From the NCBI GenBank assembly GCA_964057225.1, contig OZ059898.1:5518001-5582000 (forward strand): a stretch of DNA of 64,000 nt, given 5' to 3'. The translations under genes were made by a program, and so were the position numbers. The DNA comes from Auanema rhodensis (taxonomy: Eukaryota > Animalia > Nematoda). Under the pieces are notes generated by a model that worked only from the letters and a program-made list of their open reading frames with translations, did no database searches and had not been told where the DNA came from. This document shows positions 1-64,000 of this stretch, piece after piece (within the stretch, counting starts at the first letter, position 1; each line of letters begins with the position of its first letter).

Positions 1-1260
1 TATCTTGCGAACACCTCACAGTTACACAAGGTTATTTTGGATAAAACAGATCAAGTAAAAGAATATGAAAAGAAAGTAGGAAATGAACACAAATATATGG
101 AGAATAAGAGAATCAGATTATGATACAGAAAGAGAACCTAAGAGAAACGAAAGAGATCTCAGACGAATGAGAGTCATTTCATACTTATCTGATCTAGTAA
201 AGGTCTAGTGACCGCCATCATATGTTGTTGTTTTTAAATAATTTTTAAGGTTATATTCCTTATAAAATTGTCAATAAATCTATTGAATATGATGAAAACA
301 ACAATAGAATTGTTTCAAGTTTATTAGATAAGCCTATTTGGCTCTCAATTAGTAAGTCTATTAAGAGAACAATTATTCATCTTAAATCATGTTCACGAAC
401 TTATACTAAATGTCATATAAGTATTGAGAGAGCACAAAGAAAGAAAACCATTTTTCGTGGAATAACTACAAGAAATATTTATTGACGTAACTTCTCGGGC
501 CATTTTTCCACTGCTACCTCAACTGAGCTTCATTGAGCAAATACATACATCTACAACAAACGTGAAAATCGAATAAAGTTCTTTGGAGTTCCCTAGCGAT
601 CACTGCGAGTCAATTGTTATCGTCTCACATCATTACATTTTAAGAAAATATTTATATGTAAAGCTTAAAAGTCGTAACAAAGAAGATTATGAGAGCATAT
701 AAGAATGTTGAAAAACGTAGAATACTAGATGGATTGAGAAAACATTATTATTTTGGGACAAATTGGAAAGAAATATAAGAAAACAAGAAAAAAGAAATTT
801 TTAGATATATTGAGTGAGTAAATCAACCTTTAACCTTTTTGTATTACCCAAAAATATTCTATTACATACGAAAAAACGATATTTTTCTGAACAAACATTA
901 TTTAAACTTTGTCGACTATCGTTCACTTCAAAAAAACTACAGTGCGAAGAGAAATAGTACAGAAAAGAACGTACGTTGGTAATATTCTCTAGCATTTGCT
1001 TCACTTTAATTTGTTGAAACATATTTCAAACACGTAGCGAAAATTAAAAGTTATTAAATTGAAGAAATTTAATTATGAGGCTATTCATAGCTCTCTCTTG
1101 TCAGCTCTCCAGGGAAGCTATTAACTAGACAAATTTAGAATCAGGTCCACTCACCGATCGGTTTCCGGAATTGAACATCTACATAATAAAACACTTTTTA
1201 GAAAATCATAAAATATACAAAAATGTGCTCTTTGTGTAGCAACATATAAACAACTTTTCT

Positions 1261-1639
1261 CAAGTGATTCATATGTAGCAAATGCGGAATAAAACTCGCG
1301 TATACAACCAGATGGTTTTATATAATGCAGCACTTGTGACGTCGCTGACATGGTCATCTGGGTCCAGAAGGCCACCCCTTGAATAAAGTTATTTTGTAAC
1401 ACATTAGTTTTGCTCAAAATAAGAGTTTCTTCAGCAGATATGGAAACATACATAAAAATGACTCCTCAAAATAGGGTCTTCTTAGGAAATATTAAAACTG
1501 ACCTTGTAGATAGCACAGTTCATCTGATGATACAACCAGATGAACTGATATAACACAGCACTTTTGAGCCTATAAGCTCTAACCATCTGCATATGATAAA
1601 TTTGTTGACTCTGTTCGAGCATGATGCACATGTCAACTG
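1261..1639. promoter_or_regulatory. Candidate bHLH enhancer (E-box cluster)
   Basis: 12 CANNTG hexamers in 379 bp, plus a duplicated 34-bp module. Confidence 0.55.
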
Positions 1640-2233
1640 ACGACGCAGATTTCATTAGTCGACTGCATACGTGATCTTTATATATTATATGTGCATATAT
1701 CATTATTGTTTAGATATTATATACTGCTTGAAATACTTTTAATATTTCAATTTTTTGGACTTCTCAGAGAAACATCATGCCCAACCAACTTGGTGAATGA
1801 GCATATTATCTTCCATCGCTTCTTTGGAGTCCAGTTTTCTGACGTACATTCAAGCTTCTGGAGCACCTTGCCGACAATGAATCTCGTAAGGATCACACTT
1901 GACAAGCCAGACCCGAAGGGCGCCAATCCCACTCAAAGAATCATAAAAGAAGCAGAGCCGAGAGAAAATTTACGATTGAGAAATGAGATGCTCGGTAAGT
2001 GAAAAAAACTAGAAAAGACGCAATCATATCATTATGTGGACAAGAAGAAAAAAACATAAATACAATACTTCATCACGCTATGTTATTCGAAATATTATTT
2101 ATTAGAAAAATAGTCCCGCATATATTTAAGATAATATGTTTAAATCTATTGCCCATGTGTTAAAGTACATATATATATCACAATTATGTTAAAACTTATT
2201 TTGATATGCTCGAATCACTTATCCCGATCACTG

Positions 2234-5200
2234 TTAACCTTCTGTATTGGAATGATGATGCTGCTTCATGTGCTGACTGAACCGAAGCACACAATCTTGC
2301 TGGAAGTCTCGCTCGCAAGATTCTGCATAAGCAAAACGGTACAAAACCTGTAATTAAGATATCTGCTCTCTGAATATTTTAAGACAATAGTACCAGAAAA
2401 ACCAGAACGTGCATGAACAATAGGTAGAAGAAGAAAGTTAAACGAGCAGATGCCGATGACATAATAGCTCGTCCCTTAATCAAGTTTGATGAATGAAATG
2501 AAAACCATAATCACTGACAATGCTCAAAGATGCTCGGTCATGAATTTTCAACTTCGTATAACTCCTTTGATTTTCTTGTTGACTGAATTTACGGAATAAA
2601 TCCAATTTTTTTTCATATGGTTCATTATAGTTAGTAGATGTTTCTAACGGTATGGACACCTCGTTATTACCGTTGTTGTTTCCTTCAAATTTGAAAAAAA
2701 ATTGAATATGGACACCAAGTTACCGTAGCATTGAAGAAATTTGATTTTTCCATACATTTTAACATTATCCTCTTTTATTTTATCAATTTCTGCATTTAGA
2801 ACACCTTGCCTGGCTTTCTCTACGGAGAGTTCCTAAATAAATATTTTTGTGTTCAAAAGGGGTATGTGAAACGACTTCTTCTAGCTGCTCGACCTTCAAT
2901 CTCAAACGGTCCCTCTGAGCTGTCAAAATAGCTATCACACTTCCTTCTTCTGTTTGCCTCGGATTTTGTTCTGCACCTAATGATTCAAGAACTTCTAACG
3001 TACTCATTTCCATATGCTCCTTATTTTGAGCCTAAAGTCCAAATTCTCTTTATATGTTATTACAATGTATTTATTATTTAAAATATTGTAATAGGCGTGA
3101 ACCCACCAATGATCCTTGAGAGACCATGCTTAGATCTTTTTCCAGTTGCTTGATCAACTCATCCTGCCTTGAACACTTTTCTTCATATTCTGATAAAAGT
3201 GATTCCTGATTTGAAACGGTTTCTACAAGAATAAATATAGTTTTAAAAACCCCGGCTCCCATTTTTTGTTTAGTACGCGCGCATGTGTTGGTCCTACTAT
3301 ACAGTTAGTATTTCAAAAATACAGTTCATTGTTAGAAAAAAAGCAAAAAAAAAAATTAAAAAACGAGATTGTGCATCAACCGGCTAATGAGATCAACAAG
3401 GAATGGTTATAAACAAGAGATCAAGAAATAAACTAGATTGAACACAATTGGCAACAAATAAGTGATCAGGAGGAAGTAAAAATATGATTATTATAATTAT
3501 TATATGAAAAAAATTATCTAAATTGAGCTATAAAAGAGGAAGAGCTATATACACCATGGCAAGAACTCAGCCGCAGGCCGACATGACTAGTTTAGAGACA
3601 TATAATAAATACAAACATACACATTTTGCAAATTAAATTATGATACCATAAAATATAAAACTCATATATAAATATTTTAAAAAACTAAGAAGATTTTGAT
3701 GCCGCCAATAGCTTCATCTTAGCCACTGCTTTATCGAGTTGACTAGGTCGTTCTTTTTCAGTGGTATTTTCAAGTTCTTCTCGAATTTCTTCATTCGAGA
3801 ACAGTGGTGGAAATGGCACCATTGTTGGTAAGTTTGTATCTAAACCACCTTGAGAAGCAACTTGATCTAACATATTTGCTAAGTCCTGAAATGGTTAAAT
3901 GTCATAAACATATAAACACATAAGAGAGCGGAAAGTCATAACCGCAAAGAGAATGAGAAAATCCCAAAACTAACTTGTTGCCAATTTTTACTTTTCGGTA
4001 AAGATGCTACCGCTGATGAGTAGACTTTTCCTTCTTTGAGACTGGCTTTTTGTCTCGTGCGATGATTGTGGAACCAATTATTAACTGTTCGTATATTTAA
4101 ATTTAATTTCAAGGACAGCTGTAAAAGGTGGAATTATTTTTGAGAGGACTGGTAAACAAAGTAAGAAAACAAAATGACGAAGGTTTCCGTGAAACGAAAT
4201 ACATACCAATTCAATTGTTTTTTGGCTTGGGTGATGTTCATGCTGGAATACAAAACGTAAAGCTTCTTTTTGCTGATCCGTAATAATTGTTCTCTGAAAT
4301 CCAGATTGCTATAAAAATCAAGTACCATTGATTCATGATAATCTGTTTTTACCTGAACTTTTCGAGGAGTCGGACAATCAAAAGAAGTATCAGGCAACGT
4401 GCGTTTTCCATTTTCATTCACGGTCTCGCTTGAACTAGCAGATTCAATCTAAAATTAACCAATATAAATCTATGTGATGATCAACACAAACTCTTTCTTT
4501 GGCTAACAGCTTGGTTACTGCATCTTTATCTTCAAGAAAAATTTTCATTTTCAAATATGGTTCTTTACTACGAGAGTTCAATGTACTCCAGGGTCGAGGA
4601 CGGAGGAAAATCTCAGAAGTGCCACCGGCTGATATTCCTAACACTGATTCTCCAAACATCTAGAAAACCAGAGTTTTTAAAAAATTAACAAGAAAAAATT
4701 TACTCTTTGTGAAATGCCATGCATATGAAGCCGATCTTTAATCTTTCTTACAAGTGATGCAGTATCGAGATCTTCCATATTTTGGTCAAGCGCACATAGC
4801 TAAAAAGAGAAAAAAAATTATGAATAAATGAGAAATAATTTACCCGCTCTAAATGAGAAAAGGGCATTTGTTCACTTTTAATTTGAGTTTTATCTAAAGG
4901 AGTGGTTGTTATTATAACACGCAGAGGATTAGGCTTAGGAGGTGCTTCTGTAAATATGTTAATAAATAAACAAGAACAAATGTTTTATCTACCTAATTCT
5001 TCGGCTAGTTCTTCAAGAATGATAATTTCATCACTGGAATCATCAGATGGATCCTTTCCCTCCGATTCACTAATGCTGTGTCGAGATTCTTCTGCAGTTT
5101 GCGCTACTTCTTGCATGAACAGTTTCATTCGAATGAAAGGTTCTCGACCCTTTTGGGTGAGCATATTCCACTGTTTTGGACGCGCTAACAAATCCGAAAC

Positions 5201-8200
5201 AGATCCTTGGCTTAATCCCAAAACATGCTCGCCAAACTGTCTTTGTGATATTGAATTCATAGATAAAAATTCTTTAATTTGTCTGACAACATCTTCAGTA
5301 TCAATATGACCAAAGATCTCAAACTCTTCTTGCGTAATAGGTAGCAAACCGACTTTCATACGAGAACTCATTACCTAAAAAGCATATGTAACATATTTTC
5401 GAACATAGATAACAACCTGATGAGCATGATTGATAGACGCCATACGTTCACTATGAGACATTTCGTGGTAAGATGAGTTAAGATCTTCCATCTGACAAAT
5501 TTATTATGTATAAATACTTGAAGTATACACACTTACCTTTCTAACGTGACCTGAGCCAATAGTCCTACTAGCAATAGCTCGTTCCAAGTTTGTTTCTTGT
5601 TCCCGCAACTTGGCTAACTCTGATTGAAAAATACTCATTATTTTCTCTTTAGGAATGTCATCATGACGCCAACGACTGTTTCTTTGTGTGGAGCCCGAGT
5701 TGGCAGCTTGTGGGGTTCCTGCCAAACGATACTGAAAATAAAGAAAAACTGTATATTATGATACGCATAGAAAATATACCTGATCTTCTCTAGCGCTACT
5801 CACACGCTTTATAATTTTTTCTCCAGGGTCTTCAGGTGGTAGTTTACCACTATTGCTTTCCCATAAAGATTCAGAGGAAGGATGATCAACCTTTACTTCT
5901 CCATCTTAAAAAAAGGTGAATTTTCTTCTAATACCAAAAGAAAATACCGCTAGGCCAAACGCGACGAGGACTTAAAGAACATAACAATTCGATTGCTTTA
6001 TCGTCGGAAATCCAACCATAAATTCGTCTGAACGCTTCACGACCCTATAAAAATAAAAATTAGTATTTTTCCAAAACGTTGCTAAATCACCTTGTCTGTT
6101 AATTTGCTCCAGTGACGTGGCTTAGAAAGCAGCTCACTGAGAGAACCCTGAGACTAAAATAAAAAGCATTAACATCATTGATGAAAATCATGAAAAAAAT
6201 CAATAAAGCATAAAACGCAGAGCGACACAAAGAACATAAGCTTAAGCATTCACCTTTACTACCTGATTCATGACATATTTAGCAAAGAGGCGTTGTCCAA
6301 TGTTATAAGCCACCATCAGCCGTTTGCACTGTTTTGCGATTTCAGCAGTATTCAAAGCTCTACTGCCCAATGTCCTTATGTTTGCAGCAACAAGACTCTA
6401 AACATAAATAAAAATGAATGAAAGACATAGAAATTGCTTAATTAAGAATTAAAACTAAAAAAATCATATGCGACAAATAGTATGAAGGTATACCTGAAGT
6501 TCTTGAATAGCTTTTATTTCCTGGGGAGTCTTAGACGGCTCGCCTGAATAATTTGTCAGTTTCGGAGAATAGCGAAACTGTTCGAAAGGAATGTCAGATT
6601 TGTTATCAGGAGATTCTCCATTTTTCTTCGATGAGGAGTAAGCAGACGGAGACAAAGAACATTCTTTTGGAGTGGAGGGTAGTGCATTATTCGTTTGAGC
6701 CTAAATATTAATTATACTTAGTTTTGGTTGCAGAATTTACCATCAAAATTTTCAACAAATTTGGTTTTTCATCATCGTTTGAAAGTGAAGTGCTAAGAGA
6801 GCTTGGAAGCTTTTCTTGAGTTTTCTTTGCACGTAGAATCTAGAATAAGAAATATTAAGAGTCTGTTAATCAGAAATACCTGGCGATCTAAAGCAGATTC
6901 TAACTCAGGATCAATAAACTTTTCTGCTACTTCTCTGCCGATCTTTTTAGAGACAGCCTCAACCACTGCATGGTGGCTGCCAGCCAAAATAGCTTGCATA
7001 ATTTCATCCCCTGTAAACGCGAATTCCAAAAAAAAAATGGTGGCATTGAATCACCAGTCCACGACATCGAACAGAACAAAAAAAATATAAGAAAATCTAC
7101 AACATCAAGCAATCAATACAACACAATTGAAAATATCTGAAACCATGCATATAAAACACTAAGCATAAATAGGACCAACACACTCTCGTTATATATCTTT
7201 TCTTATTAATGATATTGAATATTTGTTACTAATTTTCTGCGCTATGCATGCAAATAACTTGGCGAAAAAAACATACCACGATATTTTTCATTTGAAACTC
7301 TTAACTCCGCATTGGAATTCTGAAGTCTTCTGTTTTTCTCTGCCAGAAGTTTATCAAGGGATTGAACTGTTTCTCCTAATTTCAAAATTGATTCTTCGTT
7401 GGCAGATGCAGCTTCTCCGAATTCAATCTCTCTCAAGAGTCTGTAAAATGCCAATTGCCCTTTAATTACTGGTTCAATTCTAACCTTAATTCCTTCTTAA
7501 TAGCTTCATAGTCTTGTTGATCAGTAAGCTTAGATTCAAGATCATTGATTAAATCCACTTGCTTCTTAATCTCTTTCTCCATATTTTCAAATTTGAGTTT
7601 GTAAGATTTAGTATCTACTTGGATAGAATCTGACAAGCGTTGGTTTTCAGCACGAAGAAGAGAGATCTGGTGATTAAATAATTGTTTTGTTTATACATGC
7701 AAAAAGTTACTTGATCATCTTTTTCTTTCATTAAACTTCCAATAACAGCAATATCCTCTAATCCTCCACGTTTTGATGCTGTTTGAGCTTCTGCCAAATC
7801 ACTAGTCAAGCGTTCCACTTCGCGTTCAAGAATAGACTATAAGGTTTCTTCAATTTACAGCAGATTGTTCATAAAAAACACATACCACCCTTCGATTAGC
7901 TGACTCCAGGTCACGGCTCAGAATTTCTATTTGCTCGGCTTCTAGAGATTCTTTTTGATCTGCTCTTATACGAGCATTATCAAGTTTGCGTTGTGCCTCC
8001 CTCATTTTTATTTCTAATTCACTAATCTAAAAAAGAATACTATGTATTGCTCATGTCCACATAAGCATACCTTTTTTTCCAATAAAATATTCTCGTTTTT
8101 CAGCTTCTCTGCTCGCATATTCATTTCAAACTCACGGGCAGCAAATTCTTCTTTGAGTTTGCGTTCAGTGTCAGTAATAGATTGCTCGACCTCGTTTGTT

Positions 8201-11200
8201 TTCTCCCCCTCAAGCTGCTTTATGCGTTCTCGCAACTTACGAATGGTGACATCTATAAACAAAACAGACAATTTCAATGAAAAAAGAAGTTACAAACAAT
8301 TTCAAATTAGTAAGTGAAGATTATATGCAAAGAGTGGATTACCTTGATTTTTTAAGTCAGCGAATTCCGCGTGAAGATCAGAGATAGAGTTTCTGAGTTG
8401 CTCGGCTTCTTCAATAGCGTTATTAGTTCTTTCAGCCTGAACTTTCCAGAGAGGAGCTTTCAATAGAATGGGAAGGGGATCTGCAAATTTCAATATAGTA
8501 ATGCTAATTTTGTAAAAGAAAAAGGGAGGAAAGTGAGAAAATTTGGACTTCAAATAGCATTGACCGTTTACGATATAGATCGGTACAAGTATCACACAAA
8601 ATTCAATTTTCAATTAGTTATAACAAGATATCATCAAAAGCATCAGCTTAAAGGTTATGCTATTGATACAAACTTAGCGATAAAGCACATTTGCTTAGAA
8701 TAAATAAAGAATGGACGAAAGTTCATGAATGTTGAGCAAGTGGTACACATCCATCTATTTCAGTATCGAAAATCGAATCTCCTTCTTTGGGAGGGAAAGG
8801 AGGCGCGCGATTCATCATCGATCGCCTATGGCTATTGCCATTCTCAGGGAGAGGGAGAAATCAGCAATCCACGCTGAATGAACAACAGGGCTCGAAGCTC
8901 AGACATACACATACACAGGCCTTGGTTCTATTTCCGAGCTGGTCGTTGTTGAAAGCACAGAGGGCAAAACAAAATACGACTACTATGCCTGGGACGGTTA
9001 AGGTACGACTTTATAAAATACGGTTATAGAAATCATAGTTCAGCTCAATTCTCAGTGAATGTTTGCAAAATTTCTGTTTCCAAACTAAGACACAAATTGT
9101 AAACAAACAATTAAACATTATCATCGATAAAGAATATAAAAACGCTAAATTGTAATAAAGTAAAGGTGATAATTAAATATAATTATGTAATATATTTTGC
9201 TCATAGTTTATATAGTGGATAATTAAATATAAAAAATCGTGACAAAATTATATTCATAAAAAAATTTATATATATAAAGGCCACCAATATATTCACGATT
9301 CCTTTTTCATAGACATCATTCGTAAAAAAAAATTATTTTTTTCATAAGCCAATGAAGGACTAGTGACCAAACGCCCAATCATCAGTATTGGGCCGGCTGT
9401 GGGGTATCGATCAGTAGTAACCAAGACTGGCTCGAGCCATTTATGATCGATCTGGGCGGAGCAGTCAGCCACCGTAGCCAATTGATCCTAGCGATTTGAG
9501 CTTCCAGGACCCAGAGAAGAGAAATCGAAGAAATAAACAATTTTTCAATTTCTTTGAGCACAAAACAACTTTCATAAATCGATCAGCTTCTTCTAAGTCG
9601 TTTGATGATTGTCATGGTCTTCGCACAAGATGTCTATTACGCTAAGCAAAAATTTCTTTCGACGAAAGACCACAATACTCTATATGAATAAAAAGATGCG
9701 AAAAAATATTTTCCTTCTTAGTTCTCGAACAAAGAAGAGAAAGAGAAAATGCCAATTATGAAATGATAATTGAATTTGATCGCGATCAGAAAATCATCTC
9801 CGATAACTATATTTTTGTAAAAAATAAAGATAGATATAGTATATGTATCAATGAATATATAAATACATCTATTCATTGGTGCCTACATTGTAAATACGAT
9901 GGTTTGCCTCCTAAAGAAACCAATGAATGATCAAAATTTTTTTTCTTATACTATCCAAGAAAGACCTATTGTAGCAATAATCTCATTTTTTCATTATAAC
10001 TCAACTAATCTCATGAATAAGACTATGATGGTAGAAGATTGGTTGGTTCTTTCAAGATGAAGATTCATTTCGATTTTGAATCTTCTTCATAATGCAATTT
10101 CCTTTTATTATTTCTCTGACACCACAATCGTCAAGCGACAGAAAATCAATCAGCTGGGCCTTCGTTGAAAATGTACCCGAGTGCTGGCCATAGATGGCAG
10201 CTTGTGTGGATCAATACACTCAGCAAGACAGCCGATATTCCCGCTTTGAGCTACTCCGATAGATGGCATCGATTGGGGGGGGGGGGCACCAACTAATTAC
10301 CACGAAGCAGCGAGGAGCACAGCAAACCAGATTGATAGCCATCTCAATTCTAACTTCAAAACACGAATTTGGAAATACGATAAATAAAATAATGAATCAG
10401 ATGATCTAAAGGATTAATGCAGTACATAAAGTCAGAAAAGGATTAAAAAAGGAAAAATGGAATTTAACATGTATTCAAGCAAGCATATTATGATCCATTA
10501 CATGCAACGCTGGATGAAGAACATACCTGGAAGATTCACAAAACGTGCACAGATATCAATCAATGAGGCTTCAGTTGCTTTGTTACAGCTTGTTAGTCGA
10601 TCAACTTCTTTTTGAAAAGCTTTAATTAAGGGCACAGCAACTTTGCGCGTCTCCTATAAATGGCAGAAAGAATCTACAGTTTCGTTTCAAAAAAATGCCT
10701 GGTTAGTAGTAAGAAATTATGAAAAGGATGGAGAGCAGGAAGATAAAGAAAAGCATAAGGAGACGACAGATTATTCTATATTCTAAATCAGGAGTCTTCA
10801 GCATAACTATATAATGTGAATGAAACGAACACAAGACAAAAAACAGCTCATATTGAATATATAGCACACTAAATGCATGCTGATATAAGTGATTGGATCA
10901 TCTGCTATTTGTTCCAATTTCTGGCTCAACCAATTATTTAATCAATCAATACAAGATACCATCTGTCCCCAATTAATTACCACCCTTTGATCCTCCTTAT
11001 ATGGTTCTGCGTTACATTTTTAAAACAAAAAAAATTAATTTAGGTGAACATTAAAAATCAGGTTAAACATATTTCGGACCACTACAGTGCATGCATAAAT
11101 ACCCTTTCTTCAACTTCAAATAAAGCATTCAATACCATAACAATTCTTAATTTAATGCGCTGAGCAAAAATTTTGTGTAGTTTGCAATTAATTGCACGTG

Positions 11201-11634
11201 TAAGTAAAAAGTTTAATTCTTAACCTTTAAAAATATATAAGGTTGACTAGAAATAACAAGAAAAAATGAAATAAACCCGTAATTAGATATATAGATATAA
11301 AATTATACAAAACAATATGTAAAATAACAATTAGATAATAGCAAACATTACTAAGATAGAGAATAATGAACTTGAAAAACAGAAAAAGAAAACCAAGCAC
11401 CAACCAAAAGGAGCATCAAATACTAACCTTGGTAGTTACTTGACGATAGGCATTACTCGCTTCTAGCAATATAAGTTTGCATTCATCGTCATCATCTTGC
11501 CTTGCTTCAATAGATTTTATTTCTTCTTCAACACGATTCTTAAAAAAAAAAACATAAGAATTGCTCTTGATGATTGTGGTTACCTGAAAATTGTCCCATT
11601 CTAAGGATTCCCAGGCTTTAGCAATTACATCCAT
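2234..11634 (-). CDS. cone-1: CASP golgin isoform of the CUX/CASP locus (shared N-terminal coiled coil + CASP C-terminus with TM anchor)
   Basis: Shared exons start [17 protein letters not shown] (11634) and end at a phase-1 donor at 7277 (KYR-G|gtatgt). A phase-1 acceptor at 3222 continues [22 protein letters not shown], then the TM segment [18 protein letters not shown]; stop TAA at 2234-2236. Confidence 0.88.
3278..3315 (-). other. 3' arm of a long-range pre-mRNA duplex (partner 7152-7188)
   Basis: TGTGTTGGTCCTA at 3284-3296 and TTAGTATTTCA at 3305-3315; arm ends ~55 nt upstream of the CASP acceptor. Confidence 0.75.
3685..11634 (-). CDS. ceh-44: CUX-class CUT homeobox protein (3 CUT domains + homeodomain), alternative product of the same locus
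   Basis: The same donor (7277) joins in phase 1 to the acceptor at 7010 (GDEIMQA). CUT1 [31 protein letters not shown]2 [31 protein letters not shown]3 [22 protein letters not shown]; homeodomain with [14 protein letters not shown]. Confidence 0.93.
7152..7188 (-). other. 5' arm of a long-range pre-mRNA duplex (partner 3278-3315)
   Basis: 7170-7182 TAGGACCAACACA is the exact reverse complement of 3284-3296; pairing extends on both sides. Confidence 0.75.
8800..10340. promoter_or_regulatory. Candidate intronic CUT-site (ATCGAT/ATCAAT) enhancer cluster in ceh-44/cone-1 intron 3
   Basis: Six ATCGAT and several ATCAAT/ATTGAT sites, mostly within three GC-rich patches. Confidence 0.55.
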
Positions 11635-11853
11635 TGGTTATCCATAAAACTAAAACTAGATGAAAAAAATACAAAACAATATTAAAAAAAAATATTTGAA
11701 CACGAAAGCTGTGTACTGGTAAGGCTGAAGAGAGAGTGACAAAATTTTTTATAACTATTCATTTGAACAAATAGAAAAGACTACACTATCAGCACCGATG
11801 TGCTTATTTACAATCTAAAAATTCGCCCATATTTTGACAAAAATCTAGATAAT

Positions 11854-12681
11854 TTAGCTCTCGGTGAAGTTATATCTCCAATCATTATACTTTCTATAAT
11901 CCTTTCTGACGTGGAAGTCTTCAGGTAACTCTTTAAGAACCTTAGCGGCTTCCGACTTGTAGTCGCGGATACGGGGTTCTTAAGAAAGTTCGATGAAAAA
12001 AAAAGAAATTAAAAAAATAGCTTACGGGGAGCAGGTTCGGAACTTTCATGAACATGAAGTTTGCTGAAATACCCCATTTTTGGACGCTCAATGTTCAAAT
12101 TTCCTTCAATGCATTTATCCAAAACTTGTTGCTCCTCCCGGCATCTTTAAAAAATAAAGCTTTTATCACACTAAGCAAATATGAACGTACTTGCTTACGT
12201 AGAGCTTAGAGCTTCCTTGATCGATGCAATTAGCAAGCTTACCTGTTTCCTGAACAAAAGTGTAAAAAGTATCAAGATAAAAAGAAAATACATCAGCACA
12301 GCTTCGCTTCAGGGACTGCAAGAATTTAATACCACAAGCAGTAACAGCAGCTCCTTCTTTTAATGTGGAACGAGGATCCTCAAGTTCTTTACGACGAAGC
12401 ATAAATTCCTAAAGATAGAAATTTATAAATGTTTACAAAAAACAATTTACATTTATTTGCGTCTCACAACTCTTAGCCATGTAAGGTGCAACAGCTTTCA
12501 ACCATGGTGTAGAGAGAGTAATTTCCTGAAGTGAAAAGATAAATATATATGACTAAATGTGTAAGTTTAAAACTATATTTTGGACATTGTTTTAACTAGG
12601 TTATATTTTATGTTTAATCATTACCTGAGGAACGGATAGCTCCTCTTCAGATGGGAGTTTAATATCCTTTGTCAGCGCCAT
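11854..12681 (-). CDS. NDUFA8: NADH dehydrogenase 1 alpha subcomplex subunit 8 (twin CX9C)
   Basis: MALTKDIKLPSEEEL..EITLSTPWLKAVAPYMAKSCE..FMLRRKELEDPRSTLKEGAAVTACG..CREEQQVLDKC..RPKMGYFSKLHVH. Confidence 0.9.
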
Positions 12682-13050
12682 TCTGGCGACCGGGTTTTTA
12701 CCCTGGAAGAATCTAATAGAAAATTATAATAACCTGTGTTACTTTATTTCATTATAAAGCGATTTCAGATTTTTCTTAAATGAATATACACTTTGAAATA
12801 AACATTTACACATACTAACAAATAAATTATTTCATACAGCTTAAGACGTTAAAGGACCCAACAAAAGAAGTCGTGGAAAATTAGTCGCGCCAGAACCATT
12901 TTATTTAAAACCTTTAGACAAAAAGTTCGATCCGCTAGTCTGAACTTTCATCGAGTTGAATATTTTAAATAAACATTTTTATAAATCTAAATAATATTGT
13001 TTTCTAGTTGAAATTATATATATTATATGTTATTACTGCATTTAGGGGAT

Positions 13051-18552
<5,502 letters not shown>

Positions 18553-19168
18553 GGCCGCTTTATAATATCGTTTCCTACTTCACTTACAATGTGATCATTC
18601 TAATTTATTGATCTTGTAGATATTATATGGTTGTGTAGGTTTTAACCATTCCTCATGTCATAATAATGATTGTTTTTTATATTCTAGAGCAATCTTATAG
18701 TATTTATATAGTATCCTAACAGATATAATTTATTATGTTTGTATATTATGTGTAAATCTAGTCTATTTTTTCAACACATTCCAGCCTGAAACGGTGTTGT
18801 AAAAATGTTATAGCTGAATTAAGTTTATTTTCTCAAACTCATCTTTTAATAAAACTTCTATCGATTTTACTAAAATCACATATTAAAATCATTGATCAGA
18901 ACAAGTAGTATTTGCATTTAAAATTTTGTTTAATGCTTTCCTACGTCATGAGTAAAACCATTTTGTTTTCAACTTTTGTACCGAGTGGTTGCTTCATTCT
19001 GTCTACTGTAGGCAACCGTAATCACTTGTTTTATACCTTCCCAGACAAGTAAATTTCTAATTTAAACTAATTCTTATGAATGTGCGAACTCAAACGTTTA
19101 TAGGTACCATATGCGTCACCTGATCTCAGATCAAATACAATGAAAACTAGTTCATTCACATATTAAAC

Positions 19169-19172
<4 letters not shown>

Positions 19173-19239
<67 letters not shown>
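19173..19239. repeat. (TA)n microsatellite
   Basis: About 30 consecutive AT dinucleotides read directly. Confidence 0.97.
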
Positions 19240-19435
19240 GTGTATATTGATATAAAACATATTGAAATTTTTTTAGTTTTTTTTCAATTTATTATGTTAT
19301 TCGTGAAAACAATTTAATTGTGAAATTTTTTCAATATGATTTTCAGACATTATTCTTTTTATAATTTTATTTGTTTAATATTCTCCGCCTCTCCGTATGT
19401 TTTATTCTTATTGTATTATTTCGATAGTCGAGTTC

Positions 19436-21047
19436 ATGATGATTGGATGGCTTTTCCTTCTTGCTAGCACCGCTTATGCTCAAAATATATCGCTTCCGAA
19501 TGCCGATATTTTAAGTCAGGTATACTTAGTTTTAAATATTATAATGTTTTTTAATGTTCTCATAATTAAAAACATAAACTCTAATAGAATCCTTTCTGTT
19601 ATTTGATACATACTCATGTAACTCCTGATCTTATCTACAAATCACTTTAGTTGTTTGCCTAGAAATGAGTTCGTCAGTAGATTAATCCTCTGACATTTGG
19701 GTAAACAACTGAATTATAAATCTAGTGTGTTTCAAAGTTTGTTCTTTCTATTGTTGAAATCGCTAACTATTCATTTTTCTCAAGGTCTTGTACTTTCTAT
19801 GGTTTTTTCTCAGTACATAAATGTGTTTAAACATATTCGTTTTGGACACTGAGTCATTGAAGAAAATATATAGACAAGAAATATTATAAAGTAATGAAGT
19901 TATTTTCAGTGTCAATGCCTTGTCAATCCATCGGGAAATGGATGTTTACAGTATGATGCAAGATATCAAGCGGCTACAATTGAAGAAGCTATGGCTAGCT
20001 TTCCAGACTTAACGCTAAATGACAACAACAATTTATCCGATAATAAAACACTAGCGGTATTTTTCATTTCTTTTAAAGTTCCAAATGCAATATAACGTTC
20101 AGGAAACGGCTTCATGTTCAACACCAGAATGTTCCAAATGTCATGAAGAACTACAACAAAAACTGAAGAGTGTATTTATACTATAAAACTTTAAACCAAA
20201 ATAAATTAAATTTTCAGATAGGATTGCTGCCAACCACAATTACTGATGTACTAACTTCTCAGACTGATTTAAACACATTTTGCGACAAGTACAGATTCTC
20301 TCGTAAAGACCACGGAACATATAGCAAAGTCCAAGAGAAAAGTTGAAAACAGTTTTTTTATTTTAAATATTATTATATTTGAGTTTCAGAAGACGATTCA
20401 GATTCTAGTGAAGAAGACGAGAGTAAAGAAAAAAAAGAAAAGAAAAGGGAAGAAAAGAAAAGGAAGAATAACGAAGAGAGACATGAAAGAAACGCTCGAA
20501 GATATCGTAGAAAAGCTGAAGCAGTTCCAGAAGCTGCTGCTACTGATCCTGCTTTAATAGGTCAGATAACTTCAGTTTATTTTTGTAGAAGAATATTGTC
20601 AGGCGAACGTTTTACAATCTCATGTTCTGCAAAAGGAGTAACGACAGATGCTACTGGTTTAATAAGCTTATGTTCATCTTGTTGGGTATGGAGAAAATTA
20701 CCAAATAACTACACACCTCAGTTCATAAATGAATTGGTTTGTGACAACTCTGATAATGCCTGTCTTAGTGGTAAGCAATTCATATTTTCTTGTGATCAAT
20801 ACAAAATCAGGTTATGCCTCATGTGGTGTTGGACATAGATCTTTAGAAGTTATCCGGGATGATAACGGCGTGAAAACTACGGTAGTTATGTCTGCAGGTT
20901 CTTATTGTGAATGTAAAGTTGCGGTAAGCTCAGGTATCGCAAGTATCAAATTAATTTATAATTCAGCCGGGTAGTGTTCTTCAATCTCTGGTCAATGGTA
21001 CCGGCTTACCATCACCATTGCCAGCAAGCTCCGGAACTGGTATATAA
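19436..21047 (+). CDS. Secreted cystine-knot-type precursor (signal peptide, Cys-containing prodomain, furin-type site, 8-Cys mature domain)
   Basis: Signal peptide MMIGWLFLLASTAYA; RRYRR at 20497-20511; mature part C..LCSSCWVWRKLPNNYTPQFINELVC..CLSGYASC..GSYCECKV. Eight exons join in frame with GT-AG introns. Confidence 0.8.
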
Positions 21048-21301
21048 GCTTATTTATTCTCCATGTAGTTTACAGAGATTGAAAATGATATTAGTATGTG
21101 ATATGTAATACTTCTAATAATTTTTTTCCATTCTTGCCTCCAAGAAGCTTAATTTTTTTTTTAATTCAACGATTAAATTAATTTTCTAAAGTAGTATGAT
21201 TTTATTATTTTTTAGAAAAAATATAGCAACAAACCGCTAATGCGTGTACATAATAACAACGAAAAAACAATAACAGTAGCAGAAAAAACATTTCTTCTAA
21301 C

Positions 21302-22955
21302 TTATTTAAGAATAACCGTTTCCCCTTCCATATCATCGTCATCATCATCATCTAAACCACTAAGTAGATCATCTACATTTCCTAACGCTTTCTGAAAAAA
21401 ACATAATCAGAGAACGGAATAAGGCCTTGGATGTTACTTGAGTTGCTTCCACATTACTTTGTTTCATTTGTATATTATCGAAACCTTCGGCAATATCTCG
21501 AACCTTAATAAAGTTCAATGAAAACTTGATATCTTAGCACATAAATTACTTGTTTAGCAACAGCTTCCTTGTCATCTTCCTCCATATCAGTTTCACTTTT
21601 AACAATACCACTTAAAGGATTCTCCTAGATTAAACAATTATTCACATTGAATATTATTCACTCACTTGTAGGATTACACTGTTTTGCTGAATATAGCTGG
21701 AAGGTTCTGGAATTTGAATTGAAGGAGCTATTAATTCGTCAGGGTGTGATTCTCTTGACGTTAACAAATCGGGAGTTATTGTTACTTCAAATCCACCAGG
21801 CTTAATATATTTGGCCCTTTTTTGAGAATCATCTTTGATAACATCAGATATCAATTCAGATAAGTTAATAACACGCTGCATGGCCTTTCTAACACAATTC
21901 TCGATCTAAACAAAATATATTAACAGTTTACATTTGAATAGTCCCACTATTTGAGTTGTTAAAATCATATCAGTAGATTGATGAAGAGCACAAACTTCTT
22001 TCCTTTTATTACAAGCCACAACTACGTTGCCGGCTAGGCATTGGCTTTCTTTGTCGGTTGGATCGACCAGAACACTTTGTCTGAAAAAACACGAAGAGGA
22101 AATGAGTACAGAAATATTTTCTAACCCGTTTTCAAGAAAACCAAACGTAACGCAAATGGGCATATGGTAAATATTCAGTGGTACTAATGGTTTTTCCCAT
22201 TGAGAATGCTAAAGAACAAAGAAATAAACTATGACAATGAAATTAGGTACTAACGATGATTGTATGATGAGGCTCGATAGTAACTTGAGGCCTTCGAAAA
22301 TGATGTAAAGCAGCCACAGCTGCAACCGATGCACAATCAAGAAGAGAACCGTCGTCATCCAGTACTTTTACGTCAATTCGTAAGCACCAAACTTCTTTCT
22401 CAGCTCGCACACATAATGACTATAAATTCGATATAAATATTTTAAAAAATCAATTAAATTGACCTCAACATCTATACAACGAGAATCTCGTAAAACTAAC
22501 TCTAGAAGTCTAGTGAGTTCCATACCACGATCACCTAATCTGTTGTGCTCATGTGCTAAAAAACAAAAAAAAAGACATGAAACATTTCAACTATAAAATA
22601 GAATACCAGGGTTTCCCATCGGACTCATATCCACATCAATATAAATTAAGCCTTTTTGTGGTCTAGTTTTGTTAGGCTCTTTCAAAGTAGCACTAACACC
22701 ACAAAATACTCTAAATTACAATGATAAATGTAATATTGTATATAAACTACCTAGTTGAACCCATTGAGCATAACGCTGAACCACAATCAGATCCTACAAT
22801 CAATTTTACAGGCCTATACTCTTGTAATTTTCTTCCATCGAGTCTCTTTAAAATGGTTTGCAATTGAAAGCACTACGATTTTAACTAACCGAGCCATCTT
22901 TCAAACAGTCTGTTATAAAAATTTTTTCACAATTTGACAATGGATCTGTTCGCAT
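21302..22955 (-). CDS. exos-9: Exosome component RRP45/EXOSC9
   Basis: MRTDPLSNCEK..RLDGRKLQEYR..KVWCLRIDVKVLDDDGSLLDCASVAAVAALHHFRRP..PLNIYHMPICVTFGF..LVDPTDKE. Confidence 0.93.
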
Positions 22956-23200
22956 CTGAATTGAAGAGTAGGAATACTGATATCATTAACGTTAATATTA
23001 AAAGTAAATTTCTAGACTATAAACCTTTACAAAATAAAATCTTATTGAAGTCAACCATTCATTGATAACAACAAAAAAGCGAAAAGAAAAAAAGAAAACA
23101 TAAAATGAGATTGGCTAAAAAAATAAAGCAGAAAGCTTACACGAAGAAGAATCAGACAATAACATCCCATAGAATATTGCTTCAACTTCCAAGTGCAAAA

Positions 23201-23785
23201 TTACTTGGCAGGCATGCTAGCTAGTTGTGTAGTAATTTTTTGTTGCAAGTTTTCATAAAGAATAGCACGGGACCGCTTCTTATCCACAAGGTGCTTGTCA
23301 ATAGTATCCAACTAAAGTAGATTAACTAATTATAACTTAACTCGAACCCATACCTGTGTTTGAATGAAAGCTTTCTTCCGTTCGAAAAACGATATTGCCT
23401 TCTCACGACTCATTTCAGCGTAATAACCAGTCCCAATTTCAACAAGCATTTTGCTAGGATCAGAGAGCTCAGCACGAATGTACATCTTTAAAAATATATA
23501 ATCAGAACAAAATATACACTTACCGATTCAGAAAGTGGAATCAATGATTTTGCTCCCGCTTCTGTTCCTGCCAAATTATTCAAAGCAACCAAACTTTTTT
23601 CATTCTTATCTATGAAACTCTAAAAAGAAATTTGAAAAGAAGAACACTTAAATTAATACTTTAAGTTGTGTAGCAGATTCGAGGAAAAAAGCGTATTCTT
23701 GCTCAACTTGCTTCTGAAGTTGGCTTAATTGTTCGACTCCTAATTCACTAATAGGAATAGTTTGCATTTTTCCATCACCACTCAT
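23201..23785 (-). CDS. pfd-5: Prefoldin subunit 5
   Basis: ELGVEQLSQLQKQVEQE..SLIPLSESMYIRAELSDPSKMLVEIGTGYYAEMS. Confidence 0.93.
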
Positions 23786-24030
23786 GTTTTAAAACAACTG
23801 CAAAAATATATTTTCAGAATGAAATATTTATTGAAAACGAAATAAAAATAAAAGAAATATTCAACTGGAATCCATAACTATTGGCTAATGTTTTATATGC
23901 CTTACGATAATCATTTCCAATTGTACGTAACAATGAAGAATTTGCTATTTTTAATTGAACGTCACTACATTGTTACATTTAATTCAAATTCAAAGCGATT
24001 ATATAGAATTCTATAACGGAAGGGTGTACT

Positions 24031-25526
24031 TTACTTCTTATTATTTATAACAGAATTTATTGCTTTAATAAGAGGGAAAGATCCATTACCACATGAACCA
24101 TAATAATCATCAGATCCTGAAAATGTGTTATGTTTCTAAAGCAAAGCAGTTTAAGAACCTAAGTCATATATCATAATTCCAGCAATGTTTAACTGATTAG
24201 CGTATTGAGCTTTTTCTCGCATGCTTCTCTCGTCTTCTGTGCTTATCCATATTTTATCATTTCCTGTATTTATATTAAAGTTTTTAATACAACTTGACTT
24301 GACATACCGTAAACGTACGGTGATGATGCTTTTTTGTTCCAAATATACCTATAGTTTCCTTCATCTTTCAAAATTTCACATATCTCAATCGGAATGAATT
24401 TTCGGATTATACAAAAAAAAATGATACCACTGCCTTCTTGCTGTAACCTTCTACCGTTCCTTCGGCCAGTGCGTATGGCTTGTGCATATACTTATTAACT
24501 AATAGATATGCTCTGCTATACGTAGGAATTCCAAATACTGTTTTATTTGACCACAGTCCTAACTTTTTCCATGTTGCCATTGACGATTCCTTTAAAACAG
24601 TTTCATATTTAGTTTATTAATGGGACGATACACTAACTGAATTCATTTCTCCTATAACACCAGCTTCACCTCTCAGTTTTCTGAGAGGAGCATTGAAACC
24701 TACCACAGGGTATAAGTATGAGAATATATGAAAATCATAGTTCATGACCTGCACAAAATCCAAATACCTGAAAAAAATTATTTAACTACTAACAATGTGG
24801 CGTTTAACCTGTTTAGTTTTGAAATATCATAAGCAATTTTCGAAATAGTAGGTGGTCCTGACACTGCAGCAGTTATTAGATATTGTCCATTTAATCTCTC
24901 GTAGAGCTTCTGTTATGAATATGGTAATATCTCTGATTGTATCATTTTATCAACCTCTAAAAGATTACCGAAGAGGTATTTATCGGATTTCTGAGCGTCT
25001 GAGCTCCAAGCAGGAAATTCCCAATCCAAATCGAGCCCGTCAAAACCATATGTTTCTAAGTACCATTTAGATTTATTTACAAAACGATCAATCAAAATAG
25101 TATTTGAAACCTTAATAGTTGATATCGATAGTTTATTTTTATCTTAGAAAGAGCTAACCAGTTTGCTGAATGATGGATTTGATCCTGTTACACATATCAA
25201 AAGTTTTGTGTTAGGAGCGTATTTCTGAATTATATATTTTTTAGCTAAAACTACTTTACTTACTTTCACATTTTTGAAAGTATCTGTAGCAATAGATGAT
25301 GGAGTTTCCAGAAGGCCTAAAACATCAACTTTCGCTTGTCCAATGAGAATTATATGAGTGCATAAACTATCCTCAATCAAAGAGACCGGAGGATCATTTA
25401 ACCTAAACTTTTGAGCTAACTCTAGTAACTCTTATCAACATGTACTTACGTGTAGTAACAGGACCTTACTTGGCAGTAAGTAGTTTGAACAAAGTATATA
25501 CATATTATAACCTTGAGTATAAGCAT
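24031..25526 (-). CDS. Secreted GH18 chitinase
   Basis: Signal peptide followed by CYYT; LCTHIIL; intact catalytic motif FDGLDLDWEFP (DxDxE); VMNYDFH; GIPTYSR; GIMIYDLGSDD. Confidence 0.9.
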
Positions 25527-25882
25527 CGAGATTTTCAGCTAAACATATAATCAATCAAAATCAAAATAAAACATTTATTATTATATCGATAATTATTATG
25601 GCATTATTATGAAAAGCCACGCTCTTGGAGGTAGATGCCATTACAAAGACAAAAATGACACAACCTTGTCTATGTTACACAGCGTATATCACAAAGAGAA
25701 ACTAATAAAATACTCGTGAGGAATTGAAGCTTCTTCTAGATTGCACAACAATTTAAGACAGCTATAGAAGTGAAAAATATGAACAAGACGGGAGATAAAA
25801 TAGAGTATCTCCGAGTATATCTTATCTGTTCGATAGGAGGGGAATGTTAAAAACAAGTCATAAGGTCAAAGTAGTATAGGAA

Positions 25883-28800
25883 TTAGTTTTTTCTCTCATA
25901 AAATAGTAGGTAAGCAGCAGCCTTATCAACATCAACTTCGGCGACTTCCTAAAAGTATTGTATTTCCTTCTATATATAATCAATTGAACATACCCTTACG
26001 GAACAATCATTAAGTAATAGCCATTTTTCATCTTTTCCACGAGCATAACTCACAAAATGTCCAGATGATAACTGACCATAATGATTCTGAAAAAAATGTT
26101 TAAAACTGTTTAGTCAACGAGTCCTACGGCTATAGCTATACAATCGTATAAGCCACCATCAGTCTGGTCAACGTAAGGTGAAGGATCGAAGTTGCTTAAT
26201 GGAAAATCGATAGTTCTCTTGCATTTACCCATTCGATTTTCATTTCGTAGATATTCAAAGCGTTTGAGGTGAACAATCTTAAAATAACATTTAAGTAAAC
26301 ATGCTTTCAATAAAACTTACTAAGTATTTGGGCAATCTCCATATAGACATAACTTTGTCTCTGTGGGTTTTTCTATGGCATGTTTCACAGTGTAGTAATT
26401 CTTCCAATGTCTCGGGGCAGCTAAATCTAAAGTTCTTTAAAAGAACTAACTCTTGAAAAACCTGAATTTTTGTAAACATTCTCCGAGGGAAGATGGTGCT
26501 ACGTGCCTTGTCCAAGTTTCATCTACAGAAGGATCATCAATACAAGCCTGTACAAATAAAAACAATACAATAAACTATTTAGCAATCCTACCAGTTCTTG
26601 TGAATGATTATATTTCAAATAAAGAGCGATCGGCAACCAATCCACAGATATTGTGCATTTTGGAGGAACATGCACCTGACAAAACGATGAATTCCAAAAT
26701 TTAATAATAAAAGCACCTTCTTGTCATCGGCAGGTATTGTACATCCTCTACAAAAGTTTAAAGCAGGACATTGTTCACACCATTCCCATCTAGCATCAGT
26801 AATGGATAATGTGAAGGGATAACCGGAAGAAGCATCTTCACATCTGAAAAAAATATTGAAAAAATTAAAATGAGGCTTTCCCACGGATCCATAGCCCTGC
26901 TTGCGAAAGCAGATGAAGAAAAATCCATAAACCGGCGAATCTATAAAATGAAAACAGTCACTGACTATTAACCTATAATATTTTACTTGTTGCATAACAT
27001 CTTTGTATAGGTCACTCCCACTGGATTCCTCAGAGCATGTTATAATTAAAGGTAGTCCAAAACGTGAAACAACACAACCGCCAGTGGATCCAAGTAAATA
27101 TGGTTCATGGTTATATTGCTGTACGTTATTACTATTTAACAAAACATTGTATTATATGAACTTACAAGCTTACGATGAGTTCCAATACGCCAGCTCACAC
27201 ATTCTTCAGGTACTTCAAGTGCATAGAAACGAGCATTTTTTGGAAACTCGCGCAGTAAGAGAGAATTTTGCATTCCGCTCTCATTTGACTGTAGAACAAA
27301 TATAATTTCGAGAAGTATTAGCACCTTGTACCAGTAATGTTCCCCTACTGCCACCACATTGGAGAGTCAATGAATTAGCATTCAGACCTGAGGAGTCAGA
27401 AACGAGAGCTTTGAATTGCCCCACAGTGGTTTCACGCGGTAAACGGAACCCAAAACGTTTAGGTATACTTCCATCTCTGGGTGCCACTGTGATATATTCA
27501 ATAAAAAAACATAAAACTCAGAGAACATACCAATTATCTCATAAAGTTCAACATTGTCAAACCCGATTGGAAGACTAATTGAATTGTAAGGCTCAAAAAC
27601 CGTAGAAGATTTTTGACACGATCGGCATATAAGACGGGACCGTAGTTGCCCTATGCTAATGGAATTGAAAAATAAATGTTCAATCGAAAATACCGGCTAA
27701 TATACGGGAAACTAGAGAATTTTCTCGCACTAAATATTTATCCCAAGAATGCTGGGCTTTCTCATTATCAGGAGCATCCTCTTTTATTTCAATATTAGTA
27801 TTATTTTCATCGTGTTTTTCCTGTAAATTACGTATCAAAACATGAAAATACAAAACTATTCACCAATAATTGCATACATATATGCAATTGGTCCAAAAGA
27901 AATGATACGAACTCTTGACAATCATGTTGCTCAAAAGAATCAAACATATCCGAAGCAGAACGAACCGAATCCTGTGACAAAACCTTTAAAAATAAGAAAA
28001 GATAGTAAATACATACATTGAAACTATTAGGGACGATGTTTTTCTTTTTACCAGCCCATAATTCTTTAATAAGTTTAGCATATTCTAATGTTACCCCAAT
28101 GGCTTTACGGGTAGAAGAAGGAGTAGAAGAAAACAAATCTATATTTGAACTGAAACCATTCATTAGCTATACCGAAATCAGCAAAAACATACTTCGATAA
28201 CTTATCAATATTCGAACCATCTAATAAAAATTCTGTTAGAGGTGCTACTCGAGCCAGGCACTGAACCGCAGCATTTCGATAGCAAAAATTTCCTGAATTT
28301 ACCAGACCCACTGCTCCAGGTCGCGCTGAAAAAAAGTATATTGATTATTATTTAACCCTTAACACCTGAATATATGTTGCTAGTGATTGAAGTTATTTGA
28401 GTTCCTGTTAGAGATGCACGAAGTTCTTCTGGCCAAACACCTGTACCTTGGTCACGAACTTCGAGTAAAAACTTAATACTGATTATTTTTAAAAAGTAAA
28501 TACGATATAAATACTTTGTTCACTTTTTTATTACGGAGACCTAATTGATAAAGTGTTCTTTGCCCATCATCAAGCATAGTATTAGCTTCTTCATTTGTAT
28601 CCTGTGTACGAATAACCAACCATAACCTTGCTTCACCCTCTTTAAGACGTAATTCAGTTGTGCACATATTTAATAATTCGTCAACCGTCATTGATCGTGA
28701 GACCTGTGAAACATGTTAAAAATATTTTTGATAAAACTCGTAGTAATTAATCACTTGAGCACATGCCCAGGGGGAGACGGGTTGCATTCCTTCTGCATCT

Positions 28801-30559
28801 CTATTTTTCTTTCTATCGTGACCCATCAATAAAATATCTAACGGGTACAGTTCTAAGCCTTCTTCGCCATCATCAAAAAATTCTCCACCAAGGCGTTTTC
28901 TAGTAAACTGGCCATCGACCTGAATAGAATAAAAATTGTAGAACAATTTAATAATAAAAAACCGATAACGCGCAGCCATGCCATCGAAGCCAAGCTCTCC
29001 ATAATGAGGGAGGGACAGCAACATATTCGGATCTTTGTAGGTCACTACGAAGACTAGCCGATTCAGGAGAGATGCAGGCAACTTTCCCACTCCATCCTTC
29101 ATCCTCCTTTGAGCCTTTTATGAAAGAATTATCAACACGAGGTGGTTTTTTATTCTATAGTATTCAGTATTTTAGTGATTAGTCTAGTGATTTAAAACAA
29201 CCTTCTCAGTTGAAAATTTCCACTTTTGATGCCATGAAGAGGAAACTATATTCCACACAGATAAGCGCAAATGCTTTATTCTTTCTTCAAATTTACAAAC
29301 TACATCATGTTCTACTTCATATGATTCTGGTCTCAGCCCAAGACATATATGACCAATCTGAAAAATGTTTGAGATCAAATTTCAAATTTTTTTCCTAAAA
29401 ATATTACTTCAACAGCCATATCAGAGTATTCTCGAGAATAACTTCCATTTACCATAGCCCACGTTGCAAAATCTACTAATGCTGCTGCATTTCCAGCGCT
29501 CTTTATAAGATTTTGATGCTCAGGAACCTATAATAATCATGAAAAAGAACATTCCCACAGTGAAACTACTTACAACACCTAAAGAAGAATACATGGTATT
29601 AAGTTCTTCATCATTCAATTGATTATCACCATCTTCATCCCATATTTTTGCCAAAACTGAAAAGACAATATACTTTTGAAAGACATAAAGACATACATGA
29701 CAATCGACTGGGAAACGGTCCTCTACACATAGCAGAAAGTCCACATACAAGCTCTCGAAAATCGATATGTCCATCGTTATTTTCATCAAAAACACAGAAA
29801 AGTCTTGAATAATTGAATTTTATCACCAACGAAGATAAAAAAAACCTCCTGGAAAAATAATCTGGAAAGCAACCATTCAGGCATTCATCCCAACGCTCTC
29901 TAGACATTTTACATACTGTCCTATCACTAATAGTAGCGAAGACTTTTTCTAATTCCATTACCTCTTCTACGGATACTAAAATATAAAGGTTCAATTTGAG
30001 AACAAAATACTATAGCTCACAATGTGTTACATAACTCATAACCTCATAAAAGGATATGTATGAATCATCCATCCTAGGAGAGAGTAATGGAGGTCTTAAA
30101 CCCCAGGAAGAAAACTGCCGGTGCTCTTCGATAAAGTCTTGAAATAAATATAAAACTAAAATATCAAACAATATGTCATACTTGATTGAACTTCCTCTAC
30201 TCGGCATAATCCCACTAATGCACATAACAAATTTTCAAAAGTAAGTGTTTCAGCACCTCTAGTAAAAAAATAAAACAACGCTCTTTGTTCCTCTGAAGGG
30301 ATTGAGGCATTCCCAAGGAGATGGTAGCAGAAATCCTGAAGAAACTAGAAATAGGCTTCGTATTAAAAGAATCTTACATCAAATGTTAATGAAGGTTTCT
30401 TGAACCTAGTAAATGCTGTTTGTATTCGATTATATTCCTCTTCAGAAACTAAATCAAACAATTGATGTCAATTTCAATTAACGAAAACCAACTATGAGCT
30501 CTTGCAGTTTCAATTGTAATAAGATGATCAGAAGCATCACTAGTAAGAGTGTTTCCCAT
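25883..30559 (-). CDS. cyk-3: USP32-like deubiquitinase (EF-hands, DUSP, UCH)
   Basis: MGNTL N-terminus; EF-hand FDENNDGHIDFRE; Cys box GLVNSGNFCYRNAAVQCL; QHDCQEF; His box NHYGQLSSGHFVSYA; C-terminal AYLLFYERKN. Confidence 0.9.
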
Positions 30560-30737
30560 CTTAATTGTACGTTTTCATAATTCTAAACTGATATGAGCAA
30601 TCTGTGCAGTAGATTATCCAAAGGTACATACTTGGAACAAAGCCAATATATTATAACAAAAAACGAAAACTTAACATTTATCATGGAAATGATTCATAAC
30701 AACAATGATTAAGAGGAAAACCTGAAGAATGAGTATA

Positions 30738-31946
30738 CTATCGAAATCCAAGTCCCATTCCACGACCCATATGAGTGCTTTCCCTGGCAATAGCATACTG
30801 CTTATCAAGATCAGATAGCATACGTTGTTGTTTATCTCTTTCTTCTCGAACTTTTCTCTGATCAACCTGAAAAAAAGAAAAATCATAATTATTTAATGAA
30901 AGAGAATCACGTACAGTCTCTTCCGTAAGAGAAGAAGTATTTTTAATACCCATTAATTTCAAAAATTTATTAGCCTGTTGTCCACCAACACCAGTAGCAG
31001 CAATAGCGCTCGACCAAAGTCCAGCATTCTTTGGCTGAGTAGAAGGCGATGGCTCTTCATTCTCAAAATACCATAAATATATTATTTATAATAAGTGAAA
31101 AGTACCGCAGTGGCAGATTCTTCAGATTTCTTATTGCTCCAAAGAAGTTTTCTTTGCTCTGCTATCTAAACAAGAAATGTGAAAAAAACCCAGAAAATTT
31201 ATATTACCTGTTTTACATCTCTTTTCTCCCATCCTTTATCTTTTCCGTCCTTATCTTTGTTCCTTAAAAAACTAACTTAAGCTATAAATGTTTCAAACAC
31301 ACCATTCTCGGCGGTCAGGCCGGAAGTTTCCTCTGTCACGTTCACGTCGATCCATACGATCACCGTTATGGCGGCCTCCTCTACGATCATCACGCCTATC
31401 TGTTTCTCTCCAATGGCTTGATCCACTCTAAAGATCCGCGGGACGAATTGCAGGAACAACTGACTACATATTTAACATTACTAAGATTATTGCAAAAGAA
31501 AAATCCAAAGTTTCTACATTAAGGGATCATTTTTCTAAAATTGAAAGAAACAATACCCTGTCATCTTTACGTCTGTCTGAATCCCTATCTCTTCTTTCTT
31601 CGTGACGTCTTCCATCATGTCTTTCTCTAGAACGGCTGCGACTGTGGTCCCTTCGTTCACGCTTGTGTTCTTTATCACGCTTTTCATGTTTATGTTGCTT
31701 TTCACTTTTCTCTATATCTTCTTTGTGAGATTTACTTAAAAGAAGCACAATTAAAACTAATTAATAAAAAAACTCACGAGCTGCCTAAGCTATCATCGTG
31801 TTCCCTATCTTTACGATCATGTTTTTTCTTTTTCTTCTTTTCTACAATTTTCTCAGCATCTGATTCACTAGACGATTCAAACTTTGTCTTTAAAAATATG
31901 TTTTAATTGTTGAACAGGTAACACGCAAGCTTACCACAGTTGGCAT
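30738..31946 (-). CDS. RSRC2: Arginine/serine-rich coiled-coil protein 2-like (SMAP C-terminus)
   Basis: RS/RD-rich N-terminus; RKLLWSNKK; KFLKLMGIK; LDKQYAIARESTHMGRGMGLGF. Confidence 0.85.
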
Positions 31947-32537
31947 CTTGTATTGAATATTATCGAACAAAAAATAGAGCGCTAAATAAAAAAAAATATA
32001 ATACATGTTAAAATACTTCTCTCCACACAGAGACAAAAAACATAATCATATGAAATCACAGAAAAGAGTTTTGCGATGTTGCAACGACGGAGAATAAATC
32101 GAATAATACTACATTTGTACGCAAAATTACGAATATAACTTTTTACGTATAACACTTAACAACCCTTTTAGCATTTTTTAATTTCAACAAATAAAAATAA
32201 TGTGATGAAGTAAGTGTTTGTAATAACACCTGTAAGATGTTTCCAAAATTTAAATGTTTTGAATTCTTGAACAATCTTGAAAAATGGAAAGCTTTATTAA
32301 CATAGAAATTGTCAAATAATTACGGGATTAAAAGTAAAACAGTTGAGAATTCAAATTAAATCATAAAACGATTTGTGTGAGCATGAGGGTTTGATTACTT
32401 ACAAGATCAATTAATATAACATATAGGCGCATTCATACCTATTCAATAATTGAACTGTAAATAGAATCAGTAGTTATGAAATGTACAAAGCATAAATAAA
32501 ATTGAAGCAGCTACTCTTGGAAAAGCATGCCTACTTA

Positions 32538-33449
32538 CTACAAGTCGTCTAATGTGTCCGGGGCAGCATCATTACGTGAAATCCGAAAAACTGCCTTATT
32601 TGAGTGTATTTCAACTTCCACAGTCTGCCTCTTTTCTGACATTTGCAATTCAGAATTATGCTTATTTTCTTTCATCTGCTAATCAGAAAATATGTATTAG
32701 TTGAAAATCAAAATGGAACCTGTGGTGAAACGAGTTGGAATGAGTCATGTTTTTTGGGATCTTCTTCAATAATGGAGGGAAGCTTTCCAGTGTACGATGG
32801 TAGTTCGAATGCAGTAGAAAAGTCTGAAAAAACGATGTGAACATATATTGTTTTACAAACCGATACCACTGGAAGTTGAGTGGGAAAAACGATTTCCTAC
32901 TCCTCCAAATGTTTGTCGTCTTTTGGGTTTTTGTTTTTCATCCCATCTACGAATATCGTTCCAAAATGTTTCAGAAAGAGTACCACCTGAACTCTTCACA
33001 ACTGAAACAAAAGATGCTAGGAGAAAAAAATGGAACTACTAACGTTCAGTATCAGATTGAGATCTTCTGCTTTCCTCTGCTAGTTTTGTGGAACATAATG
33101 GAGGGTCAAAAGAGCTATGATCAAGCAAAGAATGAACCTTCCCGTCCCATCTACAAATATTCAGAAAGGTAATGCAATGAATTAACTCACAAAGCTTTTG
33201 GCGGAGGACACAAACTAATAGCTAAGCCATCATTCTTTAACTGAAGCATTAATTTTGAACGATTTCTGTTGTTGATGAAACTTACTTGTTGAACAGTTTC
33301 TGGCTCTTGTGGGCTTACGCTCCCTTCTTCTCTTCGAGGAATTTCATAAGGGCGTTCGTCAGCGGCATCAAAAGAGCCACAGCACCCTTGAAAACAACTT
33401 TCATTCAAATTTTTATTAAAAAATTATTACCCTTGAAACACCAGAACAT
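32538..33449 (-). CDS. Uncharacterised ~200-aa disordered protein with an N-terminal Cys cluster
   Basis: Seven exons join in frame with GT-AG introns: MFWCFKGCCGSFDAADERPYEIP...LPSIIEEDPKK...APDTLDDL*. No family recognised. Confidence 0.7.
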
Positions 33450-33693
33450 ATCTGCCGATTTTTTCAGAAATAATAATCAACATTGTGCAAATGGCGGGAT
33501 GGTCATCGTAGAAAACTACAAAACAAACAAAGTACATAAAGTAATAGCAGTGCATGTAGTATTGTCTTCATTGTATATACCGTAATTAATATAAATTTTT
33601 TAATAACTTCAACATTCACAACGATATATGGCACAATGCAGTAAATTACAGAAGGTAAAACAACGATGAATAATGCTTCCTTTTTAGACTATT

Positions 33694-38032
<4,339 letters not shown>

Positions 38033-38358
38033 TCTTAATAATAAATAAACTTAACTCTTCGCTTTAGTACTTATAGTAAATCACATAGGAAGTCCTTCTA
38101 ATTATAAAAAACAATAGGAATACAAAGACGTTTATTGAACGAGTATCATAGATGATATGGAGGTTCTAATGTATATATCAATGGGGGATAAGATACATCA
38201 CGGACATTTAAACTAGTAACAAAGATGTAGCAATACTATTGAGTTGTAAACAAAAGCAACATTATTAGAAAAAATTAGTTAAAAACAAAAATTGATAGTT
38301 GAAAAAATCTGTCAAGATATGAACATGTTAATAGTATTAAGTAAAATTCATATACAGG

Positions 38359-41300
38359 TTATCCATGAATAGGTTTTTGCCACATTAGTAAGTTCAATGT
38401 TGTTGTGTTTATAGCATCAATCCACACATTCATGTCCGGTTTAGTATCAGCAGCTAACATTACACTGAAAAAAAAATATATATTCATCTAATTATTTGAT
38501 TTACCGTAGCTTCTCCATTTCAGGACTTCCCCTTTTAGAACTCTGAACTTCTTTTGGCACCCACACATCAATATGGAAAGAATTAGGATAAGGACACGTC
38601 TCACGAATTGTAGAAGCTCCTTCTCCAGCGCATGTTTGAAGATCTAACAGTACTAGCCAAGTCTGAAATGTAATCATATAAGAACGATTCAAACTTTTAG
38701 AATTTACCTTATCAGGGTTACTCTCATCTTCTGGGCATTTCCAAAACTTCATCTCACCCGATTCAAGAACACACCAATATCTGTTCCACGATCCTAGACC
38801 TTCTTTTGTCCTCTGGAACATTGACAAAAATCCTCTGTGTGGCGCATTGCACTGCGATACAGCACGCCTAAAATCAATTTTTTTTACATATTTTCATTTT
38901 GTACTATTTCATACTTGTCCACACGAAGTGAAATCATTCCCTCAAGTGGATAGATAGAATCCTTTAAATTTAAAGAATTTGGCCCAGATCTAATATTGAT
39001 ATCAAACGAAGCCCTTCCAAGTCTATTAAATGCAACATCATGAATAGCACCTGGACCTCCAGATGAAAAATGAATACCACCACGAGATAAAGTCTAAGAA
39101 TATATAAAAAGCTCAAACGCGATCGTCTTAAAGTTAATACCTTATTTCGTCCCTGTGTCCCGCGAAGACGGTACTTTTCCTCATGACTGTATTGCTCACG
39201 ATGTCCACGAAGTGCATAAACATCTAAGGTACAGAGAAAATCAGGATTGAGAGGAGCAATCTCAATAAAATTATTGAACTCCACATAGCAATCCTAAAAA
39301 CATCAAAATTTAAAATGCATTTTTGAAGAGTTATACTTTTTTCTTCAAGCAATCATCGGATGTTGCAATACTTGTTGCATGAACCTGCTCATTGACAGTG
39401 AGAACGACGCAGAAATAATAAATTGGGCCTAAATAGTAAAATATGTTTGTGTTAGAACAATGAGCAAACTTGTAGTGGATGATGTTGAAGAATTAGCACC
39501 AGCAATAAATTCACGATTAACATGAACTCTGATAGAACGAATGGACAATGCTCCTCTAGGACCAACGCAACTGTGAATTAGTTTCATTATTTCAAAAGTA
39601 AGAATGAATACATACATTGATCTTGGTCCACGATGCAATTTTTCTATTTCACTTTGAAGAGCATGTCTGGTCTCACCAGCGAGCAGGAGAGCGCGTTGAG
39701 CAGTTACCTCTTCTCGACTACCCCTGAATTCCTCCTTTTGCCGACAGTGCTCCAAAGCCCGAGAAGCTTGTTGAATTCTAACCATCTGAACCTTGACTTC
39801 CTGCTCCATTCTTCTCTAAAAACAGGTTACTAGTAAGTTCTTTATCTTTGACCTCTTTTACAATTCTTTCATCAGTATTTTCATTTAATTCTTCCGGTAA
39901 AAGTCCTCCAATAATTTTCTGATTAGGAACTACTGGGACATTGTTCAGATCAATTTTTTCACAGTTGTCAGGATCAGGCTGCATACGTCCTCTTTTACGA
40001 TAAAAAGATATAGTATATGGCAAACGAGATCCTAAAAAGGAAGAAATAGAAATAAATTTTTAAAATTAATTATATGCCTTTGTCTGAATCTGTCTCATTT
40101 TGTGGTGCAGATACTTCTTGTTGAACATCTAAGTTCACAGGATAATTATGATCAGCAGGTGTTTGAAGAAAATCGGGGGTACTTTCCTTTAAAAAAAGTT
40201 ATAATTACATTCATTTGACAAATTTCGAACCACAGCAGCTAAAGGAGCCTCTCTAACAGGAGTTGTAGGATAATCGCGAAGAGATCTACTTGGGCTTTTA
40301 ATAAATGATTTCATGGGACTTTTGCTCATAAAATCAAAAGCATCGTCAATGAAACGAGACATATTGGTTCCGCAATCAGCTTCATCAATTGATTCTTCAT
40401 TTTCAATTATGACTTCTTCCTCAATAGCTTCAGGTTCTTCTCTAGGTGGGGAAGGAGGAGCACGCTCAGGGGGTAAATCTGCCATATCATATCGAGGACT
40501 TTTTGCACATGGAGAATCATTATCAATCTAAAACAGTTACTTCTATTTTTTTTCAATAAATTAAAACTCACAGGTGAATAAGTTTTCCTATCGTTCAACG
40601 GGGTGGTGGCCGAATTGCTTGAAACTCCAGAACCATTTTTAAATGCAGACCCGGATTTCACAGCGATAGTAGTATCCCGAATTCGAATAGCAGTTTTAAC
40701 TAAAGAATCTTCCGATTCATCAGGGTGAATTGGCGTTCCCGTTAAAGATGAGAACTAGAGAACGACAACGTTTTAGATATAAAATTATTCAATACCTCCC
40801 AACGATTTTTTAGGGTTTTGAGATTTGAAGCTCGAACATCGGGCTTCGTAGGTTCACATGGATCCCTTCCTACAACAACAGGTGTACCTGTAGCTCCTCT
40901 CCATTGAGTTTTGATTGGACTTATATCTTGCTTAGGAGTAGTTTCTCTGTTAGTTATTGCAGATAATATGTACGACTTCGGAGTTGGTACCTGAAAAAAA
41001 AACTTACTACTAGAATAGAAAAATTAATATTACAGTAACATTCGTTCCTTTTAACTTCATTTCTAACTGCTGAGCTATATTCTTTGCTTTCGCATTTTCG
41101 ATAGCAACACTACGAGCAGGTGATAATGTTGTCGTTGAACATTGTGTTATCTACAGTATTTTTGATAAGAGAAGGGCTTCACAAAATAAACATACCGTTT
41201 GCATTGCAGATGTAGTTGGAGTTGAAGAAGCAAATTTGGCATTATTTTCAAGTTCATCCACAAAATCTCGACGATGTTGTACCGGATGCAACTTCTTTTC

Positions 41301-42522
41301 ACCAACTTCTATCTCATGAGTAATTGCTTTCATTATTCGAATAGACGATTCTTGTATTTTAGGTGAAGAAGTGTTAGTAGGATTCTAAGAATACATATAT
41401 ATATACTATTGATTGATATTTAAGACACAACTTACAAATTGTACTGGAGAAAAATGGCTATTGCTTCCACCTCGAATCTATGAGAACAAAAATGTTATCG
41501 AATTGATATGAGAATATTTACTTACAAATGGTTTTGGGGAGCAAATCTTAATCGAAGAGCACGATTCACTTTTAGTCGGAGTTTTCTTAAATTGTCGGTA
41601 AGCGAAATAGTGAACTGATTTATTACCTTTCTCATGAACATATGTGCCCCGCACTCATCATCTCTTACAGGCTCAGATGGGAAAGGCAATGTAGAGTCCG
41701 ACAAAACACTAGTGATGTTGGACATCTCAGTTTGCTATAAGCGTAATTTATATTTAACCTAAATTTTCAAAAGAATTACACTGTAGGTCATTGACGACTC
41801 ATCAATTAAGTTTGAGGTCGCAGAAATGGGATGAGCAAAACGTATGCGACGGTCATCATTTAGCGATAGGCGCCCCGGAGCTTTAAAATTCACTAATTCA
41901 TTACATATATAATAGAATAACTTACATTTAGCTTTATTCATATCGCTTTGGGAATTTTCACCTAGTACAGGTTTGTTAGGTGACCGCATCTGCGTGAAAC
42001 CAGCGGGGGTGCATAGGACAGAAGATCTCGTCTAGCAAAAAAATGATAGTACAAAGTAACAAACCTAATATTTACCTCTCCAATACTTAAACGAGGGGAT
42101 TTACCCTTCATATATGATTCTTTGGTCTTTTCTTTTTGAGGAGAGCAAATGAAATCATCCAAATCTTCGGCAAGAACAGCAAAAGCAGATTTTTTATTCG
42201 AGTCATTCTAGCAAGAAAAATTATAAAGGTGACTTTGTTCAATAAGCTTACTATGGTACAATCCTCTACAAATGATTCGGGAGGATGCGGAGGAGGCTCT
42301 TTCACTGCAGGTATAATTTAATATCATTTTGTTAACTATTGAAATCAACATGAAAATCAACAAAACCTTACCAGTATCTAAATCGAAATTTTCCTTAGAA
42401 TTTTCGAGGTCGTTCAATTCCATTTTTCTCTGTCTTACACGTTCCATTATTCTCTAAAACAATAAATAGCAATAAAAATGAATAAAAATTACAAATACCT
42501 CCGTGCTTTCTTCTAAGTTCAT
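38359..42522 (-). CDS. ani-1: Anillin (AH domain + PH domain)
   Basis: VRIQQASRALEHC..EEVTAQRALLLA; PH domain GFLSMFQRTKEGLGSWNRYWCVL..MLAADTK..WIDAIN. Assignment to ani-1 rather than ani-2/3 rests on the long N-terminus and is less certain. Confidence 0.85.
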
Positions 42523-42796
42523 GATTATAGAGTCAATGTATAAAAACAAGAAAGCCCAAACAAATAGTTTACAAACAAACGCTGTACAAGAGCGCAGTAA
42601 TTCAAATTATAATTATTCCCGCCCAAACATTTATGCACGGACGCAACACGTCTCGAAGCAAAGCTGTAGCCCCGCCCATAAATAAGAACAAAAAAAGTTA
42701 TCATTCGGAGAATATTTTATTAAAATTAATAATCAAATTGTAGTGTAATAGAATACCAGTAAAGTAAAAAATTAATACAACGTAAAGGTTAATAGA

Positions 42797-43766
42797 TCAA
42801 GAGTGAGATTGTTGAGCAATATTAAAAATAGTCTCCAATAAGCCTATAGTCTTATGGTAGCGGGTCTTCCGTTTCTTCTGATGAGATCTCCAACTGAAAT
42901 TGCGATGTAAGCAGTTTAGATATAGAAGATGATTTTACGATTTTTTTACACTTCTCCAATGCCTTGAATATTCATTTCTTAAAGCATCAATATCCTCAAC
43001 GTTTACGTCCTCATTCAATTTATCCAGAGTATCTTTGTTAGGATATTCTGATTCTACAGCATAAGGGCTTTGGGCTCTTGGTAGTGCATAAACATCTTTA
43101 GTTGCTAGCAGATCCTTTTAAACTATTATATATCTCAGATAAAATAAATAGTTACCATTGAGATAGTGGGATCACATTCAGATATAATTGGATGAGGTTC
43201 TTCATCAGTCTGTTTTCCACGCATCCAAGCTCTCGCTAGTTGATACTGAGTTGACTCTTGATCTTCTCTTAAAGCAAAGGGTTTGCCTCTCAATTCGAAT
43301 ATTATTTCTGTAAAAGTTCTAAGTTTATCCAATTGTGTCAAGTAATTTGAACCTCCAGTTTTTCCTTTGGTCGTCGAGGTTGGAATTTTCCGTGGTCTAC
43401 CAGGACCTCTCCTGTCAAGCTCATCTCTAAAAATAAATTAATTACAGATCAACTAAGCGATTTAACCTTTTTTGATCTGCAGATGTAGCCAAAGAAGGAA
43501 CATCCCCTTTTCTTATAGATGTTAGCAAAGTACCCAATCTATTCCGCGCAAATTTCATATCAGGAGATTCAGGTGGTTCAGTTTCTTCAGTTAACCTTGC
43601 ACTGAAGATTAACATGATTAGGAAGCGAAGGACATAATTAATCCAACCTTAATTTTTTGGTAGGAGATATTGGAGTAATAGTATCATTTACATTAGGCTT
43701 TGTCTCAGGCAAAACAATCTCATCATCACCTCCATCCAACATTTCGTAGCTAGATGCTATATCCAT
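42797..43766 (-). CDS. lin-37: DREAM/MuvB subunit LIN-37
   Basis: PESPDMKFARNRLGTLL; AT-hook-like PGRPRK; IFELRGKPF; LARAWMRG; NEYSRHWRSVKKSW. A 4-codon upstream exon from ATG 43839 is possible. Confidence 0.9.
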
Positions 43767-43925
43767 CTATGTTAAAGAAAGCTTGGAGTAATATTTAATT
43801 AGATAACAAATAATAATAGAATTTTACCACTAATACCATTGAAAGAAAAATTACCATAAAACAATTTATTAACGGAGTTGCATTCACTGTTTATATAAAT
43901 AAATAACAATTAAATTCTAAAACTA

Positions 43926-44954
43926 CTAATCCCTTTTGGGATATTGGCTTCCCCAATTGGCATATGTTAAAATTGTACCCCCAGAAACAACGGCTGAGTA
44001 AATGAACCTAGCGACAACCAAAGACCATGAAGTAACGTTGAATACCGAATACAAAACTCTGCAAATATAAAAATATATATACATCTTACTTTTATTCTCC
44101 TTACTCATATGCAAAACTGTGAAGAACGGCCGCAGACAAGAAAACAGCAATAAGACCACGAGAGCCGTTTCTTGAAGCCATCCAAGTTAGAGCAGCCATG
44201 GACAAAAACAACAACAGATCTGAGGACGAATCAAAAGCAGTCTGAATCCATCTCCAAGAAAAGGCAGAAGCTCTGAAAAATTAAATATAGCGAGAACACG
44301 AAAACAGCCAATAACAATAAAGGTTGTTAACCTTGTTCAGCTTTAATGCTTTACCACGCATCGCAAAGTATTCAAACGCCTTTAGACAACGGCAAATAGA
44401 TCAATCGTGGATTTATTTTTTTTATAGAAAAAATAACTAACCTTGCTCCTACCCAGAATATGATGAGGCGACTGGCAATTGAGTGAGCGAAACCCCATCC
44501 AAGACCTCCAGATAAGAATCGCACCTTAAAGACGAAAGTTTCTTTGAAACTTATTAAACCAGACTTCTCCTTTCCCAGTCAAAAAGTTACTCATTACAAT
44601 ATGTAACCCAATTACATCTACTACATCAGCAACACTTTTCAATAACTCCTAAGTGAATCATAATAAACTATGATCAAAAAACCCTAAAACAAACCGGGAA
44701 AAAAACAAATTCATCATGATCATCACTATCAGGAAAGAAAGTAGCAAGAAGTAAAAGCTTAACCAATTGGGTCAAAAAATATCCCAAAGCAGCTTGCACA
44801 CATTTCCAAACAGAACTATATTCATTTAAACCTTAGAAAAATGTAGGAAAAACTATATAAAAATTAAATACTAATGCATACCTGAATATTTGTAAACAAG
44901 AACATAAGGTGCATATGCGAGACCCAAACAATTCAGGAAATGAAAAAAAGCCAT
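43926..44954 (-). CDS. TMEM147: TMEM147 (BOS complex subunit)
   Basis: [69 protein letters not shown]. Confidence 0.92.
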
Positions 44955-45234
44955 CTTCTATTGGTTCCCAAAAAAAGACCGCCAATAGAGCAAAGCCTAT
45001 GTTAAAAATATGACGTTAGAAACGTTACACATGAAACTATAAAATCTAAGAAAACAGAAATAATTTTAATGACGAAAGGTAAATTTTTCACAGAGAAATA
45101 AAATTGAAAAAAACTTCATTTGTAATTGGAAACAGGAGAATTATTTTAAAGGGTTCTTTATGAGTGAGGCGGAGCGCGTTCCAAAACTATATTGCTATAA
45201 AGAAGATTAGGTCAGTTAATAACAAATCGTAAGC

Positions 45235-47773
45235 TCACTTGTACTTGCTGCCTACCAATTTAACTTCAAATCCTTTAACGCTAGTAGCGACCCCTGTAAT
45301 AAACCTGTTTTCTCTCTTAAGTTTTGGAATTATTCATCTCGATTTTGAAAAAATCAAACCTCGACTAGAGGGGTAATGCTGTCCTCGGTTTTGGACACAT
45401 CAACCTATCGTAGGAAAAAATTATAATAATATAGAAGTGTTTCCTAACAAATACTTTTGATTTTTTTTCTTTATCGGACTTTAGTGACATTATAGCTTTT
45501 GTGAGTGATCGAAAACCAAAACCTCGACCCTGAAATGAACAAATTCATTTCATTTGGAAATAAGACTGAATGACTATTTATAGTTAATACACTATGAATA
45601 TTTGATACTACGGAGTGAAAGTATGTATTTGCACATGTATTACGATTTACATAATCCGAAAGAATAAAAGATGGACTCAGCATATTACCAATGGGAGCCT
45701 TACGAAAGTCACATTTGTTGGACATAATGTCAAAACTATTTCTTAAAAAATTACCTTTTTTGATGACTGAACATCCTCCTTTTCCTGAAATAACATAGAA
45801 GATAAAAATAAAAATATATACCTACATTTTCTTTGTTGCATTCAATTACTGTTTTATTCTGTTTTAGACAGGTGATTTCCCGTTGAGCATGATCATCACA
45901 GGTCGGAGGTGCCTGACACATGATGCTTTTAGAAAGGTTTTTAAATTAAAAGGGAGCATTACTTTATCTACTTTCTTGTTGTTACACGATTTTCTCAAAC
46001 TAGACATTCTTCCTAAAATTGATTATACTAAAAATAACTTTAAAAATAAAAGATACCGAATCCAAAGCCAGCAGGATTGTCATCCTGAATGAAATATATA
46101 TTATGAAAAAAACTAAATATTGCCTCACCTCGGTTTCTTGTTGAAGGTATGCAACACTTGAAGGACGCTGAGATTCTTTTCCCAATGCACTACTAGTAGA
46201 AAATGAAAAGGCTGATGCTAAGGACTCAACTAAAGTTACTATGTTTAGTGTAAAATATGATAAAGTAATGTTACCATCACTGTCGCCCAAAACATCAGCG
46301 GATTCATCTTCATCTGAAGTCGAGCCAAGCATAATGTCAGAAGCGGAAACCACAGTAGAGCATTTTGAACTGTTTGGAATTGTTTTAATCATTAGGTTCT
46401 TTGATAATATAACCTCTTTCCGGAGCTTGATATACTGTATAAAGAAAGAAAAAGCATACCAAATCTAAAAATCAAATTGAAATCTTACTCCGTCAGATAT
46501 ATAGAGCTTGTCTTTGAAAACACCAACGACTAGACTATCCCAAGATTTCGAAAACAATTGCTCAGGATCGACTTGAACAGCATAGTATCGTTCATACACC
46601 TCACTTGTTGCGCTTAGCTGTTAATTAAAAGGTAAAGATGTAAAAAGGTAATGAACAACCAAAATTGACTCTGGATACATTTCAACCAATAGGTGAACCA
46701 TGTTATCATATAGTACACGTAAAGAAGGCTTGTCCCATTTAATATTTTTAGGAACAACTTCAAATACGTGAGTTTTTTCCCACTCTTTAATAACTTTATA
46801 ATTAAGTCATTTAATTATAAACATACGCATTTGTTTTTGAGTTATATCTTTGGAGATTAGCATGTATCCTCCAGGAATCGATAATACATTTATCTGAAAA
46901 ATTACTATTGTAATGTAATATTTAAAAGCTAACCTTTTCAGATAAGTATTTGCTATGAATTGAAAAAAAACTTTTCAGATCAAACAATTCTTTCATTTCA
47001 TTTCGATCAAATTCATTACCATATAATGATTTGTAGTGATCTCGGAACTTTTGCAATGTTACTCTACCATCGAAATAATTAACAATTCTTAAAATACGTT
47101 CTATTCCGGCATTAGGACATGGAGTTTTCAACTAAAACAATTGCAAAATGCATTCATATAAAGAAAAAACCTTACTGCTGTTGAAATAGGTCGAATAGGA
47201 TGTTTAGAAACACTCTTGAAAGGATTTGTACCAACATGTGCTCGACAGGATAACCTAGTGGAGTTGTGAGAAACAATCTGAATTATTGTTATTGAAACTT
47301 TACTAATGGGGACAAAATATACATTGCTCGATGCAGCGAAACTTCTGTAAGCCCTGGACGTTCTTTGAAAACTAGGTACACTCTTTCTGGAACTTTTTTT
47401 CTTTTTTTTCTGAGAAGATATCATCTTTTGCAATTCTTGAGTTTCCTCTGTTCCTCTTCAAATTATGAACATAAATTTTGAAACATGTTGAACAAACTTT
47501 GCTTTGAATAATGTTTGTCCAGATGCATTTATCTGCTGTAAGTCAGAACAATCTAAAAGCAAATATAGCAGAGAACTATATCCGAACTGTTTAAAGTTTA
47601 TTTCTTCATCAAACATGCTTCTTAAAGTAAACGTACGTGAAAGTAAAAATACCTCTATAAACTAACTTGTATTCCTTGGATATTTTCAAAGGTGATAGAG
47701 GCTCTGCAAAAGCCATTATCATGCTTCGCAATTGAATCTTCAACTTTTGTAATCGTGCATCACCATTTTCCAT
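45235..47773 (-). CDS. LOTUS (OST-HTH) domain protein with low-complexity C-terminus
   Basis: N-terminal extended LOTUS pattern LKIQLRSMI..ISKEYK..EEINFKQFGYSSLLYLL..ETQELQKMISSQK; two further LOTUS-like segments; exons join in frame to TGA at 45235. Confidence 0.75.
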
Positions 47774-48292
47774 TATAAACCTGTAGAATAAACACAAATA
47801 TACAAAAAACCCATGCACCCGTGATTTAATTTTTTGAATTGAGTCCTATTAAATAGGAACGCTTCTCCAAAACATTTGCAGTTCAATTAGAGGATTAGAG
47901 CACACTTTCCCAAACTCAGCATTTTGTACTTCGATAAAAAAATCGATAAAATCTGTACTTGTATCAAAATTTTATTACATATGTAGTTTCTAGTTCTATT
48001 GTTTTCCAAATTAAAATTTTTAACGCCGTATCCTAATTTATTCGTAAAGGATCATATAATGATCACAACCACAACAAACAAATTTAAAATCCTATAGTTG
48101 TGAAAGATATACGGTTTCAAAGAGGTAAAAAATTTGAAAACCTATTACCACAAACAAGCAAATAAGCAACAATTAGATCAACAAGCCAAGCTGTGAATCA
48201 CCAGGTAAAGATGACAAGATAATATCAGATACGTAACAACACATGGGTATTTATTCCCAAAAACAGAAATCTTGTTAAATACAGTGGGAAAC

Positions 48293-50738
48293 TTAACGTT
48301 CTCTGATAAGCCCCTTCTCTCTTTCCACCATTTCCTTGTCAATTTGGTTTCTAAGGAACTGTTTGTAAGAGAAAATATCACCATCCCATTTTGTAATCGT
48401 CTGATGATCACAAACCCAAACTTGTTGTGCAACCTTAGAAATAAAATATTAAAAATTTAATAACTATTAGTTTTCTTCATACCTGTGATACTAGTCTGAA
48501 ATCGTGAGAAACCAAAATCATTCCTCCCGAATAGCAATTAATAGCTTCAGCCAATGCATCAATAGACTCCATATCCAAATGATTGGTAGGTTCGTCAAGA
48601 AGTAACAGATGAGGCTGTTGCCAAGCCAACCATGCGAAAGATACACGACAACGCTGACCATCAGAGAGTTGTTTCATCGGACATACCTAAACTAACAATT
48701 TAAATCATACAAAACCAAAATCATACCTGTTCTCTTCCGGTGATACCGTATCTGCCGACAATTTTTCTCATTTCTTCCTTCTCTTTTACTTCTGGGAATG
48801 AAGACATTAGAAACTCCAAGGCGGACTTCTCGAGAGGAAGCTCTTCGTGAAGATGCTGCATATAGTTCTCAATTATTTTGGCAATGAATAAATTATCTAC
48901 CTGATGATATCTGCCAATTTTAACATGAGAGTGTCTACGAATTAACCCATCGGTAGGCATAACATCTCCACACAACAACTTGAGTAAAGTAGATTTTCCA
49001 GCTCCATTTGGTCCAACCAAAGCAATTCGCGTATCGAGATCGATTCCAAAGTCGATATCATTGTAAATCCAAGGCTAAACAAAAATATCATCAATGTTTA
49101 TGATTTTTACTTTCTAACCGTTGTTTCGTTGTAGCGGAAAGATACATGTTGCACCATAATTACTGGTGGAGGAATATCACCAGCATCAAAGAAATAGAAT
49201 TGTTTAACCTGAAAACAATTTTGATGATATGTGAAGCCTGCATTTGCAGCAAACTACCGTTTCAGCCACAACTTTCTCTGTAAGACCACCTGCAATCATC
49301 TTAGCCATAGTTTTTTCTTTGGATTGAGCTTGTCTAGCGAGTTTAGCTGAACCGTGACCGAATCGAGCCACATAGTCCTGAGTAATAGCGTATAAACAAG
49401 AATAAGGAAGTAGACAATACCTTCATGTGTTGAAGCTGAGATTGTTCCCAATTATATCTTTTCATTTGATTTTCGAGCAACTCTAATCTTGTTCTTATAA
49501 ATTGATCATAATTACCCTATAATCAAATGTCATATTAGTGAATCCAATTATCATAAGGCTTACAGTATAATACACAAGCTTCTTCTGGAAAAGATGAATG
49601 ACATTTGTACATACACCATTCATAAAATCTTGTGAATGTGAGACAACCAATAATGTTCTCTTATATTTGCTTAATTCATCCTCAAGCCATACACAAGCTT
49701 CCAGATCAAGATGATTAGTAGGTTCATCAAGAAGTAGAACGGAAGGCTTCAAATACAATGCTCTAGCAAGAGCGATTCTCATTCGCCATCCTCCAGAGAA
49801 ATCTTTGCATTTCTTCAGCTGCATAGTTTTGGTGAAACCAAGACCATACAGCAACTCAGCTGCTTTTTTTTCTGCTAAATTAGCATCCATAGCATCGAGA
49901 CGATCATAAATATCCATAAGAGTTTCCTGGCTTTCTATAGGAAATGTGATTATCTTAACCAATAAAAATGATTACCATCATCATCACATCCCCCAAGCTC
50001 TTCTGCAAGTGCCTCCAGTCTCTTTCTTTCATCATCAACATCAGTAACAGCTTGTAGAGCAGTCATTTCAGTAGCAGGCATTTCTCTCGAAACCTTTAAT
50101 ATACATGTAGAGATAATACTAAAATTATTGATACCAAATACATATCCACATTTTCCGGGATTGGTAACTCATGATTGTATATAGCGTGCATCAATGTTGA
50201 TTTACCTAATACGAAATTACAAGATACAAAAGCTAGTATAAGAACAAACCGCTGCCGTTGAGACCAACGAGCCCATAACGTCTACCTCTATTTAGCTCTA
50301 ATTTCGTATCGGTAACTATTTCCCTACCGTGGAAGGTAATCTAAATAAATTAAGTAGATGAGCTGAGTTGTGTATTGTACCGTAAGTCCTTCAACTTTAT
50401 GATCTAAACCCTTAGGGTCAGAAGTCAATGCACCCGCCACTGATCTTGCTTGCGCATTTTCAAGCTCAATACGTTTCAATATTTCAGCAGCATGATCAAT
50501 AATAGCTAAAAATAAAGTTTTACCACAAACAAAACAGAGCACAAAGATGTTTTCAAAGAAAAGTGTAAAAAAAGTACGCACCATCAGGATTTTCTGTTTC
50601 TACCTGTCCATTGTCAACTTGTTTTACTTTTTCAATTACTTCTTCTTGTGGTTGCTCTTCTTTCTTACCTCCACCCCTCTTGTTCTTGGCTGCTGCTTTT
50701 TTGGCAGCATCTCTTGCCTTCTTAGCATCTGAGGGCAT
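48293..50738 (-). CDS. abcf-2: ABC-F family protein 2
   Basis: MPSDAKK start; two ABC domains ([27 protein letters not shown]; [17 protein letters not shown]); no TM segments. Confidence 0.95.
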
Positions 50739-51044
50739 CTTTAAGTTTAATGAACAAATATGTTCAAATTTATTACCTGAAACTACAGAGTTAAACAAGA
50801 AAAAAATAATTTAAATGTTTTTAAAAATCATGAAACAGTTATCCCAAAAATTAAATGTTGAAAATCTGCCAACGTTTAAATTCGCGGGGTATCGTGACTT
50901 AATGGATTCTTGGTTTTCCGCGCGGGACACCATTATGTTGAACGAGTGGAATGGTTTGGAAATATTCAAGATTCGCCGAAGAGAAGTAGTGTCTTTGCTT
51001 TTGCCGGGTCTCAGTGCGGCTCTCGTCTCGTCCTCAATTGCAAC

Positions 51045-52107
51045 ATGCCTTCTGAAAGTGGTTTCAACACCAGGAAGTTCTTCATTGATCTTGCCTCCGG
51101 AGGTAAATTTTCTTCATATTAGAAAAGATTTTTCCAAAATCTTTGTAATGTGGTGGTTTTCATGGTTATTTTTTAAGGTACTGCTGCTGCTATCTCAAAG
51201 ACTGCTGTCGCTCCAATTGAGCGTGTCAAGCTTCTCCTTCAAGTAAAGCTGTTAACATGAACAAATTTTTATAAATTTGCTTTAGGTTCAAGATGCTTCT
51301 ACTACCATTGCCGCTGATAAGCGTTACAAGGGTATCATGGATGTCTTAGTCCGTGTCCCAAAGGAGCAGGGATTCTCTGCCCTCTGGAGAGGAAACCTCG
51401 CCAATGTCATCAGATACTTCCCTACCCAAGCCTTGAACTTTGCCTTCAAGGATACCTACAAGAAGGTCTTCTTGGACGGTCTTGACAAGAAGAAGGACTT
51501 CTGGAAGTTCTTCGCTGGAAACTTGGCTTCCGGAGGAGCTGCTGGAGCTACCTCTCTCTGCTTCGTCTACCCACTTGACTTCGCCCGTACCCGTCTTGCT
51601 GCTGATGTAGGAAGCGCTAAGAACCGTGAATTCAAGGGTCTTGCCGATTGCTTGATCAAGATCGCTAAGGCTGATGGACCAATTGGACTCTACAGAGGAT
51701 TCTTCGTATCCGTCCAAGGTATCATCATTTACCGCGCTGCTTACTTCGGTATGTTCGATACCGCTAAGATGGTCTTCGCTTCCGATAAGAAGCTCAACTT
51801 CTTCGCCGCCTGGGGTATTGCTCAGGTATGTAACATAGTACATAATTCTTTTATTACCATTAAGTTTTAGGTTGTCACTGTAGGATCTGGAATTCTTTCA
51901 TACCCATGGGATACTGTTCGTCGTCGTATGATGATGCAGTCCGGACGCAAGGACGTACTCTACAAGAACACCCTCGACTGCGCCAGAAAGATCATCGCCA
52001 ACGAAGGAATGGGAGCTATGTTCAAGGGAGCCCTCTCCAACGTATTCCGTGGTACTGGAGGAGCTTTGGTTTTGGCTATCTATGATGAAATCCAAAAGTT
52101 CTTGTAA
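51045..52107 (+). CDS. ant-1.1: ADP/ATP translocase
   Basis: [18 protein letters not shown]; [23 protein letters not shown]; RRRMMM signature; strong C-ending codon bias typical of high expression. The exact paralog number is inferred from neighbourhood. Confidence 0.95.
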
Positions 52108-52340
52108 TTTTTTAACCCATTTTGAGCTGTTGTTGCAATTTCCGAGACGTTCTTATAAAAGTTTAGTTAATATCTCAAAACTGTCGATTGTATGCAGGAC
52201 ATAGGTAGATTAGGCACTTGTGCGTTTTTCTCATCTTATGTGACCTAATATAATAAACGTGCCGGTTACTGTTTTTTTTGTTTAGATTTAATTGATATTT
52301 GAAATTATTTATTTTTCAAAGAATGAGATCCATAGGTAAA

Positions 52341-53685
52341 TTAGGTTTCCACGTCCGTGAAGTATGGGTGCTTCAACGCTGTCTCTGCATCGATTCTTTC
52401 TGATGGATTGCACACGAGCAGTCTCTGAAAATATAACTTTACACAAGGGTGACGTAACGGCTCTTATCATAAACGCTTCCTTGTAAGAAAGTGTTGATAA
52501 AATGAAACAAAGCTTTAAATTTAAAAGCTTGATAAGAGGAATATTTGATGTTGAAAGTACAATGGTAGGTAGCATCGGTCTTTGACCATTTTTCCCCCAA
52601 TCCGGTTTCAATGTGTTCAAACAACTAAAGTTCACCTGTAGCAGATCTCTTCCGGTGTGCGTTAAATTTGGCACTATTTGGCCCCAGGTCATTGCAGGAT
52701 GATATAAACACATAGGCTATAAATTATTATCTAATTATCTTATTTTTTGCTGTATTTACCTTGAAATCTGGTAGCTGTGAAACCCCGGGCCAGGAGTCGT
52801 CAGTTGGCGTCCCGAGTTGTTTAAATATTCTCTTAAGCTGATCGTCTACGTCTGCACCGGGGAAAAGTGGACGACCAGCGTTAGATATTTCTAAATTTTA
52901 TTTGTGTTATCAGAGTTCGTTAAAACTTTTACCAGCAAAGATGCACCCTGCAGACCACATATCAATTGATGTATTGTATAATTTTGCTCCAAAGAGCACG
53001 TCAGGAGGACGATACCAGAGGGTAACGACCTAAAAATTCGCTTTCATAGTTATGATGAGATAAACTAGTAAAATACTTCTGCACTGTAAAACCTTGCTGG
53101 AACCCCAAACGCTCTTGCTAAACCGAAATCAGCTAACTTCAACTGGTTGTTACTATTAATAAGTAAATTTTGAGGTTTTAGATCACGGTGTAAAACATGA
53201 TGTTGGTGACAATAAGACAAACCACATAAGAGTTGCATCATTAAAGATTTGGCTTGCTGAATATAACACAACATTGTAGATAACTCGTAAACGGATACCT
53301 GTTCATCTATATGACCATTGCATGAATCGAAAAACTTTTTCAAATCTTGGTCACAATATTCAAAAACTAATGTCAACTTGTTTTCTGAATGAACTACATC
53401 GTACAGTCTCACAACATTTTTATGTTTCAATTCGCGAAGGATGCAAACTTCTCTTAATGCCGAACTGGGTACCCCCTAAAAACAAAATAAAAGAATTAAA
53501 AAAATAAATAAATAAACTTCGTCATCGTCGTCAAGTCGAACTCTTTTAAGGGCAACAACTTCTCCTGTTTCTTTATTTCTAGCTTTAAACACAGTCCCGT
53601 AAGTACCTAGAAGCTTCCGCTAATATGATATAGCTAAAGTATACGTACCTTCTCCAATTTTCTCCAAATTTAAAAACTTCTGCAT
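52341..53685 (-). CDS. cdk-5: Cyclin-dependent kinase 5
   Basis: GEGTYG; [14 protein letters not shown]; [12 protein letters not shown]; [19 protein letters not shown]. Confidence 0.96.
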
Positions 53686-54023
53686 TTTTTTACCTAAATC
53701 CCATTAACTTGCACAAACTAAACGTGAATTCGTATAGAATAAATTAGGAATTGAGTATTGAGGCTTTATTCAGATGACCTTTATATGGTAAGAAAAATTA
53801 AATCCTCCGATGTGTACAAAGAACGCGTAAACAACGGTCCGTTTTACATAAATCCTTATTAGTATAATTTCACATAAAACGTGATTGAAAGTGACCACTG
53901 TTTTTGTTGATATTTGAGTATAAATTTGTATTCACCATATAACTTTCGGTGTCAATTTTTGTAATGTTCTCTTAGTAGTCTCTTAGTCTCCCGGCAGGAA
54001 GTATAATTTTCTAGGATAGCAAA

Positions 54024-55096
54024 ATGTCGGGAATTGTTTTGCAAAATCTTAATAGTCGTACACTTCAAGCAGGTTCGGATTCTTTAGCAATGTCTGAATA
54101 AAAATAATGTCTAGGTGATCCTAAGCCTTCACCTGTAGAAGCCGGAGTACTTCGGATATACAGTATGCGTTTCTGTCCTTGGGCTCAACGCGTTCTAATA
54201 TATTTAGCTAAACACGGCATTCGGTTAGCAATTATAAATCAATGAACCATTCTTTATACATAGGGCAACATAAGCTTAAATTAAAGTTATTAATATTTCC
54301 AATATATATGTTAAACTCTTATAGTTCTGAAGTTGTGAACATTCACTTGAAGAAAAAACCTGAATGGTATTTTTTAATTCATCCCGATGGCAAAGTTCCA
54401 GCAATTGAGTATAACGGCGAAGTCCCTGAAACTTCAACTTTCCCGTACATGAATTGTATATCTATAGATAGTTTTGGAATCAAGTCTCATACCTGAGTTT
54501 TTGGACGATGTTTTTCTGGACACGCGAATCTTACCGGTTAATGCTTATGGTAAATATAGGCAGAAATTAATTCTTGAACGATTATCAGATGTTTGTTTGA
54601 ATATTCTGATTTATAGTGTAATAATATTCAGATATCTTCTGCTTTGAATGGATTAATGATTGCCGCAAATAATTCAGCTGTGAAAGTTGAGAAATACGCT
54701 CATCTGGAAAAGTTTATGAATACAGCTGAGGCGCTATTATGCGATACTTTTTTTGGAGGTTTATCAGTGATGTAATGTTAATACGTTGTTTTTCATCTTC
54801 AGGCGATATAGTTGGCTTTGCTGATTATATGGTTTTCCCTCTGTTTGAAAAAATTCATTCTGCAACTATGCTAGGCGCTTCGCCATTATCATCAAACCTT
54901 TTCCCCGGTGTTGAATATCCTAAGATTTCTGCTTGGTATTCAACAATGGCTAAACTGCCAGAGGTGAACTAAGGAACTGCATTGTCTAACATCAACACAA
55001 TTTAAGATTGTCGGCGCTGTTCAATCAAGCGAGCATGATTGTTCTTTTGTGAAGTCTGTGATTTTTGGGACCCCTGAATACGATACGGGCTGTTAA
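54024..55096 (+). CDS. Omega-class glutathione transferase
   Basis: RIYSMRFCPWAQR active-site motif; KPEWY..HPDGKVP; ESSLIPEFLDD; GFADYMVFP. Confidence 0.9.
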
Positions 55097-55603
55097 TAAA
55101 GCAATCAAATCATAGCCATGCTATAGCTGTCACAGGTTTAGTTTTAGACGGTTTTGTCTATATTAGCAATTTGTTTTCTTTTACATCCCAATTCTGATGT
55201 ATTAAATAAATTATTAACGAATATTTTTAGTTTATCGGATATGATAGAAAATGCCTGATAAATGTGTTAATATATTATATTAAGTTAAATTTATGGAATT
55301 AATTTTTATAATATATTTCGTGGAAAAAGTATCATGATACAGTGTTGAATTTTATATTTTTGAAGTAATTAAAATTTCTCCAAGTGTTTCAATAATGTTT
55401 CTCTACTTCAATTCAAGTTAATTTCTGTCTTCAAGTGATGTTCCTTTCCGGAATCCAAGTTTATCAAACTGTATTATAAAGAATGAAGTGTCAAGTGGAA
55501 GGTGGAGTGCGTTTGACTGACGTTGTTATCCGCTTCTAAAACGGATACTAAAGATTGTAAATGAAAATTTTGATTTGAAATCATGTGTACCAACGTTGAA
55601 AAC

Positions 55604-57194
55604 ATGCATTTGCTACTTAATTCAATTCTGGTGTTACTATTACTTTTACATATAACTTCAGCCTGCATGGCTACTGATGGGTTAGTTAAAACATTTCATA
55701 TACATAATTTCCATGAAGTTATATTGATTTTACATATTAAGAGCATAACAGTCTTGTGAGAGATTTTGAAACTTCAGCCATGTGCTCAACTATCTACTAG
55801 TAGACAGCTGTTCAGTGTTTTTCATATTTTCCTAGTAATAGCAGCTATAGCTACGTTCCCAAAGCAAAACGTATTGGTTATGTTCAGTATTCAGAGAAAT
55901 ATGCTCATCAACGAGAACTTAAAGCTTCTGTTGTTTTTTTTGTGCTATGTATTCTCAAACAAATTCATAGTTCGATAATGAAAGTTTGGCATTCGAGGGG
56001 GTGAGGGGAGAAAGTATTAAATTAAAATGTACGAGCAGGATTTAGATTTTATGAGTAATAATATAAATATAATGCCTATATAATTGTTAAAATAACAACT
56101 TCACCAGTCGTTTCTATTGAAACAACATCAATTCTGATATCGATAATTCGTACAAGCAGTTCATCTTCAAAGACAACACCTAATATCCTACATTAATCCC
56201 AAAAACAAAAGCAGTAAAATATACACAGAAAACTTTCAGAACCTATCCGTCAACGACAACGCCAGCTACTACGACAACCACGACGACGCCAACTACTACA
56301 ACGACTACGACCACGCCAACTACTACTACGACCACGCCAACTACTACAACGACTACCACCACACCAACTACCACAACGACTACGACTACACCAACTACTA
56401 CAACGACAACGACGACGCCAACTACTACAACGACTACGACGACGCCAACTACCACAACGACAACGACGACACCAACTACTACAACAACTACGACGACGCC
56501 AACTACCACAACGACAACGACGACACCAACTACTACAACAACTACGACGACGCCAACTACTACAACGACTACGACGACGCCAACTACCACAACAACTACG
56601 ACGACGCCTACTACCACAACAACTACGACGACGCCAACTACTACAACAACTACGACGACGCCTACTACCACAACAACTACGACGACGCCAACTACTACAA
56701 CAACCACAACAACGTAAAGTTTATATTGGGTTTCTTTAATAATTTATCGATTATTTTAGAACAACAACTACAACTAAGCCAAGGGCAGGTTAGAATAAAA
56801 TCAATTTTATTAAAATTAAGCTGTTTGAGTATTTTTTTAGATTGCACGTCTTGTCCAGACCTTGCTCAAAGCCCAATTTCAGCAGTTCCAGGAAGTAGAG
56901 ATGGAAGAATAGAGATTCAATATGATTTGTCATCAGGATGTCGAACAGCGACATATATATGCTATGCTGATGGTAACTTAGAAACCGTCGTCATCATAGA
57001 AACAGTAAGTTGGTGCGGATATAAAAAGCTATTTAATATTGTAGGATGCGGGTCCATTTTACTTAAATGGTGGATGTTCTTCTGCTGCGTTACCACCAGG
57101 ATTACTAAGTTGTAATGCGAACGGGGAATGGGTATTCGCTCTTACAGGAGAACTTAATCCTCGTTTGCAATGTAGTGTTGCCGGAGGATGTTAG
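55604..57194 (+). CDS. Secreted mucin-like protein with Thr-rich stalk and C-terminal nematode C6-type domain
   Basis: Signal peptide MHLLLNSILVLLLLLHITSA-CMAT; intron 55681-56239; (PT8)n exon; then CTSC..GCRTATYIC..LSCNANGEW..LQC. Confidence 0.8.
56262..56713 (+). repeat. Coding 27-bp tandem repeat (Pro-Thr8), ~17 units
   Basis: Units such as ccaactactacaacgactacgacgacg read directly; one unit is shortened to 21 bp. Confidence 0.95.
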
Positions 57195-57481
57195 AAATAA
57201 GAAAACATACAGCAGAAGCTGCAGCTTCATAATGAACTCAAATTATATAAACATATATTATGACTTATCTGCTCAACATATGCTGTAATTATAAGATTAA
57301 CAATTTAGAACTTTTAATTTCTAAATTCAAAGCTTAAAGCAAATGATAACTTTAAATATGCTGTAAGATTGAATATATATTAAGGAAAAGCTGACACTTT
57401 TTATTGTTTGAATGTTATAATAAATATTTACAATTGTTCATAGTATTGTTGAATAAAAAACATAAGTTTTAAGCTGTACGC

Positions 57482-58745
57482 TCAACCACAAATATCTGTT
57501 GATGCAATACATGGTTTGTTACCAGGCGTTAAATAAAGTATTGGTCGATGTCCTTGACATACCTGAAATAAAATGAATTCATGTCAACAAATTTCCTAAC
57601 TTTTAACTGACACAAAGTCTAAATGCATCAACGGATGCTGCAAGAGCTGGAGATGGAGATAAAGGTAATGATTTTGTTGAAGAGCCAATTTTCACTTGTC
57701 CATGTAGACGAATAGAGCCATCTCTCTTCATAAGATTATTATAGCACAGTACTATGAAAAATCAATTACCGATGTATTAAGAGCAAGTTGAGTCTGTGCT
57801 CGTATGAGTGTTCTTCTGCCTTCCATTCGTATACCTTCATTACCACGTAGTGATAAGTTTTCAACAGATATTTTCAGATCTTCATCTATTGGAGCTCTTA
57901 TCTTAAATATATATTTTAATATTATATTTAATTAAAATTTGACTTTATTTGTTATAATCTTTTTTGTTGATATTTTTTTGATGCGCTCATCAATGCGTAT
58001 CATTGGATTTTGTGCACTAAATATGGTTCGGTTAGTTGATGGCAGTAGTACCTAAACTTTTACTTGTTATACAAGTATAATATAATCATTAAATTACCTG
58101 AAACTCTTCAACATTCTGATACTTACAGCTGTTATCTTGTAATATAAATTTTGAACTGTCTTCTTCACCCGATACCAACAACTGCAAAAAACAATATGGA
58201 CATTAAAAAAATCAAGCTCTAACCCTTGAACCAGATATGACAATATTTTCATCTGGGTATCCCACAACTTGTCCATTAGATATTAATGTTCCAAGATCAA
58301 TTTCATTTCCATTAAACTCTACAACCTAGAAAAGTGAGTTGGGTTAGTAGAGCAACATTTAAAATGATTTACTTTATCAATATCTCCAGTTTTTTTATCT
58401 AATACTGTATGGAATCTTAAAAATTTCATTCCATGATGATCCATTTGTAATGAAACGATTAGCATTATATTCATCTAAATGATAATAAAATGTAATTTTG
58501 AAGCAATAGTTATGAATATACATACAATTAAAAGAAAAACTGCCAAAAAAGCTAAAATCAGCAGGCATATAACCAATGCAACAAGTGGTTTTTCTCGTAA
58601 TCCTGCTACCTAAAATTTGTGATTTGTATTATTATTGTGTATGTTACTAAAAGCTAATAACCTCTATTGAATTTTGACGACTTCTATCTGAAATAGAAGG
58701 AAAAGTGGATTCCGATCCCGAACGGATATAGGCCGGTTGTGTCAT
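57482..58745 (-). CDS. sgcb-1: Beta-sarcoglycan
   Basis: AGLREK followed by a type II TM; MKFLRFH; IRAPIDEDL; LRGNEGI; C-terminal RLCVC..PC..C. Confidence 0.85.
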
Positions 58746-59283
58746 CACAGAATATAGTTATTGAAAAGTATATATAAAATATTATAGGTAATAACTTGTA
58801 CGTAAGTTCTTCAAAGCTAAAATTCAGTTTGATTGGTAAAGATCAATATATTGGTCTGACCGCATTAAATGTGTAACAATACTAGCAGCTGGTAATGAGT
58901 GCTTCAGAGCTGTATTTGTGAAAACTACATATTTATTTCCAACATCAGTTACACACTTCGGATAATATGTAAATTTATAAAATAATATATATCAACAAAT
59001 TTGAGCTTTTATCTTATTTTAATTTAAAATATTGTATAACATACATATAGAATATACAATTATGACAAAATAATGTCAAACGTTTTCATCAATCGGTATT
59101 GAGTACTAGAAACAAGTTCGTAAATAATGTGTAATAAAATATTTTAGAAAATAAAATTCAGAAAAATTAAAGTTTATGCTTTTTCCTTCCAAAAGCTGAG
59201 ATTTGGAGACTTTTGATGAAAGGTACTTAGTGATCTTGAGATAAATTGAGAGGAAATTTATATAATTGACAACTTTATAATTC

Positions 59284-60086
59284 TTAATGATGAATTCCTT
59301 TGTCATATTTTGGTCCACGTCGTGACAAGATCTTCTCATTGATGATTGTTAAAGAGAACATTCCAGCAATTCCCAAGAAACATCCAGTAATTACACCAGC
59401 AATAGCCTAAAGTACAAAATATATATTTGTTATTGTTCTTGTAAGCCTACAGCAAGCCATCCAAATCGTTCTCCAGTTTCAATGATCGTACGTTGTGAAA
59501 TTGTTCCACCAATACCAATAATAATTAACCATCCCATGATTCCCGCAGTACAAAGAACAATTTCCTGAATTGAACATTATAATAAATATAAATGGATCAA
59601 AATCTTACAGAAAGAGCCACATTGGTAAGTGGTGTGTCATCTCCACGTTTAGACAGTAAGAAATAGCTTATAACACTAGCAATACAATAGAGAAGTGTTA
59701 ACGCAGATACGATATAGATTAGAACTATTTCATAGTTGATGGAAATATAAGCTGTCACATAGGTTGGATCAAGAAGAATCAAGACAGCAATTGTTAAAAG
59801 CTGAAATATATATACATAATTATATGATATATCCAATTGTTATTATTTTATGTATAATATTTATATATTCAAGTAGTAGCCCGTCGTAGGTTCGCAAGAA
59901 ATGATGTTAAGCGGAAACCTTATGCAAACATTCCTTGTTTATTTACTTATTCAAGGTTACGAAAGAATCGATTTTTTAAAATCTTCTACTAATTGTAATT
60001 GTATTTTATATAATATATATAGTTTTACTTACGACAATGACGACTTTAATAAGTGCACATAGGAATAGCTGCTTCGGAAATGCCAT
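59284..60086 (-). CDS. Small four-TM (MARVEL-like) membrane protein
   Basis: Four in-frame exons, MAFPKQLFLCALIKVVIV|LLTIAVLILLDPTY..GERFGWLA|AIAGVITGCFL..HH*, with four hydrophobic helices. Confidence 0.75.
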
Positions 60087-61278
60087 TACCTAAAATAAAT
60101 GAAAAAATAGTGATGGCTTGATGGAAAAAAGTAAAAATTCTCAGAAAAACATTAATATATTGTAGAATTGAAAATAAATAGGTTCAATTAGATAATATGA
60201 AGTACTATTCATGAGTACGCTTAACAAATGAGAAAATGTTGTAACGACCACATATGATGATAAAATTCACAAATATTCATGTGGGTGAGTAATAATAAAC
60301 ATAAGAATAGAAGGAAGGAATGATTCATATTTTCAATCGATCTTATCAGTCAAATACAAATGTACAGTTTATATATGGTATTGAATATGAAATGCAGCGA
60401 CATGCAAAAGCATTCTCACACTTTGATTGCTATTATCTTTCCGTGATTACAATCAATAAAAGAGCATTAGAACATTAGATAATATCATGAAAAATACAAT
60501 AAAGATTGAAAAAATTACAAAAAAAAAACATAAATTTGTCTGATATTTATTACTAACATCATAACAGTTTAGTTAGCTGCCAGACTAATTCAATAGTTTA
60601 TAATTTCTAGAGAATATTATCAATAAATGTTTAAAGATAGAAAAATGAATTAGAAGATATACTATAGTGATGGTACTTTTCAGAAATGATCATAGGTATG
60701 GAAATAGAATAGGAACAGCCTTAGGTGATTGTACAGCTGAAGTCTTTACAGATGTGAACGAAAGGAAATTCAATCATAGTGGTCAAAACGGCAGAGAAAG
60801 AGAAACTGATGCAGAGAGGAGAAAAGGTAAGTGAGAGGAAGAGAGTCAGGAAGAGAGAAAGCAGAAGAGAACCTCTGTATGTACGTTGAGTTTGTGTGTA
60901 TTGTACGGACTATGCATCTGACTTATTCCCCCCGTGGTCGATGAGCAAACAGTCTTCTTATCTTACCGTCTGTAATCTCATACATGCATACTATATTTCT
61001 ACTATGTCTCAAAAGAATTTCCCGCACACTGAAAGGGCCCTCTTCCACTCTCGTCTTCAAGTCAACCGTGCTTGCATAACATTCAATATCTCTTGTTATA
61101 TATTTATATTTCAATACATGAATGAGACAGTAGAAAATAAGGAGAGTCAAGAGAAAAAGAGAGCGAGGGAGGTTCAAACATGAAGGCAAAGGACACCCAT
61201 TTTTATCAAGAAAATGATTCATATGTGTGGGAACCTAGTCTACGAGAATATACATATACATATATTGCATGGAAATCC

Positions 61279-61282
<4 letters not shown>

Positions 61283-61348
<66 letters not shown>
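61283..61348. repeat. (TA)n microsatellite, resuming at 61613-61626 after the insertion
   Basis: Read directly. Confidence 0.97.
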
Positions 61349-61353
<5 letters not shown>

Positions 61354-61612
61354 GTTGGGCACGACTCCAAAGTCGAATTTTGATTATCGACTGGAGTCGA
61401 AAGTCGACCAAGTCGAAATTCGAAATTTTTTTATATTGCTCAAGTCGACTAAGTCGAAAGTCGATAATTTTTGAATTTGATAATCGACTAAAGTCAAAAA
61501 TCGATAATTTTTTAAATTTCATAATCGACTATAGTCAATATTCGTAAACAAGCAATACTTTAAAGTCGACCACAGTCGCAGTCGAAAATTTTGGAATTTT
61601 GCCCAACTTTAA
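61349..61612. mobile_element. Non-autonomous DNA transposon (MITE) inserted in a TA tract
   Basis: Perfect 13-bp terminal inverted repeat TTAAAGTTGGGCA (61349-61361) / TGCCCAACTTTAA (61600-61612); interior packed with (A)GTCGA motifs; (TA)n on both sides. Confidence 0.85.
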
Positions 61613-63252
61613 TATATATATATATATCAATTTGATATATCTAAATATACTTTACTTACCAGATAAATACGATTAAAGAAACACAGTCTCATAACAAAAA
61701 AAACAAAGACATGAATAATATGACATATGGATTTCATGTCATAATCAATTCTAATAAATATATGCCTTTAGTTAAATAAATCTTTTTAATAATTACTTAT
61801 ACAAAAAATATAACAAATCAAACTTTAATTTATTTTAATAAGAGGACTTTGATGAAGCTTAAAATGTAGCATAGCCAGAAAGCGACCTGTCACCAGCAAA
61901 TGTTAGGTAAGAGTGATGTCCACGTGCGTACCTCAGCAAACAATAGTCGGCATTCAAAGGTGTATCATCTATACAAGACATTGAAAGATTATGCTAATTT
62001 ATATGAGATATCATATTATACATTAATCAAGAAGAAAAATAAGAAAATCCGTTTGTTCTTTCAAAATTTTACAGGTTACTTTTCGTTTTAGTCACCGTCG
62101 AATAGATCAAATTGAGTTGATTGTTCAAACAATGCTTTCATTTGCCTGTTCACTGAGCCTTCACAGTGCAGCTTATAAAATTTTTTGATTTGTCTACTGA
62201 TTGAATTTAAGACTTGGCATAGTCATAGTTAGTAACATATACACACGTATATAACTTCATTGTAAATCTTAAGGTGAAAACTTGAACCTACAAGTTGTCT
62301 TCTTACCCCTTCATGCTTATTTTTTAAATTCCATCTGATTGTTTTATTTGAATTTCTTATCACCTTATTTGATATATCTTTATATTACCATATTTGCAAC
62401 ATAGATATCTACGTAACTATTACTCTTTAATAATTACGATAAAGATGTACATCGAACACCCAAAAATTAAAATTACTAATTAAATTTCTCATGAAATGTA
62501 GTTGATTTAACTTTTTTTCCATTAATCCTATTTGTACATGTAAATATGAAATATCATATCAAAGGTTTTATCAGTTTCTTCCGTTTTATATATTTTTGTG
62601 TCACATATCAGACTACTTGGGTATATATGTATATAGACATATATCTGATATATCTAATTATATTTGGAGCCTACTACAAAAAATAAGCTTAATTTTAATT
62701 ATTTGTCAAATTTGGTAATGTGATCCTCTCCAAATGATGTCATAAACGTAAAAATTCTTAGTCATCAAGGAAGATAAATTGAGAAAAACGTTTTTGATAA
62801 TCAACTCACAAGGCAAATATTCCACCAGTGATAGTTATATTTACTTATCAATTCAGTTAAGATAGATTGGCACATTTTTAGTTCAATACGGATTGATGAC
62901 ATCATCCTATGTTAATGTTTGAAATGCCGTCTTATCATCCACAGAGACATTTTCGATTTCTGTGTCTAGGCCAAGAATCGCATTTGAACATATTAATTTA
63001 TTTATTCTAGCTCTTATGATTAAAGACAATTTTCTAGATTTCTTTGGAAGTAATAGTTCAAAATTGTAAATAGCTATCTATTTGTGTACTTTCTTTTAAA
63101 ATTTATATAGTATCGCATTACAACTCTATTTCATACCAGTATAAGGATATACATGACCACTTATATCGAATATGCCTCTGAATTCAATTATTTTTATATC
63201 TTATAGCATAGTAATTCTAACTTTTGAATTTTCATATTTCAGCTTACATGTT

Positions 63253-64000
63253 ATGGGTGCATTTACTCAGCTTAGATTGTTATTATGGAAAAACTGGTTA
63301 CAACAAATTCGATCTCCTTGGTTTACGCTTTTCGAATTTCTTGTACCACTTTCGTTGATTGGAGCTAGTTTCGGACTTATGATAGGTGTTAGTTTGTATG
63401 TTGTTCAGAATCTTCGATTTATACAATGTTTAGTTGCGAGGTAACTTTGAGGTATCATATGCAGAGAGGGTTTATTCTACTTGGCCGGTCATGGGTAGTG
63501 CATACGACCTTTTCATTATGACAAAACCAGGAGATTTCGATGTCAGAACATAATTCTATTAACTGTTAAATAATAAAATTTTTTGCAGAGTGCAATTGTA
63601 GATCCATCAGCGGTATATTCAACAGATGGTAGCTGTGCTTTTCTGAACGTTACCCAAGTTGGGGATACGTTTATTCTGAGAATGGATATTGCATTTGCGC
63701 CTAAAACGACATCCACAATTGCGATTATGAACACAGTTAAAGTAATAATCTAATAATAATAATGTACTACTTACATTAAAATGTTTCAGAATCGTTATTC
63801 TGGAAAAGATATTCTAAATACACCTGAAATTCACAAGATTCTCAATGGTACTTATAAGTCAATGCCTTTCGTTAATTCTGCAATTAACGTTGAGTGCAAT
63901 GTACATGGTAATGAAATGATTAAGAGTCAATTTAATTTCTAAGAATAACAGGTTATACAACTGAAGCTGAAATGGTCAATGACCTCAAAAATTCATTTTC
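63253..64000 (+). CDS. ABCA-subfamily transporter, 5' part (truncated by window end)
   Basis: [33 protein letters not shown] is the typical ABCA N-terminus (abt-4-like); further exons follow. Confidence 0.88.

What the first reader, a model, noticed from the sequence alone, without database searches (positions are those of the whole stretch)
3278..7188. Long-range RNA duplex that loops out the entire CUX cassette: candidate structural switch for CASP vs CUX splicing
Seen: one donor (7277) has two in-phase acceptors, CUX at 7010 (266-nt intron) and CASP at 3222 (4054-nt intron), in a genome whose introns are typically ~45 nt. On the pre-mRNA strand, 7182-7170 (UGUGUUGGUCCUA) pairs perfectly over 13 bp with 3296-3284 (UAGGACCAACACA). 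Pairing continues inward across small bulges (UAUGC/GUAUA, then UUAGUGUUUUA 7162-7152 / UGAAAUACUAA 3315-3305) and outward (CGAGAG/UGCGCG with A.G mismatches), ~35 bp in all. The imperfect inner positions are G-U pairs on the transcribed strand and would be A-C mismatches on the other, which favours an RNA structure. The arms lie ~90 nt from the donor and ~55 nt from the CASP acceptor, so pairing would cut the effective intron to ~145 nt plus the stem. Established: CUX and CASP arise by alternative splicing from one locus, and in C. elegans the CUX form is neuronal and depends on UNC-75/CELF. Inference: the stem sets the default CASP route, and protein binding to the UG-rich 5' arm, or polyadenylation before the 3' arm is transcribed, releases the CUX route. 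I do not know of this structure being described, but could not search.
Basis: partly seen in the sequence, partly recalled or inferred. Interest (0 to 1): 0.92.

Follow-up and report, generated by a model that had tools for sequence, protein, structure and literature searches.

The report
RNA bridge looping out CUX cassette
Two short complementary sequences, one just after the shared splice donor and one just before the CASP acceptor, are kept complementary in five nematode species while their letters change, so they probably pair in the pre-mRNA, loop out the whole CUX homeobox cassette and favour the CASP (Golgi protein) splice.

Summary

- **The duplex:** On the minus strand, 7182-7170 pairs perfectly over 13 bp with 3296-3284. 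The pairing extends to 7188-7140 / 3327-3278 at about -41 to -44 kcal/mol. None of 100 dinucleotide shuffles and none of 87 same-geometry genomic controls reach it.
- **RNA evidence:** Contigs from four runs of one study carry the 7277->3222 junction, which skips 4054 nt.
- **Conservation:** Auanema sp. JU1783 has 18 bp, and an unidentified rhabditid has 20 perfect bp. Both share the core UGUG(U/G)UGGUC / GACCA(A/C)CACA, with four compensatory pair changes and species-specific extensions. Necator americanus (17 bp) and Angiostrongylus cantonensis share a different core, CAUCGUGCAG / CUGCACGAUG, at equivalent positions, spanning loops of 9-15 kb.
- **Absent elsewhere:** C. briggsae and C. remanei show nothing significant.
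- **Mechanism (inferred, untested):** An RNA bridge juxtaposes the donor and the CASP acceptor and encloses the CUX acceptor and a likely poly(A) signal.
Binding of UNC-75 to the 5' arm is not supported. The strongylid arms are not UG-rich, and the conserved UGUUGU(G/A) motifs lie outside the arm.

This is a new member of a known kind; the closest example is the Drosophila Nmnat stem.

The parts
7277..7439 (-). Last exon shared by the CASP and CUX isoforms. Its last base is 7277 and the GU donor is at 7276-7275.
   Evidence: The translation matches CUX1_N-type shared exons of Auanema JU1783 at 91%. RNA joints 7440/7485 and 3222/7277 support the boundaries.
7140..7188 (-). 5' arm of the long-range duplex. 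The perfect core is 7182-7170, and the 10-nt core conserved among species is UGUGUUGGUC at 7182-7173.
   Evidence: It is the unique best partner of the 3' arm in the 4-kb intron.
7129..7187 (-). Predicted local imperfect hairpin that competes with the long-range pairing for the 5' arm in this species.
   Evidence: In a fold with the loop deleted, the MFE uses this hairpin. Enforcing the long-range stem costs only 3.7 kcal/mol, and the core pair probability is 0.2. This is prediction only.
7095..7127 (-). Conserved UG-rich block with two UGUUGUA motifs (7123-7117 and 7104-7098). It is the likelier CELF/UNC-75-type site and lies inside the loop, 87-106 nt upstream of the CUX acceptor.
   Evidence: It is nearly invariant between the two Auanema species. 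UGUUGU(G/A) occurs at comparable places in L001 and L004, and similar blocks occur in C. briggsae and C. remanei. The C. elegans UNC-75 motif is UGUUGUG (PMC11789633 supplement).
3685..7010 (-). CUX cassette: three CUT domains, a homeodomain and the C-terminus. The acceptor AG is at 7012-7011 and the stop codon TAG at 3687-3685. The duplex loops all of this out.
   Evidence: ORF frames, spliced RNA contigs spanning 3194/3365-7012/7137, and homology to CUT/Homeodomain proteins.
3389..3422 (-). Two GAUCUC motifs (3422-3417 and 3394-3389) in the CUX 3'UTR. They are candidate seed matches for the miR-58/80-82 (bantam) family.
   Evidence: There are 1-4 copies in the same region of all seven species, against 0.07-0.19 expected. 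That this miRNA family restricts a target to neurons comes from PMC4335502. The seed sequence itself is recalled from memory.
3325..3330 (-). AAUGAA, a PAS-like hexamer and the probable CUX poly(A) signal. It lies at the inner edge of the 3' arm.
   Evidence: It is conserved in Auanema JU1783, and AAUAAA occurs at the equivalent place in L004, 24-47 nt upstream of the 3' core. The cleavage site has not been mapped.
3278..3327 (-). 3' arm of the long-range duplex. The perfect core is 3296-3284, and the core conserved among species is GACCAACACA at 3293-3284.
   Evidence: The 7-nt motif GACCA(A/C)C that starts the core ends 64, 65 and 66 nt before the CASP acceptor in the three species that share the core.
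3107..3222 (-). First CASP-specific exon. The acceptor AG is at 3224-3223.
   Evidence: The RNA joint 3222<->7277, skipping 4054 nt with GU..AG ends on the minus strand, appears in all four runs. CASP_C homology lies downstream.

Best explanation
The two arms form a long-range intramolecular RNA duplex, an 'RNA bridge', in the CASP/CUX pre-mRNA.

**What is shown.** The arms exist and are far more stable than chance allows. They are each other's unique best partners in the intron. Their complementarity is maintained across five species by compensatory changes and by replacement of the arm sequence.

**What is inferred.**
- The duplex can form only in transcripts that have neither spliced to the nearby CUX acceptor (which removes the 5' arm) nor been cleaved at the CUX poly(A) site (which probably lies just upstream of the 3' arm).
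- Once formed, it encloses the CUX acceptor, all CUX exons and the CUX poly(A) signal in a 3.3-15.5 kb loop.
- It shortens the path between the shared donor and the weak, distant CASP acceptor to about 95-170 nt plus the stem, and so favours the CASP splice.
- The CUX route is taken when the proximal acceptor is activated early. This is probably done by a CELF/UNC-75-type factor on the conserved UG-rich block inside the loop, before the 3' arm is transcribed.
For: Stability and uniqueness:
- Window duplex -28.8 to -29.2 kcal/mol at 25 nt, and -41 to -44 kcal/mol when extended.
- 0 of 100 shuffles and 0 of 87 natural controls reach it.
- The arms are unique reciprocal best partners in four species.

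Conservation of the Auanema-type core:
- Auanema JU1783 has 18 contiguous bp at -30.2 kcal/mol (z -6.9). The unidentified rhabditid L004/L005 has 20 perfect bp at -38.9 kcal/mol (z -8.6).
- A common 10-bp core carries compensatory changes at four pairs: U-A<->G-C, C-G<->U-A, U-A<->G-C and U.G<->A-U. One further one-sided change gives U.G. No substitution breaks a pair that is shared by both species.
- The helix extends on different sides in different species.

Strongylids:
- N. americanus has 17 perfect bp at -32.7 kcal/mol (z -6.2).
- Its core CAUCGUGCAG / CUGCACGAUG is shared with the top-ranked duplex of A. cantonensis.

Geometry:
- The 5' arm lies 41-95 nt after the donor, and the 3' arm ends 53-89 nt before the CASP acceptor, while the loop varies from 3.3 to 15.5 kb.
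- In folds with the loop deleted, the core pairs with probability 1.0 in L001 and L004.

RNA and literature:
- The CASP junction 7277->3222 is in four runs. The 266-nt intron is partly retained, and RNA reads through the 3' arm.
- PMC11789633 states that default CASP splicing occurs 'via as yet unknown means'.
- In Drosophila Nmnat, a stem that loops out a proximal acceptor and terminal exon is required for use of the distal acceptor (PMC2724269).
Against: - There is no in vivo structure evidence and no mutational evidence.
- All RNA evidence comes from assembled contigs of one study. The 7277->7010 junction was not among the 15 joints displayed.
- In the window species, the predicted MFE of the loop-deleted RNA prefers a local hairpin for the 5' arm, and the long-range core has probability 0.2.
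- No significant arms were found in C. briggsae or C. remanei. The longest conserved complementarity there is 7 bp.
- The A. cantonensis duplex is not significant on its own: 15 of 100 shuffles reach it, or 3 of 42 with a positional prior.
- Only five species and two core types were examined, so the covariation counts are small.
- The 5' arm must stay unspliced and available while 3-15 kb is transcribed.
Confidence: 0.6

Rival explanations
1. The duplex mainly blocks the CUX poly(A) site rather than helping splicing. By pairing the sequence immediately downstream of the CUX poly(A) signal, it prevents cleavage so that transcription can reach the CASP exons. Bringing the splice sites together would be secondary.
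For: AAUGAA (window, L001) or AAUAAA (L004) lies 24-47 nt upstream of the 3' core. The extended window arm begins at the hexamer itself. RNA contigs read through this region into the CASP exon. Introns with both alternative acceptors and internal poly(A) sites are enriched for such stems in Drosophila (PMC2724269).
Against: The cleavage site is unmapped. The spacing of the 3' arm to the CASP acceptor is tightly kept at 64-66 nt in three species, which points to the acceptor as the reference point. PAS positions in the strongylids were not examined. This explanation is not exclusive of the main one.
Confidence: 0.2
2. UNC-75/CELF binds the UG-rich 5' arm itself and melts or pre-empts the stem in neurons, which releases the CUX route.
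For: The 5' arms of Auanema and L004 are GU-rich (GUGUGUUGGU, UUGUGUGGUGGU). UNC-75 promotes CUX and excludes CASP in C. elegans neurons (PMC11789633). There is precedent for an RBP site inside a box: Rbfox in Dystonin (PMC4174434).
Against: The strongylid 5' arms are not UG-rich. Exact or near-exact UGUUGU(G/A) motifs lie outside the arm. Mutating UGUUGUG to A7 in C. elegans lowered CEH-44 rather than raising it. No arms were detected in the two Caenorhabditis species examined.
Confidence: 0.12
3. The two boxes are independent protein-binding motifs that only happen to be complementary, or they are a neutral inverted repeat with no function.
For: Each core is conserved in sequence within its clade, so motif conservation alone could explain part of the signal. 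The antisense energy is as good as the sense energy in two species.
Against: Four compensatory double changes occur and none breaks a pair. The helix extensions differ between species. A completely different core sequence with the same geometry is found in strongylids. No shuffle reaches the observed energy in four species. There is no repeat family in the window.
Confidence: 0.06

Closest known systems
Drosophila Nmnat intron 4 stem (Raker et al. 2009, PMC2724269)
   Same: Complementary boxes bracket a proximal alternative acceptor and an alternative terminal exon that carries its own poly(A) site. The stem is needed to use the distal acceptor and yields a protein with a different C-terminus.
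   Different: Here the loop is 3.3-15.5 kb and holds a whole multi-exon transcription-factor cassette of about 17 exons in this window. Box 2 lies downstream, not upstream, of the putative poly(A) signal. The animals are nematodes, and there has been no experimental test.
Conserved long-range intronic complementary boxes ('RNA bridges') catalogued by Raker 2009 and IRBIS (Pervouchine 2014, PMC4174434), including multi-exon skipping in Ca-alpha1D and Dystonin
   Same: The boxes lie within about 150 nt of the donor and acceptor. Complementarity is conserved, they are associated with alternative and weak acceptors, and they loop out exons.
   Different: The arms here turn over in sequence between clades, which k-mer conservation methods would miss. 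I found no mention of ceh-44, cone-1 or CUX1 in the text held for those papers.
UNC-75/CELF-dependent cone-1&ceh-44 switch in C. elegans (Leyva-Diaz et al. 2025, PMC11789633)
   Same: It is the same ancient locus with the same two routes from one donor. A UG-rich element sits in the intron before the first CUX exon.
   Different: That work describes a protein factor that promotes CUX, and says the default CASP splice is achieved by unknown means. It does not mention RNA structure.

Membership tests
Long-range intronic RNA structures that modulate alternative splicing (Raker 2009 / Pervouchine type) | Two complementary boxes in intronic sequence, one near the donor and one near the acceptor (within about 150 nt) | tested here: met
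   The 5' arm lies 41-95 nt after the donor. The 3' arm ends 53-89 nt before the CASP acceptor in five species.
Long-range intronic RNA structures that modulate alternative splicing (Raker 2009 / Pervouchine type) | Stability beyond chance and a specific partner | tested here: met
   z scores are -5.0, -6.9, -8.6 and -6.2, with 0 of 100 shuffles reaching the observed energy in four species. 0 of 87 natural controls reach it. The arms are unique reciprocal best partners.
Long-range intronic RNA structures that modulate alternative splicing (Raker 2009 / Pervouchine type) | Complementarity conserved across species, with compensatory substitutions | tested here: met
   There are four double compensatory pairs among three species with the Auanema-type core. 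A second core type is shared by two strongylids. The feature is not met in C. briggsae or C. remanei.
Long-range intronic RNA structures that modulate alternative splicing (Raker 2009 / Pervouchine type) | The bracketed intron is alternatively processed | tested here: met
   The CASP junction 7277->3222 and spliced CUX-cassette contigs occur in the same four runs. The CUX junction 7277->7010 itself was not displayed.
Long-range intronic RNA structures that modulate alternative splicing (Raker 2009 / Pervouchine type) | Opening the stem changes splice choice, and compensatory mutations restore it | not testable with these tools
   This needs a minigene or CRISPR experiment.
RBP-versus-structure competition switch (RBP site inside one box, as for Rbfox in Dystonin) | A conserved RBP motif lies within an arm | tested here: not met
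   The UGUUGU(G/A) motifs lie outside the 5' arm in the window, L001 and L004. The strongylid arms are not UG-rich.
Transposon terminal inverted repeats / MITE-derived inverted repeat | The arm sequence belongs to a repeat family with further copies | tested here: not met
   The 13-mer occurs only at the two arms in 64 kb. One site with a single mismatch has unrelated flanks. Only this window was searched.
Flanking inverted repeats that drive back-splicing (circRNA) | A donor site lies downstream of the looped exons and inside the arms | tested here: not met
   The last looped exon is a terminal exon that ends in a stop codon, a 3'UTR and a PAS-like hexamer, with no donor before the 3' arm.

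The most novel reading that the evidence does not exclude
An RNA bridge across the CUX cassette may be the ancestral, general device that lets the fused CASP/CUX locus produce CASP by default. On this reading its arms turn over in sequence while the geometry is kept. It would then also exist, so far unrecognised, in Caenorhabditis and outside nematodes, including vertebrate CUX1/CASP. It would help to explain why the two genes have stayed fused since early metazoan evolution.
Probability: 0.1. Interest if true: 0.85.

Novelty: new member of a known kind. Interest (0 to 1): 0.62.

Why it matters
CASP/CUX is one of the oldest known loci that encode two unrelated proteins, a Golgi golgin and a neuronal homeobox factor. 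They are made from one promoter by a choice between a near and a far acceptor.

The 2025 C. elegans study identified the factor that turns CUX on in neurons, and stated that the means by which all other cells skip the nearby CUX acceptor is unknown. A conserved duplex that loops out the cassette gives a concrete answer that compensatory mutation can test, at least for Auanema and the strongylid parasites.

It also shows a long-range pre-mRNA structure in nematodes that is kept over loops of 3 to 15 kb while its sequence is replaced. Searches based on sequence conservation would miss such a case.

Tried and rejected
- **Complement alignment score.** A simple Smith-Waterman score did not separate the real pair from shuffles (65 against 61 +/- 9). 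Its scoring is too permissive, so I replaced it with RNAduplex in fixed windows.
- **Unrestricted RNAduplex.** Run on the full segments, it gives a meaningless all-over duplex.
- **Multiprocessing run.** It timed out without output.
- **G-U strand argument.** It holds only in the window species.
- **Mesorhabditis spiculigera (L006).** The locus is too diverged to map the shared and CASP exons, so I left it out.
- **Failed look-ups.** No locus was on record for P0002, P0037 (C. bovis), P0155 (Nippostrongylus) or P0153 (Necator, chromosome assembly).
- **C. elegans.** CEH-44 was not returned by either full-length protein search, so the C. elegans locus could not be examined.
- **Closer relatives.** An exon-level protein search found none with usable contigs.
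- **Rfam.** No match in 3000-7500.
- **IRBIS supplement.** The text held has no ceh-44 or cone-1 entry.
- **Literature.** A search for CUX1/CASP plus RNA structure found nothing relevant.
- **Caenorhabditis.** The best C. briggsae duplex (5147-5168 / 8580-8601, -21 kcal/mol) is positionally suggestive, but it is not significant and is not conserved in C. remanei.

Full report
**1. Locus and observation**

The gene lies on the minus strand. Frame analysis and homology show the following layout:
- shared coiled-coil exons ending at 7277;
- a CUX cassette from 7010 to the stop codon at 3687-3685, with three CUT domains and a homeodomain;
- CASP-specific exons starting at 3222.

The two routes from the single donor remove 266 nt (7276-7011) or 4054 nt (7276-3223), and both keep the reading frame.

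The best protein relative is an 'unnamed protein product' of Auanema sp. JU1783, 83% identical in the CUT2 exon. The window is therefore probably from another Auanema species; this is inference.

The claimed arms are exactly as stated. 7182-7170 UGUGUUGGUCCUA is the reverse complement of 3296-3284. The pairing extends to 7188-7140 / 3327-3278.

**2. Is it more than chance?**

RNAduplex in 25-nt windows gives -29.2 / -28.8 kcal/mol. Dinucleotide shuffles of the two segments give -17.4 +/- 2.3, and none of 100 reach the observed value. In 50-nt windows the value is -41.0 against -25.2 +/- 2.2.

Eighty-seven natural segment pairs with the same sizes and spacing from this window give -19.6 +/- 2.6, with a best of -26.2.

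Each arm is the other's best partner in the whole 4-kb intron, by 11-13 kcal/mol.

The 13-mer is not part of a repeat family in the window. Rfam finds nothing in the region.

**3. RNA evidence**

Four runs from one study hold spliced contigs of this locus, so they are RNA.
- All four carry the joint 3222<->7277, skipping 4054 nt with GU..AG ends on the minus strand.
- The CUX cassette is present as spliced contigs.
- At their 3' ends these contigs run continuously through the 3'UTR, the 3' arm and, in two runs, 29 nt into the CASP exon.
- At their 5' ends they either stop about 2 nt beyond the CUX acceptor or continue unspliced into the 266-nt intron. One run has a contig spanning the whole retained intron.

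The 7277->7010 joint was not among the 15 joints displayed. Ten were not shown, and I can account for eight of those as CUX introns. The CASP route is therefore shown, while the CUX join to the shared exons remains inferred here.

These are assembled contigs, so levels and RNA ends cannot be read from them.

**4. Comparative evidence**

*Auanema sp. JU1783 (L001).* Locus identity is about 70%. Its 5' arm UGUGUUGGUCUGAAUAUC (7497-7514) and 3' arm GAUAUUCAGACCAACGCA (11503-11520) form 18 contiguous pairs at -30.2 kcal/mol (z -6.9).

*Unidentified rhabditid (L004/L005).* This species is known from two Logan assemblies that are 99.7% identical. Its protein identity to Auanema is roughly 50%. AUGCCAAUUGUGUGGUGGUC (5357-5376) pairs perfectly over 20 bp with GACCACCACACAAUUGGCAU (8694-8713) at -38.9 kcal/mol (z -8.6).

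*Pair table for these three species.* Anchored on GGUC/GACC, the table shows:
- a common 10-bp core;
- double compensatory changes at four pairs: U-A<->G-C at offset -2, C-G<->U-A at +4, U-A<->G-C at +5, and U.G<->A-U at +7;
- one one-sided A->G change that gives U.G;
- no substitution that breaks a pair present in both species;
- helix extension on the inner side in the two Auanema species and on the outer side in L004.

The 3'-arm motif GACCA(A/C)C ends 64, 65 and 66 nt before the CASP acceptor in the three species.

*Strongylids.* In Necator americanus (L008), the top duplex between the equivalent segments is 17 perfect bp, ACAUCGUGCAGCUACA / UGUAGCUGCACGAUGU, at -32.7 kcal/mol (z -6.2, 0 of 100 shuffles). 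It begins about 54 nt after the donor and ends 65 nt before the CASP acceptor.

The top duplex in Angiostrongylus cantonensis (L007) is not significant on its own. It uses the same 10-bp core CAUCGUGCAG / CUGCACGAUG at the same relative positions, followed by a 5x5 internal loop and a different 7-bp extension.

The loop enclosed is about 3.3, 3.9 and 4.0 kb in the three rhabditids and about 9.4 and 15.5 kb in the strongylids.

*Caenorhabditis.* In C. briggsae and C. remanei I found no significant duplex. This held with and without a positional prior, and the longest complementarity conserved between them is 7 bp. The C. elegans sequence could not be obtained.

**5. Mechanism (inferred)**

Splicing to the CUX acceptor removes the 5' arm along with the 266-nt intron.

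A PAS-like hexamer lies 24-47 nt upstream of the 3' core: AAUGAA in both Auanema species and AAUAAA in L004. Cleaved CUX mRNAs would therefore probably lack the 3' arm.

Both arms should coexist only in transcripts that have done neither. In those transcripts the duplex would do two things. It would enclose the CUX acceptor, the CUX exons and the poly(A) signal. It would also bring the shared donor to within about 95-170 nt (plus the stem) of the CASP acceptor, which in Auanema departs from the nematode UUUUCAG consensus (CUUGUAG, AUUGUAG). This favours CASP.

This is the logic shown experimentally for Drosophila Nmnat (PMC2724269).

It would fill the gap stated by Leyva-Diaz et al. [quoted passage not shown]

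Their two-colour reporter keeps both introns and reproduces the tissue pattern. That result is compatible with this model but does not test it.

**6.

The UNC-75 site mutated in C. elegans is UGUUGUG, and changing it to A7 lowers CEH-44.

In the window, L001 and L004, exact or one-off copies of that motif lie in a separately conserved UG-rich block between the 5' arm and the CUX acceptor (window 7127-7095). Similar blocks occur in Caenorhabditis.

The strongylid 5' arms are not UG-rich.

CELF binding inside the loop, activating the proximal acceptor before the 3' arm is transcribed, fits better than CELF melting the stem. Neither has been tested.

**7. Caveats**

- In the window species, a fold with the loop deleted prefers a local hairpin (7187-7129) for the 5' arm by 3.7 kcal/mol, giving the long-range core a probability of 0.2. 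In L001 and L004 that probability is 1.0.
- The difference is within prediction error. It could equally be a kinetic trap or part of the regulation.
- The G-U strand argument holds only in the window.
- Five species with two core types is a small sample.

**8. Novelty**

The held literature has no description of RNA structure at CASP/CUX. The kind of element is well known, so I class this as a new member of a known kind.

**9. Side observation**

GAUCUC occurs 1-4 times in the segment downstream of the CUX stop codon in all seven species, where 0.07-0.19 copies are expected. From memory, this matches the seed of the miR-58/80-82 (bantam) family.

That family is expressed in non-neuronal tissues and restricts PMK-2 to neurons in C. 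elegans (PMC4335502). It could form a second layer keeping CUX neuronal.

Noticed in passing
window 3422-3417 and 3394-3389 (minus strand); the same region in L001, L002, L003, L004, L007 and L008: GAUCUC occurs 1-4 times (2-4 in six of seven species) in the segment downstream of the CUX stop codon, against 0.07-0.19 expected. From memory, it is the seed match of the miR-58/80-82 (bantam) family. That family is non-neuronal and restricts PMK-2 to neurons in C. elegans (PMC4335502). It could be a second layer keeping CUX neuronal.
   Followed up: partly
window about 3590-3540, 3470-3420 and 3400-3350 (minus strand); L001 11210-11270 and 11300-11440: The CUX 3'UTR holds blocks of 30-50 nt that are almost invariant between the two Auanema species, for example CUAGUCAUGUCGGCCUG.GGCUGAG.UCUUGCCAUGGUGUA. 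They are far more conserved than the coding exons (about 70% identity), and parts recur in L004. No Rfam match. Function unknown.
   Followed up: partly
window 7011-7276: The 266-nt intron before the CUX cassette appears as an unspliced contig in one run (6982-7305). Another run's CUX contig runs unspliced up to 7137. This suggests slow or incomplete removal, or an internal transcript start upstream of the CUX exons.
   Followed up: no
window 7129-7187 (minus strand): A predicted local hairpin sequesters the 5' arm and is within 3.7 kcal/mol of the long-range alternative. Its 3' half (AUUGCA.G.UUUCAGA.AUUU) is conserved in Auanema JU1783.
   Followed up: partly
L002 5147-5168 / 8580-8601 (C. 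briggsae): A 12-bp-plus duplex, UUUUGCAUGUUUUUGCC / GGCAAAACAUGCGAAA, has its 3' arm about 60 nt before the CASP acceptor. The position is suggestive, but it is not significant against shuffles and is not conserved in C. remanei.
   Followed up: yes
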